Shown: piece after piece, positions 1-64,000 of the stretch | How positions within the stretch are numbered: position 1 is the stretch's first letter | How the letters are laid out: each line of letters starts with the position of its first letter | Assembly (NCBI GenBank): GCA_964409345.1 | Contig: CAYPCZ010000001.1 | Coordinates: 92,346 to 156,345, forward strand | Source of the DNA: an uncultured Flavobacterium sp. | Lineage (GTDB): Bacteria > Bacteroidota > Bacteroidia > Flavobacteriales > Flavobacteriaceae | Direction of reading: 5' to 3' | Length of the DNA stretch: 64,000 nucleotides | The notes under the pieces: generated by a model | What the model saw: the letters and a program-made list of their open reading frames with translations, nothing else | Database searches by the model: none | Told to the model about the DNA's origin: nothing | Translations under genes and position numbers: made by a program

Positions 1-88
1 AGAAAAAAATATAACTGTTTATAAAAATGCATCAGATAGATTTTCTGAGATAAGAAGTAAGTTTACTAATTATGGTTATTTTTCAAAT

Positions 89-475
89 ATGTCCATCGCG
101 GAACTGAGCGATGGACTAGCTTTTTTATCTTCTTATTATTATCACATAGTTGAGTTAGAGGGTATAGCAATTGCAAGAAAAACAGCATATCAAACTGCCT
201 ATAATAACAACCTTGTTATGTTAAAGGCAATTAAGGTTGTTAGTGGTAAAGGGTTTGCTGACTATCGGGCCGAAGCAATTGTGTCTGGATTTGAGGATAT
301 TTTATTACCTTTAGAAAAAGAGATTCATGGTGCAAATCACGATTTAAGTTTACTTGGAATTTTTGAAGATAAACAAACTTCTAGATCAGATTCTATTAAG
401 ATCATAATTGAAGTTTTTAAGAAAAGACATGACTCTTTAAAAGATCAGAAAATGCTAGAAGGAAAAAATCGTTAA
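89..475 (+). CDS. hypothetical protein
   Basis: 128-aa ORF; stop overlaps start of downstream helicase gene (TAATG); no recognisable motif. Confidence 0.5.
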   Translation: MSIAELSDGLAFLSSYYYHIVELEGIAIARKTAYQTAYNNNLVMLKAIKVVSGKGFADYRAEAIVSGFEDILLPLEKEIHGANHDLSLLGIFEDKQTSRSDSIKIIIEVFKKRHDSLKDQKMLEGKNR

Positions 476-1935
476 TGTCTAAGTTGGAAAATAATTACAT
501 CAATGACCTTCTTAAAAAAGATGAAAAAGTAATGCCAAAATTAGTAGAGATGCTTTCTGCTGGCTCTGAGAGAGCGTTGTTATCTTTGATGTTGAATTCT
601 TCTAAGAATTTTTTAAAAATAAGATATTCTATTGATCCAAAAGATTTTACAAGTAAGATACATAAAAGATTATATGAAATTGTTTGCCAAATAAGTGATG
701 ATGTAAATAATGGAAATTATGTTACTCCTGAGCAAGTTCTTTATGTTGATTCATTTCAAGAAGAATTCAGAAAATATAACATTAAAGAATATATAGAAGC
801 ATTACGAGTAGTTCCCTATAATAATGATAGTTTAGATGGAATTTTAAAAGTAGTTAAGTCTAAGAGGGTTCAAAGAGAATTATGGCATGATACTTGTGAA
901 CGTCTTCAAATGATGTTAGAGTTTGAAGGAAGTAATGTTGAAGAGTTGATCAATATAGCCGAACCTGATATTTACAACATAATGAGAGATCATGGAACGG
1001 TAGAAGATGATATTTATAAATTTGGCACCAATACAATGACTCGATTAAAGGAAAGGGAAAGCCGTCCGTCTGATATATTGGGATTGCGTTTTTCTCTATA
1101 TCCTGAATTTACAAAAATAATTAACGGTGCATGTAAGAGAGAATTAATAATAGGCGCCGCAAGAATGAAAGAAGGTAAATCTGCTTTTCTAAATGGTCTT
1201 GCTACAAATTTGTCTATTTGGGGTGATGAAGAAAGATATACTGGTAAAAATGTTATTCCAGTGGGTTATATAGATTCTGAAATGGAAGAAGATATGCAAG
1301 AAGACAGATCTCTTGCAAATATATCTGGTGTAGAGCAAAGAAAGATAACAAACGGTTTATATATTGTTAACGAAGATGATCAAAAAAAAGTTTATGAAGC
1401 AGAAAAATGGTTACAAAATGGTGAACTTTATTGGAAAAGAATAAGAGAATTTAGTACCCGATCTGTTATATATACTGCCAAAAGAATGATAAAAGAGTAT
1501 GGCACTCAACTTATATGTTTTGATCAGATTAAAGATACAATAGATACTGGTGTAAATTTATCAACAACAAAACAGAGGGTTGCTTGGCTGGCTAGTGCTT
1601 TGAAATTCTTATCAGAAGATATGGATGTATCTGTAATTGCTATGATGCAGCTAAGTAGGGGTGGTACTATGGAACAACTTAGACAAGAATGGATTGATCC
1701 AAGTACTGCTTTTGCTGACGCTGATGAACCACTAAGATTTGCTAATAAAGGTTTTTATCTTTGCTCACAAACAAAACAAGAAATAGATCAGCGTGGTGGA
1801 GTTGGTGTTGTTGGAGATAAGGTTATTAATTTATTTATCAATCGAAATGGTGATATTCATGACAGAACTGGTGGAATAGGTTATAATTTCAGAAAAAGAA
1901 ATACACGTTTTGAAGAAATGCGAAATTTAGAATAA
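475..1935 (+). CDS. dnaB: DnaB-like replicative DNA helicase
   Basis: 486 aa; DnaB-type N-terminal segment (ERALLSLMLNS), Walker A-like GAARMKEGKSAF, RecA-like C-terminal half; sits next to primase/SSB genes. Confidence 0.7.
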   Translation: MSKLENNYINDLLKKDEKVMPKLVEMLSAGSERALLSLMLNSSKNFLKIRYSIDPKDFTSKIHKRLYEIVCQISDDVNNGNYVTPEQVLYVDSFQEEFRKYNIKEYIEALRVVPYNNDSLDGILKVVKSKRVQRELWHDTCERLQMMLEFEGSNVEELINIAEPDIYNIMRDHGTVEDDIYKFGTNTMTRLKERESRPSDILGLRFSLYPEFTKIINGACKRELIIGAARMKEGKSAFLNGLATNLSIWGDEERYTGKNVIPVGYIDSEMEEDMQEDRSLANISGVEQRKITNGLYIVNEDDQKKVYEAEKWLQNGELYWKRIREFSTRSVIYTAKRMIKEYGTQLICFDQIKDTIDTGVNLSTTKQRVAWLASALKFLSEDMDVSVIAMMQLSRGGTMEQLRQEWIDPSTAFADADEPLRFANKGFYLCSQTKQEIDQRGGVGVVGDKVINLFINRNGDIHDRTGGIGYNFRKRNTRFEEMRNLE

Positions 1936-1939
1936 TCTC

Positions 1940-1974
1940 TTTAGATTTATTAAAATAATAATGATAAATCTAAA
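1940..1974 (+). terminator. AT-only hairpin after helicase gene (weak terminator candidate)
   Basis: TTTAGATTTAT / ATAAATCTAAA 11-bp inverted repeat with 13-nt loop directly after the stop codon. Confidence 0.3.
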
Positions 1975-1996
1975 TTAACTAATTGGGAGATGTAGG

Positions 1997-2971
1997 ATGA
2001 GTTTGAACTATGTAGAATGTAATCCAGTTACAAGAAGAAGTTACAGTGACAAGAAAACTATATATGGAACGCAACAATCTACTGGTATTACTTTACGTTG
2101 TGGTAGAAACTTTCACGATGAAATGTTTTTATATAAGTTTAAAGATGGTGAAACTGAAGGTGATCATTCTTACCCAATAACTTTATCAAGTAATCCTGAC
2201 GTTGTATTTCCTGAACCTGATAAAACTGGTATTATTAAGATTTTTGATAACTGGTCTGCTTTAACAAAAAAACAGATTGAATGTACTTGTCCTTTTTATA
2301 ATACAGAGAAGGGATGCTTAAAGGCATTAGAGATAGGTAAAAGAAGTTTACCTAAGCCTACATATAGAATTAGTAGTACAAAGAAGATTATAAAAGAAGC
2401 AAAGGTAATATCTTTTACAAGAGCCTGCCTTCTTTCTGTGAATAATATGAAAGATAATTTTGAAGATGTAGTATTATCCTATGTTCAAGCACTTAAAGAA
2501 GAAACCGAAGACCCAATTAAGTTTATTGATAAAGAAATTGAATATTTATATGAAGTTTTTATTTTTAGAAAAAATGGTTATAATATTTCAGTCGAGGTTC
2601 CTAAAACTTTAGATGAAATTGAAGAAGATTTCTTTTCATCAGTAACAGAATTAAATAATGATATTGATAATTCTGAAAGTAAAAGAAATAAAGTTATTGA
2701 TGAGTTGGGCTCTAAAAGTGAAGAAGAACTTAAAGCAATGTATCAATTTGCTTTAGAAAATGGATTGATTAAAACAGAAACTAAATCTGTTGATATTTCT
2801 GAAGATGTAATAGAAAATATAATAGAAGATGAATTAAAAGTAGATGATGTTTTTGAGCCAGAAGTAGATAGTATTTTAAAGGTTGAAGATAAAGTATTAA
2901 TAGAAGAAAAAGTTGAAGAAAAAAAATCAGCATTTGATACATCGTTTTTAGATGATTTATTAGAAATTTAA
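1997..2971 (+). CDS. hypothetical protein, acidic C-terminal half
   Basis: 324-aa ORF preceded by GGGAG; E/D-rich C-terminus; no catalytic motif seen. Confidence 0.5.
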   Translation: MSLNYVECNPVTRRSYSDKKTIYGTQQSTGITLRCGRNFHDEMFLYKFKDGETEGDHSYPITLSSNPDVVFPEPDKTGIIKIFDNWSALTKKQIECTCPFYNTEKGCLKALEIGKRSLPKPTYRISSTKKIIKEAKVISFTRACLLSVNNMKDNFEDVVLSYVQALKEETEDPIKFIDKEIEYLYEVFIFRKNGYNISVEVPKTLDEIEEDFFSSVTELNNDIDNSESKRNKVIDELGSKSEEELKAMYQFALENGLIKTETKSVDISEDVIENIIEDELKVDDVFEPEVDSILKVEDKVLIEEKVEEKKSAFDTSFLDDLLEI

Positions 2972-2982
2972 AGGAAGTTATT

Positions 2983-3786
2983 TTGAAAAAGAAAACATTA
3001 GATTCATTAACTGCAAAAGCTAAATCTTATGAACCTACATTTAATCCAGAAGTTAATTCTTCTCAGTATCCAAACAAAGAATTGGTACCTCTTAATGCAT
3101 TGTTTTGTTCTTATCATCCGGTAACATTTATTGGTAATTGCCTACAGTGTGATATGAAGTGTAGTTATTTAGAAAGTATTATTGGTCCAGAATTAACAGA
3201 TGTTATTTCTACAGAAGATAGAAATGAACTACTTGAATATTATTTTGGTCCAGATACACCAAATATTAAAATAGCAGAGAAATATGGAATAACTCTTCGT
3301 GTTCAGATACTAAGAGATAATCCATTATATGCTCCTAAAAATATTCAGTATTTAAGAATTAAAAAAGAAGATGGAACAATTACAAAGCCTACCTATGAGC
3401 ATATAAGAAAACATTGGAGAACTTACTATCAGGGTTATTGGCTTTGGAAAGCTGCTGGAACGATGTCACAGGCTGGTTTACTTGTTCAATCCTTACCAAA
3501 AGAGATGACTCAATATATAGAATATTATAAGTTTCATAGAAACAAAATGGAAAGTAAAGATAAGGGTTCAACTGTTTTAATGGACTTGAATTTATTAGAT
3601 CAAGAGCTTCCAAACAAGCAAGTTGAAATGGAGTTTAAAGATGAAAAATCTGCCACAAAATACTTTATTAGGAATGCGATTAGAGCCCTTTGCTCTAGTG
3701 ATAATTATAATGAATATGAAGCTAAAGAATTTATTAAACAAATTCTTTCAGAACATTCATCTGAGGATCAAGAGAAAGAAGAATAA
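2983..3786 (+). CDS. hypothetical protein
   Basis: 267-aa ORF (TTG start in track), AGGAAG upstream; no motif recognised. Confidence 0.5.
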   Translation: MKKKTLDSLTAKAKSYEPTFNPEVNSSQYPNKELVPLNALFCSYHPVTFIGNCLQCDMKCSYLESIIGPELTDVISTEDRNELLEYYFGPDTPNIKIAEKYGITLRVQILRDNPLYAPKNIQYLRIKKEDGTITKPTYEHIRKHWRTYYQGYWLWKAAGTMSQAGLLVQSLPKEMTQYIEYYKFHRNKMESKDKGSTVLMDLNLLDQELPNKQVEMEFKDEKSATKYFIRNAIRALCSSDNYNEYEAKEFIKQILSEHSSEDQEKEE

Positions 3787-4018
3787 TACAATTAAGGTAA
3801 ATCTTGAAAAGTTAAGTTCTATATTTCAAGATTTAACACTTATAGTAAAAGAAGGAAAGTCTAATTCTGCTATTGTTGTTGGATATTGTAATGGTAAAGA
3901 AATTTTAAGAATTGTAGAGTCTGGTACAAAAGATTTTTCTTTAAATAAATCAATAGCAGTTATTGAGGCTGTTAAAAAGTATGCAAATATCCTTAAGATA
4001 AACTTATTGATGGAGTGA
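3713..4018 (+). CDS. hypothetical small protein (start uncertain)
   Basis: ORF 3623..4018 overlaps previous gene in the +1 frame; last in-frame ATG is near 3713; no ATG after upstream stop at 3786. Confidence 0.3.
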   Translation, partial: NMKLKNLLNKFFQNIHLRIKRKKNNTIKVNLEKLSSIFQDLTLIVKEGKSNSAIVVGYCNGKEILRIVESGTKDFSLNKSIAVIEAVKKYANILKINLLME

Positions 4019-4021
4019 TAG

Positions 4022-4636
4022 ATGTTATTGATTGACATTAACGATACTTTATGTGCTACTACATTGGCTATTAATTTTGATGTCATTTGTAATTGTTCAG
4101 AATTAACTTTAGAAGAACAAAAAGAAGAAATTAGAAATATTACTGCAATTATAGATGAAGATTTTAGTGATTCTTATGAAATAAAATCTTACATCGAAGA
4201 ACAATATAAAAATTTTGTTCCACGAACTTTTATGTTTAAAGATGTTATAAATGCTTTAGTTGCGCATTTGCAAGATCAGTATTCTTTTATGTACAGGGGA
4301 AGTGTTGGAAAAGAGAAATACTTTGAAACAGGTAGTTATGTGTGTGAACAAATGCATGATAGGTTTTTAGAGTATGGACTAAGCCCACAAGAAGAATTTA
4401 ATATATCGTTTTATTTTGATGAAATTACTGCAAAGAAAATTGTAGGTCAATTTGCAGAATTATATACAGCAAGTGAAAGAATGGCTAGAATGGCTTGTGA
4501 AATAGATTTTGTTGAAAAGATTTATCTTCAAACTACAAGCTGGAATAACTTTGAAAACAATTTAAATCATTCAAAGATAATACCTGTTGATAATATAAAT
4601 CATTTGTGCCAATATAGAAGTGTATATTTAAAATAA
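4022..4636 (+). CDS. hypothetical protein
   Basis: 204-aa ORF in the co-directional array. Confidence 0.5.
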   Translation: MLLIDINDTLCATTLAINFDVICNCSELTLEEQKEEIRNITAIIDEDFSDSYEIKSYIEEQYKNFVPRTFMFKDVINALVAHLQDQYSFMYRGSVGKEKYFETGSYVCEQMHDRFLEYGLSPQEEFNISFYFDEITAKKIVGQFAELYTASERMARMACEIDFVEKIYLQTTSWNNFENNLNHSKIIPVDNINHLCQYRSVYLK

Positions 4637-4660
4637 TCTAAGCTACCAGATGGGAGAATA

Positions 4661-5779
4661 TTGGTGGCTAAGAAAAAATTTTATCTAAGGCCAGATACAA
4701 GGAATTTAATTTATACTCGACTAGACAGAGTAAAGCTTTTAGAGTTTTTGGGTTGTACAAGTATTAAGGTATCTGGAAGAGAAATCAGATCAACTTGTCC
4801 TATTCATGGTGGAGATGGAATTAATAATTTCATACTTTATAATGACACCAATTGGCAGTGTAAAAGTAGTGGATGTCATTCTAATGAAAAGCAAGATGTA
4901 TTTTCATTGGTCATGAAATCTAAAAACTATAAGTTTATGGAATCATTAAAATTAGTGGCAGGTTTTGCTTCTGTAAATGTGGACTTAGATGATGATTCTT
5001 TTAATGCTACAGAAGAAGTAATAAAAGCGACAAGCTGGTCTAATTCTGTTAATAAAAAAGAGTATGGTACCTCTGAAATAAAAGAGGTAGATAAATCTTT
5101 AGTTAGAAAGTTTATGTTAAATAGGAATAGCTATCTATCTAAAAGAAAATTTCCAGAATGGGTACTTAATGATTTTGAAGTTGGTTTTACTTCAGATTGG
5201 AAATTGTTAAGTAGATTGAATCTAGATGCAGAAGAACGTGTAACATTTCCTACAAGTTTTAAAAATAAATATATTAGTATTCAAGGTAGATGTATTAAAG
5301 GCCGTGGAGATAAATATAAGTTTCCAAATGATCCCTGGCCAAGAGATATTAAATACGACACCTTCTCTAATTTTCCTAAAGATAAATATTTATATAATTT
5401 TGATAGAGCTTTAGAGTATGCTTCTTTTATTGGTAATCTTATTCTTGTTGAAGGTGTTACAGATGTAATGAGATGTCATCAATATGGAATTAGAAATGTT
5501 GTTTCTGGATGGGGCGATTCTTTATCTAAAAATCAAAGGAAATTATTATTAGAATCTGGAGTTACAGAAGTAATAATAATGTATGATAATGATGAACCTG
5601 CAAAAAAAGCTACAGAAACAGTGATAGAGTGTTTAGAAAATCTTTTTGATATTTATGTAGCAATAGTTCCAAAGAAAGAAGATGAAAATAAAAATGATCC
5701 TGAAAATTGTTCTTCTTTGGAAATATATCACGCTTTATCTAAAAAGAGAAGAAGATTACATCCTAAAAAACTCTTTTAA
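4661..5779 (+). CDS. dnaG: DnaG-like DNA primase (zinc finger + TOPRIM)
   Basis: CHC2-type zinc finger CPIHGGD...CKSSGCH near N-terminus; TOPRIM-like LVEGVTDV ... IIMYDNDEPAKKA; GGGAG RBS before TTG start. Confidence 0.75.
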   Translation: MVAKKKFYLRPDTRNLIYTRLDRVKLLEFLGCTSIKVSGREIRSTCPIHGGDGINNFILYNDTNWQCKSSGCHSNEKQDVFSLVMKSKNYKFMESLKLVAGFASVNVDLDDDSFNATEEVIKATSWSNSVNKKEYGTSEIKEVDKSLVRKFMLNRNSYLSKRKFPEWVLNDFEVGFTSDWKLLSRLNLDAEERVTFPTSFKNKYISIQGRCIKGRGDKYKFPNDPWPRDIKYDTFSNFPKDKYLYNFDRALEYASFIGNLILVEGVTDVMRCHQYGIRNVVSGWGDSLSKNQRKLLLESGVTEVIIMYDNDEPAKKATETVIECLENLFDIYVAIVPKKEDENKNDPENCSSLEIYHALSKKRRRLHPKKLF

Positions 5780-5826
5780 AAAAAATAAAATTAATTGATA
5801 TTAATATATAACATTAGGAGGTTTGA

Positions 5827-6234
5827 ATGTTTTCTGGATATATAATTTCTATTATTGCTGGACATGTTCATAATTTTGATTTAAGATATACCAATAATGA
5901 TAAACCATTTTTAAAAGTCAAAATTAAAAGTATAAAAGAAAATACATTTCCTAATGCCAAGAATAAGTTTTACAATAGCTTTAATAAAGTTATTGTGTGG
6001 GGTAAAAATGCTGAGATTTTAGCTAGAAAAATTAAAAAAAGTACAGATGACAAAGAGGGTACTTATATAGTTTTTTTATGTAAAGACTCAGGAGAGATGA
6101 TTTCTGATAATGGTTCATATCATAGATTTGTTGGAACAAAATATAAAATTTATGATAATTCACAAGATTTTAATAAATTAATTGAAAAGATAGAAAAAGA
6201 AGATATTTTAAATATTAAAGAAATTTTTAATTAG
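5827..6234 (+). CDS. SSB-like OB-fold protein (putative)
   Basis: 135 aa; pattern ...GHVHNFDLRYTNNDKPFLKVKIK...VIVWGKNAEILA resembles the bacterial SSB OB-fold core; AGGAGG RBS. Confidence 0.4.
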   Translation: MFSGYIISIIAGHVHNFDLRYTNNDKPFLKVKIKSIKENTFPNAKNKFYNSFNKVIVWGKNAEILARKIKKSTDDKEGTYIVFLCKDSGEMISDNGSYHRFVGTKYKIYDNSQDFNKLIEKIEKEDILNIKEIFN

Positions 6235-6238
6235 GTGG

Positions 6239-6820
6239 TTGGTTATGATTTTTGAAGGTGAAGAATCATGGTACGCAGTAAGTATAAATCCTATGTATCA
6301 TGATTTTATTTTAAAAGAGTTAAATAGGTTGGCTTGGGAAGAGTCATTTGAAATAAATTTCTTTAATCCTCACTATATCCCAAAGAGAAAAAAATCATCA
6401 AGTTCTTTTGGTATAAACAAAGCATTTAGAGGTTCTCAGATTTATGATGGTTATCTTTACATCTATATAGATGATGAAGAATTGAAAAATCATGAAAGTA
6501 GAATCAAAAGTATTAAAGGTGTTATAAAGGTCATGAGACCAACTGTAACACAAGAAGAATTTGATGCTATGTATGATTGTATTATGAGTATGTATAAGAA
6601 TTATAAAAATCCAGCCAGTATAAAGAGACCTGTGAACAAGTCATCTTACGAATTTAAGGGAGGTGAGATGGTAGAGATTGTTGGTGGGCAATTGACTGGA
6701 TTTAGAGGTAGAGTGAAGACTATTTGTAAAAATGGAGAGATGTTAAAGATTGGTCTTAGATTGTTGGGAACTGAAACGTTAGTAAGTTTTCCACCGTCAA
6801 TGGTATCTTTAGATGTTTGA
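6239..6820 (+). CDS. NusG/RfaH-like transcription factor (NGN + KOW)
   Basis: N-terminal WYAV... NGN-like start; C-terminal KOW-like GEMVEIVGGQLTGFRGRVKTI. Confidence 0.55.
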   Translation: MVMIFEGEESWYAVSINPMYHDFILKELNRLAWEESFEINFFNPHYIPKRKKSSSSFGINKAFRGSQIYDGYLYIYIDDEELKNHESRIKSIKGVIKVMRPTVTQEEFDAMYDCIMSMYKNYKNPASIKRPVNKSSYEFKGGEMVEIVGGQLTGFRGRVKTICKNGEMLKIGLRLLGTETLVSFPPSMVSLDV

Positions 6821-7361
6821 TTTTGATATTTATAAAGAAAACTTGTTATCTAAATTTGATGACAATTTAAAAGAAGTGATAAATAAAAATCATTCTTTAC
6901 CTCATTTAGAAAAGGGAATTAGAGACCTTTCTAAGAAAGGTGAAAACTACTCTTTACTTGTTAAAGCTTATACTGCAAACGTATATATTACTGCTAGAGA
7001 ATATAAAAATAATATTGGTGATAAATTTAAAGTTTTTAAAGAAGATGATTTCATTAAGGATTGTTTGAGTAGTAAATATTTATTTAACGAAGATGGATAT
7101 TATATAGGAGAATCAGAAAATACTATAGTAGCAGTTGAAATAGAAAAAGATATAACTTTAGATTTGTGTTTTGGAAGTTACCAAGAAATTAAATCTAATA
7201 TTGTTTCAAGTATATTTGTTTTATTTCATAGAAAAGATATAACTGATATAAAACTTTTTGAGATCTTATATCAATGGAAAAGTTTACAAACTTTTAAAGA
7301 AAAGAAAAATTTTTATAAATATCTTTTAGATAAAAAGTTGGTTTTTAGGAGAGAGAATTGA
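6813..7361 (+). CDS. hypothetical protein
   Basis: 182-aa ORF overlapping neighbours by a few nt (operon-like). Confidence 0.5.
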   Translation: MFDFDIYKENLLSKFDDNLKEVINKNHSLPHLEKGIRDLSKKGENYSLLVKAYTANVYITAREYKNNIGDKFKVFKEDDFIKDCLSSKYLFNEDGYYIGESENTIVAVEIEKDITLDLCFGSYQEIKSNIVSSIFVLFHRKDITDIKLFEILYQWKSLQTFKEKKNFYKYLLDKKLVFRREN

Positions 7362-7882
7362 GTGACAATGCTAGAAAAACGTTTAAGTTTTGCTGTAAAA
7401 GACTTCTAACAAATCAAATGAAGTATTTTATTCAAAATGCTAAATATCCAGAAAAATTAAATATTTACTGCGTTGGAGATTGTAATAATACTTTTAGATT
7501 AGGAGATTTTACATCTTCAGAAGGTGGAAACTTCTTTTTTTGTTATAACAATTGGTGGTATATATACTCTTTAAAAACAGGTTCTATAGAGCCATTTTTT
7601 CCTCTTACAATTTTTGATAGCGATCCAGAAGTTTTTACATACAATCTACAGCGTCATGGACTTATTACTGATTTAGGCAAAAAGTTTTTATTTGCTAAAA
7701 TAACAAAAGAAGAATATGTTTCTGAAGCTATGATTACAAAGCAGTTTAACAGACAAACTATGCTTGATGATTTTAGTATGTTGATGAAATGTAAGATGTG
7801 GTGGGATTGTTTGATTACTAAGAAAAATCAGATTAATCACTATAAAGAAATGGCGACTAATTTAATAAATGAATCCACTTGA
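7358..7882 (+). CDS. hypothetical protein
   Basis: 174-aa ORF, translationally coupled to neighbours. Confidence 0.5.
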   Translation: MSDNARKTFKFCCKRLLTNQMKYFIQNAKYPEKLNIYCVGDCNNTFRLGDFTSSEGGNFFFCYNNWWYIYSLKTGSIEPFFPLTIFDSDPEVFTYNLQRHGLITDLGKKFLFAKITKEEYVSEAMITKQFNRQTMLDDFSMLMKCKMWWDCLITKKNQINHYKEMATNLINEST

Positions 7883-9125
7883 GACAGATGATGCGGTATG
7901 GTTGAATAAAATATCTAATGCTGCATTCAAAACTAATGAAATATATTCTAATTATGTTGGAAATAAAAAGAAAATTCTTCCTTGGATAGCAAAGTGTATG
8001 CTTAAAGAAGGTGTGTTACACTATCCTCAGTTTATTGATTTGTTTGGAGGGTCAGGAAATTGCTCTTATTTTTTTAATCAACTAGGAAAAACTGGTTGTA
8101 TAAATGAGCTTCTTTATTTTAGCCATAATATGCACAAAATTATGTTCTCTGGTCACAAAGAATTAGTAACTCCAATTCATCCAAGTAATCTTGTACCACC
8201 TTATGTTACATTTAATAAATATGAAAATATAAGTTTAGCTGATACTGCTAAAAAGAAAATGGTATCAGCTAAAAAAGTTCGTGATTTGCTTGGTGATGAA
8301 GATATTGCCAGTGTACATGATGTAGAGACTGTATCTATTGATGTCGATTTTTATTCCGAAAATGGTATCTTTAATAATTTCTGGACAGTAGTAAGACCCT
8401 TTGTTGGAAGGAATCTAACAGCAAAAGAAGCATTTGAAAGCTGCTGTTATTTAACACATGCAATACTGAATGGTGAAGATGAATATAATATAGATAAAGT
8501 TTTAGTTAAGTGTATTCAGGGTGATTCGGTAGGATTTATAAAAGAGAAAAAATATGAAGCATTTATTGATCCAAGTCAAACTTTTATTTATCTTGATCCT
8601 CCTTATGGTGCAGATAACTCTAATAATAAATACTATAAAATATATGATTTAATGGAATGTTTATCTTATGCATTTTATAAGATAAATAATAAATATAAAG
8701 AAAATAAATCTTTGGGTATAGAGCCTCAGATTTGGAAGTATGTAGATGATATTCCTAATCTTTCTAGCAATATAGATAAACTTGAACATATTAAATTGTA
8801 TGGAAGTAGATTTGCTGGTTCAGTAAGATTTAAAGATTCATTTTTTGAACTGCTTGATGCTTTAAAATCAAGTGATTTACCTGTATGGATATTTTCATTT
8901 GGTGCAGATTCTAGCTTTGTTCCTGGAGATGAAATTGCTTGCATTGTTCAAGATTATTGTCATCACGTAGCTGTTTATAGTATGTCTTATGATTATAGTT
9001 ATCGAAAGAAAAAATCAGAAAATAATAAATCAATGTCAGGCATGACGATAGGGGTTGATACAGATACTGAAGCTGGTAAAAAAACAACCACTGACAGTGA
9101 AGTTCTTTATATTTGTAAAAGATAA
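7869..9125 (+). CDS. DNA N6-adenine methyltransferase (D12/Dam-like class)
   Basis: NYVGNKKKILPWI (YxGxK), FxGxG motif I DLFGGSGN, motif IV YLDPPYG. Confidence 0.65.
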   Translation: MNPLETDDAVWLNKISNAAFKTNEIYSNYVGNKKKILPWIAKCMLKEGVLHYPQFIDLFGGSGNCSYFFNQLGKTGCINELLYFSHNMHKIMFSGHKELVTPIHPSNLVPPYVTFNKYENISLADTAKKKMVSAKKVRDLLGDEDIASVHDVETVSIDVDFYSENGIFNNFWTVVRPFVGRNLTAKEAFESCCYLTHAILNGEDEYNIDKVLVKCIQGDSVGFIKEKKYEAFIDPSQTFIYLDPPYGADNSNNKYYKIYDLMECLSYAFYKINNKYKENKSLGIEPQIWKYVDDIPNLSSNIDKLEHIKLYGSRFAGSVRFKDSFFELLDALKSSDLPVWIFSFGADSSFVPGDEIACIVQDYCHHVAVYSMSYDYSYRKKKSENNKSMSGMTIGVDTDTEAGKKTTTDSEVLYICKR

Positions 9126-9152
9126 TGAAAAGTAACCTACTGGATAGAAATT

Positions 9153-9344
9153 ATGAAACTACCACAATGTTTAGTTTTAGCATCTATAAATGAAGAAATT
9201 AAATCTGCACATGCACATAGTAAAACTACTTTTTTAAGATTTTCTCATAAAGGTGGCTTTATGTTTGATGTTAAATCAGAAATAAATCTTAATAGAGTAA
9301 TAGCAGAAAGAAGTAAAAAAATTATAGAATACAATAAGAGGTAG
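9153..9344 (+). CDS. hypothetical small protein
   Basis: 63-aa ORF filling an intergenic gap. Confidence 0.3.
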   Translation: MKLPQCLVLASINEEIKSAHAHSKTTFLRFSHKGGFMFDVKSEINLNRVIAERSKKIIEYNKR

Positions 9345-9351
9345 TTGTTTT

Positions 9352-9867
9352 ATGGATAGATTAGTAACTGCTGGAAATAGTCTTGCTGATTTTTTAGAAG
9401 CAAAGAATACCTTAAATCAAATATACACAAACAGAGATAAATTTATATTTATATCATACAGTGGTGGTATTATAAATCATTCACAATCAAAGAATTCTCC
9501 TCAATATAATATTTTGATTGATATTATGTTCTTGGAGAAAGAAAAAGCTACAGAAGATATTATTGCTAATTCGTTACTAGATATTGATGCTTCTCCGTTT
9601 TTTGATTCTTGTAAATTTGAAAATATGTTAAAATTATTAGAGGTTATATCTACAACAAATCATTTAAAATCTGACACAGATGATCCTGTACTTATTATGA
9701 TTTCTAGTGAAGTTAAGATGTCTAGTAATTTGGGTTTTAATAAAAAAGAAATGCACAATTTAGCTTTGTCTGTTATAGTGTCTGAAGGTAAGACTTATGA
9801 TAATGTTACACGAAAAAGTATTCATCCAGAGAACTTACCAAATTTAAATATAAATAAAGAAGACTGA
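9352..9867 (+). CDS. hypothetical protein
   Basis: 171-aa ORF. Confidence 0.5.
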   Translation: MDRLVTAGNSLADFLEAKNTLNQIYTNRDKFIFISYSGGIINHSQSKNSPQYNILIDIMFLEKEKATEDIIANSLLDIDASPFFDSCKFENMLKLLEVISTTNHLKSDTDDPVLIMISSEVKMSSNLGFNKKEMHNLALSVIVSEGKTYDNVTRKSIHPENLPNLNINKED

Positions 9868-9870
9868 TAG

Positions 9871-10572
9871 ATGGCAAAAATAGACAGCTTGCAAAGAAGA
9901 AAAAATGTAATTAGTTTTTTTTCTGAATTGATTAAAAATTATGATAGAGAATTGTGTGATTTTATTCCTTCTATTTGTTTAGATGTTTCAACAAGTAGTA
10001 CTGGACATATGATGATAGTTTCGAGTATTTTTGATTCAAACAATGAGTTAGCTGATCTATTGCCGTTAGATCAAAATATATCTTCTTGGGATAAGGAGCA
10101 GACTATAATAACTAAGAAAAGACACAAGTTAGACAAATCTGCTCTTTATCCTTACTCTTTCGATAGACTTAGTGAGTTTAAAGAAAAATTAAATTGCGTT
10201 ATTGATAGATATGAAGAAAAATTTTGTTCTAAGTATAATGTAAATATAAATCAATATAGAAATAAATCTTATCCAAAATTTGCTGTTGCTGAATCTGTTT
10301 TCTTGTTTCAGAAAAATGCTATTTTATCATTAACAAGATTTCAAAATACAGCTATCAATATATTATTTGATAGAGGATATATACCATTTGAGTATGATAA
10401 TCAAGAAGCAAAATCTTTATTAGGTGCAGTAGGAAGAAAAGAAAATGTATTACCGTTAATAAATGAAATGTATGATTTAGATGTGCCTTTATTAGAAAAG
10501 TATTCTCATGTAGGAGATGCAATTGCTCAGGGGTATTATCATAATTTTATCATGCGTCAATCAATAATTTAA
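9871..10572 (+). CDS. RuvC-like Holliday junction resolvase
   Basis: ICLDVSTSSTG (D..S..TG), FAVAESVFLFQKNAILSL (E-containing motif), FEYDNQEAKSLL, GDAIAQGYYH (DA.A motif), collinear with E. coli RuvC. Confidence 0.6.
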   Translation: MAKIDSLQRRKNVISFFSELIKNYDRELCDFIPSICLDVSTSSTGHMMIVSSIFDSNNELADLLPLDQNISSWDKEQTIITKKRHKLDKSALYPYSFDRLSEFKEKLNCVIDRYEEKFCSKYNVNINQYRNKSYPKFAVAESVFLFQKNAILSLTRFQNTAINILFDRGYIPFEYDNQEAKSLLGAVGRKENVLPLINEMYDLDVPLLEKYSHVGDAIAQGYYHNFIMRQSII

Positions 10573-10585
10573 AAGGGTTTTTAAG

Positions 10586-11251
10586 ATGTCTAAGAGTGCT
10601 TGTGAATTAGTAAGTTTTATTTGTCCAAATCATGACAAAGTAGACCATAAAGGTTTTTCTAAAGAACATCCTGTGTTGTTGGTAACAGGAGAAATGTGTT
10701 TATTACCAAGAATTTATATAACAGATTCAAATTCTGAACCAAGAGCTTATGGTGTGAAAATTCCTGTTAATTGTTGTACTGAATGTTGGGATTCTATGAT
10801 GTATCCTGAATATTTTATAAGTATTGCAGCTAATCCGAAGTATAAAGATAAGTTAAGTCTTGAATCTGAATATATTTTAAATAATAATCTTCCAAAAGCA
10901 AAAAGAGAGATTTTTTGTAATAATGCGAATAGAGCAGTGGTACATAAGGGTGATAGTTTAAACAAAACAAACGATATTGTTTGCAGGGGTTTATTTTTAA
11001 TACAACCTCTTGAGTATTTATCGTATGTTGATAATAGGGTATATCAAGACACCGGCAAACCAATGAATGCCTATACATTTGAGTTAGAGATTGATTGTTG
11101 TTTGGATTGTTTAGAAATTGGATGGGAACAGATCAAATCATTAAGAATGAATAAATTAATAGAAAGATTTGCCAAACCTGATTCTCCTGATATTAGAAAC
11201 AATCCAGACTTTGCTGCAACATTTAATTACTTTAAGGCTTTGTCACAATAA
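10586..11251 (+). CDS. hypothetical Cys-rich protein
   Basis: 221 aa with several CxxC / CC..C pairs (CPNH, CCTECW, CCLDC). Confidence 0.5.
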   Translation: MSKSACELVSFICPNHDKVDHKGFSKEHPVLLVTGEMCLLPRIYITDSNSEPRAYGVKIPVNCCTECWDSMMYPEYFISIAANPKYKDKLSLESEYILNNNLPKAKREIFCNNANRAVVHKGDSLNKTNDIVCRGLFLIQPLEYLSYVDNRVYQDTGKPMNAYTFELEIDCCLDCLEIGWEQIKSLRMNKLIERFAKPDSPDIRNNPDFAATFNYFKALSQ

Positions 11252-11269
11252 TTTAATAAGGAAGATAAT

Positions 11270-12562
11270 ATGAGTAACATAATTGCAGAAGTAGAAAAGT
11301 TAGATTTAAGTAATTTTGAATTTAAAGATTATATCTCAGCATCTCAAATAAAAGGATTTGAATGTCCAACAAGATGGGCAGATTCATTAATTAATCCTTC
11401 TTTTTATTCAAACACTGGTCCAACAGCTTTTGGAGATGCAATTCATGTTACTATTGAGCAATTAAGTTATTTGGCAGTTGAAAAATATGATAGATTTACT
11501 GGAAAACTTACAGATGATGAAGTTTTTGGAACTTGGAAAAATATTTTAACTAAATATCCTGCTTTAGTTTCATTGGAAAATTTCCAGAGAGGTATTAGAC
11601 AGCTTACTTTTTGGATAAGTGAAGAAAGAAAGCGCAATGCAAGGATATTTGTAGATTTTAATGGTGTTCCTGGAATTGAGATGAATTTTTATTGCTATCT
11701 TCCCAATGGAGTTATGGTAAGGGGTATTATAGATAGAATAGAAGAAAATGATTATACAGACTCTGATACATTAGAATTAATAGATTGGAAAACTGGTTTT
11801 CTAAAAGATGATCATAGTAAACAGATGACCCTTTACAAAATAGCCGGTAATCAAAATATAGATAAAAGTAAAAAAATAAAAACAAGAGTCTGCGAATTAG
11901 AACGAGAATATATAGAAAATTATATAATTACAAGCAAAGATGTTGAAGAATATAATAATTTTGTTTTAATATTAAAACAAACAATTGATAATTATGCAGA
12001 AAATATCAAGCATTACATCGAATCTGGACAAATCAAAGAACTTTATGAATTCTTGTTTAGATTTGCTAATTTTAACAAGTGGTGTTATACATGTAGATTA
12101 TCTTCGGTTTGTAAAACATATATAAGTAAAATTTATGGTTACATACCGGGTTTAGAAAATACAGATGGAATGACAGATTTAGAGGTTGTAGAAAGTTTAG
12201 TAGCTCAACATGAACATCTCAAGATGATTGAAAAATCTGTTAACAAGATGGCAAAAAATATTGATTCTAGACTTATTGATTATCTAAGTAAAAATGAAGG
12301 TCAAGAAGTAGAACTTTCTGATGATTATAAATTGGTATTGACAAATAGAACAAGAAGAGATGTGGATGGTAGTATTGCGATACCAATTATGATAGAGTCT
12401 AAATTAAGTCATCTCTTGTCTGTAAGTGTTTCTGCATACCAAGAAGCATTAAGAGAAATCCCCGAAGATAAGTTAAAAGTATTTGAAAGTTCTATAAGTA
12501 CAATCAAGGGAAATGATAATTGGAAATTTGTTAAAACATCCAAAAAATCTAAGAAAGATTAA
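11270..12562 (+). CDS. PD-(D/E)XK nuclease, RecB/Cas4-like
   Basis: GDAIH, GIIDRIE...LELIDWKTG (D...ExK core), downstream Cys cluster CYTCRLSSVC reminiscent of Cas4/AddB Fe-S cysteines. Confidence 0.6.
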   Translation: MSNIIAEVEKLDLSNFEFKDYISASQIKGFECPTRWADSLINPSFYSNTGPTAFGDAIHVTIEQLSYLAVEKYDRFTGKLTDDEVFGTWKNILTKYPALVSLENFQRGIRQLTFWISEERKRNARIFVDFNGVPGIEMNFYCYLPNGVMVRGIIDRIEENDYTDSDTLELIDWKTGFLKDDHSKQMTLYKIAGNQNIDKSKKIKTRVCELEREYIENYIITSKDVEEYNNFVLILKQTIDNYAENIKHYIESGQIKELYEFLFRFANFNKWCYTCRLSSVCKTYISKIYGYIPGLENTDGMTDLEVVESLVAQHEHLKMIEKSVNKMAKNIDSRLIDYLSKNEGQEVELSDDYKLVLTNRTRRDVDGSIAIPIMIESKLSHLLSVSVSAYQEALREIPEDKLKVFESSISTIKGNDNWKFVKTSKKSKKD

Positions 12563-12566
12563 TCTA

Positions 12567-13019
12567 TTGATTGATATAGAAGATAACTCTGATAGAAAAT
12601 TAATATTTTATTGTGACGGTGGATTTAGTAGAAGTAAATTTCCTCTATCACCAGCTTACGGTTCTTTTATACATGTAGAGCAAATCATATTAAGAGGACA
12701 TACTAAACCAAGTAACAAATGGTCTGAACAAAAATTTATCAATCATCCAGTAGAGATTTCTACAACTCAGATGTCTGAAGTGGCTACATTGAGGTGGCTT
12801 TTAGGTATTATAAAAAATGATTTTTCTAATGAAAAAGAAATAATCATAAGGATGGACAGTAGATTTACAATAAATGCTGTACAGGGTAATTATAAATTAA
12901 AAGTCAAACGTATCATTCCTATTGTTAAAGAAACATCTCAATTATTAAAATCTTGTAAAACAAAGATTAATTTTGAGTGGATTTCAGGCAATGTTATGAA
13001 AACTATCTTGGGACATTGA
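12567..13019 (+). CDS. RNase H-like protein (start uncertain)
   Basis: IFYCDGG (DG motif), MSEVATL (E), IRMDSRF (D); track ORF starts at 12513 inside the upstream gene; an in-frame TTG at 12567 follows the upstream stop. Confidence 0.45.
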   Translation: MIDIEDNSDRKLIFYCDGGFSRSKFPLSPAYGSFIHVEQIILRGHTKPSNKWSEQKFINHPVEISTTQMSEVATLRWLLGIIKNDFSNEKEIIIRMDSRFTINAVQGNYKLKVKRIIPIVKETSQLLKSCKTKINFEWISGNVMKTILGH

Positions 13020-13023
13020 TAAT

Positions 13024-13212
13024 ATGACTTCTCATGAATTGGCTAAAATATTATTAAATATGCCAGATGTAAATATTGACATTAGAAATATCGCTGGAGA
13101 TTTTGGAGGTGAAGTAGAAAAAGTTGAATTAATACCAGCAGGAAAATTTGGTTGGAATAAAGATTATTCTTTTATTAGAATTGATTCAGAATCAGATGAA
13201 TATTTGTATTAA
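13024..13212 (+). CDS. hypothetical small protein
   Basis: 62-aa ORF. Confidence 0.4.
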   Translation: MTSHELAKILLNMPDVNIDIRNIAGDFGGEVEKVELIPAGKFGWNKDYSFIRIDSESDEYLY

Positions 13213-13260
13213 TTGTGTATATTAAACAATAAAATACTTCAAACAGAAAGGTAGTAAAAA

Positions 13261-13806
13261 ATGGCTATCACCGAACAGGATGTTAGAAATCTTTTAGCAG
13301 CAGCTAAAAAGCAAAGAGAACAGCTTCAGAAGTTTGCTGATCTTGATGTTACCGATGTTGAAAGTCTTAAAATTTTAAAAGAAGAAATCAATGCAGAACG
13401 TGAGAAAGTTGCATTTTTAGAAAATAATGAACTGGATCAGGAAATTGATGATTTCTTAGATTCTGTTAGAAAAGATGATGTTGTGGAAGGTGGAGATACA
13501 ACGGTTGAAAATCCTCCTGTTGATGGCTCCATTGGATCAAGTGTAGAAACTGGAAATGCACCTATTACTGATAATTCTATTCCAGGAGAGGGAACTGGTT
13601 CTACTGATGGATCGAATGTAGAAACTCCTAGCGATAGTTTAGAAAATGTAGAAACTCCTAGCGAAAATGGACCCGCCAATCTTGACGTTGAAGGAAAAAG
13701 ACTTCCTGATGGCTCTGTTTTAAAACCTGATGGTAGCAGAATTTTTGCTGATGGAACTGCTATTGATGCACATGGGAATCGTGTTTCACCTCCTGAAAAT
13801 CAGTAA
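13261..13806 (+). CDS. hypothetical protein, coiled-coil N-terminus and low-complexity repeat C-terminus
   Basis: 181 aa; contains 20-nt direct repeat (13615-13634 / 13645-13664) encoding NVETPS; followed by a clear terminator. Confidence 0.55.
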   Translation: MAITEQDVRNLLAAAKKQREQLQKFADLDVTDVESLKILKEEINAEREKVAFLENNELDQEIDDFLDSVRKDDVVEGGDTTVENPPVDGSIGSSVETGNAPITDNSIPGEGTGSTDGSNVETPSDSLENVETPSENGPANLDVEGKRLPDGSVLKPDGSRIFADGTAIDAHGNRVSPPENQ

Positions 13807-13820
13807 TAAAAAATAAACAA

Positions 13821-13856
13821 AAGAGGAGTGCAATTTATTGCATTCCTCTTTTTTCT
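13821..13856 (+). terminator. rho-independent terminator
   Basis: AAGAGGAGTGCAAT / ATTGCATTCCTCTT stem followed by a T-run. Confidence 0.65.
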
Positions 13857-13862
13857 TTTCTT

Positions 13863-14309
13863 ATGAAAAAAATAAAATTAAATAATTCAGATTTATGTGC
13901 AATTGTTGATGATGAAGATTTTGATGAAATTAACCATCATGACTGGTATCTTCATTTAGGGAGAGCTAAGTCTGTTAAACCTATAAATGATAAAAGAATT
14001 TATCTTCATCAATATCTGCTTTTAAATAAAATAAATGAAAATAAAAGTAAAATTTTTATTAAACATAAAGATAAAAATTTATTAAATTGTACTCGTTCTA
14101 ATTTGATAATAATAACTGCTGAAGAAAAAACAAGACAGTCTAATAATAGATTAAATAAAACTTCTAAATATCGTGGTGTATCTTTTGATAGTAAAAGTAA
14201 TGGCTGGAGAGCAAGTATAACTATAAATAAAAAGTTATATAACCTAGGTACTTACGATTCAGAAGAAGAAGCATATAGAATATATAAAGAATATAAAGAT
14301 AAATATTAA
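13863..14309 (+). CDS. HNH-AP2 homing endonuclease (free-standing)
   Basis: HNH_3-like HQYLL...HKDKNLLNCTRSNL plus AP2 domain YRGVSFDSKSNGWRASI...LGTYDSEEEAYRIY; sits directly upstream of dnaE. Confidence 0.7.
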   Translation: MKKIKLNNSDLCAIVDDEDFDEINHHDWYLHLGRAKSVKPINDKRIYLHQYLLLNKINENKSKIFIKHKDKNLLNCTRSNLIIITAEEKTRQSNNRLNKTSKYRGVSFDSKSNGWRASITINKKLYNLGTYDSEEEAYRIYKEYKDKY

Positions 14310-14342
14310 ATTGTTTCTACATAATAAATACAAGGGATTTAT

Positions 14343-17300
14343 ATGAGTTTTTGTCACTTACACTGTCATTCCCAAGGTTCATTTGCTGTAAAAAACGATG
14401 GATGTGCCAAACCTGAAGATATGCTTAGTAGGGTAAGTGAGCTTAAGATGCCAGGTATAGCAATTACTGATCACGGATCAATGATTGAGATTATTTCTTC
14501 TTTAAATCTTGCACAAGAATATGAAGTTAAAGTAATTCCAGGTATGGAAGCTTATATGGTCCATGATGTCAATAAGATGTCTGGAAATTCAAGTTATCAC
14601 ATAACACTTCTTGCTATAAGTGATATAGGTCTTTCTAACTTATATAAACTTCATCATGAATCTTATAAATATTTTTACTATAAACCAAACATAGATTTTA
14701 ATTTACTTAATCAATATAATGAAGGTATTGTATGTCTTAGTGGGTGTCCGGCTGGTATGTTTTCTGAATATTTTAGATCAGGAAATATTCAAGAAGCAAT
14801 TAAGACTTTGACTAAGTTTAAAAATATATTTGGTGATAGGTTTTATGGAGAAATACAAAGAATTGGTATTCCAGAGTTAGATAGATTTGCTGATTCTTAT
14901 TACGATATTTTTATAGATCAAAACATAAAGCCAATAGCAACTAATGATGTTCATTTTGTACACAAAGAAGATAATACCTTGCATGATATAGCTATATGTA
15001 TTAATAAAGGTATGAAATTAGGAGACCCAAATCGAGCTTTAAAATCATGTCCAGAAACTTACTTAAAATCAATAGATGAAATAAAAGAAATATTCTCTGA
15101 CAAGATGGCTGCCGTTCACAATACAATGGAAGTATTTGAAAGATGTAATATAAGTCCATTGCGTAAACAGAATTTAATGCCCTCCTTCGTTGTTCCAGAT
15201 AATTTTGTTTCTAACAAACCAGACGACGAAAAGATATTTGATTATCTGGTTTACAAAACTAAACAAGGTCTTAAAGAACTTATTCCAAAAGAACAATTAA
15301 AAAAAGCAGTATCAAGATGTCAAGGTGAACTGTCTGTTATTAGAAGAATGGGCTTTTCATCTTACTTTTTAATTGTTGCAGATTTTATTGAATGGGCAAG
15401 AAGTAAAAATATACCAATTGGTCTTGGTAGGGGTTCAGCGGCTGGCTCTTTGGTTTGTTATTGTTTAAAAATTACAGCAGTTATTAATCCACTAGATCAT
15501 GGTCTTATATTTGAAAGATTTTTAAATGAAGGTCGTGTTGGTTCGCCGCCAGATATTGATATTGACGTATCTTATACAAACAGACAAGAAGTAATTAGTT
15601 ATGTAAGAGAAAAGTATGGTGAATCTCGAGTTGCTATAATAGGAACTATGGGTACATTTAAACCCAAGACATGTATTAGAGATGTTGCTAGAGTTTTAGG
15701 TTTGCCTGATTCTTTATCAGATCAAATCTCAAAGTGCATACCTGAACCAATTCAAGGTATTGATATGAACTTTCAGATGGCACTTAAGGAATCTGAAAAA
15801 TTTAAAAAGTTTTATGAACGTTCGCAAAATCCTCAAAATAAAGATGACGAAAAATTAACTAAACTTTTTAAATATGCCATGCAGCTTGAAGGAAATAAAA
15901 GACATATTTCAAAACATGCTGCTGGAGTTGTAATAGCTCCAGAAGGAAAAAGCGTCAGTGACTTTCTTCCAGTTATGATAGACTCAAAAGATAAATCAGT
16001 TTTTACTGCTGTAGATATGCATACCGTAGAAGATGCTGGTGCATTAAAAATGGACTTTTTAGGTCTTAAGACATTGGATAAAATTCACAATTGTATGTTA
16101 AGAACTGGTCACAAAGATGGTTATTACTATTTAGTTAAAAATTGTGATATTCATAATAAACAAGTTTATGACTCTGTATTCAGAGAACAAAATACAATAG
16201 GTATTTTTCAATTTGAAAAAGAAGGAATGCGGGGAGCATTAAAAGATTTTGGAGGTAATTGTTTTAATGATCTTGTTGTAGTAGTTTCAGCAATGAGACC
16301 AGGCCCAAAAGATGAAATACCAAAAATGGCAGATGTTAAGTGGGGAAGAAGAATTGCTGATTATGATCATCCAATGTTAGAGTCAATATTAGATGAGACT
16401 TATGGTGTCTGTATAGAAGAAAATTCACTTATTCAAATGTCAGATTTTTCTAATAAAAAAATCAAAGATATTGTTGTGGGAGATAAAATTATTTCTCATG
16501 ATGGTAGTTATAATTTAGTAAAAAGAAAAATAAATAATGGCAATAAGAAAATAATAAATTTAAAATTAAGAGATGGAAGAGAATTAAAATGTACTCCAGA
16601 CCACAAGATATTTACTCTTAATGGGTGGATTGAAGCACAAAATTGTAAGAATGAATTTATAGGAAGAAATATAAATTATAGAAATACTGGCAATAAATTA
16701 AGTATTCAAGAAGCAAGATTAATCGGTTATCTTACTGGAGATGGTTGTATTTCTGGTAAAAAAGATATTTCTTTTTATTCAACCTGTAAAGCAGTTATTG
16801 AAGATTTTCAAGATATGGTTGAGCAATTTGGTTCGAGATATACTGTTTATGAACGAGAAAGATCAATACAGATACAGGTGTATGCTGAACCAAATAATAA
16901 ATATAAATCTACCTCAACCGTACTTAAGCTTATGAGAGATTGTGAATTACAGAAATGTAATTCACATACAAAATTTGTTCCTACTATTATTCAAAATGCT
17001 GATCGAGATAGCGTTTTTCAGTATCTAGCATCATATTTTGATTGTGATGGTCATGTAAGTGAAAGTTGTGCTTTTATTAAAACGGTATCACTATTATTAG
17101 CAGAGCAAGTATCTGAATTGTTATTTTCTGTAGGAATTCCATGTTCTGTATATAGTACTTTTTATAAAGAATGTAAAGCATATCAAATAACTATTTATGA
17201 TGGTAATAAATTTGAATATATTAGAAAATATATGAAAAGAGATGTTCCATTATTAGTTGGAACTCCAGGTGGTGATGGTTATTTTCCAGTTTCTATAATT

Positions 17301-18827
17301 AAAAATATTTGTAAAAATAATAACATTTCTCAAAGAAAATTAACTTCACAATATGGAATTGAAAGATCATTATTAAATAGAACATATTATATTAAAAGAT
17401 ATGTTGCGAATAGATTATTAAAAGCTTTAAATATAACTGATTATGAAAATAAAATTTTTACATTAGTTGATGATATTTCTGAAGTCGGTACTGCAAATGT
17501 TTATGATTTAGAAATAGATAATGTTCACTCATTTATAGCTTCTGGAATTCCAGTACATAATTGTCTTTATCAGGAGCAAGCAATTAGAATATTTGTTGAA
17601 TTAGCCAACTTTTCTGCTGTTCAAGCTGATCTTGCTAGACGTGCTATAGGTAAAAAGAAACCAAAAGAAATGGAAGCATTAAGAAAAGACTTTTTTACTG
17701 GATGTTCTGATAATAAAATTGATAGACATATTGCACAAAAGATATTTGATAAAATTGAAAAGTTTGCATTTTATTCTTTTAATAAATCCCATGCCGGAGT
17801 TTATGCTGGAATAGCTTTTTTTACTGCGTATTGTAAAACATATCATCCTGCATACTATATGGCAGAGTGTTTTAACTTTGATAAATTTGATAAATTTAAG
17901 TTGTTTGTTGAAGATTGTAGAAGGATGGGTATTCCTGTTTTACCACCAGATATAAATTGTTCTAAAGAGCGTTTTAGTGTAGAAAAGTTTGATAAATCTT
18001 TACATGTTAAAAATCCATATTTTGATACTTTATATAAAGATATTGAGGATGGAACTGAATGTATTAGATTTGGATATGAGTATGTTAAAAATGTTTGTCA
18101 AGGTTTAGATTTACATTTAAGACACAAGTTACCATATACTACAATTATTGATTTTGTTCAGCGTAATGAAAAGTTAGATAAGTCATCTTTAGAGTGGTTA
18201 GCTAAAGTGGGTTTTTTTGATAGTCTTGGAATTTATAGAAATGATGTTTTATTTAATATTGATAAACTAATGTCTCTCCAGAAGACCAAGAGAAAAGATG
18301 TTAGACAAAGAGATATGATGGATTTTATGGATGAAGAAGAAAAAGAATCTATTATATCTTTAGAAAAAACAAATAAAGAAGATGATGATAAAATTAGATT
18401 AAGATGGGAAATTGAAGGTGGTGGCTATGGATTTACCAGTACTTTCCGAGATGCGTTTAAAGAATTTTTAAGTAGATCAAACGGTCTTTCTGTTAAAGAT
18501 ATTGTCAAAATGGAAAATTCATCATCAGTATCCTTTTTAGGAATGATATACAACTTAAAGCCATATAGAAAACCAGTATTTAATAAAGAAACAAATGAAA
18601 AATCAAACAAACTAATGTTCTTTTTTGGTATAGGAGATTTTGATGAACAAATTGATATTGGTTTGTTTGAAGATAGTATTACTAAGAGTTCTAAGATAAT
18701 GAATATTTCTATTTCTGACAATATGTTTGAAAAAGAAGATATTGTATTAGTAACAGGTAAAGTCGTAAATTATAGATTTATTACAGATAGTATAGAAGTA
18801 TTAGAACGAGTAAATAAGAAAAATTAA
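14343..18827 (+). CDS. dnaE: DNA polymerase III alpha subunit (DnaE) interrupted by an intein
   Basis: N-terminal PHP domain HLHCHSQGSF...ITDHG; GLGRGSAAGSLV; PDIDIDV; KMDFLGLKTL; conserved TYGV / LYQEQ motif split by an insert. Confidence 0.9.
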   Translation: MSFCHLHCHSQGSFAVKNDGCAKPEDMLSRVSELKMPGIAITDHGSMIEIISSLNLAQEYEVKVIPGMEAYMVHDVNKMSGNSSYHITLLAISDIGLSNLYKLHHESYKYFYYKPNIDFNLLNQYNEGIVCLSGCPAGMFSEYFRSGNIQEAIKTLTKFKNIFGDRFYGEIQRIGIPELDRFADSYYDIFIDQNIKPIATNDVHFVHKEDNTLHDIAICINKGMKLGDPNRALKSCPETYLKSIDEIKEIFSDKMAAVHNTMEVFERCNISPLRKQNLMPSFVVPDNFVSNKPDDEKIFDYLVYKTKQGLKELIPKEQLKKAVSRCQGELSVIRRMGFSSYFLIVADFIEWARSKNIPIGLGRGSAAGSLVCYCLKITAVINPLDHGLIFERFLNEGRVGSPPDIDIDVSYTNRQEVISYVREKYGESRVAIIGTMGTFKPKTCIRDVARVLGLPDSLSDQISKCIPEPIQGIDMNFQMALKESEKFKKFYERSQNPQNKDDEKLTKLFKYAMQLEGNKRHISKHAAGVVIAPEGKSVSDFLPVMIDSKDKSVFTAVDMHTVEDAGALKMDFLGLKTLDKIHNCMLRTGHKDGYYYLVKNCDIHNKQVYDSVFREQNTIGIFQFEKEGMRGALKDFGGNCFNDLVVVVSAMRPGPKDEIPKMADVKWGRRIADYDHPMLESILDETYGVCIEENSLIQMSDFSNKKIKDIVVGDKIISHDGSYNLVKRKINNGNKKIINLKLRDGRELKCTPDHKIFTLNGWIEAQNCKNEFIGRNINYRNTGNKLSIQEARLIGYLTGDGCISGKKDISFYSTCKAVIEDFQDMVEQFGSRYTVYERERSIQIQVYAEPNNKYKSTSTVLKLMRDCELQKCNSHTKFVPTIIQNADRDSVFQYLASYFDCDGHVSESCAFIKTVSLLLAEQVSELLFSVGIPCSVYSTFYKECKAYQITIYDGNKFEYIRKYMKRDVPLLVGTPGGDGYFPVSIIKNICKNNNISQRKLTSQYGIERSLLNRTYYIKRYVANRLLKALNITDYENKIFTLVDDISEVGTANVYDLEIDNVHSFIASGIPVHNCLYQEQAIRIFVELANFSAVQADLARRAIGKKKPKEMEALRKDFFTGCSDNKIDRHIAQKIFDKIEKFAFYSFNKSHAGVYAGIAFFTAYCKTYHPAYYMAECFNFDKFDKFKLFVEDCRRMGIPVLPPDINCSKERFSVEKFDKSLHVKNPYFDTLYKDIEDGTECIRFGYEYVKNVCQGLDLHLRHKLPYTTIIDFVQRNEKLDKSSLEWLAKVGFFDSLGIYRNDVLFNIDKLMSLQKTKRKDVRQRDMMDFMDEEEKESIISLEKTNKEDDDKIRLRWEIEGGGYGFTSTFRDAFKEFLSRSNGLSVKDIVKMENSSSVSFLGMIYNLKPYRKPVFNKETNEKSNKLMFFFGIGDFDEQIDIGLFEDSITKSSKIMNISISDNMFEKEDIVLVTGKVVNYRFITDSIEVLERVNKKN
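16410..17561 (+). mobile_element. DnaE intein with LAGLIDADG homing endonuclease domain (384 aa)
   Basis: Starts with Cys right after ...ETYGV and ends ...GIPVHN followed by +1 Cys (CLYQEQ). Two LAGLIDADG-like blocks (LIGYLTGDGC, YLASYFDCDGH). Excision restores the DnaE TYGV-(C)LYQEQ motif. Confidence 0.85.
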
Positions 18828-18829
18828 AT

Positions 18830-19033
18830 ATGGATTACTTATTATTTTCACTCTCTATATTGTTATGTTTTTTATTATTATTTTCAACAAGTTATAAAAT
18901 AGATAAATATACAGATGATAAAAAATTGAGATTAAGAATAATGGTATTTGTAACATATATAGTTGTATTTATACATTTTTTTTGGTATTTAAATTTAACT
19001 GGATTAATAAAATTTATTGATAAGGATTTTTAA
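18830..19033 (+). CDS. small membrane protein
   Basis: 67 aa with two hydrophobic segments. Confidence 0.4.
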   Translation: MDYLLFSLSILLCFLLLFSTSYKIDKYTDDKKLRLRIMVFVTYIVVFIHFFWYLNLTGLIKFIDKDF

Positions 19034-19660
19034 ATGGGTTTTGGAAAAGCTGATCCTAATATTAAGTGGTGTGCCCTTTGTGGTGGATTGTGGGAAGAAG
19101 ATTCTGATAAATGTACTAATCCTACATGTGCATCTGGAAAAAAACTTGGTATCAAAGAGGATAATGAAGAAGAAATCACTGCTGATGATTGTATTATTGA
19201 TGATGATAATTATCCATTTATTATTAATACTGCCTTAGATTTAATTTATTGTAGAATCTGTAAGCAAGAATGGAATCAAAAAAATAATTCATGTTTTAAT
19301 TCAGAATGCTCTAATTACAATGATGACTTAGATGATAAGGTCGCCATACACGAGCCAGACCCAATTGTAACATCAAAGTCTAAAGATGTTACAATGATAT
19401 TAATGTCAATTCTTAAAGATTCTGGATATGAAAAAACTGCCGTAGCTTTAAAACACAGAGCCAAAGAAGGCTTTGTTAAATATGGAACATTATTAAAATC
19501 TCATAATAATCGCAATGCCGAAATGGATGCATTGCAAGAATCTTTAGATTTAAATCAATATCTATTTCAGTGTTTAATTGAAAGAGATATAGCATACGAA
19601 GAATTAAAAAATAATTATAATGAATTATTAAGAGAGAAGCAGAGTAATGAAAAAAGATAA
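19034..19660 (+). CDS. zinc-ribbon protein with possible MazG-like C-terminal domain
   Basis: Two CxxC...CxxxC pairs (CALCGG..CTNPTC; CRIC..CFNSEC); C-terminal KYGTLL...NAEMDALQESLDLNQYL resembles phage MazG-type pyrophosphohydrolase helices (weak). Confidence 0.4.
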   Translation: MGFGKADPNIKWCALCGGLWEEDSDKCTNPTCASGKKLGIKEDNEEEITADDCIIDDDNYPFIINTALDLIYCRICKQEWNQKNNSCFNSECSNYNDDLDDKVAIHEPDPIVTSKSKDVTMILMSILKDSGYEKTAVALKHRAKEGFVKYGTLLKSHNNRNAEMDALQESLDLNQYLFQCLIERDIAYEELKNNYNELLREKQSNEKR

Positions 19661-22331
19661 TAACCTAACTATCAACTGTTTAACTCCTAATAAAGATAAG
19701 ATTAGGATTTTAACAACTGGAGATGATCCTAGATTACAAACTGGATTTGGAATTGTTCATTCTCATATTTTAACTGAGTTGTACAAAAATGAAGATTATC
19801 AGATTGTTACTGCTGGATGGACTCCTCCTAGAGATTCAAGAACTGAAAGTAGACCACTTGCTGGTGATGGGTTGAATGTTGATAACAATACAGATTGGAA
19901 TATTGTTGACTGTAAATCATTCATGTTTGACAACCATGCTTCTGATACCCTACCTAGAATGTATAAAGTTTTTCAACCCCATGTTATACTTTCTATTGGT
20001 GATGCCTGGATGCTTAATCCTGTGTATGGTCTTAAAAAACAACATCCAAATAAATTTAATTGGATAGCATATACTCCTATTGATGGATTTCCTCTAAAAG
20101 ATGAATTTGCTGAGATTTTAAATAAAGCAGATAACCTTGTAGCATACAGTAGTTGGGCAAAAAATATAATTGAAGAAAAATTACCACAAAAAGATATATG
20201 GGTTATTAATCATGGAGTGGACGAAAAAACATTCTATCCATTAAATGAAGATAAAAAAGAACTTAGAAATACAATTGGTTTAAATGATATTGATTTTCTT
20301 GTTGGGTGGGTAGCTAGAAATACTCCGAGAAAAAGAGCCGATATTGCAATTAAAGCATTTGCATATTTTAAAAGTGCATCATTATCTTGTTCAAATTGTT
20401 TGATTGAAATTTTTGAAGTAAATGAAACTGGTCATATAAAGAATTCACAATTTGAAAAGATAAACAAGAATGAAAAAGTAGAATGTTCTATTTGTAATAA
20501 AGAAATGGTTTATACAGAACCAAAAAAGAATGTCAAATTATATTTGCACACACCCGTTGATGAGAAGGAAGGTTTTGCCTTAGAGTCTCTTTCAAAAGAA
20601 TTTGGTATAAATGGAAGCGTTCTTCATCCTGATAAAGTTATTGTAGGTCAGGGTGTTAATAAGAATTATATGAATATTCTTTATAATTCTTTTGATGTTA
20701 CATTTAACTCTGCTGAAGCCGAAGGATGGGGAATGCCCATACATGAATCTATGGCGTGTCGTGTACCCGTTGTAGTGCCTAATTTCGGGGGTTATTTGGG
20801 CGATTTGGTGCGACCATTTGAAACCGGATTCGTGGCCGAAAATGAAGCTCTAAATAGGGATTATTCAACCAACTACATAAGAGCATTACCAAGTGGTATA
20901 AATATAGCTCTTTTATTAGATTTGGTTTATTATAGCAAGATTAATCAGTTAGATGTATTTCTAAAAAGATGGAATATATCAGAGTATAAATTAAGTTATA
21001 TTTATAATATAATTAAAGAATATCCAAACATAGTAGAAAATGTTATTGATGGTGGATATAATCAAGCAATTGATTTGAAATGGAATGAACTTGCTAGTAA
21101 ATTTAATTTAATAATTCAAGAAACTACACCTGAAATAAAGAAAAAAGAATTACTATCAAATATAAGTACTGAGAATAATCTTCTTGCTATTTCTGATATA
21201 TCTTCAACAAAAGATATGTTTTTTGCTGGCCCAGAAAAGTTTTTTAGAGAGTCTTTAAATTTATTTAAAGATCAATATAATATTCACTCTGTGGGTTATG
21301 CAGAAAATAAAAAACCAGTATTTGATATATCTTCTAATAAAGAAGATGATATTAATGTGTGGAAAATTAATTATAATTCAGTTAAATTAAAAGAACTTAT
21401 TGATGCATTTAGACCAAAAGTTTTATTTAGTTTTGGTTATTCTTTAAATGAAGTTTATAGTGAAGCTTTATTTCAAAGTATTCCACTGATTTCATTTGTT
21501 CCATTTTGGGATTTACTTTGTGGTAATCCACTAAGGATGGCTACATGTAAGTATAATTGTCAGAGTTGTAGTTCTTATTTAGATAAGAATCATATAGGTG
21601 TTCATGAAATGTATTTGAAAGCCTTAAATTATTCTAGCATTTTAGTTTTTCCATCTAAGTTTGCAAGTGAAACATTTAATAAACTTTGGGGAAACAAAAT
21701 ACAAGGTCTTGCTGAAAAATCTTTAGTATTGTATCCAGATGTAAATGAAAATGATAAAAATATTATTTCTTCAAATTACAATATGAATGAAGATGCTAAA
21801 TTTATAACATTGATGTCTTCTAAAGAAGAGAAGGGTGCATTGTTGTTCGCTGAAATGGCAATGAATCTTCCAGAGTTTGATTTTTTATCTGTTGATCCTC
21901 AAGGTGAAACAGTAAGAAATTTATTTTCTTTTGTTGAAGAAAAAGTAGGTAATTTAACTTCAACACCAAGGTTACAAAAACCAATTGAAGTTTACTCTCA
22001 TTCTAAACTGGTGTTAGTTCCCTCTGTTTGGAAAGAGCCATTTAGTAGGGTTGTTTTTGAGGCGGCATTAAATGGTATTCCAGTTTTAGCAGCGAATCAT
22101 TCTGGTATGAGTGAATTATTACCAAAATCAGTTTTAATTGATGATTATTATAATCTTAATGAATGGGTTAAAAGGATTCAAGAAGTTATGACTGATTACA
22201 AGTTAAGACAGAAGATGTTAGTAGATATTAACAAGTCGTATGTTACATATAGAAATTCATATAATAATCAAAAAAACCATTTTAAGAATAGAATTAATGA
22301 TTTACTTAAAGAAGAAATATTAGAGGTTTAA
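19647..22331 (+). CDS. two-domain glycosyltransferase (GT-B, GT1/GT4-like x2)
   Basis: 894 aa; EAEGWGMPIHESMACRVPVV and second KEPFSRVVFEAALNGIPVL (E-x7-E type motifs); Cys-rich insert between them. Confidence 0.7.
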   Translation: MKKDNNLTINCLTPNKDKIRILTTGDDPRLQTGFGIVHSHILTELYKNEDYQIVTAGWTPPRDSRTESRPLAGDGLNVDNNTDWNIVDCKSFMFDNHASDTLPRMYKVFQPHVILSIGDAWMLNPVYGLKKQHPNKFNWIAYTPIDGFPLKDEFAEILNKADNLVAYSSWAKNIIEEKLPQKDIWVINHGVDEKTFYPLNEDKKELRNTIGLNDIDFLVGWVARNTPRKRADIAIKAFAYFKSASLSCSNCLIEIFEVNETGHIKNSQFEKINKNEKVECSICNKEMVYTEPKKNVKLYLHTPVDEKEGFALESLSKEFGINGSVLHPDKVIVGQGVNKNYMNILYNSFDVTFNSAEAEGWGMPIHESMACRVPVVVPNFGGYLGDLVRPFETGFVAENEALNRDYSTNYIRALPSGINIALLLDLVYYSKINQLDVFLKRWNISEYKLSYIYNIIKEYPNIVENVIDGGYNQAIDLKWNELASKFNLIIQETTPEIKKKELLSNISTENNLLAISDISSTKDMFFAGPEKFFRESLNLFKDQYNIHSVGYAENKKPVFDISSNKEDDINVWKINYNSVKLKELIDAFRPKVLFSFGYSLNEVYSEALFQSIPLISFVPFWDLLCGNPLRMATCKYNCQSCSSYLDKNHIGVHEMYLKALNYSSILVFPSKFASETFNKLWGNKIQGLAEKSLVLYPDVNENDKNIISSNYNMNEDAKFITLMSSKEEKGALLFAEMAMNLPEFDFLSVDPQGETVRNLFSFVEEKVGNLTSTPRLQKPIEVYSHSKLVLVPSVWKEPFSRVVFEAALNGIPVLAANHSGMSELLPKSVLIDDYYNLNEWVKRIQEVMTDYKLRQKMLVDINKSYVTYRNSYNNQKNHFKNRINDLLKEEILEV

Positions 22332-22676
22332 ATGTTTTTTGATTGTCTTTCTGAATCAACTCTTAATAAGATATATGTTTCTTTAAAATTAATATATGGT
22401 GAATTTAGGTATGATAAAGAATTAATAAAACAATTTCTTTATAGGTTTTGTGAATCAAGAAAAATACCTTTTGATCATTCTTGTCTAAGAGTTCTTATTA
22501 AGAAAGAGATTATAATATCTGATAATTCATATATGCCAATAAGCGATGTTATATCTGGTATTTATTGTTCTGATTTTATTGGAAAAAATAATTCTTATTT
22601 TGGTGATCAGATGTTAAAAGAACTGTTGAGAAAATATTCTAACAAAAAGATAAGTATAATAATATTAGAGGATTAA
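22332..22676 (+). CDS. hypothetical protein
   Basis: 114-aa ORF abutting the glycosyltransferase stop. Confidence 0.45.
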   Translation: MFFDCLSESTLNKIYVSLKLIYGEFRYDKELIKQFLYRFCESRKIPFDHSCLRVLIKKEIIISDNSYMPISDVISGIYCSDFIGKNNSYFGDQMLKELLRKYSNKKISIIILED

Positions 22677-22682
22677 TTATTT

Positions 22683-23525
22683 ATGAAATTACTAAATGAA
22701 AATATAAAAATGAATTTAATATTTAATGAGATAAAATCTCTAAAAGAATTTCAACAAAGATATGATCCAGATTCAGATTGTTATCCTGTAGCAAGTTTTG
22801 ATTTACATATTGATGAGATTTCTATATCAGGTTTTTATATATATATGGTTGACGTTAAGTCTGATTTAAATTTTATTAATAATATTCTAATTTCTTTTCC
22901 TGATAATTTTAATGTAGAAGAAAGAGATTTTAGATTTGAAATAATTAAAAATGCAGAAATGTTTTTTGAAGGAATTGCCGATACAAAAGAATTTTTAAAA
23001 GCTTTGCGTGATAAATTTTTTGTCAACACAGAAGGAAATAGATTATCTGACAGTGTATCAAGTGATGTTGTTAAAAAAGAAGTAAATACAGAAAAAAACA
23101 CAATTGATAACAACTTTGGATATAAAAAAGAAGAAGATGAGATTCCATTTTCTGATAAATCATCTGATAAATTAGAAGTAGAACAGGAAGAAGAACAGGA
23201 AGAAGAAGAATTAATTGTTGATCAATATGATCCAAATGATATAGATTTAGATTCTTTGATGGATTCTTCTATGCCAGAGCAAATTTCACCACACAAAAAT
23301 ACAGAAGATAAAAATCTTATTGAAAAAGAAACAGAAATAAAGAATGAAGAATCTAAAAAAATACAAGTAGATACCGAAGATATTGTAAAAGAAAAACCCA
23401 TACAGGAAACAGAAATAGAGAATAATAAAAAAGAATCAGCATCGTCAAGTATAATGGATTCTGATATTGATTTCTCGGATATTTTTAATGATGACGAAGA
23501 CGAACCCACATCAACAGATTTTTAA
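22683..23525 (+). CDS. hypothetical acidic protein
   Basis: 280 aa; very E/D-rich C-terminal half. Confidence 0.5.
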   Translation: MKLLNENIKMNLIFNEIKSLKEFQQRYDPDSDCYPVASFDLHIDEISISGFYIYMVDVKSDLNFINNILISFPDNFNVEERDFRFEIIKNAEMFFEGIADTKEFLKALRDKFFVNTEGNRLSDSVSSDVVKKEVNTEKNTIDNNFGYKKEEDEIPFSDKSSDKLEVEQEEEQEEEELIVDQYDPNDIDLDSLMDSSMPEQISPHKNTEDKNLIEKETEIKNEESKKIQVDTEDIVKEKPIQETEIENNKKESASSSIMDSDIDFSDIFNDDEDEPTSTDF

Positions 23526-24405
23526 AATATATATAAAAGAAGAAAATTTTCTTGAAAAGGGTCTAGTTAGTTTGATTGGACCCTTTTATTCTCAATATAT
23601 TTACTATTGTTTAAAGCAGTCTGTATTAAAAAATTCTCATTTATTTTCATATAACTTCGATGAGTGTTCAAATATTTTGTTGAACAGTTATAATTATAAG
23701 GATATAAAATATGATGAGAATAAAATATACTCAGTATTGAATTTTAATAAATTTTTTTCTATTGATAGCTTCTTAGATAAGAAGAATGTAAATATCATAA
23801 ATTTCTCAAAAGAATATATTGTATCAAATAATTGCAATAACTTCAATATCTTTCCTCCATTCGATTATTCTATTTATGTTAAAGATGAATATGATTCTTT
23901 TATCTCTCCAAAATATAATTCTTTTAATTTTAGTGTTTTTTGTAATGAATTAGATGAAATAGAAGAACTCTTTAAATTTTGGATAAAAAGTAAGATAATA
24001 TTTGGAAATATATATTGTTTTTATTATAACACTTCAAAAAAAGATCAAGAATATATTAAAAAATATTCAAATTTAAATCATAATAAGAATATTATATTTT
24101 GTAACTTAAATAATGTTAATTTTAATTTAATAATGAATGCTTTAAAAACTTGTGTATTTTCATTGCATTATTCTTATAGTATGGTTTATCCATTTTGGGC
24201 AGCAAGATTCAAGTGTTATCCAATTGTTCTAAGTGAAGATGTGTTTTCTTCTTATGTAAAGTATATTAAAAATAAAGAATATTTTATACCTATTGTTGAG
24301 GGGTTTTGGAATTATCCTAAAGAATTAGCTACTCTTATAAAACAATTAGAAAAAATAAAGATTAATAAGTTTAATTTATCAGATATGATAATAAAAGGAA
24401 ATTAA
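23467..24405 (+). CDS. hypothetical protein (start uncertain)
   Basis: 312-aa ORF; in-frame ATGs occur only at 23467-23491, overlapping the upstream gene by 35-59 nt. Confidence 0.45.
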   Translation: MISRIFLMMTKTNPHQQIFKIYIKEENFLEKGLVSLIGPFYSQYIYYCLKQSVLKNSHLFSYNFDECSNILLNSYNYKDIKYDENKIYSVLNFNKFFSIDSFLDKKNVNIINFSKEYIVSNNCNNFNIFPPFDYSIYVKDEYDSFISPKYNSFNFSVFCNELDEIEELFKFWIKSKIIFGNIYCFYYNTSKKDQEYIKKYSNLNHNKNIIFCNLNNVNFNLIMNALKTCVFSLHYSYSMVYPFWAARFKCYPIVLSEDVFSSYVKYIKNKEYFIPIVEGFWNYPKELATLIKQLEKIKINKFNLSDMIIKGN

Positions 24406-24406
24406 G

Positions 24407-25306
24407 ATGTCAAATGTAGATGTTGAGATGTCGAGTACAGATATTGAAGTATTTAATCATTTAAGTGGTATGGTTGAAGTTCATAAGGTTGCTGTAGTTA
24501 TTTATAAGAAAAGTAATAAAATGAGTATTCCATTTTCTGAATTGAAAAAATTAGCTTTTAAGATGAAAGTAGGATCACCTCAATTTCACTCGGAAACTAC
24601 AATAGAAGATGTTGCGTACAATCATGGTAAAAAACCATTTTCAGATGTTCCATCAATATTTAAGGCTGTTAAAAGACATCTGGTAAAATATTATTTAGAA
24701 ATAATGACTGAATCTGGAACTCAAAAGTTTTACGGAGAAGGTTCTGCTGGTGCTGATAATATTAATAATTGGAGTTTAAAATCTTATGCTTATGAAATTG
24801 CTCACAAAAGAGCTTCTGCAAGATGTTTAAAAAATGCATTAGGAATTAATATGTCAGCAGACGTTGAACTGAGTGGAGATATTGATTCCTTAATAGAAGA
24901 TTCTATGTCTAGTAGCAATTTTTATGTAACAGAAGAATATGAAGAAGTTGAAGAAAATGAAAAAGAAGAGTTAGATATTTCTCCACCTGCTGGTGAAATG
25001 CAGTTAAATTCTATGTATGATTTAATTTGCAGAAAGTTAGATGTTGATTTTAAAGACAACAAGAGTTCTCTTTCTTTTAAACAAATCAAAGATGTAATTA
25101 AAGAAACTGACAGTGAGTTATATAAGATCTTGTTAGAAAATAGAAATGAAACACCATCTGAATTCTGGATCACGAAAAGAGATTTTAAAGAATTTATGGA
25201 TTTTATTACAAGTAAACAAGCTGGTGAATATTTGATGACTCACGGTAATCTATCTCATACTGTTCAAGGAAAACCAAACAAAGCATTAGAAAATAAATCT
25301 ACTTAA
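24407..25306 (+). CDS. possible Rad52/Sak-like single-strand annealing protein
   Basis: 299 aa; segment YAYEIAHKRASARCLKNALGI resembles the conserved A.KRA...LGIG helix of Rad52-family SSAPs (weak, by eye). Confidence 0.35.
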   Translation: MSNVDVEMSSTDIEVFNHLSGMVEVHKVAVVIYKKSNKMSIPFSELKKLAFKMKVGSPQFHSETTIEDVAYNHGKKPFSDVPSIFKAVKRHLVKYYLEIMTESGTQKFYGEGSAGADNINNWSLKSYAYEIAHKRASARCLKNALGINMSADVELSGDIDSLIEDSMSSSNFYVTEEYEEVEENEKEELDISPPAGEMQLNSMYDLICRKLDVDFKDNKSSLSFKQIKDVIKETDSELYKILLENRNETPSEFWITKRDFKEFMDFITSKQAGEYLMTHGNLSHTVQGKPNKALENKST

Positions 25307-25562
25307 ATTTTAGTATTTGTTATATTTTTCACAAATAGGATAATTGTTTTGGTTGGCTAAAATAAAAATCTGTGTATGTACAATTGGTTGATTTTTATAT
25401 TCCTATTTGGTGTTTATATAGCTATATTTTGTGTTGTACAGATGCAGCCTAAATCTAAAATGTATATCGTATAATCACAAAATTTATTGATATAATTTAT
25501 ATCAAAAGTTCTAATTAGAATTAAGTAAGATTTAAAATTCCAGAATTTATGAGGTAAAAATA

Positions 25563-26633
25563 ATGTCCGCAACTTTAGATTCGGTATCAGAAAGATCTTC
25601 TATGTTAGATAAAGAAGATGTAATTTTTAATAAAGAATTAGAAAAAGATAAAAATTTAAAAAGTAATATATTTACTCCACGCACAGCTTTTAAGCCTTTT
25701 GAATATGATGTTACAAGATTTAAAGATGCTATAAATCATAGTTACTGGTTAGTGTCTGAATTTAATTTTACTTCTGATATTCAGGATTTTAAAGTAAGAC
25801 TTAATGATAAAGAAAAAAATATAGTTAAAAATACTTTATTGGCTATTTCTCAAATAGAAGTTGCGGTTAAAAAGTTTTGGACAAAATTAGGTGAAAGATT
25901 TCCAAAAGCAGAATTTGAACAGGTGGGAGTAACTTTTGGAGAAAGTGAAGTAAGACATGCAGATGCATATTCTCATCTTCTGCAAGTTTTAGGATTAAAT
26001 GATGAATTTGATAATATTTTAGATATTCCCGCTATTAAGCATAGAGTTAGTGAATTGGGAAAATGTTTATCTGAAGCAAATTCTGTTTCTGATAAAAAAT
26101 ATATTTTTACTTTAACTTTATTTTCTATTTTTATTGAGAACGTAAGTTTATTTAGTCAGTTTGTTGTCATTAAGTCTTTTAATAAATATAAAAATTATTT
26201 AAAAGAAATTGATAATGTTGTTCAGGCAACTCAAAAAGAAGAACTTGTTCATGCTTTGTTTGGTATTCAGTTAATTAATTTTATTAAAAATGAAAATCCA
26301 GAATGGTTTGATGAGGAATTTTACGAGAAAGTTAAGTATGCTTGTGTTGTTTCTTATGGTGCCGAATGTGAAGTTGTTGATTGGATTTTTGAAAAAGGTG
26401 ATTTAGATTTTATTGGAAAAGATGTTCTTAAGGAATTTATAAAAGATAGATTAAACAAAAGCCTTGAGATGATTGGAACAAATCCAATTTTTGATATAGA
26501 TCAAGAAAAACTCTCTGAATTAAGATGGTTTGATGAAGAAGTTTTGTCAGAAGTAAACACCGATTTCTTTTATAAAAGACCTGTTACTTATAGCAAAAAG
26601 ATGCAGTCAGTAACAAGCGAGGATTTATTTTAA
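25563..26633 (+). CDS. nrdB: class I ribonucleotide reductase beta subunit
   Basis: Di-iron ligand blocks GESEVRHADAYSHLL and QKEELVHALFG; FSIFIENVSLFSQF; immediately followed by the alpha subunit. Confidence 0.85.
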   Translation: MSATLDSVSERSSMLDKEDVIFNKELEKDKNLKSNIFTPRTAFKPFEYDVTRFKDAINHSYWLVSEFNFTSDIQDFKVRLNDKEKNIVKNTLLAISQIEVAVKKFWTKLGERFPKAEFEQVGVTFGESEVRHADAYSHLLQVLGLNDEFDNILDIPAIKHRVSELGKCLSEANSVSDKKYIFTLTLFSIFIENVSLFSQFVVIKSFNKYKNYLKEIDNVVQATQKEELVHALFGIQLINFIKNENPEWFDEEFYEKVKYACVVSYGAECEVVDWIFEKGDLDFIGKDVLKEFIKDRLNKSLEMIGTNPIFDIDQEKLSELRWFDEEVLSEVNTDFFYKRPVTYSKKMQSVTSEDLF

Positions 26634-26635
26634 AC

Positions 26636-28285
26636 ATGGATAAAGAATATATTTGGTATAACGATATTTCTAAGTTGTTTCTAGAAAGAGGTTATTTACT
26701 TCCGAATCAATCTCTAGATGAGAGAGTTAGTATTATTTGTGAAAGAGCAGAAAAAATATTGGGGATGTCTGGCTTTGCTGAAAATTTTAAAGCTAATATC
26801 AAAAAAGGTTGGTATTCTTTAAGTAGCCCAATTTGGTCAAATTTTGGTACCAATAGAGGACTCCCAATTTCTTGCTTTGGCTCTTATGTAGAAGATGATA
26901 TGGCTTCTATTCTTGCTACTCATGCAGAAGTAGGTATGATGACGAAACACGGGGGTGGTACCTCTGCTTATTTTGGTGCATTAAGGGGTAGAGGTGAACC
27001 AATAACCAATAACGGAGATAGCAGTGGTTCAGTTCATTTTATGAAAATGTTTGAAGTTGATGTTAATTTAGTTTCTCAAGGAAGTACAAGACGGGGATCG
27101 TTTGCTGCTTATTTACCAATTTGGCATAAAGATATTTTAGAATTTCTTCAAATAAGAAGTGATGGAAATCCAATTCAAACATTATCCTTTGGTGTTTGTG
27201 TGCCAGACGAGTGGCTTCAAGAAATGATTGACGGAGATGTCAAGAAAAGAGAAGTATGGGCCAAGGTAATAGAGTCTAGACTTAATACCGGCTATCCTTA
27301 TATTCTGTTTACTGGTAATATGAATAAGAATAAACCTGATGCTTATCTTGATCAAGATATGGAGATTCATAGCTCAAATTTATGTACGGAAATAATGCTA
27401 CCATCTAATGAAAGAGAATCATTTGTTTGTGACTTATCTAGTATGAATATTTATCACTATGATGAGTGGAAAGATACAGATGCAGTCAGACTGTTAACTT
27501 ACTTTTTAGATGCTGTGATGACAGAGTTTATAGAGAGTGCTAAAAGTATTCCTTTTATGGAGAGAGCTGTTAGATTTGCACAAAGACACAGGGCTTTAGG
27601 TATAGGGTGGCTTGGTTATCATTCTTATTTACAAAGGAATATGATACCGTTTGAAAGTACAGAAGCTAAATTTAAAAATATTGAAATTGCAAAGAATATA
27701 AAAAATCAGGCATGGCAAGCATCTCGAGAGCTAGCACATCATTTTGGTGAACCACCTGTTTTAGAAGGATACGGTAGAAGAAATACAACACTTACTGCTA
27801 TTGCTCCTACAAAATCTTCTTCATTGATATTAGGTCAGGTATCTGAAGGTATTGAACCATATAGAGGTAACTATTACACCAACGATTCCAACAAGATAAA
27901 GTTTTCAGTTAAAAATCCAACATTTAAAGAATTACTTGTTTCTTACAACAAAGATACAAAAGAGATTTGGGATTCTATCTTGGACAATGGTGGAAGTGTT
28001 AAACATTTAGATTTTTTGACAGATAATGAAAAAGATGTATTTAAAACTTTTAAAGAAATATCACCCTTAGAAGTTATAATACAAGCATCAGCTCGTCAAA
28101 AGTATATTGATCAATCACAATCACTTAATATAACAGTCGATCCAAAAACACCAACCAAAGATATTAATACATTATATTTAGAAGCATGGAGAAATGGTGT
28201 TAAATCATTATACTATCAGTTTTCTCAAAATGCAGCTCAGCAGCTAACAAGATCAATCCTTTATTGTTCAAGTTGTGAAAGTTAG
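26636..28285 (+). CDS. nrdA: class I ribonucleotide reductase alpha subunit (short form, no ATP-cone evident)
   Basis: SCFG, GGGTSAYFGALRGRGEPI, RRGSFAAYLPIWHKDILEFL, SNLCTEI, APTKSSS, C-terminal LYYQ and CSSC tail. Confidence 0.85.
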   Translation: MDKEYIWYNDISKLFLERGYLLPNQSLDERVSIICERAEKILGMSGFAENFKANIKKGWYSLSSPIWSNFGTNRGLPISCFGSYVEDDMASILATHAEVGMMTKHGGGTSAYFGALRGRGEPITNNGDSSGSVHFMKMFEVDVNLVSQGSTRRGSFAAYLPIWHKDILEFLQIRSDGNPIQTLSFGVCVPDEWLQEMIDGDVKKREVWAKVIESRLNTGYPYILFTGNMNKNKPDAYLDQDMEIHSSNLCTEIMLPSNERESFVCDLSSMNIYHYDEWKDTDAVRLLTYFLDAVMTEFIESAKSIPFMERAVRFAQRHRALGIGWLGYHSYLQRNMIPFESTEAKFKNIEIAKNIKNQAWQASRELAHHFGEPPVLEGYGRRNTTLTAIAPTKSSSLILGQVSEGIEPYRGNYYTNDSNKIKFSVKNPTFKELLVSYNKDTKEIWDSILDNGGSVKHLDFLTDNEKDVFKTFKEISPLEVIIQASARQKYIDQSQSLNITVDPKTPTKDINTLYLEAWRNGVKSLYYQFSQNAAQQLTRSILYCSSCES

Positions 28286-28356
28286 AAAATTGTAGGTTTG
28301 ATACCACATAAACCAAATGATTAGTAATTTATATTTAGATTACTAAGGAGTTTTAA

Positions 28357-29346
28357 ATGTCAATTGAGATTGTTGATAATAAAGTTAGAGAGCAGATTGA
28401 TCAGATAGCTGATATGAAAAAACTTGTATCAGCTTATATGAAAACAATAATGGCAAATACAGAATCTGGAGCTCCAGTTGCTGATGAGTATCCTACTTTT
28501 TGGTACACTGTAGACTCTACAGGAGATCAGGATTATGAGAATACTATCAAGGGTGAAAGTTTAACTCTTATTGATCAAGCATTGTTAGGTGGACTTAATT
28601 TAGGAAGTACAATGTCTGAGTGGTTTAATTTACACGAATCGTATTTTCAGTTAAAAAGAAATTATGGTAATGGTTTTTCAGGTTGGTTAGATGAAAATCA
28701 TTATAGAGTTTCTAGTGATTTTAATTTAGTTTATGAAGAGGCTCGTGGTATATCGCTTGATCCTAGATATGTTTATTTGGACAATGATGATGATTCTTAT
28801 ACTTTAGCATCTATAGCTGGCACTACATATACATATCCTAATAGTGGAATCTTGCCTGAGTTTATTGGTGACACTCGTTTAGCTGTTAAGGTGTCAAGTG
28901 GTACAGCTTCAGCAAATACTATAATGACTTTGGTTCTTACAGATCAAACAGATGAAACAACAAGATCAATAGATGTGTCTATATCAAGTGGAATGACTAC
29001 ATCACAAGAAATTATTGTAGGTGAAGTAACACCATCAGTAATAACTGTGGGTGCTATAAATACTACATTAACTGTTCCTAATATTTCAAATTTTAAATCA
29101 AATACTTATGCATTTATAAGAAATGTTAGTACCAACGAGAATGATTATATTTTGATTTCTGAAGTTACTCCCACAAGTGGAGGTTCTGGCACTATTGTAG
29201 TTCCAAATTTAAAATTAACCACATCTCCTACATCAAATATTCGTGTGTCTCCTGCATTTTATGGAGTGTCATCTGTTTCTATGTCGGTTTCTGCTGGAAA
29301 CTTTAAAGTATTCCCAAAGTCTGACAGATCAATTAATAATGATTAA
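28357..29346 (+). CDS. hypothetical protein
   Basis: 329-aa ORF with strong AAGGAG RBS; T/S-rich C-terminal half. Confidence 0.55.
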   Translation: MSIEIVDNKVREQIDQIADMKKLVSAYMKTIMANTESGAPVADEYPTFWYTVDSTGDQDYENTIKGESLTLIDQALLGGLNLGSTMSEWFNLHESYFQLKRNYGNGFSGWLDENHYRVSSDFNLVYEEARGISLDPRYVYLDNDDDSYTLASIAGTTYTYPNSGILPEFIGDTRLAVKVSSGTASANTIMTLVLTDQTDETTRSIDVSISSGMTTSQEIIVGEVTPSVITVGAINTTLTVPNISNFKSNTYAFIRNVSTNENDYILISEVTPTSGGSGTIVVPNLKLTTSPTSNIRVSPAFYGVSSVSMSVSAGNFKVFPKSDRSINND

Positions 29347-29364
29347 TTTAAGAAAGGTTTAAAA

Positions 29365-29949
29365 ATGTTTGGAAGATTGTTTAAAAAAGAAAATAAAGAA
29401 GAATATAGAGAAAGAGACGTGATCGAAATCACGCCTGAGATGGCACAACAACAACTTATAGAGTTGATTAGAAAAGTTTTACCAGATAATAAATTTTTTA
29501 AACCTGAGATGGTAGTACCTCTTATTGTTGTTGTAACCACCCTTGTTTTAAGTAAATTTAATTTTGATAAAGAACAAGTTCTTCAAACTGTACAAGAAAC
29601 TAATGGTCAAATTGTAACTACATATAATGAGTGGGCACCTGTTGTTCTTGGTGTTTTATATGCAATTCTTGGTGGTGGTTCTCTTCAGTATGCATCTGTT
29701 GTTTCTAGGCAAAAAGAACAGACTAGACAAGAAGCAGCAAGATCTGTTGCTGGTTATTCTGATTTCTTAAAAGAGAGGGAAAGAACTCGTGGTTTAGAGT
29801 ATCAAGCTCGTTCTTTGGAGCTTCAGAATTATGCTAAAGAAAAAGAAATTGAGTTGCAAAAAATAATGACTAAAGCAGATAATACTGTTGTTGAAACAAA
29901 TGAAACATCTGATAAGTATGGAGATGTTTCTCCAGAACTTAAAGTATAA
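29365..29949 (+). CDS. hypothetical membrane protein
   Basis: 194 aa; two hydrophobic segments (VVPLIVVVTTLVL; VVLGVLYAILGGG) then a charged coiled-coil tail. Confidence 0.5.
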   Translation: MFGRLFKKENKEEYRERDVIEITPEMAQQQLIELIRKVLPDNKFFKPEMVVPLIVVVTTLVLSKFNFDKEQVLQTVQETNGQIVTTYNEWAPVVLGVLYAILGGGSLQYASVVSRQKEQTRQEAARSVAGYSDFLKERERTRGLEYQARSLELQNYAKEKEIELQKIMTKADNTVVETNETSDKYGDVSPELKV

Positions 29950-29972
29950 AATATAAAAATATTTTAAAAGTA

Positions 29973-30006
29973 TAAGGTGGAGATTAACTTCTCCACCTTA
30001 TTTTTA
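29973..30006 (+). terminator. rho-independent terminator
   Basis: TAAGGTGGAG / CTCCACCTTA 10-bp stem followed by TTTTT. Confidence 0.7.
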
Positions 30007-30023
30007 TTTACAGGGAGTATTAA

Positions 30024-30842
30024 ATGGAAGATAGCAACGTCGATGTAAAAATCATTTGTGATTCTATCAATACACATACTGGAAAAAGAATAACTACATT
30101 TCAAATTTCTATTTGGAAATTATTACTTGCTGAATTGAATACTCATAGAGTTTTTTCTCGTAATGCAGCAAGTTCAAGAGCAGTTCCTTCTAAGAAGATG
30201 AGATCAAGAGTTTTAAATGATCCATTTATGCCTGTATATTGGGGGAAAAATCAATCTGGTATGTCTGCATCTTCTGAACTTAACAAATGGAGGTTATTCT
30301 TTTCTAAATTAATATGGAGATTAACTGCCAAATTAGTTGCATTTAGTCATTTTTTATTGGAGAAATTAGGACTACATAAGCAAATTTGCAATAGAATTAT
30401 AGAACCTTGGTTAAGTGCTAATGTTGTTATTACAGCAACCGAATTTGATAATTTCTTTAAATTAAGGGATCATACAGCAGCACAACCAGAATTTCAACAT
30501 ATAGCTAGTAAAATGAAATATCTTTATGATCTTGGAATACCACGTCCACTTTCTTATAATGAATGGCATATACCTTATATTCAAACTAACGAGTCTAATC
30601 TTCCTCTTGATATTAAGTTAAGAATAAGTACTGCAAGATGTGCTAGAGTTTCTTATTATTATCATGATGGTAAAGTTTCTAACATAGAAGATGATCTTAA
30701 ATTGTTTGATCGTTTAGTTGGTGGAGAAATAAAACATTCATCACCATCAGAACATCAAGCTTGTGTCTCAAAAGAAGATATATGTTCTGGAAATTTTAAG
30801 GGTGGCTGGATTCAACATAGAGCTTTTATTGAGAACAACTAA
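30024..30842 (+). CDS. thyX: flavin-dependent thymidylate synthase ThyX-like
   Basis: ThyX signature (R)HRxxSxxxxSxR present as THRVFSRNAASSR; second conserved block SPSEHQ near C-terminus. Confidence 0.7.
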   Translation: MEDSNVDVKIICDSINTHTGKRITTFQISIWKLLLAELNTHRVFSRNAASSRAVPSKKMRSRVLNDPFMPVYWGKNQSGMSASSELNKWRLFFSKLIWRLTAKLVAFSHFLLEKLGLHKQICNRIIEPWLSANVVITATEFDNFFKLRDHTAAQPEFQHIASKMKYLYDLGIPRPLSYNEWHIPYIQTNESNLPLDIKLRISTARCARVSYYYHDGKVSNIEDDLKLFDRLVGGEIKHSSPSEHQACVSKEDICSGNFKGGWIQHRAFIENN

Positions 30843-30852
30843 CGAGGTTATA

Positions 30853-31665
30853 ATGAAAGTATTTATTCCAGCAAGACACGGACTTGGAGATGTAATAGAT
30901 GGATACTTTATAAATAAAAATAATAATTTGTTACTGTCCAAGGTATGCAAAGCATATTCCCTTGGTCTTGTTTCAGAAATAATTGTATGTTATGAGCATT
31001 TTATGAACCCTTCCATAGGAGAATTATTTTCACGTTTTACAGTACCAATAATACCAAAGCCTACTTCTTTATTAAGTAGGTGGACAAAAGAAGCAGATCA
31101 TAATAATAACTTTCCTGATATTATGGATGGGTATATAAATCTTCTAACTAATACACCAAATAGTATAAAAGAAATAAAAGCAGATTATTTAAAGATACCT
31201 ACAGATAGACCAAATATTAACTTTGAAGAAAAGTGGATATTACTTAATGCCTATGCTGGAGAATCAGAAAGGTTTTTAAAAGATTTTAAAATTATAGAGT
31301 CTATTAAAAATAAGTATCACTTTCCTATTGTGTCAGTGGGTAAAATCTTACCTAGAACTAATAACTTTCAAACTTCACTGAAAGGTGATATTGCATTAGA
31401 AGATAAATTATCTATAACTGAAGTTTTGTGGTTGATGGAACATTCAAAATTTATTGTATCATCTTTAAGTTATATGAGATGTGCAGCTACACTTTTTAAT
31501 AAAGTTGTTATTGAGTTAGTAGAAAATCCAAGTTTAAATATAATTAATCGTACATCTCAAGAATATGAATCAAAAAGATATGGAATAAATGAAAATTCGC
31601 AGTGGTTTCAACTTCCAAAAGAGTATGACAATTTTATATTTGCCATAGAAAGAGCTGTACAATGA
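30853..31665 (+). CDS. hypothetical protein, possibly GT9 (heptosyltransferase)-like
   Basis: Start moved to ATG 30853 (GAGG RBS); MKVFIPARHGLGDVI resembles the GT9 N-terminal motif (weak). Confidence 0.4.
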   Translation: MKVFIPARHGLGDVIDGYFINKNNNLLLSKVCKAYSLGLVSEIIVCYEHFMNPSIGELFSRFTVPIIPKPTSLLSRWTKEADHNNNFPDIMDGYINLLTNTPNSIKEIKADYLKIPTDRPNINFEEKWILLNAYAGESERFLKDFKIIESIKNKYHFPIVSVGKILPRTNNFQTSLKGDIALEDKLSITEVLWLMEHSKFIVSSLSYMRCAATLFNKVVIELVENPSLNIINRTSQEYESKRYGINENSQWFQLPKEYDNFIFAIERAVQ

Positions 31666-32297
31666 TAGTAGATTTAGATGAATTAGCCAAGACAGGAAAA
31701 GTGAAAAATGCAAACGGATTATTAGCTCATCGTCATGTTACAATAAAGAAATGTTTAGAATTATTTCAAGATGTACGTCCAAAGATTATGGTTGAAACTG
31801 GATGTCAGCATAATAATCTTCTTCATGCACATGGGTTATCTACATCTATATTTGGAGCAGTGGCTAAAAAGTATGATGCTCTTTTATATACAATAGATTT
31901 AAATGAAGATCATATTCTGGAATGTATGAAGTTAACTGATGAATACAAAGATTATATAGATTATCAAATTATAGATTCGTTATTATTTTTTAATTCTTAT
32001 GATTATGATTTTTACAAACCTATAGATTTTCTCTATTTAGATTCTTGCGATTTTACAGAAGGAAATGAAGAAGAATCAAGACTACATCAGTTAAATGAAA
32101 TAAAATCTGCATTACATTTAATGAATGATAAAAGTATTATTTTACTTGATGATGCGAATGTTAGTATGTGGTTTGATCGTAAATTAAGTGACAAAGATAT
32201 AGAAGGAAAAACATATTATGCTCATAGATTTTTATTAGAATCTGGAGCAAAATGTTTAATAGATTCATATCAACGACTTTATCTCTTGGAGAAGTGA
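31662..32297 (+). CDS. putative class I SAM-dependent methyltransferase-like protein
   Basis: VETGCQHNN...ST (motif I-like), ILLDDANV (post-I/II-like); weak. Confidence 0.4.
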   Translation: MIVDLDELAKTGKVKNANGLLAHRHVTIKKCLELFQDVRPKIMVETGCQHNNLLHAHGLSTSIFGAVAKKYDALLYTIDLNEDHILECMKLTDEYKDYIDYQIIDSLLFFNSYDYDFYKPIDFLYLDSCDFTEGNEEESRLHQLNEIKSALHLMNDKSIILLDDANVSMWFDRKLSDKDIEGKTYYAHRFLLESGAKCLIDSYQRLYLLEK

Positions 32298-32384
32298 TGG
32301 CAAAATATAAATTTAAATATGAAAAGGAACATTCGTAATTTATATGAATAAAGAATTTGAATCTATATTTGAAAAGGTTTTGTA

Positions 32385-32921
32385 ATGTCAGAAACATTAA
32401 AAGCACACTCACGTAGATTAGAAGATAATTTCTATTCTTATGTTAAAGAGCCAATTTTAGATATTGGATATGCAGGAACAGGTGGTGAGACATTTCCTAA
32501 CTATAATGTTGTAGGATTAGATTTAGATACTCCTGGATATGATGGAAAAGTTCTTCCATATCCAGATGAATCTTTTTTAACTGTTTATTCATCTCATTTA
32601 CTTGAACATGTTGATTATGATATATTACATATTAAAGAACATTTTAGGTGTACAAAAGTAGGGGGTCATTTAATTATTTATATTCCCCATCAGTGGCTTT
32701 ATGAGAAAAAAACTAATTTACCTTCTAATTTTAATCTAGATCATAAAAGATTTTATACACCTGCAACTTTATTATATTCAATAGAGAAAGCACTTGTTGA
32801 TAACACTTATCGCATAAGAAGACTACAAGATTGTGATAAAGATTTTGATTATAATTTATCTCCTCAAGAGCATTCAGTTGGAGAGTATTCTATAGAATGT
32901 GTAATAGAAAGATTGTTATAA
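32385..32921 (+). CDS. SAM-dependent methyltransferase (Methyltransf_11-like)
   Basis: ILDIGYAGTGG motif I; PYPDESFLTVYSSHLLEHV; GGHLIIYIP. Confidence 0.6.
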   Translation: MSETLKAHSRRLEDNFYSYVKEPILDIGYAGTGGETFPNYNVVGLDLDTPGYDGKVLPYPDESFLTVYSSHLLEHVDYDILHIKEHFRCTKVGGHLIIYIPHQWLYEKKTNLPSNFNLDHKRFYTPATLLYSIEKALVDNTYRIRRLQDCDKDFDYNLSPQEHSVGEYSIECVIERLL

Positions 32922-32922
32922 C

Positions 32923-33585
32923 ATGGGCTTAGATTCAAAAGTAAAAGTTATTAAATATCCATATTTAGATAAGTTTATTTATGCAAGAAGATATACTACA
33001 GATCTTCAAATATTTGATCAAGTTGTAAATCAAAATAAATATAAGGTTCCAAACTCTATTGATTCTAATGTTGTAATTGTAGATATTGGAAGTCACATAG
33101 GTTCTTTTTCTTTTTTATGTTTATGTAATGGATCAAAGTTTGTTTACAGTTATGAATCTGATTTTCAAACTTATAAGATATGTAAATTTAATTTAGAAAA
33201 GATGGGCGGGAATGTTGAAAATACCCATGTATGGCGCTCTGATAATTTATTTAAAGATTTTAATCAAATAATGATAAAATCTTTAGATGAAATAATAGAT
33301 GAAGTTTCTTTGGATGGTAAAAGAAAAATTGATGTTTTAAAAATAAGTATCGAAGGTTTTGAATATCCAGTGTTGTTAAGTTCTAAAAAATTAGAGATGG
33401 TTAATTTTTTATGTGGAAAGTATTTTGAAATTGAAGAAAATTATCTAGATAATATTAAAGTAAATGGATATAATTTTCCTTATAATAAATTTACATTAAA
33501 GCAATGCTTAGATAGTAATGGTTTTAGAAAAACAACGATTATACCTACGTCTAAAAATTCTGGATTATTCTTTGCAGAAAAATAA
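32923..33585 (+). CDS. FkbM-family methyltransferase
   Basis: VVIVDIGSHIGSFS motif I; IDVLKISIEGFEYPVL typical of the FkbM family. Confidence 0.6.
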   Translation: MGLDSKVKVIKYPYLDKFIYARRYTTDLQIFDQVVNQNKYKVPNSIDSNVVIVDIGSHIGSFSFLCLCNGSKFVYSYESDFQTYKICKFNLEKMGGNVENTHVWRSDNLFKDFNQIMIKSLDEIIDEVSLDGKRKIDVLKISIEGFEYPVLLSSKKLEMVNFLCGKYFEIEENYLDNIKVNGYNFPYNKFTLKQCLDSNGFRKTTIIPTSKNSGLFFAEK

Positions 33586-33610
33586 TATAAAAGATTTGAA
33601 GGATTTGTTA

Positions 33611-35002
33611 ATGAAGAGAGAACTTTACCAAAAAACTAAATTGGGAAAGATTAGAAAGATAGAATTAAGTCTTGATGGTAATAAATTGACAACCAAATGG
33701 GGTTTTGTCGATAGTCTTCTTGATCCACAAGAGACTACAGACACTATTAAAGAAAGTTATTATCCTGGTCATGCAAGTTACCGTTCAGAAGAAGAACAGG
33801 CTAAAATAGAATTTCATAGAAAATATGATAGATTGATAAGAGAAGGAAATAAACCGACTTTAGAAGAGGCGCAAAGATCTGATCCGAACATAGATTTAAT
33901 TCTTCATCCTCTTACTTCATCTTTTAGACCATCAAAGCCTATTAGTAAAAAACCATGCTTAGATAGTAATGATCCAATAAAGTGCAATATACCAAATAGA
34001 GCTATACAAAAATTAATTGACAATGGAAGATTAATTTGTCAAAAGAAGTATAATGGTATCCGCGCATTACTTGTTAAAGCTGAAGGAGAATTTTATCTCT
34101 ATATGGCATCAAGTAATAAATTAGGATGTAAAAATTTCCCTTGGGTTATAGATTATTTTAACAACTATGCTAAAGATTATATTCCAGATGACACAATGAT
34201 TGATATGGAAGTTATAGCAGGTGATGGTTCTCATATTAAAGAATTTGAAATTTTAAAAAGTATGAAACCAAATACACTTCCTGCTACAGCAGAGCAGATT
34301 GCTGATAGATATTTAGAAAATAATCCAGAGTCTACATTGGGCGTTGGAATCTTTGATGTTGTTTTTTGGGGTGGTAGTAATGTTTTAAAATTGGCGTATT
34401 ATGAACGTCAGGAAATGGCTATGGACGTGGTTTCCCATGCCGAAAATAATAAAATGAATAATCCCCTATTATTTACCCTGAATGGCCGTAAAATTGATTC
34501 AAATAAGATTAAATCTGAATTTCCTTGGTCATCTAGTGACTTGAATGAGGGTATAAAAAAAGTTGATGTTCATGGATGGGAAGGCTTGGTTTTAAGAGAT
34601 AAATTAGCTATTTCAGAATATAGCATTTCAGCTAAATGGTTTAGACCAATAGGATGTTGGAAGTGGAAATCTTTAAAAACAGGAGATTTTATAGTTGTAG
34701 GAACAAGAGAGGGTACTGGTGCAAATTCGGGCATGGCATCATCTTTTGAACTTGCACAGTATGATAAACATCCAGATGATGGTGGAGTGTTAGTATCTTG
34801 TGGAGCTTGTGGAAGCGGAATCACAGATGATATGATAGAAGATGGATTAGAAAGTTATATAGGGCAAGTTGTTGAAGTTAAATTCTTTTCTCGATATAAA
34901 GATACAGCAAAAAATATACCCAGCCTTCAATTTCCACAATACTGTGGGGTGAGAGACGACAAGCTTCCATCTGACTGCGTAATGAGTGAGGATGAGGAAT
35001 GA
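33611..35002 (+). CDS. ATP-dependent DNA ligase with N-terminal extension
   Basis: Start moved to ATG 33611; motif I KKYNGIR (KxDG variant), motif III IDMEV, motif IV EGLVLRD, motif V WKWK; N-terminal ...TTKWGFVDS WGR-like segment. Confidence 0.7.
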   Translation: MKRELYQKTKLGKIRKIELSLDGNKLTTKWGFVDSLLDPQETTDTIKESYYPGHASYRSEEEQAKIEFHRKYDRLIREGNKPTLEEAQRSDPNIDLILHPLTSSFRPSKPISKKPCLDSNDPIKCNIPNRAIQKLIDNGRLICQKKYNGIRALLVKAEGEFYLYMASSNKLGCKNFPWVIDYFNNYAKDYIPDDTMIDMEVIAGDGSHIKEFEILKSMKPNTLPATAEQIADRYLENNPESTLGVGIFDVVFWGGSNVLKLAYYERQEMAMDVVSHAENNKMNNPLLFTLNGRKIDSNKIKSEFPWSSSDLNEGIKKVDVHGWEGLVLRDKLAISEYSISAKWFRPIGCWKWKSLKTGDFIVVGTREGTGANSGMASSFELAQYDKHPDDGGVLVSCGACGSGITDDMIEDGLESYIGQVVEVKFFSRYKDTAKNIPSLQFPQYCGVRDDKLPSDCVMSEDEE

Positions 35003-35724
35003 ATGTAATTGTCAGTGGTCAAACAGTAATGATTGATGAAGAAGATATAAATATTTTTAATAGTTTTTCTTGGTCTATAACATCTAAGGGATATGTAAGA
35101 AGCACAATATCTTTTTCTAAGAAACAATTAAAAACTATATTTTTACATAGACTTATTATGAATATAGAAGATAGTAAATTACAAGTAGATCATATAAATC
35201 ACAATAAATTAGATAATAGAAAATCTAATCTTAGATTATGTACTAATCAAGAAAATCAAAGAAATACGAAAGCAAAAACAGGTGTAAGTGAATACAAAGG
35301 TGTTTATTTTGCTGAGAAAAAGTGGCGTTCTGAAATATATATTAATGGTAAAAAAGACAGATTGTTCTTAGGATGTTTTAATTTAGAAGAAGATGCTGCT
35401 TGTGCTTATGATATGGCAGCAATTCATTATTTTGGTGAATTTGCATATACTAACTTTGATAAAAACTCTTATTCTGATCAAGAAATAAAAGATTTTATTA
35501 CTAAAATTAATAGTCCTAAAATTTATGGTTCTAAGTATAGGGGTGTAACAATTAGTTTGAATAGAGATAAAAAGTACAGAGCTATTACTTATTATCGTGG
35601 TATAAAATATGATTGTGGTTCTTTTTATTCTGAAGAAGAAGCAGCAAGAGCATATGACAAGAAAGCTATTGAGTTATTAGGTGATAAGGCCAAACTAAAT
35701 TTTCCTAATGAGGTCTTAGTATAA
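34999..35724 (+). CDS. HNH endonuclease with two AP2 domains (free-standing homing endonuclease)
   Basis: VDHINHNKLDNRKSNLRLCTNQEN (HNH_3); two AP2 repeats YKGVYF...AACAYD and YRGVTI...AARAYD; start overlaps ligase stop (ATGA). Confidence 0.8.
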   Translation: MNVIVSGQTVMIDEEDINIFNSFSWSITSKGYVRSTISFSKKQLKTIFLHRLIMNIEDSKLQVDHINHNKLDNRKSNLRLCTNQENQRNTKAKTGVSEYKGVYFAEKKWRSEIYINGKKDRLFLGCFNLEEDAACAYDMAAIHYFGEFAYTNFDKNSYSDQEIKDFITKINSPKIYGSKYRGVTISLNRDKKYRAITYYRGIKYDCGSFYSEEEAARAYDKKAIELLGDKAKLNFPNEVLV

Positions 35725-36116
35725 TGCCAGAAATAACTCCACCTAAGTTTTATGAATTTTCTGAAATATTAATTGAAGATTCTGGATTGTTGCCAGAAAA
35801 AAGATTTCAAGAATATTCAGTAAAATTAAAGTTAGATGATATTATAAATTTATTTAAGATAACAGTAGAGCAATCTTTAGCATACGAAGCACCTACTTTA
35901 ATTTTAGGTAATAAACCTTTTAGTGATAAGATAAATGCTGAGCGAATTAGAATTGATGATCGTTTAGAAAGATTGTGTGATATAATGGAAAAAGCAGGAA
36001 TACAACCAGATGTATTCCTGCAATTCCTTTATCTTGAACGAAATAAAATGTTAGATGAAATGACAGAGATTAATGAAACTTTAAGAGAGATGGATATACA
36101 AACAAACGGACTTTAA
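35724..36116 (+). CDS. hypothetical protein
   Basis: 130-aa ORF; last gene of the plus arm; stop overlaps the stop of the convergent macro-domain gene. Confidence 0.5.
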   Translation: MPEITPPKFYEFSEILIEDSGLLPEKRFQEYSVKLKLDDIINLFKITVEQSLAYEAPTLILGNKPFSDKINAERIRIDDRLERLCDIMEKAGIQPDVFLQFLYLERNKMLDEMTEINETLREMDIQTNGL

Positions 36117-36556
36117 AGATCAAATATTGTAAATCTATCATCTAATATTTTCTCACATATAGGTTTGACTACTTGATTCCAATTTAAGCCTCCAAGACCA
36201 CAACCAACTCTTGGCAGGCTTATTTCTTTAAATTCATATTTGTTAGCAAGTATGACTAATTCATTTAGGTTTGATTTAATTAGTTTTAAGTCTGATTTCT
36301 GTCTCCAATCTCTTTTTGTTGGAAAGGAAATAATTTTTGTTTTATCATGACAAAATAAAATCGTTGTTAAATCGCCGCCTTTTTTAACTGCTTTACCAAG
36401 TTTGATTTCAAAATCAGGCCAAATTTTTTGAGCAGCTTTTGCTAAACCTGCACCTGCAATCCCATTGCCATCTTTTCTTAAGGTTATATTTGTAGGTATA
36501 ATTATAGCATCTGCTTTATTTAAAGAAATAAAGATATTTCCACGACGTTCTTTCAT
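36113..36556 (-). CDS. macro domain protein (ADP-ribose binding/hydrolase fold)
   Basis: GNIF...ADAIIIPTN...GNGIAGAGLAKAA...ISLPRVGCGLGGL pattern typical of macro domains. Confidence 0.65.
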   Translation of the reverse strand: MKERRGNIFISLNKADAIIIPTNITLRKDGNGIAGAGLAKAAQKIWPDFEIKLGKAVKKGGDLTTILFCHDKTKIISFPTKRDWRQKSDLKLIKSNLNELVILANKYEFKEISLPRVGCGLGGLNWNQVVKPICEKILDDRFTIFDL

Positions 36557-37365
36557 AATACTTCCATATTCTCTAATGATTTTCTGAATTCTTTTTCTGC
36601 TTTCTTTGAATCTTTTTCTAATTTCATAAATTTTAAATTTATATTTTCTTTATCACTAAGATACTTAAATAGTGTTGGTATATTGTGTGGTCTTAATAAG
36701 TCAGAACCAATCACATCTTTTGTTAAAGAAAAAGCAATTTTGAATTGTATATCTTGAATATATTTATCAATAGGAAATGATGTATTTATTTTTGGTGCAT
36801 CAGATACTTTATATGTTTTGTATCCATTATCTAAAATTGTATTTTTTAACTTTATCATCCCCCAACCATCAGGACTCTTAATATCTTTTAAATCTTTTTC
36901 AAAACCTATAATCCAATTATAATTAGAAACACTATAAGTATTGATCATGTGCCAATACAAAGTTTGATTTTTATAATTTTCTATTTTTGATATATTTTCA
37001 ACAAGATTGATCCAAATTTTGTCTTCTTTAAAATTTATTTCTCTATTTTCTAATCTATATATTTTGGTTATTTTGGTTATTTTGTTGAATAGTTCTTTTT
37101 CTTCTTCTTCTAAATCATTAACATTTCTTGATTTTTTATAAAAATCATTACGGTTGTTTACTATATCAAAAATAGCTATTGATTTATTTTCTGTTTTTAT
37201 TCCAACTACAGATATATTATTATAAGGAGATATATTAATCCCAAACCCTATACATCTGTATCCAAGATTCCATAAATATCTGCCAGCATATATTTCTAAG
37301 ATATATTTTTTAGCATCTTCTATGTTTGATTTAATTTTAAAAGTTTTTCTTTTCTTCGGCGGCAT
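36553..37365 (-). CDS. hypothetical protein
   Basis: 270-aa ORF coupled to the macro-domain gene (4-nt overlap). Confidence 0.5.
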   Translation of the reverse strand: MPPKKRKTFKIKSNIEDAKKYILEIYAGRYLWNLGYRCIGFGINISPYNNISVVGIKTENKSIAIFDIVNNRNDFYKKSRNVNDLEEEEKELFNKITKITKIYRLENREINFKEDKIWINLVENISKIENYKNQTLYWHMINTYSVSNYNWIIGFEKDLKDIKSPDGWGMIKLKNTILDNGYKTYKVSDAPKINTSFPIDKYIQDIQFKIAFSLTKDVIGSDLLRPHNIPTLFKYLSDKENINLKFMKLEKDSKKAEKEFRKSLENMEVL

Positions 37366-37579
37366 CTCTAATATACTTATTGTGTTGTAGTATTTCTATT
37401 TCAGTTTCTCTTTTACATTTTGTACAAACTATCTTGAATTTATTTCCGTCTTTGGATTTTACATCCCAACTATATGCTGAGCAACCTTCTTTGGAAAATT
37501 CTCCACACCTAACTGCATTATCAAAAAGAATTTTATAAGTAGTGCGACCAATCATTTTTATTTCTTTGGTTTTTTTCAT
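37337..37579 (-). CDS. hypothetical small protein (Cys pairs)
   Basis: 80 aa; CGEFSKEGC ... CTKC. Confidence 0.45.
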   Translation of the reverse strand: MKKTKEIKMIGRTTYKILFDNAVRCGEFSKEGCSAYSWDVKSKDGNKFKIVCTKCKRETEIEILQHNKYIRDAAEEKKNF

Positions 37580-37992
37580 AATAATCTTTCATATAGTTCT
37601 AAAAATTCTTTATGATTACATGTATGTGCTGGAGTATTTAGCATTTGAGATAAATTATCTAAATTTACATTAACATAAAATACAGTATTTTCTATAATAG
37701 AGACTACACATACCTTTGATTTAGGATCAGACTTTAAATAAAAGATATGTTTTTTATTATCTATATTTGTGTTTATGTCATAAAGTTTGTTGATAGCATA
37801 AGATAGCGATTCAATTATTAGGTTTCTAAATTCATGTTCTGATTTTATTTTTTTTTCAAAGTCTTTTTGATACTCTGTAAATACATCATATATAATAGAA
37901 AAGGTTCTATCTTTTGATATGATGTTTATTGCTTCTTCTATATTCTTTTTTGAAGTTTCTAAATTTGATTTTATGTTTTCAGTTCTTGTCAT
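37576..37992 (-). CDS. hypothetical protein
   Basis: 138-aa ORF. Confidence 0.5.
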   Translation of the reverse strand: MTRTENIKSNLETSKKNIEEAINIISKDRTFSIIYDVFTEYQKDFEKKIKSEHEFRNLIIESLSYAINKLYDINTNIDNKKHIFYLKSDPKSKVCVVSIIENTVFYVNVNLDNLSQMLNTPAHTCNHKEFLELYERLL

Positions 37993-37994
37993 TA

Positions 37995-39041
37995 TTATTT
38001 AACCTTTAAGCAGTTTACAATAGCTTTAAAATACAAAGAACAGAATTGATTTTCTGGTTTGGCAGTAAATATATCTTTACTGAATATCTCTAAGATAATG
38101 TGCAATCTTTTAAATTCTTGAATTTGATACTTGATATTTTTTTCTGAACCATCTTTTTTATACTTATACGCTTGATCAAGTAAACGATTTCTACAATATC
38201 CTGCCAGACCCATTCCTAACTGTTGTGGTTGATTTTTTTCTAATGCTTCTTTTATTTTTGGGGAAATTGTTTCCCATATATTTAGGGGGTCAGGTTCAGT
38301 GTTTTTAATGTGCATAGAAGGCCACAGAAGTATGCTTGTTAATGCAAAGTAATTACTATTTTCGTCTATGTCAGCTTCTATTATAGTATTAACAACAGTA
38401 GAAGTTATTTCACCTATTCCCACTAAACTTTCTAAGTTATTAATTGCTTTTCTTACGTTGGGACTTTTCTTAACAATTGATGTTATTGCATCATCTGAAA
38501 TTGTGATATTTTTTTTCTTAGATATTTCTTTTAAACGATTAAAAATATCTTTATCTTCTGGTCTCTCAACTCTGTATTGTGTACACCTTCCAAGAATAGC
38601 TTTATCTAATTTTTCGGGTGAATCAGTGCAAAGAATAAATCTTGTTCTTGGAGGGACACGTTCAATTAGTTTTAAAAGTCCATCTTGAGCTTGTCGTGAC
38701 AGATTGTGCACTTCATCAAGTATAATTGTTTTTGTTCCACCCATAGGGCTTAAGTGGTATGTTTCTTCTAATTCTCTTACCACATCAATTCCAGTTTTTG
38801 TAGAACAGTTAATTTCTGTTATATCAATAGAAGGTTCACTTGTGGTCATTTTGGCAACAATAAGTGCCAATGTTGTCTTACCACATCCAGTAGTTCCATT
38901 TAAAAGAAGTGCTCTTTCAAGGTTTCCTTCTTTTAATTTATTTTCTATTATTGTAGAGATTGATTTATTTTTACTGCCTATAATTTCATCAAATGCTTTT
39001 GGTCTAAAAGATTCAATATATGGTTGTGCTAAAGTTGTCAT
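37995..39041 (-). CDS. AAA+ clamp loader subunit (DnaX/gp44-like)
   Basis: Walker A GTTGCGKTT, Walker B IILDEVHNLS, sensor/SRC-like GRCTQY, RFILCT. Confidence 0.8.
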   Translation of the reverse strand: MTTLAQPYIESFRPKAFDEIIGSKNKSISTIIENKLKEGNLERALLLNGTTGCGKTTLALIVAKMTTSEPSIDITEINCSTKTGIDVVRELEETYHLSPMGGTKTIILDEVHNLSRQAQDGLLKLIERVPPRTRFILCTDSPEKLDKAILGRCTQYRVERPEDKDIFNRLKEISKKKNITISDDAITSIVKKSPNVRKAINNLESLVGIGEITSTVVNTIIEADIDENSNYFALTSILLWPSMHIKNTEPDPLNIWETISPKIKEALEKNQPQQLGMGLAGYCRNRLLDQAYKYKKDGSEKNIKYQIQEFKRLHIILEIFSKDIFTAKPENQFCSLYFKAIVNCLKVK

Positions 39042-39052
39042 TAAGTAATTCC

Positions 39053-39355
39053 TTATTTATTTGTGTACTGTACATCAATGTCAATTCTTGAAAAAGGAGA
39101 ACCATTTATGTTATGTTTTTTAATAATTGTTTTAAGAAGATTTCTTATACTTGTTATGGTTGATCCTTGTTTTCCTAATATAAATCTTGTTTGATCATAA
39201 GCAAATACTTGAAGTATTAATCTAGTTTCAAGATTGACTACTTTATATTGTATTATATTTGGATTATCAACAAGTGTGCTAAAAATACTATGTAAGTCAT
39301 TTTTTATTTTATCAGCAAACAAGATTGATCTTTCACTATTTTCTACATTCTGCAT
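39053..39355 (-). CDS. KH-domain RNA-binding protein (KhpA-like)
   Basis: 100 aa; LVDNPNIIQYKV...LILQVFA...ILGKQGSTITSIRNLL collinear with small bacterial KH (GxxG) proteins. Confidence 0.55.
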   Translation of the reverse strand: MQNVENSERSILFADKIKNDLHSIFSTLVDNPNIIQYKVVNLETRLILQVFAYDQTRFILGKQGSTITSIRNLLKTIIKKHNINGSPFSRIDIDVQYTNK

Positions 39356-39369
39356 TCTACAAATACTCC

Positions 39370-40290
39370 TCAGTAATTTTTCCAGATTTGAAATTTTTCT
39401 ATTCTATTTCCGACCTGACGTTTAGTTATGAAAAAATCAATAGAACTTTCAAGAGTAATTTTGTTGAATTTTAATTCTTTTAAAGAATCCAAAATTACTT
39501 GAGGAGTTGACTCAGTAGTTAGCAATAACACCTTTACTTTATTCTTGTTTAAGCTATATATATCATGGGTTATTCTGTCTGTAAATTGAAATGCTTTGTA
39601 ATACCACCTTAGAATGGATATATTTTTTATATCAGTGGTGCATGTTAAATCATAAAAAACAAAATCTCCTTTATAGAATCCTAATATATTTTCTGAAACC
39701 TTAACGCAGTTAATTTTAGTTAAAATTTTATAAAATAAAAATAAGTTATTTTCATCTATTAGATTAAGATTCTTATTTGGATTCGATTTAAGGGGTTTTG
39801 TTTTTTTATTAGTAGGAACACTAATATGCAACATTGTAGGGCGGTGCCAACAAAATGTAATCGTTTTAGAATGGGATATTTGGGATATAGCAATAAACCA
39901 TGAAACGAAATATTCCGGATCATTCTTTAATAGTTTAAAAAGCTTATCTTCACTATTTCTGTTAGCATAAGGTTTATAGTGATTAAGAATTGCTTTTATA
40001 TTATCTTTTAACGTTTCAAAATTTGTAGTTTTTATTTTTTTAAACGTTGTGTATATTTCTGGAGAAAAATCTGATATTGTTATCGAATTTTCTATAAAGT
40101 TTTTGTGTTTTATAAAATTTAATAAAAACCACAAATTACCAGATGTAGGTAAATAAACATGCTTAAAGTACTTTGGGAGATGTTGTTTTAACATCTCCCA
40201 AAGTAAGTCTTCTCTATTTAATTCTGGATGATTAAATATAGGTTTTATATTAAGATGAGTATATCTAGCATAATTCATATTAATTTTCAA
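39370..40290 (-). CDS. hypothetical protein (possible degenerate Dam-like fold)
   Basis: 306 aa; YLPTSGNLWFL occupies the place of the Dam EPFxGxG motif and FVFYDLTC the place of DPPY; catalytic motifs not intact. Confidence 0.45.
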   Translation of the reverse strand: MKINMNYARYTHLNIKPIFNHPELNREDLLWEMLKQHLPKYFKHVYLPTSGNLWFLLNFIKHKNFIENSITISDFSPEIYTTFKKIKTTNFETLKDNIKAILNHYKPYANRNSEDKLFKLLKNDPEYFVSWFIAISQISHSKTITFCWHRPTMLHISVPTNKKTKPLKSNPNKNLNLIDENNLFLFYKILTKINCVKVSENILGFYKGDFVFYDLTCTTDIKNISILRWYYKAFQFTDRITHDIYSLNKNKVKVLLLTTESTPQVILDSLKELKFNKITLESSIDFFITKRQVGNRIEKFQIWKNY

Positions 40291-41116
40291 TATAAATTTG
40301 TGGCATTTGAATAATAGAACTTATTGAATTATATGTTCTTTCTTTGATGTAAACACCATCACCTTCTCTGGCTCCGCCGGAATTGGTATTTCCTTCTATT
40401 GTGGTGAATGTTTTTTTACTTGTGTTATTTTTGATTATAACTCCAGTATGACCGCTAGCACCTGAAAAAGTCATAACAAAAAAAGATGATGGAATTGCTA
40501 ATCTATGACTTGTTATTAAGTAACCTTTGCTTCTTGCCCAATTTCTATAACCTTGTACATGACCACTTTTTTGAAGTACTAAACTTCTAGGTCTTTCCCA
40601 AACAACTTTTATACCCAATTCTTGTGCAGCTTTCATATAACACCACATAACAAAAGCCATACACCAAGGAGCTTTACTATTTTTAAGGCCAACGGTATCT
40701 AAGTATTCATTTACTCTTTTTCCACTATTATTTCCAACTTCTTTTACACCAACTTCACCTTGTGCAAATTTAATAATAGATTTTCCTAAAGGAGAGAGTT
40801 TGGTAGTGCTAGCATTAGAATTTGTAATAGGCGAGGAGTAAATACCATTTGGTTTATCTGGAGTAAGCAAGGTAGATGGACTTACTTTTTCATAAGCAAA
40901 TAGTAAATCCCAAGTATCTTGGTCTACAATGCCATTGACAGAGAGTAAATCACCGTCTAGTGCATAAGTGGCATTTATCTGAAATTCCCACACCTTGCTT
41001 TTTGTTTCAGCACCATAATCATTATCAATTTTGCACACAAATCCCAATTGACTTAATCTGGTTTGTAGCTTTCCAACTTTTTTATTTTTATCACCTACTT
41101 GAAGAACGATAGACAT
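40280..41116 (-). CDS. endolysin: peptidoglycan-binding domain + CHAP amidase/peptidase
   Basis: PG_binding_1-like VGKLQTRLSQLGF...DYGAETKSKVWEFQ; CHAP catalytic Cys APWCMAFVMWCY and His GHTGVII. Confidence 0.75.
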   Translation of the reverse strand: MSIVLQVGDKNKKVGKLQTRLSQLGFVCKIDNDYGAETKSKVWEFQINATYALDGDLLSVNGIVDQDTWDLLFAYEKVSPSTLLTPDKPNGIYSSPITNSNASTTKLSPLGKSIIKFAQGEVGVKEVGNNSGKRVNEYLDTVGLKNSKAPWCMAFVMWCYMKAAQELGIKVVWERPRSLVLQKSGHVQGYRNWARSKGYLITSHRLAIPSSFFVMTFSGASGHTGVIIKNNTSKKTFTTIEGNTNSGGAREGDGVYIKERTYNSISSIIQMPQIYIEN

Positions 41117-41132
41117 TAGACCTATTGCCTTT

Positions 41133-41444
41133 CTAAAATTTATTTAAATGGAGTTTGTTTAAGTTGTTGTAAAATTCGTCAGAAAATTCTGTTAAATTTT
41201 TATCATCAACTCTTATAGTTTCATCTTTATATTTTATAAATCTAGGCATCATAATTTTAAATGTACTATCATCAATTATTATCTTTGATACTTCTGTATT
41301 TTCTCTAGTGTAACATTCTTTATCCAATTTAAAGAATTTATTAAAAGTTATTAATAGCGCATCTTTTAATAGATTTTCAATATCATCTATTGATAATCTA
41401 TCGTCAAGAATTATATTATCAATTACATCTTGTTTATTTGACAT
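41133..41444 (-). CDS. hypothetical protein
   Basis: 103-aa ORF. Confidence 0.5.
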   Translation of the reverse strand: MSNKQDVIDNIILDDRLSIDDIENLLKDALLITFNKFFKLDKECYTRENTEVSKIIIDDSTFKIMMPRFIKYKDETIRVDDKNLTEFSDEFYNNLNKLHLNKF

Positions 41445-41640
41445 TGTTATCTTTCATTGAATCTTTAATTATTTTTTCAATAATACTTATTTTATTATTT
41501 TCACATTCTTGACGAACTTTATCAACACAGCTTGCACATCTTAGTAGCCATTTTCCATTATGTCTATGGAAGTAACCTTTTCCTTTTAATGTCCACTGTT
41601 TACAGTGAATACAATGATCTGGATATTTATTATTTGCCAT
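41434..41640 (-). CDS. small zinc-ribbon protein
   Basis: Start trimmed to MANNKYPDHCIHC... because the longer track ORF runs through tRNA-Gln; CxxC ... CxxC. Confidence 0.45.
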   Translation of the reverse strand: MANNKYPDHCIHCKQWTLKGKGYFHRHNGKWLLRCASCVDKVRQECENNKISIIEKIIKDSMKDNNVK

Positions 41641-41662
41641 ATTAATTAAATTAAGAAAAAAA

Positions 41663-41738
41663 TGGTTGCCGAGGTAGGACTCGAACCTACGAATGCGAGA
41701 GTCAAAGTCTCGTGCCTTGCCAACTTGGCTACTCGGCA
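41663..41738 (-). tRNA. tRNA-Gln (anticodon UUG), CCA encoded
   Basis: Hand-folded cloverleaf: acceptor TGCCGAG/CTCGGCA, anticodon arm CGAGA-CTTTGAC-TCTCG, T arm GTAGG-TTCGAGT-CCTAC. Confidence 0.9.
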
Positions 41739-41816
41739 ATAAAAAATACCGTGGCTGATAATAGCCCGGACAAACTATTATCATTTAAGAAGTTTAAACT
41801 TCACACACGGTGTGTT

Positions 41817-41891
41817 TGGCTGTCTAGGTAGGACTCGAACCTACAACCACTCGATTAACAGTCGAGAGCTCTGCCATTGAGCTACTAGACA
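41817..41891 (-). tRNA. tRNA-Asn (anticodon GUU), CCA encoded
   Basis: Acceptor TGTCTAG/CTAGACA, D arm GCTC-AATGGCA-GAGC, anticodon arm CTCGA-CTGTTAA-TCGAG, T arm GTAGG-TTCGAGT-CCTAC. Confidence 0.9.
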
Positions 41892-41895
41892 ATTT

Positions 41896-42276
41896 TTAAT
41901 ATTGAATCGGTTGAGGGATATTGACCGAAGCACCTAAAGAAATTAGAGGGTCAACATCTCTATATTCTGTAGGTGTAACTACAGGAACAGTAACAGTGTT
42001 TACTGGTTGCATTGCAATTTGGTTTCGAGGATCATTTTCATCTCCAACCATAGGTGGAGGACAAAATGGAACACCTAAACTTCTTACTGTATTTCTTGTG
42101 CCACAGGAGTTTCCATTTCTGTCAAAGTTTTCACCAGGTGCAGCTCCTGGATTTCTTAGACCGATGGTGGTTTGTCCCACAGATGGAACACAGCTTTTAA
42201 CTACTCGCTCGGCACAACCAGATAATGTAAAGCCAAAACAGCTAGCTACTATAACAACACAAACAAACTTCTTCAT
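41896..42276 (-). CDS. lipoprotein (Pro/Gly-rich mature part)
   Basis: Signal peptide plus lipobox MKKFVCVVIVASCFGFTLSGC; AGGAG RBS; GC content clearly above neighbours. Confidence 0.6.
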   Translation of the reverse strand: MKKFVCVVIVASCFGFTLSGCAERVVKSCVPSVGQTTIGLRNPGAAPGENFDRNGNSCGTRNTVRSLGVPFCPPPMVGDENDPRNQIAMQPVNTVTVPVVTPTEYRDVDPLISLGASVNIPQPIQY

Positions 42277-42287
42277 CTTAACATCTC

Positions 42288-42551
42288 CTATTTGATCTTT
42301 TTTACATCTTCTTCGGTATATTCACCATTAAGAAGAATTATTTTATGATATTCTAAAATTCTTTTAACTTCATTTGTTTTTTCAGAATCTGTATCTTCTT
42401 CCCAACAAATGATAAATCTGTTATGTTTATCAAAGCATGTTAATTTAATATTGTCAGTTTCTATCTTTACTTTAACGGGAGTCATATCATATCCAACATT
42501 GATACGTCTGATAAAATCTTCAAGTTCTATTAATGTAACTGTATTACTCAT
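42288..42551 (-). CDS. hypothetical protein
   Basis: 87-aa ORF. Confidence 0.45.
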   Translation of the reverse strand: MSNTVTLIELEDFIRRINVGYDMTPVKVKIETDNIKLTCFDKHNRFIICWEEDTDSEKTNEVKRILEYHKIILLNGEYTEEDVKKIK

Positions 42552-42652
42552 TTTTTGTGACTCCTTTTATTAAAGGTCTTTAACACATTGTTTTGTATTG
42601 TTTTATTGTATATAAATTGAATTAAAAATTCAATTTTAAAAAGAGTTTATAA

Positions 42653-42922
42653 TTACTTGTTGTTTTCTCTTATCTCATTTAACATATCTAGTTTTTCTTT
42701 CTCTAACTTATTTAAATCAATATTAAAATATTCTGAGATTAAACAATTTATTGATTTGCTGAAAATAATTTCTTTTTCATCTTGAAGCCACTCTAAAAAT
42801 CTTCCAATTTCATTAGATGTTTCAGATATATCTTTGAGCTTTTTGTGTTCTGGATATTTTGTATCCTCTGAGTTTTCTATTCTTTCCATGTTCTTTATAG
42901 CTTCTTTTATAGTATCACTCAT
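42653..42922 (-). CDS. hypothetical protein
   Basis: 89-aa ORF; AGGA upstream. Confidence 0.45.
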   Translation of the reverse strand: MSDTIKEAIKNMERIENSEDTKYPEHKKLKDISETSNEIGRFLEWLQDEKEIIFSKSINCLISEYFNIDLNKLEKEKLDMLNEIRENNK

Positions 42923-42957
42923 TTTGATTATCCTCTAGATTAGATGTTTATGAGTAC

Positions 42958-43359
42958 TCAACAATTTTCTGTATTGCCGCTGTTCAAGTAATCTTTCCAA
43001 TAAACCCAACCTTGTGGTGTATGGAATCCCCATGAACGTATTCTAGGACCAGTAACAACTAAAGACCAAGATGGTTTTGTACCCAATATAACTCTGTGTT
43101 TATGCGTAGCTTCTCTGTAATGAATGGTGAATGGTTTTCTCCAGACTTGTGACTTGTCTGGCATTTCTTCCCAATATCCACCTTTAAGAATGAATGTAAT
43201 AAAATCCCAAGGGTGATCGTGTTGATCTTCATCTTCATCACTGCGCAAAAATTTATGCAGTTTAATAGAAAACCAACGAGTTTCTATTTGCCAGCGTTTT
43301 AGGTACGTTCCTGTTCCGCACTTGCCTTTAATATTAAAGTATTTAAAAATCTTAAACAT
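42958..43359 (-). CDS. hypothetical protein (HDHPW motif)
   Basis: 133 aa; DQHDHPWDFITFILKGGYWEE, His-rich cupin-like pattern; family not recognised. Confidence 0.5.
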   Translation of the reverse strand: MFKIFKYFNIKGKCGTGTYLKRWQIETRWFSIKLHKFLRSDEDEDQHDHPWDFITFILKGGYWEEMPDKSQVWRKPFTIHYREATHKHRVILGTKPSWSLVVTGPRIRSWGFHTPQGWVYWKDYLNSGNTENC

Positions 43360-43493
43360 TAGCTATCCTCTATTGGTTCTATAATGATTTTATAAAGTCT
43401 ACCATCAACATGTAACAGTTCCATTTTCTTTTTTATCTGGTAAAGATCGAATAAATGTCTTTATCATTTCAAATGGATCAGATTTCATTTTAG

Positions 43494-43661
43494 TTATGTT
43501 ATTAATATGATATAAAAAAGTATAATAAAAAGTATTATACATAGAATTATAACAATTGTTTCTATCATAAGTTTATTATTACAGTATTTACAAAGAAAAT
43601 CATCTTCATTTTTCTGAATAAAATTTTCATAACATCTAAGGCATTTTGTTGTTTTCTTCAT
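43494..43661 (-). CDS. small zinc-ribbon membrane protein (55 aa, below track cutoff)
   Basis: Hand translation MKKTTKCLRCYENFIQKNEDDFLCKYCNNKLMIETIVIILCIILFIILFYIILIT; GAGGGG RBS 6 nt upstream; CxxC..CxxC plus one TM segment. Confidence 0.4.
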   Translation of the reverse strand: MKKTTKCLRCYENFIQKNEDDFLCKYCNNKLMIETIVIILCIILFIILFYIILIT

Positions 43662-43669
43662 CTTGCCCC

Positions 43670-44278
43670 TCAGTCAAAATATGTTGGCTTATTATAATCT
43701 ACAACGTCAGCAAATCTTTCATAATCATCATAAAAAATTCCAGCCAAGTTTTCTCCTGTAGAATTTCCGGGATAATTAGGAGGTATCATTATCTGTGTGT
43801 TTATACCAAAAGCCTTGGCAAATTTATCTGACCATTCTTTACCGTGTAATTCTTCTATATCACTTTTAAATACAAATTCAACACCTGCATACCTTCTTCT
43901 TGGCAATCTTGAATGCTTTTTGGTCTTGATTTTCTTTTTTGAAACCTTATTCTTTTTGTTCAAGGTTGAATCTATTGGTGTACAATATTTCTTATGTCTA
44001 CCAACGAGAATTATATCAGATTTTCCTATTGAACACAATGCCCTTGGTGCATCTCTATCAAGAAGCCATACATGCATATATTCATTTTCTTTCATATCAA
44101 TAGGTGCTTTTAATGTAAACCATTCTTTGGTTGTTAAAAGTTCATGAACCATTTCAAGATTTTCATTTTTTCTTTTTAATACTTCTATATCAGTTTGTTG
44201 GTTATTTATTAATTTTTGAGCCCAAAGTGGTAATTTTTTAACTCTATCAGAACTTAGATTTTTCATAATTATCTCCAA
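43670..44278 (-). CDS. hypothetical protein
   Basis: 202-aa ORF; GGAG upstream. Confidence 0.5.
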   Translation of the reverse strand: MEIIMKNLSSDRVKKLPLWAQKLINNQQTDIEVLKRKNENLEMVHELLTTKEWFTLKAPIDMKENEYMHVWLLDRDAPRALCSIGKSDIILVGRHKKYCTPIDSTLNKKNKVSKKKIKTKKHSRLPRRRYAGVEFVFKSDIEELHGKEWSDKFAKAFGINTQIMIPPNYPGNSTGENLAGIFYDDYERFADVVDYNKPTYFD

Positions 44279-44298
44279 CTAATTTTTTGTATATAATA

Positions 44299-44613
44299 TT
44301 ATAAAGCTGGAATTTTAACATCTTCATATTCTTTAACTTGTGATTTATAAGATTCTATAATTGCATTTTTATCTATTTTGTAGACTTGTGCTTCTTCTGA
44401 AGATATGTTATTTAACATCTTGTGTAATGCAACTTTTCTTCCAACTGATTTGATAAACAAATCTCTACTATCACATACAGCTTTTCCAGTTGAGATTATT
44501 TTTTCTTTTGAATTTTTAAGAGGACTTAAATTGCACATTACAACCCTAAGACCTTTTTCTTTTTTATAAAAAAAACGCAATACAAATAAAGCTTGTGGTG
44601 TATGTAAAATCAT
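44299..44613 (-). CDS. hypothetical protein
   Basis: 104-aa ORF. Confidence 0.45.
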   Translation of the reverse strand: MILHTPQALFVLRFFYKKEKGLRVVMCNLSPLKNSKEKIISTGKAVCDSRDLFIKSVGRKVALHKMLNNISSEEAQVYKIDKNAIIESYKSQVKEYEDVKIPAL

Positions 44614-44689
44614 TTAGTTAAAATCCTTTTTAAATTTAAAGATATATATTAATAATATTAAATCTTATTTAAACAGTATTTATATTAAG

Positions 44690-45043
44690 TTATTTAACAT
44701 TATTTAAATCTTCTGCTATACCGCCATATAAATCTTCACTAAAGAGCATTCCTTCTTCTTTTGAAGAATCTCCAAATATAATTTGATTAGCTTTTTTTGC
44801 TATTTGATAGCCTTTTTTACGATTAACAAAGTTATCATCACTTGTGATAAAACCTTGAATTATACTATCTTTTTTATATGAAGAAATATCTCCATTATGT
44901 AAAATATAAGCTATAGCAAAGCAGTTATGATGTCTGCGTCCACATATAACTAAACCATTTTTTATATTTTTAGGTTGATGAGAATATTCTTTATTATTTT
45001 TAAGATGAATAGCAGCACAAAGAATATATGGAGTTTTATTCAT
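44690..45043 (-). CDS. hypothetical protein
   Basis: 117-aa ORF; AGGAAA upstream. Confidence 0.5.
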   Translation of the reverse strand: MNKTPYILCAAIHLKNNKEYSHQPKNIKNGLVICGRRHHNCFAIAYILHNGDISSYKKDSIIQGFITSDDNFVNRKKGYQIAKKANQIIFGDSSKEEGMLFSEDLYGGIAEDLNNVK

Positions 45044-45060
45044 TATTTATTTCCTTAAAA

Positions 45061-45099
45061 TAAAAAATGCCAGTCACGGAAAGATCATTTCCCACTGGC
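45061..45099 (-). terminator. rho-independent terminator closing the ncRNA locus
   Basis: Minus strand reads GCCAGTGGGAAATGATCTTTCCGTGACTGGC followed by ATTTTTTATTTT. Confidence 0.65.
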
Positions 45100-45458
45100 T
45101 CTTAATCCTCAGATTAAGTAAATAAATTTTGGAGAATCAGGTTAGTGATACCTGATTCTCCAAGGAAGAAACTGTTTGCTTTGACGAGCTTGGGCACTAC
45201 CCCAAGCCGGCTCGCCGCACATGAATCTTCCAAACATTTTGAGCAGGGCTGGATTATATTTTACCAGCTTACAGCGATTTAACTGTTTCCCTCTACTGGC
45301 CATTTCGCCAACGGATGATCAACTCCGCAGCACGCACCAATATTGTAAACAGCCGTGTCCTTGGTTTACATAACCTTTGTCTCGAGCCGCCAGTTATATA
45401 GCTGTCGTAACCATTGAATAACAGATGTGTCTTAACCACATCGCCTGCTCAAACTAAT
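45100..45458 (-). ncRNA. unassigned structured RNA immediately 3' of tmRNA
   Basis: ORF-free on both strands and GC well above the window background. Long-range helix 45443-45453 / 45238-45249 encloses several local hairpins. A perfect 12-bp hairpin lies at 45131-45161. Confidence 0.35.
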
Positions 45459-45860
45459 TGGTGGAGGCGGCGGGAGTCGAACCCGCGTCCAAAACGGTGT
45501 ATCTAATATTTTCGTTACAAGTTTTTTCTATTTTTGTGATTCGTGCTATTCTTACCAAAATAGACAAAATCTAAAAAGCACTAGACTCATTTATTTTTCG
45601 TTCTAGCAGTCAGCCGTTTATAACCTGTTAGACTTATTCTGTAGTTTATTATACTTTGATATTACCACAGACATCTTGTATCAAAGCAGTCATTGCTTCT
45701 TAGGCAGCGACGAGTTCACTACGAACTGCTGGAGCAGTTGCAGGGAACATATCAATTACGTTGGCAATTGAGAGTTTGCATACAACTTTAACGAGCATAG
45801 CATACTTTCTCGACTTGCAAATATTAAATCTCACTATCCTGTCGAAACCCTTACGCCCCC
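45459..45860 (-). ncRNA. ssrA: tmRNA (SsrA), one-piece, CCA encoded
   Basis: 5' GGGGGCGTAAGGGTTTCGACAGGAT and 3' GGACGCGGGTTCGACTCCCGCCGCCTCCACCA. Acceptor stem has G3:U70. Internal tag frame is GCC...GCT GCC TAA. Confidence 0.9.
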
Positions 45861-46151
45861 AAATTTTCAAAGAACAAATAAAACAAACAATCTAAGGTTG
45901 GACATTACTTCCAACGATACTGAAGTTTTCCTCTAACGGGGTTGCTCACACCTAGTCTTCAGTTCCAGCAACTCTAATGTGTCTATGATTTCCACATCGC
46001 TTAAATTGTTTGGAAAAGTCTTTATAGTGCCATTTAATCAAGGAGGGTTTGTTTTATATTAAATGAGGTAATAGTAACAAACGAACCATAAAGACTTTTT
46101 TGATTTAACAATAAGCAGCTCCGCGACAGTGTTGCTTATTGTTGGAAGTGA

Positions 46152-46568
46152 CTAATTAACTATTTGACCAGCTACAACTCCAACTGTGCCAATTCTAAAT
46201 ACTCTTACACCTGGTTCAGGGTCTGTGTCTAAATCATATACAAAATAACTATGCGCTGTTTTGCCATTTGCATCAACAGTTGAATGAACTTCGTTTATAG
46301 GATAAGTCATTTGGTTTCTAGCTAATGATTGATTGACTATACTTTCTAATCCAGTAGCATTAGAAGCTGTATCAGGAACAGAGAATGGTTCAGATGCTGG
46401 AATAGGATTTGGTGATCCTTGCTGTGTCTGAATTCTACTATGACTGCGAGTTAAAAAAGATATATTTGTATTATGTGTTACTGCTCCTTGAGCAGTTGTA
46501 TGACTGACTGTATTATATTGACAGCCTGATAGTGCAACACAGATATAACAAAAAAGAATTTTATTCAT
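46152..46568 (-). CDS. lipoprotein
   Basis: Start trimmed to MNKILFCYICVALSGC (lipobox LSGC) with GGAG RBS 8 nt upstream. Confidence 0.6.
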   Translation of the reverse strand: MNKILFCYICVALSGCQYNTVSHTTAQGAVTHNTNISFLTRSHSRIQTQQGSPNPIPASEPFSVPDTASNATGLESIVNQSLARNQMTYPINEVHSTVDANGKTAHSYFVYDLDTDPEPGVRVFRIGTVGVVAGQIVN

Positions 46569-46599
46569 ATAAATACTCCAAGGTTGCATTTATTTTAAA

Positions 46600-47199
46600 T
46601 TACTTTTTATTAATAATCATTGGCTGTATTGGCATACGAAAGAATAATTCATACCGAGAAGTATCTTTATTGTTAAGTTTACAGTACAATAAACAAAAAG
46701 CTAATGCTACCTTATTTACTGGAATAGAGTATATAGCTAATCTTTTTTCATTAAAATAAACATAAATATTGAAAAATAAGTCATATTCTTCTTTTATATT
46801 CTTGTTTAATTCCCAATTATTGATTAATTCAATTTCAAAATTATTAATATTATTATTTTTAATAAAGAAGATTGAATCCCAGATTGATGTCATATCTTTT
46901 GTATATTTAGGAATAGTTGTTTTTTGTCTACGCTTTGATAATTCAAATATATCGGAATATGGAGCGCCATAGTTAATTGGTGGTACTCCCTCATATAGAC
47001 TTTCTACTGTCCACCCTATACATTCTGCAAATAAACTATTTAAGGTTATAAAATGATTATGATTTACCTTCTTGTTAAAGTTATTTTTATTTATATTGTT
47101 ATGTATATTATTTTTTGTAATATTGAAGTTTTTAAAGCTTATATTACTTAATTCATTTAATTCATTGTCCAGTGGATCAGATTCTATGGTATTATTCAT
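46600..47199 (-). CDS. hypothetical protein
   Basis: 199-aa ORF; N-rich N-terminus. Confidence 0.5.
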   Translation of the reverse strand: MNNTIESDPLDNELNELSNISFKNFNITKNNIHNNINKNNFNKKVNHNHFITLNSLFAECIGWTVESLYEGVPPINYGAPYSDIFELSKRRQKTTIPKYTKDMTSIWDSIFFIKNNNINNFEIELINNWELNKNIKEEYDLFFNIYVYFNEKRLAIYSIPVNKVALAFCLLYCKLNNKDTSRYELFFRMPIQPMIINKK

Positions 47200-47377
47200 A
47201 ATACCTTACCTGTATTCTTCTTTCCATTTTAAATAAAGTTTTTCTAATATTATTGTTTTATCATTTTTGTGATGGTTTTTCTTATTGATAAACATTTCAA
47301 AGCTAATTACTTCTATTTTTGTTAAGGTGTATTTTGAGCATATATTATCAAAATTACTTTTAATCATTTAACACTTG

Positions 47378-47761
47378 TTATTTTCCTTTAAATAGTTGAT
47401 TGTTTTCTTGATTGCGTTCTTGATTGCGTTTTTCTTTTATAAATCTAATACCTTTGTTAGTGATACCATATCCGAACTTGTTGTTTTCTTTATATTCAAT
47501 GGTTAACAATCCCTGTCTTCTTGCTTTTTCACAATGTTTATATATTTTTACACTTTTGGTAATATCCCTGACGACAAAAAGATTGTATGGATTTTCTAAA
47601 GATTCTAATTGATTTTTTAAATATGCTATATTAAGAACATCAATGAAAGATTTGATTTTATGATAAAAGAATATTTTTTTATTTTTTTTCTTGATTCTTC
47701 TAAATTTTTTACAGTTTCTGTTTTTGGATTTATAATTTTCATAATTATTACCAAATCTCAT
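47378..47761 (-). CDS. hypothetical basic protein, possible winged-helix
   Basis: 127 aa; K/R-rich N-terminus; ...ARRQGLLTIEYKENNKFGYGITNKGIRFI resembles a wHTH wing (weak). Confidence 0.45.
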   Translation of the reverse strand: MRFGNNYENYKSKNRNCKKFRRIKKKNKKIFFYHKIKSFIDVLNIAYLKNQLESLENPYNLFVVRDITKSVKIYKHCEKARRQGLLTIEYKENNKFGYGITNKGIRFIKEKRNQERNQENNQLFKGK

Positions 47762-47939
47762 TGCATACCTCTTCTGTATTGTACTACTTATATTAGCACG
47801 GTTGTTTTTAAATAAACAACTTTAATACTAGAGTAGGTCTTTATAAGTTTTATTACATGTTATTTCTATGAGTTTATTAAGTTATTTTGCAATATAAAAT
47901 AATAATATAATCTTTAGATAATTTATTTTTACATATATC

Positions 47940-48308
47940 TTATTTAATTACTTCTATTTTAACTTTACATATTCCACAATCAATCATATCTAGTTTTTTA
48001 GCAGCATCTTTTGTAAGATCAATAACTCTTCCTTTTATGAAGGGACCTCTATTATTGATCCTTACTATTACAGATTTTTTATTGTCAAGTCTTGTAACTT
48101 TTACTTTTGTATTAAATGGTAATGTTTTATGTGCTGCTGTAAGTGATTTATCTAAATCTTTATATGTTTTATATTTTTCTCCACTTGCTGTTATCTTATA
48201 TCCAGAATACCAAGATGCTACACCGTCAAGTTCTTTGTTAGAAAATGAATTAGAAGAAATTAAAAGAAAAATAAAAATATAAATATATTTAAAAATGATT
48301 ATCTCCAA
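47940..48308 (-). CDS. RlpA-like double-psi beta-barrel protein (secreted)
   Basis: Signal-like N-terminus; GVASWYSGY...TASGEKY...[15 protein letters not shown]...[11 protein letters not shown]...[13 protein letters not shown]. Confidence 0.75.
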
Positions 48309-48486
48309 TCTATTAATTAATAATAAAGATTAAAGATAATAGATTAGTTAATTATTAATACTGATCTATTATTAATAGAGTTTTATTATTAAAAGAGTTC
48401 CAGCTGTTCCAATCTCTTTTTTATTTAAATTAATCTTATTATTTTAACGTACTATAATTTTCTTTTTATAAATGCCAATGTATTTA

Positions 48487-48897
48487 TTAATCAGAAAATC
48501 TTTCTAAAGAAACTTTATATGATTTTGAATTATAAGAGTAATTATCAAGATTAAAGTTCTTGTCTATTAAACTCCATCCAGGATGTTCCTTATTTATAGC
48601 TTCTACTATTTTGTGCCAATTTTCATCATTAGCTTCTTCATCTTTAACAAGTATAGATGCTGTCCTTACATGACGCTTTCTACCAAGATTATAAGATTGC
48701 TGCCTTGTTATAATTTCTCCTGACTTGATAATTTCTTTTCCTAAAACTAAATCAATATACTCTTCTTTTGTTAAAGAAACTTTTGCTAATGTAATTAAAC
48801 TAATTTCTTCTTTTACAACTAAAAAATAATCATCACCAATGCTATTTATGACAATTTTTATTTTGTTTTCTTTTGTTTGTTTAGTTTCTGCATCCAT
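48487..48897 (-). CDS. hypothetical protein
   Basis: 136-aa ORF. Confidence 0.45.
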   Translation of the reverse strand: MDAETKQTKENKIKIVINSIGDDYFLVVKEEISLITLAKVSLTKEEYIDLVLGKEIIKSGEIITRQQSYNLGRKRHVRTASILVKDEEANDENWHKIVEAINKEHPGWSLIDKNFNLDNYSYNSKSYKVSLERFSD

Positions 48898-49271
48898 TTT
48901 GGTTTTCTCTTTTCGTTAATTGTATTTAGTTTTTTTATAGCTTTATTTGTATTTTTGTATCTTTTTTCAGATACATTTAAAGCATTTCTTATTTCTATAA
49001 GAGTATTTTGGCTTATATTATTCAAATAGATATATTGGCGTATTTCTTCTCTTTTATGCTTAGATGGAAGTGAACCAAAACTTAAATATATAAAGTTTTT
49101 ATTTATAATAAGATCATTAAAATCTATTGTTATAGGAAATTTATTTCTTATTTTTTCATCAAGAAAGTTAAATAATTTTTTTGCTTCCATATCGTCATGA
49201 AGATTTTTTACTATCTCTAATATGTTGTAGTTTTCTGAAATAGATTTTAATGGTTCTTTTTCTTTTGTCAT
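48858..49271 (-). CDS. hypothetical protein
   Basis: 137-aa ORF. Confidence 0.45.
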   Translation of the reverse strand: MTKEKEPLKSISENYNILEIVKNLHDDMEAKKLFNFLDEKIRNKFPITIDFNDLIINKNFIYLSFGSLPSKHKREEIRQYIYLNNISQNTLIEIRNALNVSEKRYKNTNKAIKKLNTINEKRKPKWMQKLNKQKKTK

Positions 49272-49274
49272 AAA

Positions 49275-49535
49275 TTATTGTCCACTATAACATTCTTCAC
49301 AAATTTCTTCATCATTTAGGTTTTGCTTTTCATCAATATCACACCACCAAGAGCAACTATCACAAAGAAATATTTTATCACAAATAGCATCAATTGTTTC
49401 ATCTGATAAATCATCTTCACTTAAGCTAAGATTACCCATATTTATAGCTAAATAACCATCAGAAAAATTTCTACATGTTCCAACAAGAAACTCTGTAAAT
49501 TTTTCTACTTGTAATTCTGTCAATACGATAGACAT
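49275..49535 (-). CDS. hypothetical protein with C-terminal Cys cluster
   Basis: 86 aa; CDSCSWWC...CEEC. Confidence 0.45.
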   Translation of the reverse strand: MSIVLTELQVEKFTEFLVGTCRNFSDGYLAINMGNLSLSEDDLSDETIDAICDKIFLCDSCSWWCDIDEKQNLNDEEICEECYSGQ

Positions 49536-49537
49536 GA

Positions 49538-49972
49538 TTATTTAATTTCTTTGTTTTTTTCATTTATAAGTTTTATTGCTTTACTTCTTGATATTCCCAT
49601 TACATTTACAAGATCTTGTATTTTGTAATTAATTGTACTTATCATTGTTTTTTCTGTTATAAAATTTAATATAATATCAATATCTTTATGATCTACTAAG
49701 CCTCTTTCAGCTACTTCTCTTAGTATGTTGATTTGTGATGTTCCCAAGTGTAAAGAAACACCATCCCAACCAATTTTATTATTTAAAGTAAATCTTTGAT
49801 CTTTAACAAAGATAATTGGTCGAGGGTGTGTTTTTGCTTTAAAAGCATAATCAATAGTTATCTTTTTTTTTCTACTTGAGAAAAGTGTATTATAAGGAAT
49901 AATGCATTTGTCAATATTATTTATTGCATTCAATACTTCTTGAGGTGCAAGATATGTGCTTTTAAAAGCCAT
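49538..49972 (-). CDS. hypothetical protein
   Basis: 144-aa ORF. Confidence 0.5.
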   Translation of the reverse strand: MAFKSTYLAPQEVLNAINNIDKCIIPYNTLFSSRKKKITIDYAFKAKTHPRPIIFVKDQRFTLNNKIGWDGVSLHLGTSQINILREVAERGLVDHKDIDIILNFITEKTMISTINYKIQDLVNVMGISRSKAIKLINEKNKEIK

Positions 49973-50020
49973 TTTATTTTCCTATTAATTTATTTTCTTT
50001 CTTTCTTATATAAATCTACA

Positions 50021-50085
50021 GTACAATAATAGGAGTCGAATCCATAACTGCGAAATTATGCTCTATCCAATTTAGCTACACTGTA
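50021..50085 (-). pseudogene. degenerate tRNA-like element (about 65 nt, anticodon arm truncated)
   Basis: Acceptor TACAGTG/TATTGTA (2 G:U), D arm TAGCTAAATTGGATAGAGCA and T-loop GGATTCGACTCC are recognisable. Only 13 nt lie where a 17-nt anticodon arm plus variable loop should be. No CCA. Confidence 0.3.
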
Positions 50086-50152
50086 CTATGGACTTATAAA
50101 AGAATGAGCAGTTTAAAGACTTACTCAGGTCTGCTCGGTGGTTGGGCCGAAA

Positions 50153-50827
50153 TTAATCTTTTTGGTATGGCTTACCATACATTCTTTTTAATGATTCTTC
50201 AAGATAGATTTTTAAACCAAGAGCTTCAAATGGAAGAAGCATAATTTTAAAATCTACATTGTTTCTTTTAATTGTTATGTTAATTGATTTTGGATTGATA
50301 CCAGATGTTCTGGGCTCGTTTTTTGAATCTCCCTCAACAAACTGTTTACACAATCTTGCAATTGGGTCTGATTTAATACTACCCATAATTGTTGCACTAA
50401 ATGTACTTGTATTACTGTCAGTTTTATGAATCAAACTTACAGAAGGTTCCAAGTAAGATAATACGGTAAGAATATGTTGAATATCTGTTATACCGCACTT
50501 GAATTTTACAACTTGATCTCCAGACCAATCAAAAATCCTTGCACCACGCTGTCTAGTCTGCTGTCCAATTTGACGAGCCATAGCAATAAATACACTATTA
50601 TACTTGTCGTATTGTGCCAATTCTGCTTGAAAAGCACAGCCAATTGTTTTAGAATCTTGAGGATCAAAGTTTCTTTTAGGTTTATAGTAAGCTACTGCAA
50701 ATCTGTCTTTTGGGTTGTATCCAGAACCAGATGAGCCTCCATCTTTGTTACTTGTTTCAGAATTAGTAGGTTGCTGCGTTTCTTCTTCGGTATAATCTAC
50801 TCCACCGAAATCTTCTTCAAAACCCAT
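50153..50827 (-). CDS. hypothetical protein, possible Whirly-like ssDNA-binding fold
   Basis: 224 aa; G/S-rich acidic N-terminus; FAVAYYKPK..., RIFDWSGDQVVKFKCGITDIQHILTVL, IHKTD, IMLLPFEALGLKIYLEESL are collinear with Whirly-family blocks as I remember them. Confidence 0.4.
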   Translation of the reverse strand: MGFEEDFGGVDYTEEETQQPTNSETSNKDGGSSGSGYNPKDRFAVAYYKPKRNFDPQDSKTIGCAFQAELAQYDKYNSVFIAMARQIGQQTRQRGARIFDWSGDQVVKFKCGITDIQHILTVLSYLEPSVSLIHKTDSNTSTFSATIMGSIKSDPIARLCKQFVEGDSKNEPRTSGINPKSINITIKRNNVDFKIMLLPFEALGLKIYLEESLKRMYGKPYQKD

Positions 50828-50857
50828 CTTGGTATTTCTCCTTTAATATTTCTACCA

Positions 50858-53800
50858 TTATAAATCATAACCTACAGCTATGATTTTATCTTCATCTTCG
50901 TTATTGTTTGATGAAGAATCTTCATCGACATTTAAAAAGTTACCATATCTTTTCATAATGTCGTCATATTCAATCATCTTACCTTCAGAATTAAGAACAA
51001 ATTCATAGTCCCAAAAATCTTTATGAATATCACCTTGTTGAGGATTATGTTCTTCTCCATCATAAATACGGAGTCTGTCAGTTGAGTGATCTAAAAGTAC
51101 TTCATCACATGCATCAAAAAAGTCAATATATTTTACCGTAGTCTTAACTTTTTTATATGGACATGATATAGCAACTGAATTATTTACACCAATAATCCAG
51201 GCACAAAGTCTTAAAAGCTTTGTAGCTTTTTGTGTCATTGTTTTTACATATTTTACTTCATCCTTTGTTGGTTTGATTTTTTTGTAATAGACTTTACTAT
51301 CTCTTAGAATTATTTTTTGTTTTCCAAGTTTAGCAAATCTACCAATCTTGTCATTTTCTAATGCGACATGAACATCAGAATAAAGCTTTTTAATAATCGG
51401 TTGTAGTTTATCAATTTGCTCTATACCTGTTTCACCAGTTAAAAGATTATCTGAAAATGCAGAATTGTACATACGTTGTACTTCTTTTGCATTTGCATCT
51501 TCAATCATTCGCCTTCCAACAATATCATATTCTGTTGAAGACCAATGTTTAATATTTCCTAATACTTCGTTTATTTCAATCATTGCATAGTAGGCAGCTA
51601 ATTTGGAATCATATTTAGAAAGATCTTTTCCTAATTCCACACACTTGTATGGGTTTTCAGCATTACCTAAGAGTTGACAATTTTTAATTGCATCAAGAAA
51701 TACACATCTATCTCCTAATCTCAATGCCCTACCTAGTCGTTGTATCATTTTGGTATCTGATTTACCGCCTGCACCCATTATAACAACGTTTACGGAGGGT
51801 AAATCAATTCCTTCATCATACAGAGATGTTGCAATGATGACTTTTGTTTTTTGATTTCTAAAACCTTCCATTATACTTCTTCTGGTGGCAGCATCGAATG
51901 TTCCATTTACTAAAACAATTTCTTGTGGTTTTGTATCTCCGCCTAAAAGTTTCCAAAGAAAGAATCCATGAATTTTTTCTTTAATAATAATTAATACAGT
52001 CTCATTTTGAGAAAGTGCTTTTAATGTAGCAGCTACAATGATTGCATTTCTATGATCATTAAAGATAATTCCTACTTTAGACCTTCTATGGTAGTTGTTC
52101 TTTTCATCTAGTGCTTTATCGTAGAATCTTTCATCTAGCTGTGTATCTACAGGATACATGATAATATCTGGCTTTGACAGCCAGCCTCTTTCAACAAGTT
52201 CTTTTGAGCTTATTTTATTGATAACTGGACCAGTTGTTGCTTCTAGTAAGATACCCAATCCATCCGCTCTCCAAGGGGTCGCAGTTAATCCCATTCTAAA
52301 TGGAGCTGGACATGACTGAGCAACATAAAACCAACTTTCAGAACCACTATGGTGAGTTTCATCAAAGATTGCAGTTTTTCTTGATTCTAAAACAAGTTTA
52401 TATTCAGGCTTAACTTCAAAGTCTTTTCTTTTACCATGATAAGCTAGTGACTGTATCATAGCTACAATAATAAACTTAAAACTTCCATCTTCATTTTTGT
52501 ATGTTTCTTCTCCGCCGCCTAAAACACCAACCATATCTGGACCAAAAATTTCAGAGAATACCCTTTCAGTTTGAACCATAAGATCTCTGGTGTGTACAAA
52601 AAAGATTGCTGGTTGATTTATTTTTGCAATACTATCAGCAGCTAAGATTGTATTGTGACAAATAAACCCATTACCAAAGAATGATTTAGATTCAGGAATT
52701 TCCCAGTCTACAATTTCTGCGGCAGATGCTTCTATCATACTAATTTTATCAAAGTAATAATTTTGTCCAGTACTTTGACAAGATATATTTTCTCCATCTA
52801 GTAATTTTTGGAATAATATAAAAGATGTATCTGAAACAGTAAGATAATTATTGTTTCGTTTAGACAATATACCAAAATTGAGAAGTGCAATTTGCACAAT
52901 TCTTGCTATTTCATTATTGTAAAAGATTTTTAAATTGTTATTTTGATTATCTTCATCTGTTTTAATAAACATACCACGCAAAAAAGCTGCTACAATATTT
53001 TTTGGTGCTGTACGAATTATTCTTGGGAATATGTCTTCACCACAGTTAAAAACTTTTCTATAAATTGTATTTAAAATAGCATCTTCGCTATAAATAGCAT
53101 CTTCGCTATCAGTAATTTTCTCTAAAAAGTCATAAAATATTTTTTCCCAGGATTTTTTTCTTTTAATATTTCCAATATCATTTGTTAAAAATCCAAAAAA
53201 GGTTGCCATATCTTCTGTGATTTCTTCTGGAAAAACTTTAAAATCTTTATTTAATTCATCTAGTAATTCAAGTGGCAGATATGTGGTTTTACCAAAGACA
53301 GATTGACTATGCTGAATAGCTACAATTGTTTTTAAAGTAATGTCTTCTAATTTAATCCAGTCAATTGAACCGTCTTTTTTAAGTTCTAATATCATCTGAT
53401 CTTCAGAACCACCAAGTTCATATCCATTTTTGGTTTTGATATTAATGATGGTATGAGTACCATCATTATAAAAAGATCGAGTAGTTTCAAAGTTTCCGTT
53501 TCTATTTATTAACATAACAGAGCATGGCTCAGCCTGATCAATTTTACCATGATCATATTCTGACATATACTCCATACCCTTGATGGTAAAGTTTACTGTA
53601 TTTTTCTTAACACATTTACCACCGCCAGTACCTAGCTGTATAATACCTGCATTCTTGATACCGTAGTTATTTTGACCTTCTAAAAAAGCATCTGAAGCAG
53701 CTTCTTGATAGTCTCGTAAATGAATTGAAGTTGGAATAGGATTATTGTGGGCTGGATAATCAATATTATCTACTTCTTCAAATGGAATCATTCCATCATT

Positions 53801-53989
53801 GAGGCATTTCTTTGCAATATGCAATACACCCCTTGGAAATCGCATCTTTTCTTTGTCTACAAGGGACTTATTTATTGTTGTTCCAGTTCTTGGATCAATA
53901 TATTGATATGAAAGGTTATTATGAAGGATATGAGGCACTTGGTAGGTATCTTCGATGTATACCCATGCATTTTCAATTCTTAGTATCAT
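50858..53989 (-). CDS. superfamily 2 DEXH helicase (UvsW/RAD25/type III Res-like) interrupted by an intein
   Basis: LRDYQ, GTGGGK|...|T split Walker A, DETHH, GLTATPWR, ATSLYDEGIDLPSVN, QRLGRALR. Confidence 0.8.
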   Translation of the reverse strand: MILRIENAWVYIEDTYQVPHILHNNLSYQYIDPRTGTTINKSLVDKEKMRFPRGVLHIAKKCLNDGMIPFEEVDNIDYPAHNNPIPTSIHLRDYQEAASDAFLEGQNNYGIKNAGIIQLGTGGGKCVKKNTVNFTIKGMEYMSEYDHGKIDQAEPCSVMLINRNGNFETTRSFYNDGTHTIINIKTKNGYELGGSEDQMILELKKDGSIDWIKLEDITLKTIVAIQHSQSVFGKTTYLPLELLDELNKDFKVFPEEITEDMATFFGFLTNDIGNIKRKKSWEKIFYDFLEKITDSEDAIYSEDAILNTIYRKVFNCGEDIFPRIIRTAPKNIVAAFLRGMFIKTDEDNQNNNLKIFYNNEIARIVQIALLNFGILSKRNNNYLTVSDTSFILFQKLLDGENISCQSTGQNYYFDKISMIEASAAEIVDWEIPESKSFFGNGFICHNTILAADSIAKINQPAIFFVHTRDLMVQTERVFSEIFGPDMVGVLGGGEETYKNEDGSFKFIIVAMIQSLAYHGKRKDFEVKPEYKLVLESRKTAIFDETHHSGSESWFYVAQSCPAPFRMGLTATPWRADGLGILLEATTGPVINKISSKELVERGWLSKPDIIMYPVDTQLDERFYDKALDEKNNYHRRSKVGIIFNDHRNAIIVAATLKALSQNETVLIIIKEKIHGFFLWKLLGGDTKPQEIVLVNGTFDAATRRSIMEGFRNQKTKVIIATSLYDEGIDLPSVNVVIMGAGGKSDTKMIQRLGRALRLGDRCVFLDAIKNCQLLGNAENPYKCVELGKDLSKYDSKLAAYYAMIEINEVLGNIKHWSSTEYDIVGRRMIEDANAKEVQRMYNSAFSDNLLTGETGIEQIDKLQPIIKKLYSDVHVALENDKIGRFAKLGKQKIILRDSKVYYKKIKPTKDEVKYVKTMTQKATKLLRLCAWIIGVNNSVAISCPYKKVKTTVKYIDFFDACDEVLLDHSTDRLRIYDGEEHNPQQGDIHKDFWDYEFVLNSEGKMIEYDDIMKRYGNFLNVDEDSSSNNNEDEDKIIAVGYDL
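52652..53614 (-). mobile_element. intein (321 aa) inserted in the helicase P-loop, with degenerate LAGLIDADG-like blocks
   Basis: Begins with Cys right after GTGGGK and ends GFICHN followed by +1 Thr, restoring GTGGGKT. Internal FFGFLTNDIG and AAFLRGMFIKTDED blocks. Confidence 0.8.
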
Positions 53990-53990
53990 T

Positions 53991-54299
53991 TTATTTCTGC
54001 TTCTTTCTGAATATCTGCGATAATATTTGACTGATTTTATTTACTGATCTAACATCTTTCCATTCATATATAATGATTTCTGATATGTTTGGAGGATATT
54101 TGTTTGTTACTAAATCACAATATTTTATAAACTCAGATGTATTTAAAGAGTTTATAATAAGCTTTAATTCATCAATTAATTTATACATATTTTTTGCCCA
54201 CTGTGGGCCAGCTTTAAAATCTAAAGTACCGTGATTATTATCTAATTGATAAATATCTAAAGCTAATTTAACTGCCTTGTTGAATCTTTCATCATGCAT
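53991..54299 (-). CDS. hypothetical protein
   Basis: 102-aa ORF between the sigma factor and helicase genes. Confidence 0.5.
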   Translation of the reverse strand: MHDERFNKAVKLALDIYQLDNNHGTLDFKAGPQWAKNMYKLIDELKLIINSLNTSEFIKYCDLVTNKYPPNISEIIIYEWKDVRSVNKISQILSQIFRKKQK

Positions 54300-55215
54300 A
54301 AGAGCTATTTTCTTTACTTATAGCCATTTCTAAAACACACTTTATGGCACGCTTAACAAAAGCACCTTCTTCTGTTACACCAAGTTTTAACAATGAATAT
54401 CTTAGTAACTGATCGACAGCTTGATAATGACAAAAAAGTTTTTCTGATGCTTGTTTGATTGTACAAACTTCTTGATTTCTTAGATAGTTTATAATTATCA
54501 TATCAATAACTTTAAATTGTTTTTTAGTAAGATTATTTTTACAATATTCTTCTACTCTGTCAGCAATTTCTGACAATGCAAGTCTAACACTTGGGTCTGT
54601 ATTTCTAATAGCTGGAGAGAAAACACTATTTCCCATATCTTCTACAACCATACCAGTTTCTTCACCATCTGCAAACCTAAGATCATTAAACTTCATGACA
54701 CCAGAATGACTTATAACTGATATTTGTGATGCAGTAAATTCATCTAATTTAAAACGCTTTATTAAAAAATCTGTTACATCTTGTTCAGTCGGTATTTTTT
54801 CATTCTTTTCTACGAATGCTTTAACAAATGATGCAATCTTAACATACATATAAGTTGGGATGCTATTAGCTACCTTTGCATTTGCAAGTGTAGTCCAGAC
54901 TTCACCCCATACAAATTTATAACAATAAGTTGATATTCTTGTATATGAATCTGGATTATAGCTTTTTAATCCTTTTAATAGTCCTATCAATGCTGCTGAT
55001 TGAGCATCTTCATAAAGATCTTTGTCTTTAATCTTAAAGCTATTTACTATCTTTAGTGCAAATCTAGCGTTATGTTGTATTAATTCTAATTTAGCTTCTT
55101 CATCTCCAACTACCATTTGGAGTGCTAAATCATGTTCATCAAATTCATCAAATGGCGCATAAAGTTTAGCCATTTCTGAAAGAGTATTTTCCATAAGTCG
55201 CATCTTATTCTCCAC
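54292..55215 (-). CDS. sigma-70 family RNA polymerase sigma factor
   Basis: Region 2-like LIQHNARFALKIVNSF...YEDAQSAALIGLLKGLKSYNP, ISTYCYKFVWGEVW; C-terminal region 4-like HTH TIKQASEKLFCHYQAVDQLLRYSLLKL. Confidence 0.65.
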   Translation of the reverse strand: MENKMRLMENTLSEMAKLYAPFDEFDEHDLALQMVVGDEEAKLELIQHNARFALKIVNSFKIKDKDLYEDAQSAALIGLLKGLKSYNPDSYTRISTYCYKFVWGEVWTTLANAKVANSIPTYMYVKIASFVKAFVEKNEKIPTEQDVTDFLIKRFKLDEFTASQISVISHSGVMKFNDLRFADGEETGMVVEDMGNSVFSPAIRNTDPSVRLALSEIADRVEEYCKNNLTKKQFKVIDMIIINYLRNQEVCTIKQASEKLFCHYQAVDQLLRYSLLKLGVTEEGAFVKRAIKCVLEMAISKENSSYA

Positions 55216-55244
55216 AGTCTACGGGTTTAATTACTTCTTCTATA

Positions 55245-56168
55245 CTACCACTCTTCATATTCTGGATTTATGCTATTTGCATAAGCAATCCCAATGTCTG
55301 TTATTTTCCTTCCTCTTGGATGTTTTTCTATAAGACCTAACTTTATTAAGTAAGGTTCGTATTCTTTTTCGAATTGATCATTGTCAATCTCGGCCATAGA
55401 ACAAAGTGTTTTAACAGCCAGCTGATTGTGTTTTTGGAGAATTCTAATGATCTTATCTTCATGGGTTGTAAGTCCATTTTCTTGGATTTCCAAATCATCA
55501 AATGTGATCTGTGCTACTTCTTTTGTGATTTTAATATCAGAGTTAGAATTTTGAATAGCCAAGAATTTACTTTTGTTAAAGCAATTATCAATATATTTTT
55601 GTATTGTTCTTGGTATGCCCCGGCCTCGTTTTGCTATTTCGTTTATTGCAATGTCATCTATCTCAATATTATTTGATATACAATATCTGACAATAATTTC
55701 CTTTGATTCTTCAAAGGTGTAATCAGAGGTCATAATTGTTAAACCAAACCTATTTTGAAAAGGTTTAACAAGTTTACCTGGGTCTGTTGTTGCTCCGATT
55801 AATATAAAGTTCGGCTTTTCCATTAGCGGAAAAAACATTTCTTGATGCTGTGTTTTTAGCTGGTGTATTTCATCAATAAACAATAAAGCTTTTACGTCAG
55901 GATTGAGATTTCTAATTAAAATCTTAAGACGCATTAAAACTTGCTTGTCTTCAGACAAGACTCTTCCATGATACTCTCTAAGGTTACATCCAACCATATT
56001 GGCTATTGCTTTTGATAGTGTAGTTTTGCCACAACCAGAATTTCCTATAATAAGTATATGTGGAAACTTTGTTCCATCATGCTGACTGACTGTAGCAGCT
56101 TCTACCAATAACTGTTTTGGCTTTTCCATTCCTACAAGACTGTCTAAATGGCTAATATCAATTGACAT
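55245..56168 (-). CDS. ruvB: RuvB-like Holliday junction branch-migration ATPase
   Basis: Collinear with E. coli RuvB: GNSGCGKTTLSKAIANMVG, LFIDEIHQL, ILIGATTDPGKLVKPFQNRFG, GRGIPRTIQKY, C-terminal EPYLIKLGLIEKHPRGR. Confidence 0.8.
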   Translation of the reverse strand: MSIDISHLDSLVGMEKPKQLLVEAATVSQHDGTKFPHILIIGNSGCGKTTLSKAIANMVGCNLREYHGRVLSEDKQVLMRLKILIRNLNPDVKALLFIDEIHQLKTQHQEMFFPLMEKPNFILIGATTDPGKLVKPFQNRFGLTIMTSDYTFEESKEIIVRYCISNNIEIDDIAINEIAKRGRGIPRTIQKYIDNCFNKSKFLAIQNSNSDIKITKEVAQITFDDLEIQENGLTTHEDKIIRILQKHNQLAVKTLCSMAEIDNDQFEKEYEPYLIKLGLIEKHPRGRKITDIGIAYANSINPEYEEW

Positions 56169-56350
56169 ATCTGCAAATCTCCAATAATCTACTATACTAC
56201 GCTGCTATTTATACTATATACAATAAGATGAATTGTTTATTCAATACTTTTGTTTTTTTAAAATAAAAGTTAACTCATCAAATCAATGAAAGACCAGGAT
56301 AAATTTTTACACTTACCCTGGTCTTCTTTTAATTTGAAGATGTTTATTTG

Positions 56351-56707
56351 TTATTCAATTTCAACGTCACAAACATCATACTCAACGTCTTCTTTGTCAC
56401 AAACATCAGATAGAACTTCGTTAAGAATTGAGTGTACTTTACCCTCAATAGCTTCTTGGTTATCTTCGTCATCATCTTCGTCATCATCTGATGCAAGATC
56501 TTCTGTATCAAAAACAAATTCAGAATTGACAGAACCAAAGTCATCTCCTGCGGATTCCATTTTTGCTCCAACGACATTGATCTCGATATTTTCATCAACA
56601 GATGAAACCATCTCATTAAAGTTTTTCAAAACACCAATGAGTGAATTTTCATCATTTTCGTCAAGACTTGAAACATTCTTGAAATCAACCTGTGCTGTAA
56701 TTTTCAT
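56351..56707 (-). CDS. hypothetical highly acidic protein
   Basis: 118 aa; strong AAGGAG RBS; DDDEDDDED tract; chosen over the antisense Ser-rich ORF 56286..56720. Confidence 0.5.
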   Translation of the reverse strand: MKITAQVDFKNVSSLDENDENSLIGVLKNFNEMVSSVDENIEINVVGAKMESAGDDFGSVNSEFVFDTEDLASDDDEDDDEDNQEAIEGKVHSILNEVLSDVCDKEDVEYDVCDVEIE

Positions 56708-56847
56708 AAAATCTCCTTAAGATTTTTATAATGTTTTTAAATTTTAATACTTGAAACTTAAAGGCTGTGTTTTACTTAATGCATTACAACCCTCCCTGGT
56801 TTTTTAATTCGTATTTACATTTGATCAAAATTTAAAAACATGAAGAG

Positions 56848-56888
56848 AATCAAGTGCCAGATAGATAATTGCTATCTGGCACTTGATT
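56848..56888 (-). terminator. rho-independent terminator
   Basis: 17-bp inverted repeat AATCAAGTGCCAGATAG / CTATCTGGCACTTGATT directly after the stop of the 56894 gene, followed by a T-rich tract on the minus strand. Confidence 0.65.
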
Positions 56889-56893
56889 AAATT

Positions 56894-57538
56894 TTATGCG
56901 TTGGCATTTTCCTGTTTATCATTTCGGCTCTGTAGCTTGAGCTTTCTGATACGATTGACTACACCTCTACACATTCCTCCGCCACGAATATCAATGCCAA
57001 ATCCTTTCATGGCCTCTTCTACATCTTTTACATGAATTCCTTCTTTGATGTTAAGTGTAAAGGATGTATCTTCGTTCTTGTTGATAATAACTTTTACAAT
57101 TTCTTCGTTATCATCAATGAAGAAAATATCATATCGGTGACTTGCTCCGGTACGATTTCGAGATACACCTTTACCTCCACCCTTTACGTTGCGAAGGGTT
57201 TTGATTGGAAGTCCAAGATCTTTGCGCTTTTCATTATAACGCTGTAGAATACCTTCCAACTCATTTTGGTGTTCAAGTTGTTTTGTCTTCTTTGATTCTT
57301 TAAGAAGTTCGATTTGATCGTCAATGGTTTTGAGTTCAATAGTTAAAAACTCATCAGCATTTTTGATTTGATCTTCGAACGGCTTAAGTTCTTCGGCAAA
57401 GTTTTCTTCGCGTTTAATTAGCTCTTCTTGTTCCTTGCTTTTAATTGCATTTCTTGTTTCTTTCATGATAGCTTCAAGCTGATCAAGTGAAATGCCTTCA
57501 AGGCTACCTAGAGCTTCGGTAAAGTTTACATCTGACAT
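56894..57538 (-). CDS. hypothetical coiled-coil protein, paralog A (GGG-x-CRGVVNRI C-terminal motif)
   Basis: 214 aa; shares SLDQLEAIMKETRNAIKS, LKPFEDQI, YNEKRKDLGL and GGGMCRGVVNRI blocks with the next gene. Confidence 0.55.
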   Translation of the reverse strand: MSDVNFTEALGSLEGISLDQLEAIMKETRNAIKSKEQEELIKREENFAEELKPFEDQIKNADEFLTIELKTIDDQIELLKESKKTKQLEHQNELEGILQRYNEKRKDLGLPIKTLRNVKGGGKGVSRNRTGASHRYDIFFIDDNEEIVKVIINKNEDTSFTLNIKEGIHVKDVEEAMKGFGIDIRGGGMCRGVVNRIRKLKLQSRNDKQENANA

Positions 57539-57612
57539 TATTACTTTCTCCTGTTCTGCAATTTATAACTACGTTCTACATTTATCTTATTGGCTAAATA
57601 AGATAATAAAGC

Positions 57613-57646
57613 AAATGGGTAGTGAGAAAAATCTCACTACCCATTT
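57613..57646 (-). terminator. rho-independent terminator between the paralogs
   Basis: AAATGGGTAGTGAGA / TCTCACTACCCATTT 15-bp stem; T-rich tract follows on the minus strand. Confidence 0.7.
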
Positions 57647-57661
57647 TAAATCATTGCGATT

Positions 57662-58381
57662 TTATTCGCCCTGATCCTGACCTTCGTTGCCTTCACCTTC
57701 GTTGCCTTCACCCTGATTGTCAGTGTTGTCAGGTTCGGTACCCTCGGGGACGGTTCCACCCTTCTGAGCTTTCTGAATTTTGCTATTATACTGCGAGTAA
57801 ATGCGATTGAGGACTCCACGACCACGACCGCCGCCATCATCCTGAATATTCTGAGCTTTGATAAGATGCTCACGAACATCTTCAATCTTGGCGCGACCAT
57901 CTTCACCAATGGCAATAGTAACAAAGGTTTCTGGCTTGTCTTTCACACCAATCTCAGCAGTGTGATTTTCAACATTGACATCAATATGCCAGCTCATCTG
58001 AGGTCCAGCAGATGCCGAACGACTTGCTTTGAGGCCATGTTCTTTGCGCTTCTCGTTAAGCTTTTCACGAGCTTCATCGAGTTCCTGTTTTGCTTCTGCT
58101 AGCTTTGCTTTGTACTGCTCACGAATAGTCTTGAGCTTTTCATTCATGCTCTTCTTGAAGTTGTTATACTTCTCCTGAACCTGAGTGAAATTTTCTTCAT
58201 AAGGCTTGACTGCTTCAAGGGCTGCTGGATCAACTTCCGCCGCCGCTGATTTAGTCTGCGACTTAATATGCTTCTTAGTCTGTTCCATGAGTTTCTTGAG
58301 GTCATCAAGAGACATCTCACTAAACATACTTGGATCAAAAGCTGCTGCGGCAGCCTGTTCCTGATTCTGAGTATCAGACAT
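57662..58381 (-). CDS. hypothetical coiled-coil protein, paralog B (GGGRGRGVLNRI motif, NEGEG repeat tail)
   Basis: 239 aa; AAAGGAG RBS; markedly GC-richer than the window; 15-nt perfect tandem duplication at 57681-57710. Confidence 0.55.
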   Translation of the reverse strand: MSDTQNQEQAAAAAFDPSMFSEMSLDDLKKLMEQTKKHIKSQTKSAAAEVDPAALEAVKPYEENFTQVQEKYNNFKKSMNEKLKTIREQYKAKLAEAKQELDEAREKLNEKRKEHGLKASRSASAGPQMSWHIDVNVENHTAEIGVKDKPETFVTIAIGEDGRAKIEDVREHLIKAQNIQDDGGGRGRGVLNRIYSQYNSKIQKAQKGGTVPEGTEPDNTDNQGEGNEGEGNEGQDQGE

Positions 58382-58624
58382 CTTACTACTCCTTTTTCCG
58401 TTGTTTTTTTATTGGTGGCTAACCAATTTTATATATTAGGTTATGTTTAATAATATTTAAAATCTCAAGAAAAAATTCAAAAAATCTGCGATTATTTTTT
58501 TACATTGGATTAACCCTTTCAATTTCAATGTTTTATATATTGGAAAGATTGAAAATTATTTTTTGTTTAGTTGCTAAATTGTAACAATTAGTTATTTTGT
58601 TCTAATTTTTTGAAACAGGAATGA

Positions 58625-59638
58625 TCATTTTTTCCTTTTATCAAGTCTGGATATTCCACCAACCTTTTTCAAAAAAGGAAAGTTTTCTTCCAGTCGTTTA
58701 TCTTGCTCTTGTTCTTTTATTTTTTCTTGATTTTTTGTAATCTTGTCCATCAAGAATTCTTTGCTTTCATTCGCTCTTGCAGGTATTCTATATTCATCTC
58801 TACTGATACCTTTTAGCTTGAAATCATCTTGAATCTTCTTTCCGAAAATTCCCCATCCAAAATTAAGACCAATATCAGTATCTTGTGCTTTATCTAAAAT
58901 CCACTTAAGAATAACAACAAATTTTCTAAGATTAGCAAACTCTTCGCCTTCTTTAGTGTTATTTGAGGTTTCTGCAACTGTTTTCATTCTTGTTTCAGAT
59001 CTTTCAAGTAAAGAATTAAAATCTTCACCCTCTTTGCCAAGATAGCGTGTAACTATTTGACAACCTTTAAAAGAAATCCTTGGGTCAACATCTGGATGTT
59101 CTATGATTTTTTGATCTTTTGCATAGGTGAGCATACCTAAGAGTCTAATTAGATCAGACTTTTCAGCCCTAAGTGCAACTGCTGTTTGAACCGGAGGATG
59201 ATTTGATAATGAAAATTTGATTTCATCATATCTTTTGTTTGCTTTTTTAAAAAGATGATCAATCTCCTCTGCTGGACGCATTATATAAACCCTTTCTTTA
59301 CTTTCAGACTTTGTTATATTATATATTTTATGCCGTTTATATATTAAGTATTTATTATCTTTAAACTTACTTGTAAATCCTATCTCCTCACCTACTGAGA
59401 AAGAACTTGCATGACAGGCATCAAAGATACATTTATACATATTAAAGCCGTCATAAAGATATACCAAAAACTTCATTGGTAATTCAAATTTTGACTCTGG
59501 ATTACCAAAAGGACAAACTCTATCTTTTCTACAAATAGTCCCTCTATACATTTCTTTCAAGAATTCATTTATAGGAGGTCTTTGTTCAACACCACCAGTT
59601 TCTGAATCAGGAAGAATAGAATAGAAGTCATCTAACAT
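58625..59638 (-). CDS. hypothetical protein
   Basis: 337-aa ORF. Confidence 0.55.
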   Translation of the reverse strand: MLDDFYSILPDSETGGVEQRPPINEFLKEMYRGTICRKDRVCPFGNPESKFELPMKFLVYLYDGFNMYKCIFDACHASSFSVGEEIGFTSKFKDNKYLIYKRHKIYNITKSESKERVYIMRPAEEIDHLFKKANKRYDEIKFSLSNHPPVQTAVALRAEKSDLIRLLGMLTYAKDQKIIEHPDVDPRISFKGCQIVTRYLGKEGEDFNSLLERSETRMKTVAETSNNTKEGEEFANLRKFVVILKWILDKAQDTDIGLNFGWGIFGKKIQDDFKLKGISRDEYRIPARANESKEFLMDKITKNQEKIKEQEQDKRLEENFPFLKKVGGISRLDKRKK

Positions 59639-59647
59639 TAAAGCACC

Positions 59648-59989
59648 TCAGTCGAATTCATCTTCATCTAATTCTAATAATGATAATTCTTCAGATATAA
59701 CTTTTAATGTTTCTTCAAAAGAATCTTCACCAAATTTCTCACACATCATTTCTTTCATTTCAGATATTCCAAGTTGATTAGACATTAAGAAAGTTGCTGC
59801 TTCTCTTTCTGTTAAAGAATCAATATATGAAAAAAATTGAGAATTATGCCTTGTTACTATTTGACTGTCGTTATTTATAGAAGGTGTATTTTTTAATACT
59901 GAGAAAAAATAACCTTTAAACTTTGATTCTTTTAAAAAGTGAATGATTGTTTTAAGTTGTTCACAACATTCTGGTTTTGAATTGTCCAT
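59648..59989 (-). CDS. hypothetical protein
   Basis: 113-aa ORF. Confidence 0.5.
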   Translation of the reverse strand: MDNSKPECCEQLKTIIHFLKESKFKGYFFSVLKNTPSINNDSQIVTRHNSQFFSYIDSLTEREAATFLMSNQLGISEMKEMMCEKFGEDSFEETLKVISEELSLLELDEDEFD

Positions 59990-60068
59990 ATTCTTTATCT
60001 TTTCTATACAGATTTTGTATCAATATTTATTGTGGTTATATTAAATAAAAAGTTAAGAGGTTATTAAA

Positions 60069-60278
60069 ATGTCTGATAAAGCAAGTGAAAATAAAGATAA
60101 CAACAAGCCAAACAATAATAAACCCAAAGATGATCTTGATATTGATACTTCGATACCATCTCCTGCTGATGTAAATAAAGAGATGTTTGATGGTAAAAAT
60201 AAAGATAATGACAAGAAAAAAGATAAAAAATCTGATGATGGTCATTCTTTAGGTATTACTAGAGTTAAAGGTAGATAA
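60069..60278 (+). CDS. hypothetical K/D/N-rich disordered small protein (strand ambiguous)
   Basis: AAGAGG RBS 8 nt before the ATG; the competing antisense ORF 60036..60245 is hydrophobic but has no RBS. Confidence 0.35.
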   Translation: MSDKASENKDNNKPNNNKPKDDLDIDTSIPSPADVNKEMFDGKNKDNDKKKDKKSDDGHSLGITRVKGR

Positions 60279-60280
60279 TA

Positions 60281-60583
60281 TTAATCAAAAGATATTAGAT
60301 GTTCGTTTTCAAAGAGGTATATATCAAACAAAACACTTGATATATACCTCTTTTCATCTCCTATAAATAATTCCATATCTAATGATTTAGACTTTTTTAA
60401 ATCATTGATTTGAGATATACTTAAAAAAGTTGATTTTCTTTTTCCTTCTGATATATAGTAAACTTTTTTGTAAATTTTATGTTTATTTTTACTTATATCT
60501 CTTGCTTTTGGAATATAATTTAATCTTTTAAGCACACAGTCATTCTGACCATGAGTGACATAATATGTTTCATGATTAATCAT
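60281..60583 (-). CDS. hypothetical protein
   Basis: 100-aa ORF. Confidence 0.45.
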   Translation of the reverse strand: MINHETYYVTHGQNDCVLKRLNYIPKARDISKNKHKIYKKVYYISEGKRKSTFLSISQINDLKKSKSLDMELFIGDEKRYISSVLFDIYLFENEHLISFD

Positions 60584-61353
60584 TTGTCTTTAATAAAGCC
60601 TGTTGGTTTACTATTCATAATTTTATCAGCAGTTTGTTTTCCTGCTTGGTATCCACCTTCATCATGTATTCCAAGAGATACTTTTGCTTTTCTGATTTTA
60701 AGATTTTTTAATCTATCTTCTTCATATTTCAATATAGCATTTTGTTTCTTAATAACTACTTGATTCCATGCAACAGTAACTGATCTTTCTGTCACATCTT
60801 TTTGTGATGCTTCGGCTGCTTTTCTTTTTTCTTCTTCTATGATAGATTGTGCTTTTTCATAAATTCTATGAGCAAAACCTAAATAAAATGAAGTTCTATA
60901 TCTTTTCTTTTCAGACATAGAACTTGAACTGATAGTTTGTACATAAATATCAGCAAATCCTTTAGCAGCATAATAAAAATAACTTGCCAATGCTGCTGCT
61001 ACTCCGACATCTGTTCTTGCACCAATGAATACATATTGAACTTTTTTCTCAGGATACTTCATTCTCTGATAATAAAAGAATTTTGTATTGGTTAGCAAGG
61101 CTATACCGCTAAGCATTTCAGCTACCCAAGTACTCTTTGCTTTAGTTTCAAAGATAGACTCTTCTACAACTTCATCATCTTTGTTCTTATCTCTAGATAT
61201 GGATGAGAAATCCTCGAGAGATAGATCGAATTTTTGCAAGATTTCTCTTGCTTTTCCCATAGCAGCAAGTACTTCACCTTCAGTTGCACCTTCATTATTT
61301 GCAAGTGTTAATATCTTGCCAAGTTTTTCAATTACTTCCTTTGGAATTTCCAC
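60580..61353 (-). CDS. hypothetical protein, DUF2786-like N-terminus
   Basis: KILTLANNEGATEGEVLAAMGKAREILQKFDL matches the A/E-rich helical motif common in phage DUF2786 proteins. Confidence 0.45.
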   Translation of the reverse strand: MEIPKEVIEKLGKILTLANNEGATEGEVLAAMGKAREILQKFDLSLEDFSSISRDKNKDDEVVEESIFETKAKSTWVAEMLSGIALLTNTKFFYYQRMKYPEKKVQYVFIGARTDVGVAAALASYFYYAAKGFADIYVQTISSSSMSEKKRYRTSFYLGFAHRIYEKAQSIIEEEKRKAAEASQKDVTERSVTVAWNQVVIKKQNAILKYEEDRLKNLKIRKAKVSLGIHDEGGYQAGKQTADKIMNSKPTGFIKDK

Positions 61354-61738
61354 CCAAATCTCCTTTGTTTAGACGATCTTCTATCGTTAAAGAAACTTCA
61401 TGTAGCAGCTCTATAGTTTCAATGGCTTTAACAGCCATAATAATAGCCTCTATAGGATTAGAAAAAATACTGATCAATTCAGTGCGATGATTTCTTGCGC
61501 AGAATTTACATTCTATATCTTCAATTCCAAAGGGGTCTATACACCATCCTACTTTAATAGATTTTATATTTGGTAGGACTTCGTATTCCATAGCTCTATA
61601 AGATACAGATACTTTGTTGTCTATAAGAAATAAAGTATCATTTGATTCTTCACTATTGAATATTTCAAATGAAAGCTTTGTTTGACAATGACTGTATATT
61701 ATATTGATTATTTCTTCTGGATTTATGATGTTTGTCAT
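61328..61738 (-). CDS. hypothetical protein
   Basis: 136-aa ORF. Confidence 0.45.
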   Translation of the reverse strand: MTNIINPEEIINIIYSHCQTKLSFEIFNSEESNDTLFLIDNKVSVSYRAMEYEVLPNIKSIKVGWCIDPFGIEDIECKFCARNHRTELISIFSNPIEAIIMAVKAIETIELLHEVSLTIEDRLNKGDLGGNSKGSN

Positions 61739-62061
61739 CAGTTTTCAAACTTGATTAATTCATCAAATTCTGATCTGTCATTTTTGGTTTGTGTTCTTTC
61801 GTGATACATTTTAATTATTCTTCTAAGAGAATCTATTTCTGGCCCTTGTCTGTTTTCCATAAAAGCTATTTTTGCAATGTCATGATAAACAAAGTAATCA
61901 CTTTTATTTGCAGATCGCGTCCATTCTTCTACACCAAGTATTTTTAATAACTTCATTTCTTTTTCAGAAAATCTATTATTGTAATTAAGTTCGTGTCTTA
62001 GATTTAGCTTCTCACGTCTTTGGATTTCTTTTTGAATTAAATCAAGAGCTTCACGATTCAT
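61738..62061 (-). CDS. hypothetical protein
   Basis: 107-aa ORF. Confidence 0.45.
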   Translation of the reverse strand: MNREALDLIQKEIQRREKLNLRHELNYNNRFSEKEMKLLKILGVEEWTRSANKSDYFVYHDIAKIAFMENRQGPEIDSLRRIIKMYHERTQTKNDRSEFDELIKFEN

Positions 62062-62087
62062 TTTTTACTTCTTTCTTTTGGGAAAAA

Positions 62088-62375
62088 TTAATTTTCTATT
62101 CTTAAAATTCTTTTACAGGCTTCTTCCCACGCACCATCTTCTGTATCAGCAAACGACTTCATTAATTCCTTTGTTATTGTAATGACTTTTTGTTGTTTCT
62201 CATCATATACTTTTTTCTTATACAAGATTTTATATAAAAGATTTTTATCTTGATAAATATATGCAGTTGAATATTTATTTAATACAAAGTCTTTACATGT
62301 AGTATTTTCATTTGCTACTCCACATTTTTTTAATAGAGAAAAAAGTTTATTCGTCATATATGCTTCCTGTCTCAA
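62088..62375 (-). CDS. hypothetical protein
   Basis: 95-aa ORF. Confidence 0.45.
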   Translation of the reverse strand: MRQEAYMTNKLFSLLKKCGVANENTTCKDFVLNKYSTAYIYQDKNLLYKILYKKKVYDEKQQKVITITKELMKSFADTEDGAWEEACKRILRIEN

Positions 62376-63006
62376 AACCTTTCATATAAAGTTCAGAATA
62401 AGGGAAATTATTTTCATTAAGTAAATTTAAAAGTTTATGTAAAAAAAGTAACTGAAGATCATTTTGATGTACACCTTCTGGTAAGTCTAAGTGTGCATTA
62501 ATTTCTACAGTTGAAGTAATATTTCTTTTTTTAATATTTAGAAATTTTAAAGTTCGTAAATCAATATTCGATCTTGCAATGCTATACCAGTCAAGATTTT
62601 CATTTCCATATTCAGTGAAAGCTTTTATAGAACTCATCACCGATATAGAGGTATATATTCCAGGAGTTATTCCAATGTTTATTCTATCTAAAAAGTTACA
62701 AACTTTCTTTGCACATGGATAGCCAAATAAATTGAGTTTAAATTCAGTATCACATATCCAAATAAATTCTTTATCTTGATCAATAGCCAAGGAATCTTCT
62801 ACTTCTGAATAAAAGCCTTCTTTGGATAATTCTTTATATTTATGAGTTGGTAGTATAAGTTTATCAATACCTCTCAGCAAAGAAAGATATTCTTTCAAAC
62901 TTGGTTGAACTGAAAATTCACTTTTTACTTTATCTAACTGTTGTTGAATGGAAGAATAAACTTGATACCCTATATCATAATAACTGATTACATCATGGTT
63001 ACTCAT
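62347..63006 (-). CDS. hypothetical protein
   Basis: 219-aa ORF. Confidence 0.5.
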   Translation of the reverse strand: MSNHDVISYYDIGYQVYSSIQQQLDKVKSEFSVQPSLKEYLSLLRGIDKLILPTHKYKELSKEGFYSEVEDSLAIDQDKEFIWICDTEFKLNLFGYPCAKKVCNFLDRINIGITPGIYTSISVMSSIKAFTEYGNENLDWYSIARSNIDLRTLKFLNIKKRNITSTVEINAHLDLPEGVHQNDLQLLFLHKLLNLLNENNFPYSELYMKGFETGSIYDE

Positions 63007-63018
63007 TTTATTATTCCT

Positions 63019-63417
63019 TTATCCAACAAGATATTCGTTGCCTTTTTTCTTAGAAGCTTCTATGATTTTTTCCAGATCATATTTAGATTTTTCTGGAAGA
63101 CAATCTCCATATTTATTCAAGAATTCTTCACACTTTTCTAGCTCACTCCAATAGCCAATTGATCTACTTCCAATGTGGCCTGGATTTTCATCACCTTCTT
63201 CTTCAATGACAAGAACCATAAAAGGAGCATAGGTAGAGTGTTTTGGTTTACACCACTTATTAGTTTTAGGATTTAGTGTTCGAGTTGATTTTCGAAATCC
63301 AAAATTGGGTTTATGTTCTATCCAAGTTTTTACTTGTGTACGAAGTTTAAAACCCCAAGGATAATCTTCGATTAGATAGGCTGTTTCTTCTGAGGTATGA
63401 CCTTTAAGTCCACGCAT
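63019..63417 (-). CDS. hypothetical protein
   Basis: 132-aa ORF. Confidence 0.5.
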   Translation of the reverse strand: MRGLKGHTSEETAYLIEDYPWGFKLRTQVKTWIEHKPNFGFRKSTRTLNPKTNKWCKPKHSTYAPFMVLVIEEEGDENPGHIGSRSIGYWSELEKCEEFLNKYGDCLPEKSKYDLEKIIEASKKKGNEYLVG

Positions 63418-63536
63418 ATTTATAAGTCCTTTGACTAAATCTTTGTTTTTTATCTTATACTCTTTAATTTTTATAAAACATTGATTTTTAACACTTTATA
63501 GATTAAAAGTTGTTTATGTATTTTCACTTTCCAACT

Positions 63537-63561
63537 AAAAAAATACCGAAAGATAATCGGT
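63537..63561 (-). terminator. weak terminator candidate
   Basis: Minus strand ACCGA-TTATCTT-TCGGT followed by ATTTTTTT; only a 5-bp stem. Confidence 0.3.
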
Positions 63562-63669
63562 CGGAAAATGTCGAAAAAAGCCGTTTTGTAAATTTTACAT
63601 AATTTTTCCTTTCATTTTACATCAAGTTACAGAATTTTGAAATATACTTATTTATTTTATAGAGTTATT

Positions 63670-63882
63670 TTAGAAAAAATCAACATTGTCTTTCTTGAAA
63701 GAAAGTGTTTTTTTGATTTTGTTTTTTATTTCAGTAGCAGATTTGTAATCTTTACTTTCTAAACATTGACAATATTCTTTTGAAAGTTTTATTTCTTCTC
63801 TATATTTATGAAGAATATTTAGACTATTTAGAAGTTTAATTGTTTTATCTAGTTTTATTCTTGCTTTTTCAGCTTTATTCAT
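63670..63882 (-). CDS. hypothetical protein
   Basis: 70-aa ORF. Confidence 0.4.
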   Translation of the reverse strand: MNKAEKARIKLDKTIKLLNSLNILHKYREEIKLSKEYCQCLESKDYKSATEIKNKIKKTLSFKKDNVDFF

Positions 63883-63921
63883 ATTTAATTTCTATGAGTT
63901 GTTACTTACTTTATGTTAAAA

Positions 63922-63998
63922 TGGTACACCGAGCAGGATTTGAACCTGCGACCTGCGGATTAGAAGTCCGCTGCTCTATCCAACTGAGCTATCGGTGC
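63922..63998 (-). tRNA. tRNA-Arg (anticodon UCU), CCA encoded
   Basis: Acceptor GCACCGA/TCGGTGT, D arm GCTC-AGTTGGATA-GAGC, anticodon arm GCGGA-CTTCTAA-TCCGC, T arm GCAGG-TTCAAAT-CCTGC. Confidence 0.9.
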
Positions 63999-64000
63999 CC

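What the first reader, a model, noticed from the sequence alone, without database searches (positions are those of the whole stretch)
45100..45458. Unassigned, highly structured ~360-nt RNA fused to the 3' side of the phage tmRNA
This stretch has no ORF of 60 aa or more on either strand, and stop codons are frequent in all frames I read. By eye its GC content is far above the AT-rich background. It lies between the tmRNA CCA end (45459) and a canonical minus-strand terminator (45061-45099), so it is probably co-transcribed with the tmRNA.

On the minus strand I can pair several helices:
- TTTGAGCAGGC (45453-45443) with GCCCTGCTCAAA (45249-45238), an 11-bp closing helix with one bulge that encloses about 190 nt.
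- Inside that: hairpin GATGTG-GTTAAGA-CACATC.
- ACTGGC...GCCAGT.
- GGCTGTTT...AAACAGTT.
- GCGGA-GTTGATCA-TCCGT.
- GCTGG-(11 nt)-CCAGC.
- Outside it: CGAGC(CGGC)TTGGG-GTAGTG-CCCAAGCTCG and a perfect 12-bp hairpin GGAGAATCAGGT-ATCACTA-ACCTGATTCTCC (45131-45161).

I found none of the signatures I know for RNase P RNA (GGAAAGUCC, ACAGAACCCGGCUUA), SRP/4.5S RNA or a 6S-type single long hairpin.

It could be a new phage ncRNA class. It could also be a divergent member of the large ornate phage-associated RNAs that cluster with tRNA genes (GOLLD/ROOL-like).
Basis: partly seen in the sequence, partly recalled or inferred. Interest (0 to 1): 0.8.

Follow-up and report, generated by a model that had tools for sequence, protein, structure and literature searches.

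The report
Orphan structured RNA behind phage tmRNA
A 360-base, G+C-rich, strongly folding non-coding stretch really does sit directly behind a phage tmRNA gene and matches no known RNA or protein family, but no relative was found, so a new RNA class is plausible and cannot yet be tested.

Summary
Window 45100-45458 (minus strand) lies between a full tmRNA (45459-45860) and a minus-strand terminator (45061-45099). It has no ORF of 60 aa or more. Its GC is 0.43-0.50, against 0.29 for the window.

It folds far better than shuffles (z -5.4) and ranks 2nd of 212 windows. G+C is concentrated in the stems (0.56), while the loops sit at background (0.26).

No Rfam family matches, including GOLLD, ROOL, RNase P, group I intron and riboswitches. 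There is no protein similarity, no second copy of the tmRNA 3' end, and no DNA homologue in any collection I could search. The phage is a deep singleton, so covariation cannot be tested.

About 85 other phage tmRNA genes lack such a trailer.

New finding: the first hairpin (GCGAUGUGG...AGACACAU) also occurs in the 5' leader. A 22-nt leader-trailer complementarity brackets the tmRNA, and the trailer's closing helix covers the tmRNA CCA end.

Best reading: a selected, structured 3' part of the tmRNA transcript that is probably released as a stable RNA. Its function is inferred only. The GOLLD/ROOL idea is not supported.

The parts
45459..45860 (-). One-piece tmRNA gene with encoded CCA end. Tag ANVIDMFPATAPAVRSELVAA as I read it from the Rfam alignment; ARAGORN reports APAVRSELVAA.
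   Evidence: ARAGORN; RF00023, 145.9 bits, model 1-374.
45238..45453 (-). Trailer domain 1: a 216-nt multibranched domain closed by the 10-bp helix P1 (45453-45444 with 45247-45238). P1 can extend to 18 nt (45461-45444 with 45247-45230), which covers the tmRNA terminal CCA.
   Evidence: z -3.4, 1 of 200 shuffles; inverted repeat I3.
45424..45444 (-). Hairpin H1, trailer copy: GCGAUGUGG-UUA-AGACACAU(C), 6-bp stem, pair probability 1.00.
45164..45231 (-). Trailer domain 2: a 68-nt G+C-rich irregular hairpin (GGAAGA...UCUUCC, with apical UUGGG-GUAGUG-CCCAA).
45129..45163 (-). Perfect 14-bp hairpin with a 7-nt loop, directly abutting domain 2. It may be an ordinary transcript-end hairpin, because similar long perfect hairpins occur elsewhere in the window.
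   Evidence: (I4).
45101..45118 (-). 7-bp hairpin CUUAAUC-UGAG-GAUUAAG, one base before the terminator.
45061..45099 (-). Intrinsic terminator (GCCAGU.GGAAA-UGAUC-UUUCC...ACUGGC followed by AUUUUUUAUUUU), 17 nt before the start codon of the next gene.
   Evidence: Read directly; folded.
45861..46151 (-). 291-nt non-coding leader upstream of the tmRNA, moderately structured (z -3.4). It has its own closing helix (46012-46000 with 45896-45884).
   Evidence: I13; no Rfam family.
45977..46000 (-). Hairpin H1, leader copy: GCGAUGUGG-AAAUCAU-AGACACAU. It is the only other such hairpin in the 64 kb.
   Evidence: expected 0.22 matches; 0 of 100 shuffles reach the observed count.
45999..46020 (-). Leader arm of a 22-nt, 82% complementary long-range pairing. 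Its partner is trailer 45223-45244. The pairing would bracket the rest of the leader, the tmRNA and trailer domain 1.
   Evidence: I2. Not significant against shuffles on its own.
44690..45043 (-). Downstream gene, 117 aa, PF26092 (T4_Y16D family).

Best explanation
The stretch is the structured, non-coding 3' part of the tmRNA primary transcript of a large AT-rich lytic-type phage. Its base pairing is maintained by selection.

**Proposed mechanism.**
- Transcription starts upstream of the tmRNA and runs through the tmRNA and the 360-nt trailer.
- It stops at the terminator at 45061-45099.
- Maturation of the tmRNA CCA end cuts the trailer off.
- The trailer starts 5 nt later with a tight closing helix and ends in four consecutive hairpins, so it would persist as a separate stable RNA.

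**Link to the tmRNA.** A hairpin shared with the 5' leader, and leader-trailer complementarity, tie both flanks to the tmRNA. I therefore think the element first acts in cis, organising or timing processing of the tmRNA precursor much as a processing stalk does. The released 216-nt multibranched domain may then act in trans as a protein-binding or decoy RNA.

**Shown:** position, lack of coding capacity, excess folding, G+C confined to stems, absence from known families.

**Inferred:** co-transcription, processing, stability and any function.
For: - It abuts the CCA end on the same strand as all neighbouring genes, and a terminator with a minus-strand U-run closes the unit.
- No ORF of 60 aa or more, and no protein similarity in three searches.
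- Folding z -5.4, rank 2 of 212 windows.
- G+C is 0.56 in paired positions and 0.255 in unpaired positions. The unpaired value equals the phage background, and the split is more extreme than about 197 of 200 shuffles. This is expected when stems are under selection in a 29% GC genome.
- Its GC (0.43-0.50 in 200-nt windows, 0.44 over the 360 nt) is at or above that of the functional tmRNA (0.40), which argues against a decaying remnant.
- Hairpin H1 is duplicated in the leader and the trailer and occurs nowhere else in the 64 kb.
- A 22-nt leader-trailer complementarity exists, and the P1 extension covers the CCA end.
- About 85 other phage tmRNA genes have no such G+C-rich ORF-free trailer, so this is not generic tmRNA flank.
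Against: - No homologue was found, so no helix has covariation support.
- The plus strand folds as well.
- Much of the z-score comes from simple hairpins that also occur elsewhere in this phage.
- The central helices of domain 1 are ambiguous.
- Leader-trailer similarity beyond H1 is not significant, and the complementarity is not significant against shuffles.
- There is no expression data.
- No promoter could be located for the unit.
Confidence: 0.45

Rival explanations
1. Precursor-only element. The leader and trailer exist solely to fold, protect, anti-terminate or direct nuclease processing of the tmRNA precursor, like rRNA processing stalks or nut/box sites. The trailer is degraded after cleavage and has no life of its own.
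For: - H1 hairpin on both sides of the tmRNA.
- 22-nt leader-trailer complementarity, and P1 covering the CCA end.
- A boxA-like UGUUCUUUGAAAA just before the tmRNA 5' end (read; resemblance recalled from memory, not tested).
Against: - 360 nt at 44-50% GC, with a multibranched domain and a second G+C-rich domain, is much more than the other phage tmRNA genes sampled need.
- The complementarity is not significant against shuffles.
Confidence: 0.2
2. Cis-regulatory leader (riboswitch or attenuator) for the downstream T4_Y16D-family gene. The multibranched domain senses a ligand or factor, and the terminator 17 nt before the start codon is the expression platform.
For: - The terminator lies directly before the RBS of gene 44690-45043.
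- The segment GCCAGU-AGA-GGGAAA (45300-45286) mimics the terminator 5' strand GCCAGUGGGAAA, and ACUGGC (45394-45389) is complementary to it (read).
- Precedent: a glutamine riboswitch placed at the 3' side of a phage tmRNA gene (PMC9004378).
Against: - No riboswitch, T-box or leader family matches at E<=10.
- Three stable hairpins lie between the putative sensor and the terminator, which no simple switching model uses.
- 360 nt is long for a riboswitch.
Confidence: 0.15
3. Non-functional foreign DNA: a piece of a higher-GC genome captured together with the tmRNA, or the scar of an element that integrated at the tmRNA 3' end. It has not yet decayed to phage composition.
For: - The tmRNA 3' end is a classic integration site (my own knowledge).
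- The GC jump begins near the tmRNA end.
- Other G+C-rich islands exist in the window.
Against: - No second copy of the tmRNA 3' end, even with 3 mismatches.
- No integrase was noted among the neighbours annotated; integrase was not specifically searched for.
- No match in phage, plasmid, genome or metagenome searches.
- No protein remnant.
- Loops are already at phage composition while stems are G+C-rich, which random foreign DNA would not show.
Confidence: 0.1
4. A highly divergent member of a known RNA family (GOLLD, ROOL, RNase P RNA, group I intron, or a second or permuted tmRNA) that the models miss.
For: - Size is close to that of RNase P RNA or a small group I intron.
- It is adjacent to tRNA-like genes, as GOLLD and ROOL are (PMC6582537).
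- A sub-threshold permuted-tmRNA hit of 33.6 bits against a gathering score of 47.
Against: - No hit from any of these families at E<=10.
- The permuted-tmRNA hit is carried by the real tmRNA T-arm.
- No similarity to the tmRNA itself.
- Neither flanking gene looks split.
Confidence: 0.04
5. A DNA-level element that works as double-stranded or extruded DNA rather than as RNA, such as a replication origin, a packaging site or a recombination site.
For: - Both strands fold equally well.
- Inverted repeats are abundant.
Against: - No iterons or direct repeats.
- The position inside a transcription unit, between a stable-RNA gene and its terminator, and the G+C-in-stems pattern, fit RNA better.
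Confidence: 0.05

Closest known systems
Phage T4 stable RNAs species 1 and 2 (rnaC, rnaD) in the tRNA gene cluster (from my own knowledge)
   Same: Phage-encoded, non-coding, structured RNAs of unknown function. They are transcribed in one unit with tRNA-type genes and released by the tRNA processing machinery. The neighbouring gene here belongs to a T4 family (PF26092), and its closest homologue also sits in a tRNA cluster.
   Different: The T4 RNAs are about 120-140 nt. This element is 360 nt and is linked to a tmRNA rather than to tRNAs. blastn against 50,697 phage records gave no match to any record.
GOLLD (RF01998) and ROOL (RF03087) large ornate RNAs
   Same: Large structured RNAs of unknown function that occur in phages and prophages next to tRNA genes (PMC6582537; PMC12286853).
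   Different: There is no match to either covariance model, even at E<=10. The element is about 360 nt, against roughly 600-800 nt. No homologues exist to define a family.
tmRNA gene with a glutamine (glnA) riboswitch at its 3' side in OM43 phage Melnitz and Pelagibacter phage Mosig (PMC9004378)
   Same: A phage tmRNA gene directly followed by a second structured RNA element on the same strand.
   Different: That tmRNA is two-piece and the element is a known, short riboswitch. Here the tmRNA is one-piece, and the element is much longer and matches no riboswitch model.
Leader-trailer processing stalks of rRNA operons, and 3' external transcribed spacers of tRNA operons that act as sRNA sponges (from my own knowledge)
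   Same: Sequences on both sides of a stable RNA are complementary. They are removed during maturation, and some released spacers have functions of their own.
   Different: Those stalks are long, near-perfect helices cut by RNase III. Here the complementarity is 22 nt at 82% and competes with local helices.

Membership tests
GOLLD / ROOL | Match to the Rfam covariance model at or above the gathering score. | tested here: not met
   No hit at the gathering score or at E<=10 on 611 nt.
GOLLD / ROOL | Length of roughly 600-800 nt with the family's multi-domain architecture. | tested here: not met
   The non-coding stretch is 359 nt between the tmRNA and the terminator.
GOLLD / ROOL | Located in a phage or prophage next to tRNA-type genes. 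| tested here: met
   It abuts a tmRNA, and tRNAs lie 3.5 kb away. This feature is not specific to the family.
Bacterial RNase P RNA | Covariance-model match and the conserved P4 motifs. | tested here: not met
   No RNase P family at E<=10. Only a loose AGAGGGAAAC resemblance was seen by eye.
Group I intron | Model match and insertion within a gene whose exons flank it. | tested here: not met
   No RF00028 hit. The tmRNA is complete and the flanking ORFs are not obviously split.
tmRNA (second copy, or coding piece of a permuted tmRNA) | Model match at or above the gathering score, a tRNA-like domain, and a tag reading frame. | tested here: not met
   The RF04321 partial hit scores 33.6 bits, below 47, and is carried by the real T-arm. 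There is no local similarity to the tmRNA. No plausible tag ORF appears in any frame.
Riboswitch / T-box / attenuator leader | Known aptamer model upstream of a terminator or RBS-sequestering platform. | tested here: inconclusive
   No aptamer model matches. A terminator does sit 17 nt before the next gene's start codon. A novel aptamer cannot be excluded.
Structured functional RNA in general | Base pairs maintained by compensatory substitutions across homologues. | not testable with these tools
   No homologue was found in any search.
Integrated element or att scar at the tmRNA 3' end | Direct repeat of the tmRNA 3' end at the far boundary, and an integrase nearby. | tested here: not met
   The 16-nt tmRNA end occurs only once in the 64 kb, even with 3 mismatches. 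No integrase was noted among the neighbours annotated; integrase was not specifically searched for.

The most novel reading that the evidence does not exclude
The trailer, with its partial echo in the leader, is the founding example of a new class of large structured phage RNA that is physically coupled to a tmRNA. It would be released by tmRNA maturation and act in trans, for example as a decoy or scaffold for host ribosome-rescue, RNA-decay or anti-phage factors. Alternatively, it could be a new kind of RNA element that controls how and when a phage tmRNA is matured.
Probability: 0.3. Interest if true: 0.7.

Novelty: new variant of a known kind. Interest (0 to 1): 0.45.

Why it matters
Phage-encoded tmRNAs are rare. 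One study found them in 2.3% of 18,146 phage genomes (PMC9004378), and their role in infection is unknown. A selected, complex RNA built into the same transcript would be a handle on that role. It could show how the phage controls tmRNA maturation, or it could be a second RNA delivered with the tmRNA. It would also add to the small set of large phage RNAs of unknown function next to tRNA-type genes (T4 species 1 and 2, GOLLD, ROOL). At present it is a single sequence from one uncultured phage, so its value is as a lead, not as a result.

Tried and rejected
**Homologue searches, all negative.**
- blastn (word size 11) of the trailer and of the leader against 50,697 phage records, and of the whole unit against plasmids, where only the tmRNA T-arm matched.
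- Exact 21-26-mers from the trailer in IMG/VR.
- A pseudo-protein trick that scans six degenerate 24-nt patterns at once, run on viral, genome and metagenome collections.
- The tmRNA 5' 23-mer in IMG/VR.
- A gapped tmRNA pattern in bacterial genomes.
- A leader hairpin plus tmRNA pattern in IMG/VR.
- A tmRNA-end plus GCGATGTGG pattern in metagenomes. This gave 13 hits, all in unrelated high-GC DNA. Four of the six true tmRNA ends are followed by a partial copy of the tmRNA 3' end, which looks like an integration-site repeat.
- nhmmer of the trailer against the 126 loci fetched by then, 1.2 Mb.

**Synteny route.**
- Homologues of the downstream Y16D gene are at most 56% identical and not syntenic.
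- The nearest helicase relatives are 44% identical, with no tRNA or tmRNA within 10 kb.

**Protein and pseudogene route.**
- Pfam on nine stop-free segments from five of the six frames.
- A concatenation of eight stop-free segments against 5.8 billion proteins.
- The longest open frame against 1.84 billion representatives.
- All were empty.

**Ideas considered and dropped.**
- Degenerate duplicate of the tmRNA: no similarity.
- Integration scar: no repeat of the tmRNA end.
- tRNA-like acceptor/T minihelix for the 14-bp hairpin: the loop and closing pair do not fit, by eye.
- General paralogy of leader and trailer. It looked attractive by eye (shared UAGAGGRAAAC, AUCGYUG, UGUUUG), but chained alignment is not significant (155 of 1000 shuffles and 25 of 294 genomic controls reach the score). 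By my estimate, an 11-mer shared with one mismatch is about what chance predicts for sequences of this length. Only the H1 hairpin repeat stands.
- Trailer-tmRNA antisense pairing: not enriched.
- The two G+C-rich lipoprotein genes that precede the tRNA and tmRNA genes are not paralogues.

**Not attempted.**
- A covariance model of the full element was not built. The tool description implies that about 360 positions would exceed the calibration limit, and no collection can be searched with a model anyway.

Full report
**1. The observation**

The window carries a complete one-piece tmRNA gene on the minus strand at 45459-45860. ARAGORN finds it, and Rfam RF00023 matches it at 145.9 bits over model positions 1-374, ending in the encoded CCA at 45459.

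The next 359 bases on the same strand (45458 down to 45100) hold no ORF of 60 aa or more. The longest ORFs are 53, 50 and 48 aa.

GC is 0.425-0.50 here, against 0.19-0.30 in the flanks and 0.292 for the whole window. This is the largest non-coding G+C island in the 64 kb.

A hairpin followed by AUUUUUUAUUUU at 45061-45099 closes the stretch. The U-run is on the minus strand only. Seventeen bases later the next gene starts (44690-45043, 117 aa, PF26092 T4_Y16D family).

The "12-bp" hairpin is in fact 14 bp.

**2. Is it more than chance?**

- The minus-strand RNA folds to -125.3 kcal/mol, against -95 +/- 5.6 for dinucleotide shuffles. That is z -5.4, with no shuffle as good among 100 or 200.
- I folded 212 windows of 360 nt spaced 300 nt apart along the minus strand of the 64-kb window. 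This one has by far the lowest energy and the second most extreme z-score.
- G+C is unevenly placed: 0.56 in paired positions and 0.255 in unpaired positions. The unpaired value is the phage background, and the split is more extreme than about 197 of 200 shuffles. This is the pattern expected when stems are held by selection in an AT-rich genome.

Three cautions apply.

- The plus strand folds just as well (z -6.3). The strand is therefore assigned from context: gene orientation and terminator polarity.
- The 3' half is a run of four hairpins including the terminator, and it contributes most of the signal (z -6.5). The 216-nt multibranched 5' domain alone gives z -3.4, with 1 of 200 shuffles as good.
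- The inner helices of that domain have pair probabilities of only 0.5-0.7, and alternative pairings exist.

Long perfect hairpins also occur at three other places in the window. The 14-bp hairpin may therefore be an ordinary transcript-end hairpin of this phage.

**3. What it is not**

*Known RNA families.* No Rfam 15 family reaches its gathering score in the window except the tmRNA and three tRNAs. With permissive filters and E<=10 on 611 nt there is still nothing for GOLLD, ROOL, RNase P, group I or II introns, 6S, SRP or any riboswitch.

- The best hit is cow-rumen-4 at 25.7 bits, against a gathering score of 48.5, on the 14-bp hairpin.
- A sub-threshold permuted-tmRNA hit (33.6 bits against 47) is carried by the true T-arm.

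*A decayed tmRNA copy.* There is no local similarity to the tmRNA and no tag-like frame.

*A pseudogene.* Stop-free segments of the frame translations hit no Pfam family. Nothing was found among 5.8 billion proteins or 1.84 billion cluster representatives.

*An integration scar with a recognisable boundary.* The tmRNA 3' end occurs only once in the window, even with three mismatches.

**4. Relatives**

I found none.

- blastn against phage and plasmid records gave nothing.
- Exact and degenerate pattern scans of IMG/VR, JGI metagenomes and one genome per GTDB species gave nothing.
- nhmmer against every locus fetched by that point was negative.

The phage itself is a deep singleton. The window belongs to a 159-kb contig present in NCBI and in one Logan run. 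The nearest homologue of the neighbouring gene is 56% identical, and the nearest homologue of the helicase is 44% identical. Those distant relatives have no tRNA or tmRNA in the 20 kb inspected.

A useful negative control came from 120 IMG/VR loci that share the tmRNA 3' end. About 85 of them hold a tmRNA with enough downstream sequence. Nearly all are followed by ORFs within 0-300 nt, and none shows a G+C excess in the trailer (largest difference +0.09, against about +0.15 to +0.2 here). The trailer is not a generic property of phage tmRNA genes.

**5. New anatomy**

The tmRNA also has a 291-nt non-coding leader (45861-46151). It is moderately structured (z -3.4) and matches no Rfam family.

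The first hairpin of the trailer, GCGAUGUGG-loop-AGACACAU (45444-45425), has exactly one other copy in the 64 kb. That copy is in the leader at 46000-45977, on the same strand and with a different loop. About 0.22 matches are expected by chance, and no shuffle of 100 reaches the observed count.

In both places the hairpin follows, after a single C, the 5' strand of a long closing helix:

- Leader: 46012-46000 with 45896-45884.
- Trailer: 45453-45444 with 45247-45238.

The trailer segment 45223-45247 can pair in two ways. It can pair with the start of the trailer over 18 nt, which includes the tmRNA terminal CCA. Or it can pair with leader 45999-46020 over 22 nt at 82%, which would bracket the tmRNA (I3 and I2).

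I tested whether leader and trailer are paralogues throughout, and they are not demonstrably so. Local and chained alignments are within the shuffle range. The shared UAGAGGRAAAC block is, by my estimate, about what chance predicts for sequences of this length. Only the hairpin repeat is solid. The complementarity is suggestive.

**6. How it most likely works**

*Shown.* A non-coding, strongly and selectively base-paired stretch occupies the whole space between the tmRNA CCA end and a same-strand terminator. One of its hairpins recurs in the leader.

*Inferred.*
- The unit is one transcript.
- Maturation of the tmRNA 3' end releases the trailer. In E. coli, from my own knowledge, this is an endonucleolytic cut followed by exonuclease trimming.
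- The trailer's closing helix 5 nt from the cut, and its 3' hairpins, make it stable.
- The shared hairpin and the leader-trailer pairing act on the precursor.
- The released multibranched domain may act in trans.

I put 0.45 on [quoted passage not shown].

The rivals:

| Rival | Confidence |
|---|---|
| Precursor-only processing element | 0.20 |
| Attenuator or riboswitch for the Y16D-family gene | 0.15 |
| Undecayed foreign DNA | 0.10 |
| DNA-level element | 0.05 |
| Divergent known RNA family | 0.04 |

For the attenuator rival, the terminator sits right before the gene's RBS, and there is a precedent of a glutamine riboswitch beside a phage tmRNA (PMC9004378).

**7. Comparison with what is known**

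By position the element resembles other phage stable RNAs associated with tRNA-type genes:

- T4 species 1 and 2 RNAs (my own knowledge).
- GOLLD and ROOL, which lie in tRNA clusters of phages and prophages (PMC6582537; PMC12286853).
- The tmRNA-riboswitch pair of phage Melnitz.

It is not a member of any of these families. The model matches were tested and failed, and the size does not fit.

**8. Verdict**

"Unassigned structured RNA" stands. "GOLLD/ROOL-like" does not. "New class" is untestable for lack of homologues.
- Interest is moderate at 0.45. The element is a real oddity, with intrinsic signs of selection and an unusual link to a phage tmRNA, but it rests on one sequence.

Noticed in passing
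window 45861-46151 (minus strand): The 291-nt non-coding leader of the tmRNA is itself structured (z -3.4). It has a 15-bp hairpin (46099-46085 with 46028-46014) and a closed multi-hairpin domain. No Rfam family matches it.
   Followed up: partly
window 40000-40359, especially 40169-40205: This is the most extreme fold z-score of the 212 scanned windows (about -10.9 at GC 0.23). It contains a perfect 16-bp inverted repeat with a 5-nt loop, plus 17-nt and 14-nt inverted repeats. It lies inside ORF 39370-40290, next to the CHAP endolysin gene.
   Followed up: partly
window 56848-56888 and 60311-60353: Two further long perfect hairpins (at least 15 and 16 bp). One lies just after the stop of ORF 56894-57538. 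This suggests that the phage uses very strong hairpins at transcript ends.
   Followed up: no
window 50858-53989 (minus strand): An SF2 helicase of 1043 aa carries a sub-threshold intein splicing domain match (residues 173-446; 24.8 bits against a cutoff of 35.8). Its relatives are about 680 aa and lack the insert.
   Followed up: partly
window 14343-18827 (plus strand): The DNA polymerase ORF is 1494 aa. Polymerase profile matches cover mainly residues 1-700, and a helicase-like or unknown segment follows. It may be a fusion or contain an intein.
   Followed up: no
window 45696-45764 (tmRNA tag region): The tag is unusually long and atypical. From the Rfam alignment I read the resume codon as GCC, giving ANVIDMFPATAPAVRSELVAA. 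ARAGORN reports only APAVRSELVAA. No bacterial genome in the species collection matched a gapped pattern built from this tmRNA's two ends.
   Followed up: partly
window 46152-46589 and 41896-42276 (minus strand): Two lipoprotein genes (lipobox LSGC) with raised GC each sit immediately upstream of a tRNA-type gene, the tmRNA and tRNA-Asn respectively. They are not paralogues.
   Followed up: yes
L002 617-1338: The closest homologue (56% identity) of the downstream T4_Y16D-family gene lies between tRNA-Met and tRNA-Leu in another phage contig. This gene family seems to travel with tRNA clusters.
   Followed up: partly
window 57601-58400: The most G+C-rich island of the window (up to 0.51) coincides with ORF 57662-58381 (239 aa), which has no PHROG match.
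   Followed up: no
L001 (Logan contig from run SRR10083315), position 1 = window 45487: The 8.9-kb Logan contig carrying this region is 100% identical over its first 444 nt, which overlap the trailer. It breaks inside the tmRNA T-arm, possibly because another tmRNA in the sample (perhaps the host's) shares that 31-mer.
   Followed up: no
L030 10007-11218: An IMG/VR phage contig with a permuted tmRNA has no ORF of 60 aa or more in the 820 nt of locus that remain after the gene. G+C is not raised there.
   Followed up: no
L129, L134, L137, L138: In these high-GC metagenome contigs, the tmRNA end is followed about 90 nt later by a partial copy of the tmRNA 3' end. I read this as an integration-site repeat. 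They are unrelated to the window.
   Followed up: no

What the first reader, a model, noticed from the sequence alone, without database searches (positions are those of the whole stretch)
45459..45860. Complete phage-encoded tmRNA with an unusually long tag (ANVIDMFPATAPAVRSELVAA)
The minus strand shows all the hallmarks of a one-piece tmRNA:
- Acceptor stem GGGGGCG/CGCCTCC, including the alanine-identity G3:U70 pair.
- 5' GGGTTTCGACAGG D-like region.
- T arm GCGGG-TTCGACT-CCCGC.
- An encoded CCA.

A reading frame starts at GCC (tmRNA nt 96; window 45765) and runs 21 codons to TAA (45700). It encodes ANVIDMFPATAPAVRSELVAA and ends in the hydrophobic xVAA typical of protease-targeting tags.

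tmRNA genes are reported in only a minority of large phages. No smpB is visible in this window.

The tag is about twice the length of common bacterial tags, so it may be tuned to the host proteases or may have a phage-specific function.
Basis: partly seen in the sequence, partly recalled or inferred. Interest (0 to 1): 0.65.

Follow-up and report, generated by a model that had tools for sequence, protein, structure and literature searches.

The report
Phage tmRNA gene with long tag
A large soil phage carries a complete, evolutionarily maintained copy of the bacterial ribosome-rescue RNA (tmRNA) whose degradation tag is probably 21 residues, about twice the usual length; this is a new example of a known phenomenon, not a new kind of system.

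Summary

**Context.** The surroundings are phage: 29% GC, DnaB, primase, DnaE, RNR, ligase, clamp loaders, sigma factor, endolysin, a T4 Y16D-like gene and three tRNAs. The contig is about 159 kb and comes from a soil metagenome.

**Relatives.**
- A syntenic orthologue in a related phage contig (L003) keeps the fold through 16 two-sided base-pair changes; slid controls give 1-2. The gene is therefore under selection, not a relic.
- A third, partial relative lies in a wastewater RNA-seq run.

**Tag.** ARAGORN calls an 11-aa tag (APAVRSELVAA).
- the Rfam alignment of the resume context;
- a 12-nt spacing from PK1, as in three bacterial tmRNAs;
- an "AN" start;
- an orthologous ANNVIDMFPVAAPAVRSERIAA in the same frame.

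All candidate starts share one frame and one ...[LVI]AA end. Conservation of the disputed first ten codons can also be explained by two conserved hairpins, so the N-terminal boundary is inferred (about 80:20).

**smpB and novelty.** No smpB lies in the window; the rest of the contig could not be read. Phage tmRNAs and tags of this length are already known. This is a new member of a known kind, of modest interest.

The parts
45459..45860 (-). One-piece tmRNA (ssrA) gene, 402 nt, CCA encoded
   Evidence: ARAGORN. Rfam RF00023, 145.9 bits, full length.
45854..45860 (-). Acceptor stem, 5' strand (nt 1-7, GGGGGCG), with G3 of the G3:U alanine-identity pair
   Evidence: Sequence. The pair C6-G becomes U6-A in the orthologue.
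45813..45841 (-). Helix 2, 5' strand (nt 20-48). It pairs with nt 339-371 (window 45490-45522).
   Evidence: Five two-sided compensatory changes against L003.
45778..45812 (-). Pseudoknot 1 (nt 49-83): CGAG/CUCG and GUAUGC/GUAUGC
   Evidence: Rfam alignment. Identical in L003.
45753..45770 (-). Hairpin 1 of the mRNA-like region (nt 91-108), enclosing the -5 to -1 context and the resume codon. Comparable to 'helix m' of E. coli tmRNA.
   Evidence: Fold z-score -5.7, together with hairpin 2. 7 of 7 pairs kept in L003, and the AAC insertion lies in its loop. Helix m is described in PMC1168896.
45700..45765 (-). Most likely tag reading frame: GCC (nt 96) through UAA (nt 159-161), encoding ANVIDMFPATAPAVRSELVAA
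   Evidence: The Rfam consensus uUGCaAAC aligns on AAUU-GCC-AAC at high posterior probability. 12 nt after PK1. The orthologous frame reads ANNVIDMFPVAAPAVRSERIAA. The X4 relative ends ...APVATRERLAA in the same frame.
45700..45735 (-). Rival shorter tag frame called by ARAGORN (GCU at nt 126 through UAA; APAVRSELVAA). Same frame as the long reading.
   Evidence: ARAGORN. Its upstream context also meets the A-4 / R-3 / Y-1 rule.
45714..45748 (-). Hairpin 2 (nt 113-147), inside the tag frame
   Evidence: MFE and centroid structures agree. 14 of 14 pairs kept in L003, and all three stem substitutions preserve pairing.
45689..45711 (-). Helix 5 (nt 150-172), with the UAA stop (45700-45702) in its loop
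   Evidence: Rfam alignment. Two two-sided compensatory changes against L003.
45639..45686 (-). Pseudoknot 2 (nt 175-182/200-207 and 191-196/217-222)
   Evidence: Six two-sided compensatory changes against L003.
45584..45632 (-). Pseudoknot 3 region (nt 229-277); weakly defined in the window copy
   Evidence: Low-confidence Rfam alignment. Read by eye from the printed sequences: stem a has 5-7 pairs and stem b only GACU/AGUC in the window; it is clearer in L003 (UAAGAAUG/CAUUCUUA and CUGACU/AGUCAG). The MAFFT columns are unreliable here.
45527..45581 (-). Pseudoknot 4 (nt 280-334). Stem b is UCUAUUUU/AAAAUAGA.
   Evidence: A-U becomes G-C in L003.
45459..45486 (-). T arm (GCGGG UUCGACU CCCGC), acceptor 3' strand CGCCUCC, and ACCA
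   Evidence: Sequence. Rfam posterior probability at maximum.
45424..45442 (-). Small hairpin about 17 nt after the CCA. A hairpin of different sequence sits at the same place in L003.
   Evidence: The z-scores are weak (-1.3 and -2.0).
45129..45163 (-). Strong terminator-like hairpin (14-bp stem and U-rich tail) ending the ORF-free 3' trailer
   Evidence: I5. The sub-threshold Rfam hit to cow-rumen-4 (25.7 bits, below the 48.5 cut-off) is not accepted.
46152..46589 (-). Upstream neighbour gene (lipobox-like N-terminus LSGC). Its 63%-identical homologue is linked to the orthologous tmRNA in L003.
44690..45043 (-). Downstream neighbour gene, T4 Y16D-like (PF26092, phrog_839)

Best explanation
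This is a functional, standard one-piece tmRNA (SsrA) gene carried by a large (about 159 kb), AT-rich soil phage that shows no integrase in the genes scanned.

**Inferred mechanism, from the well-established tmRNA pathway.**
- The RNA is cut out of a longer transcript, by RNase P at the 5' end and by nucleases at the 3' end, leaving the encoded CCA.
- The host alanyl-tRNA synthetase charges it with alanine through the G3:U pair.
- It binds SmpB. This is probably the host's SmpB, since none is encoded in the 64-kb window.
- It enters ribosomes stalled on broken or stop-less mRNAs, which should be frequent during infection.
- Translation resumes most probably at GCC (nt 96, window 45765). This adds ANVIDMFPATAPAVRSELVAA, which ends at UAA in the loop of helix 5.
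- The ...LVAA-COOH end marks the product for host AAA+ proteases, and the ribosome is freed for phage protein synthesis.

**What is shown.** The gene, its complete fold, its phage context, selection on the fold, the conserved frame and the conserved ...[LVI]AA end.

**What is inferred.** Charging, the SmpB partner, the exact resume codon, proteolysis and the benefit to the phage.
For: **Gene and fold.**
- Two independent detectors agree on the ends.
- All tRNA-like-domain hallmarks are present.
- PK1, helix 5 with the stop codon in its loop, PK2 and PK4 can all be drawn.

**Selection.**
- On 87 drawn pairs, comparison with the syntenic orthologue L003 (66% identity in the five-sequence MAFFT alignment; 82% mean column identity in the pairwise alignment) gives 98.3% of cells paired.
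- 16 pairs changed on both sides, against 1-2 when the partners are slid by 1-3 columns (details).

**Phage context.**
- DnaB, primase, DnaE, RNR, ligase and SF2 helicase.
- Sigma factor, two clamp-loader subunits and an endolysin.
- A T4 Y16D-like neighbour.
- 29% GC.
- No integrase among the mid-size ORFs scanned.
- An independent assembly from another run shows the same link between the upstream gene and the tmRNA.

**Resume codon at nt 96.**
- Rfam aligns AAUU|GCC AAC on the consensus uU|GCa AAC at top posterior probability, in both the window and L003.
- The spacer after PK1 is 12 nt, the same as in three bacterial tmRNAs whose tags start at nt 94-95.
- A at -4, a purine at -3 and a pyrimidine at -1 are present (the rule is from PMC2481249).
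- The tag starts with AN.
- The orthologous tag ANNVIDMFPVAAPAVRSERIAA differs by an in-frame AAC insertion and has 4 synonymous codon changes.
- A third relative ends ...APVATRERLAA in the same frame, with no gaps.

**Expression hint.** The third relative comes from a run labelled RNA-seq.
Against: - ARAGORN places the resume codon at nt 126. Its upstream context meets the same A-4 / R-3 / Y-1 rule in both orthologues, so the rule does not discriminate.
- Conservation of the first ten codons is confounded with RNA structure. They lie almost entirely in two conserved hairpins, the single substitution falls in the unpaired linker, and the 3-nt insertion falls in a hairpin loop.
- Only two full-length sequences and one fragment of this lineage are known.
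- PK3 is weak in the window copy.
- There is no direct evidence of transcription of this copy, of charging or of tagging.
- The host is unknown.
- The other ~95 kb of the contig could not be searched for smpB.
- The orthologue L003 has a non-canonical T loop (GGCAGAU) and is missed by ARAGORN. At least that copy may therefore work differently, be damaged or be mis-assembled.
Confidence: 0.72

Rival explanations
1. Same functional phage tmRNA, but translation resumes at GCU (nt 126, window 45735), as ARAGORN calls it. This gives an ordinary 11-aa tag, APAVRSELVAA. The 30 nt before it would be an untranslated, structured spacer.
For: - ARAGORN's call.
- The context CAACU|GCU in the window and UAGCU|GCU in L003 meets A-4 / R-3 / Y-1, and in L003 also U-5.
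- Conservation of nt 96-125 can be explained by hairpins 1 and 2 alone.
- An 11-aa tag is the typical length.
Against: - It would put the resume codon 42 nt after PK1. The spacing is 12 nt in the three bacterial controls.
- Rfam aligns the consensus resume context to nt 96 with maximal posterior probability in both orthologues.
- A canonical GCC AAC ('AN') sits exactly at the canonical position and is in frame with the rest.
- ARAGORN's heuristics fail on this lineage anyway: it misses L003 altogether.
Confidence: 0.17
2. The tmRNA is a non-functional passenger: a host ssrA copy picked up by imprecise excision or recombination and now decaying, or kept only as an attachment-site sequence.
For: - ssrA is a common prophage integration site, and fragments of it occur in phages (discussed in PMC9004378).
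- The 3' 35 nt also match a stretch of an Alcaligenes phage with no annotation.
- The relative L003 has an aberrant T loop.
Against: - The gene is full-length, not a 3' fragment.
- 16 two-sided compensatory changes maintain every helix across two diverged phages.
- The frame and the ...AA end are kept in three relatives.
- No integrase was found among the ORFs scanned.
- No flanking direct repeats.
- No cellular or metagenomic tmRNA with this PK1 / resume region or this tag start was found. The three bacterial tmRNAs that share its 5' 23-mer are only about 50% identical overall. This is not a recent capture.
Confidence: 0.06
3. The tmRNA is cellular and its linkage to phage genes is an assembly artefact. 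The assembly graph breaks inside the 3' tRNA-like domain, whose k-mers are shared with many soil bacteria.
For: Logan contigs of the source run end or start at 45461-45487, where summed k-mer depth jumps to about 1700.
Against: - Both flanking Logan contigs have the same depth (13.8 and 12.9). Both are AT-rich and phage-like: the 8.9-kb piece carries the T4 Y16D-like gene, the endolysin and a clamp loader.
- 5' linkage to the phage gene is reproduced in an independent run (L003).
- L003 has a hairpin at the same place after the CCA.
- The tmRNA body itself is 40% GC, against 57-60% for the bacterial tmRNAs that share its 5' end.
Confidence: 0.03

Closest known systems
Bacterial one-piece tmRNA (SsrA, 10Sa RNA; Rfam RF00023)
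   Same: - Full architecture: tRNA-like domain with G3:U, T arm and CCA; long helix 2; PK1; mRNA-like region with an Ala resume codon about 12 nt after PK1; stop codon in the helix 5 loop; PK2 to PK4.
- The tag starts AN and ends in a hydrophobic residue followed by Ala-Ala.
   Different: - Encoded by a phage, with no adjacent smpB. All three bacterial control loci have smpB next to ssrA.
- About 40% GC.
- The tag is probably 21 aa rather than about 10.
- The mRNA-like region folds into two stable conserved hairpins.
- Beyond the tRNA-like domain, identity to the three bacterial tmRNAs that share its 5' 23-mer is only about 50%.
Previously reported phage-encoded tmRNAs
   Same: - Members reported so far: Bxz1-like (cluster C1) mycobacteriophages; Bacillus phage G (tag AKLNITNNELQVA); huge phages of Al-Shayeb et al. 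2020; about 2.3% of sequenced phage genomes (PMC4131195, PMC12484599, PMC7162821, PMC9004378).
- Like those, this is a complete ssrA gene in a large phage genome that also carries tRNA genes and its own replication machinery.
- The presumed role is to keep translation running during infection.
   Different: - No detectable sequence relative in GenBank phages or IMG/VR.
- The tag sequence is unique to this small lineage.
- Some huge phages also encode SmpB (PMC7162821); none is seen in this window.
Two-piece (permuted) phage tmRNAs of marine Melnitz-like and pelagimyophages (PMC9004378)
   Same: Phage-borne ssrA, thought to sustain the hijacked translation machinery or to recycle amino acids.
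   Different: - Those are circularly permuted, and some carry a glutamine riboswitch.
- This one is one-piece. The RF04321 hits are sub-threshold overlaps only, and no riboswitch was found in the flanks.
Long-tag cellular and plastid tmRNAs
   Same: - The mRNA-like domain reaches 126 nt in the Odontella plastid (PMC1168896).
- From my own memory and not tested here: Mycoplasma and Chlamydia tags exceed 20 aa, and cyanobacterial tags begin ANNIV..F.
- The tag here is well above 10 residues, with the canonical start context and A-A end kept.
- A possible resemblance of AN(N)VIDMF to the cyanobacterial ANNIV.F start.
   Different: - No sequence homology was shown.
- The resemblance to cyanobacterial tags is recalled, not tested.

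Membership tests
tmRNA (SsrA), one-piece; Rfam RF00023 | Match to the family covariance model above the curated threshold, full length | tested here: met
   145.9 bits against a gathering score of 47, E 2.9e-57, model positions 1-374 of 374. ARAGORN gives the same ends.
tmRNA (SsrA), one-piece; Rfam RF00023 | tRNA-like domain: 7-bp acceptor stem with the G3:U70 alanine identity pair, canonical T arm and loop, discriminator A, 3' CCA, no anticodon arm | tested here: met
   GGGGGCG / CGCCUCC with G3:U; GCGGG-UUCGACU-CCCGC; ACCA. The acceptor and T stems covary with L003.
tmRNA (SsrA), one-piece; Rfam RF00023 | PK1 directly upstream of the mRNA-like region | tested here: met
   CGAG/CUCG plus GUAUGC/GUAUGC at nt 49-83. 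Identical in L003, so there is no covariation to count.
tmRNA (SsrA), one-piece; Rfam RF00023 | Resume codon (usually Ala) with a conserved upstream context (A at -4), followed by a short frame that ends in a stop codon in the helix 5 loop and encodes a tag with a hydrophobic, Ala-rich C-terminus | tested here: met
   - CAAUU|GCC at nt 96.
- UAA lies in the helix 5 loop.
- The tag ends LVAA; the ends are RIAA and RLAA in the relatives.
- Which in-frame codon is the true start (nt 96 or nt 126) is inferred, not proven.
tmRNA (SsrA), one-piece; Rfam RF00023 | Pseudoknots PK2-PK4 closing the ring back to helix 2 | tested here: met
   PK2 has 6 two-sided compensatory changes and PK4 stem b has 1. 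PK3 can be drawn but is weak in the window copy and poorly aligned.
tmRNA (SsrA), one-piece; Rfam RF00023 | Works with SmpB | not testable with these tools
   No smpB in the 64-kb window, with a working positive control. The rest of the contig and the host genome were unavailable. Binding to host SmpB is inferred.
tmRNA (SsrA), one-piece; Rfam RF00023 | Expressed as a stable RNA, alanylated, and tags stalled nascent chains | not testable with these tools
   The only hint is a 151-nt contig of a close relative (94% identity over 96 nt) in a run labelled RNA-seq.
Phage-encoded tmRNA (descriptive class) | The gene lies within a bona fide phage genome rather than a prophage-host junction or a bacterial chromosome | tested here: met
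   - Phage replication, sigma, lysis and T4-like genes lie on both sides.
- No integrase among the ORFs scanned.
- No ribosomal or other cellular housekeeping genes were met among the roughly 40 larger ORFs scanned against PHROGs or Pfam.
- The upstream linkage is reproduced in an independent contig.
- Capsid and terminase genes are not in this window and could not be looked for elsewhere on the contig.

The most novel reading that the evidence does not exclude
This phage-only tmRNA lineage may have evolved a bipartite tag.
- The conserved N-terminal module, AN(N)VIDMFP, would be a docking site for a specific adaptor or protease of the host or the phage. It would be analogous to the SspB-binding part of the E. 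coli tag.
- That would send rescued polypeptides to a fate chosen by the phage, with the ...[LVI]AA end kept for ClpX-type recognition.
- The two stable hairpins in the mRNA-like region, one of which buries the resume codon, would gate when the template becomes readable.
- A corollary is that ARAGORN-based surveys may under-call tag length in phage tmRNAs.
Probability: 0.12. Interest if true: 0.55.

Novelty: new member of a known kind. Interest (0 to 1): 0.3.

Why it matters
- It adds a well-supported tmRNA lineage that so far seems phage-specific, found in soil and wastewater. The lineage is under clear purifying selection, which strengthens the view that some large phages invest in ribosome rescue.
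- It is a concrete case where the standard annotation tool mis-sets the tag: ARAGORN truncates it here and misses the orthologue entirely.
- It offers a compact test object, a 402-nt RNA, for two questions: how resume-codon choice works when several in-frame sites fit the known upstream rule, and whether long phage tags change the fate of tagged proteins.
- It does not change what is known about trans-translation.

Tried and rejected
**Searches for relatives that found nothing or little.**
- GenBank phages: blastn of the locus matched only 35 nt of the 3' tRNA-like domain in an Alcaligenes phage. Megablast of 12 kb found nothing.
- IMG/VR: two tag patterns, the 5' 23-mer, the DnaE protein and an alignment of the upstream-neighbour protein gave no relatives.
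- JGI metagenome contigs: a PK1-to-resume pattern and a tag pattern gave 0 hits each.
- The downstream neighbour (T4 Y16D-like) belongs to a broad family with no close orthologue, so it was useless for synteny.
- L001 and L002, the other homologues of the upstream gene, carry no tmRNA. L001 has a tRNA-Trp further downstream, after two small genes.

**Host inference.**
- The exact 5' 23-mer occurs in three bacterial MAGs, one labelled Atribacterota.
- Their tmRNAs are about 50% identical overall, have 9-aa tags, and the loci are 48-52% GC. This is shared tRNA-like-domain sequence, not a host signal.

**The upstream-context rule.** The A-4 / R-3 / Y-1 rule (PMC2481249) was tried as a discriminator between resume codons. 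It is met at nt 96, 108, 126 and 138, all in one frame, so it rejects only the GCA-82 alternative.

**Reaching the rest of the 159-kb contig.**
- Three exact-protein look-ups failed.
- The fourth returned only an 8.9-kb Logan contig.
- The genome search and the fetch from genomes were shut.

**Reading the X4 contig in full.**
- Exact-likeness laying returned nothing.
- A shorter reference gave no loose ends. It showed only that 2 of the 6 differences lie upstream of the tag, so 4 lie within the first 35 nt of the tag.
- L003 could not be sent to the run tools.

**Other.**
- A literature search for tag strings was swamped by unrelated words.
- No riboswitch or other Rfam family reached its threshold in the flanks.
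- No sigma-70-like promoter was found on the minus strand upstream of the gene.
- No direct repeats flank the gene.

Full report
**1. Is the feature there?**

Yes.
- ARAGORN finds a tmRNA at window 45459-45860 on the minus strand.
- Rfam's tmRNA model RF00023 matches the same 402 bases end to end: 145.9 bits against a gathering score of 47, E 2.9e-57, model 1-374 of 374.
  - acceptor stem GGGGGCG / CGCCUCC with G3:U;
  - GGGUUUCGACAGG;
  - T arm GCGGG-UUCGACU-CCCGC;
  - discriminator A and an encoded CCA.
- The frame from GCC (nt 96, window 45765) to UAA (45702-45700) is open and reads ANVIDMFPATAPAVRSELVAA.

**2. Is it phage-encoded?**

The window is 24-36% GC (mostly about 29%) and has two divergent gene arms.
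- PHROG and Pfam matches give DnaB helicase, primase, a DnaE-type polymerase, exonuclease, both RNR subunits, an ATP-dependent ligase and an SF2 helicase.
- They also give a sigma factor, two clamp-loader subunits, a PG_binding_1 + CHAP endolysin and a T4 Y16D-like protein directly downstream of the tmRNA.
- The many remaining ORFs have no family.
- Three tRNA genes are present.
- No integrase was seen among the ORFs scanned.
- The protein database records the source contig as 159,158 bp. The sequence occurs in soil metagenome runs.

The de Bruijn contigs of the source run break inside the 3' tRNA-like domain, where k-mers are shared with many soil bacteria. An assembly chimera is still unlikely:
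- the two flanking pieces have equal depth (13.8 and 12.9) and are both phage-like;
- the link between the upstream gene and the tmRNA is reproduced in an independent run (below).

**3. Relatives.**

The lineage is rare.
- GenBank phages, IMG/VR and the JGI metagenome contigs gave nothing.
- The upstream neighbour protein (window 46152-46589) has only two homologues among 5.8 billion clusters.
- One of them (63% identity) lies on a 1,113-nt contig, L003. It is followed 70 nt later by a full tmRNA (Rfam 121.4 bits). ARAGORN misses this tmRNA, probably because its T loop reads GGCAGAU.
- A third, partial relative is a 151-nt contig in a wastewater run labelled RNA-seq (X4). It is 94% identical to window 45731-45826, which spans PK1 through the first tag codons.

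**4. Is the RNA under selection?**

I drew 87 base pairs on the window-L003 alignment. They cover H1, H2, PK1, the two hairpins of the mRNA-like region, H5, PK2, PK4 stem b and the T stem.
- 98.3% of cells are standard pairs.
- 16 pairs changed on both sides while staying paired, against 1-2 when the 3' partners are slid by 1 to 3 columns.
- The two-sided changes fall in H1 (1), H2 (5), H5 (2), PK2 (6), PK4 (1) and the T stem (1).
- PK1 is identical in both.
- PK3 can be drawn in both but is weak in the window copy and badly aligned.

I chose the helices on the window sequence, so the percentage paired is biased upward. The compensatory changes in L003 are not affected by that choice. This rules out a decaying passenger copy.

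**5. Which tag?**

ARAGORN starts the tag at nt 126 (APAVRSELVAA).

Evidence for nt 96:
- The consensus context 'uU GCa AAC' aligns on 'UU GCC AAC' at maximal posterior probability in both orthologues.
- GCC follows PK1 by 12 nt. The spacing is the same in three bacterial tmRNAs that share the 5' 23-mer, whose tags start at nt 94-95. Position 126 would be 42 nt away.
- The tag would start AN, as most do.
- L003 reads ANNVIDMFPVAAPAVRSERIAA in the same frame. It has an in-frame AAC insertion and four synonymous codon changes.
- The X4 contig continues without gaps into ...APVATRERLAA followed by UA. The other two frames give nothing tag-like.

It lies inside the PK1 stem, has G at -4 and U at -3, and ends PT / TT.

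Caveats:
- The published frame-setting rule is A at -4 nearly invariant, a purine at -3 and a pyrimidine at -1 (PMC2481249). It is also met at nt 108, 126 and 138, all in the same frame, so it does not decide between starts.
- The first ten codons lie almost wholly within two hairpins that are themselves conserved: nt 91-108 and nt 113-147, with fold z-scores of -5.7 and -4.2.
- The single substitution in that stretch falls in the unpaired linker, and the 3-nt insertion falls in a hairpin loop.
- In hairpin 2, all three stem substitutions keep pairing, although two of them change the amino acid.
- Conservation of nt 96-125 therefore cannot by itself prove translation.

I put the 21-aa reading at about 80% and ARAGORN's at about 17%. 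Whichever start is used, the frame, the stop in the H5 loop and the ...[LVI]AA end are the same.

**6. SmpB.**

- It finds nothing in the window at E <= 10.
- An HMM built from four SmpBs gives a best E of 2 over 443 six-frame segments of the window.
- The remaining ~95 kb of the contig could not be reached, and the genome tools were shut.

Use of the host's SmpB is therefore inferred.

**7. Flanks.**

The gene sits in 1.1 kb without ORFs.
- No sigma-70-like promoter was found on its strand. It may be co-transcribed with the upstream gene and then processed.
- A small hairpin follows the CCA in both the window and L003.
- A strong terminator-like hairpin lies at 45163-45129.
- No Rfam family reaches its threshold in the flanks. 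In particular there is no glutamine riboswitch of the kind attached to some marine phage tmRNAs (PMC9004378).
- No direct repeats flank the gene.

**8. Comparison with what is known.**

Phage tmRNAs are established:
- eight Bxz1-like mycobacteriophages and Bacillus phage G (PMC4131195);
- phage G's tag is AKLNITNNELQVA (PMC12484599);
- tmRNAs and SmpB occur in huge phages (PMC7162821);
- 402 of 18,146 phage genomes (2.3%) carry a tmRNA (PMC9004378).

Known mRNA-like domains span 48-126 nt, and a predicted hairpin over the resume codon ('helix m') is described for E. coli (PMC1168896). A 21-aa tag and a structured template are therefore within known variation.

I did not test it.

**9. Verdict.**

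This is a genuine, selected, phage-borne one-piece tmRNA with a probable 21-residue tag. It is a new member of a known kind and of modest interest. Its main practical points are that ARAGORN mis-sets the tag here, and that the exact resume codon needs an experiment.

Noticed in passing
L003:1045-1063: The orthologous tmRNA in the related contig has a non-canonical T loop (GGCAGAU between GAGGGG and CCCCUC) instead of UUCGANY. ARAGORN does not detect the gene, although Rfam scores it at 121 bits. It may be a real variant, a damaged copy or an assembly error.
   Followed up: partly
window 45714-45770: The mRNA-like region folds into two very stable hairpins (about -23 kcal/mol; z-scores -5.7 and -4.2), both conserved in the orthologue. 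One buries the resume codon and its -5 to -1 context. The other lies inside the tag frame, where pair-preserving substitutions change amino acids (A to V, T to A).
   Followed up: yes
window 45044-45458: A 415-nt ORF-free trailer follows the tmRNA and ends in a strong terminator-like hairpin (45163-45129). An 18-nt stretch at 45230-45247 is 83% complementary to the tmRNA 3' end and the start of the trailer (45444-45461). This could form a long-range processing stem in a precursor.
   Followed up: partly
window 45461-45487: The source run's de Bruijn contigs break inside the tmRNA 3' tRNA-like domain, because that ~35-nt stretch is shared with many soil bacteria (summed depth about 1700 against 13). 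This is a general hazard for assembling phage tmRNA loci from metagenomes.
   Followed up: yes
L001:539-1607: In another relative, the homologue of the upstream gene (54% identity) is followed by two small genes and a tRNA-Trp gene, with no tmRNA. The RNA gene downstream of this gene is therefore variable in the lineage.
   Followed up: partly
window 46152-46589: The upstream neighbour protein starts with a signal peptide plus lipobox-like LSGC / LCAC / LVGC motif, conserved in its only two database homologues. It is probably a phage lipoprotein of a very rare family.
   Followed up: no
window 14343-18827 and 50858-53989: The DnaE-type polymerase (1494 aa) and the SF2 helicase (1043 aa) are much longer than their PHROG matches cover, which fits the inteins proposed in earlier notes of this scan. 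I did not verify this.
   Followed up: no
L004:3615-4405, L005:2786-3583, L006:3780-4581: Three bacterial MAGs (one labelled Atribacterota) share the exact 23-nt 5' end of this tmRNA. They have smpB directly beside ssrA and 9-aa tags (ANADLALAA, AEPELALAA). They served as positive controls and are not host candidates.
   Followed up: yes
window 45731-45826 (run X4): A wastewater run labelled RNA-seq holds a 151-nt contig 94% identical to the PK1-to-tag part of this tmRNA, with a diverged but in-frame tag end (...APVATRERLAA). The lineage therefore also occurs outside soil and may be transcribed.
   Followed up: partly
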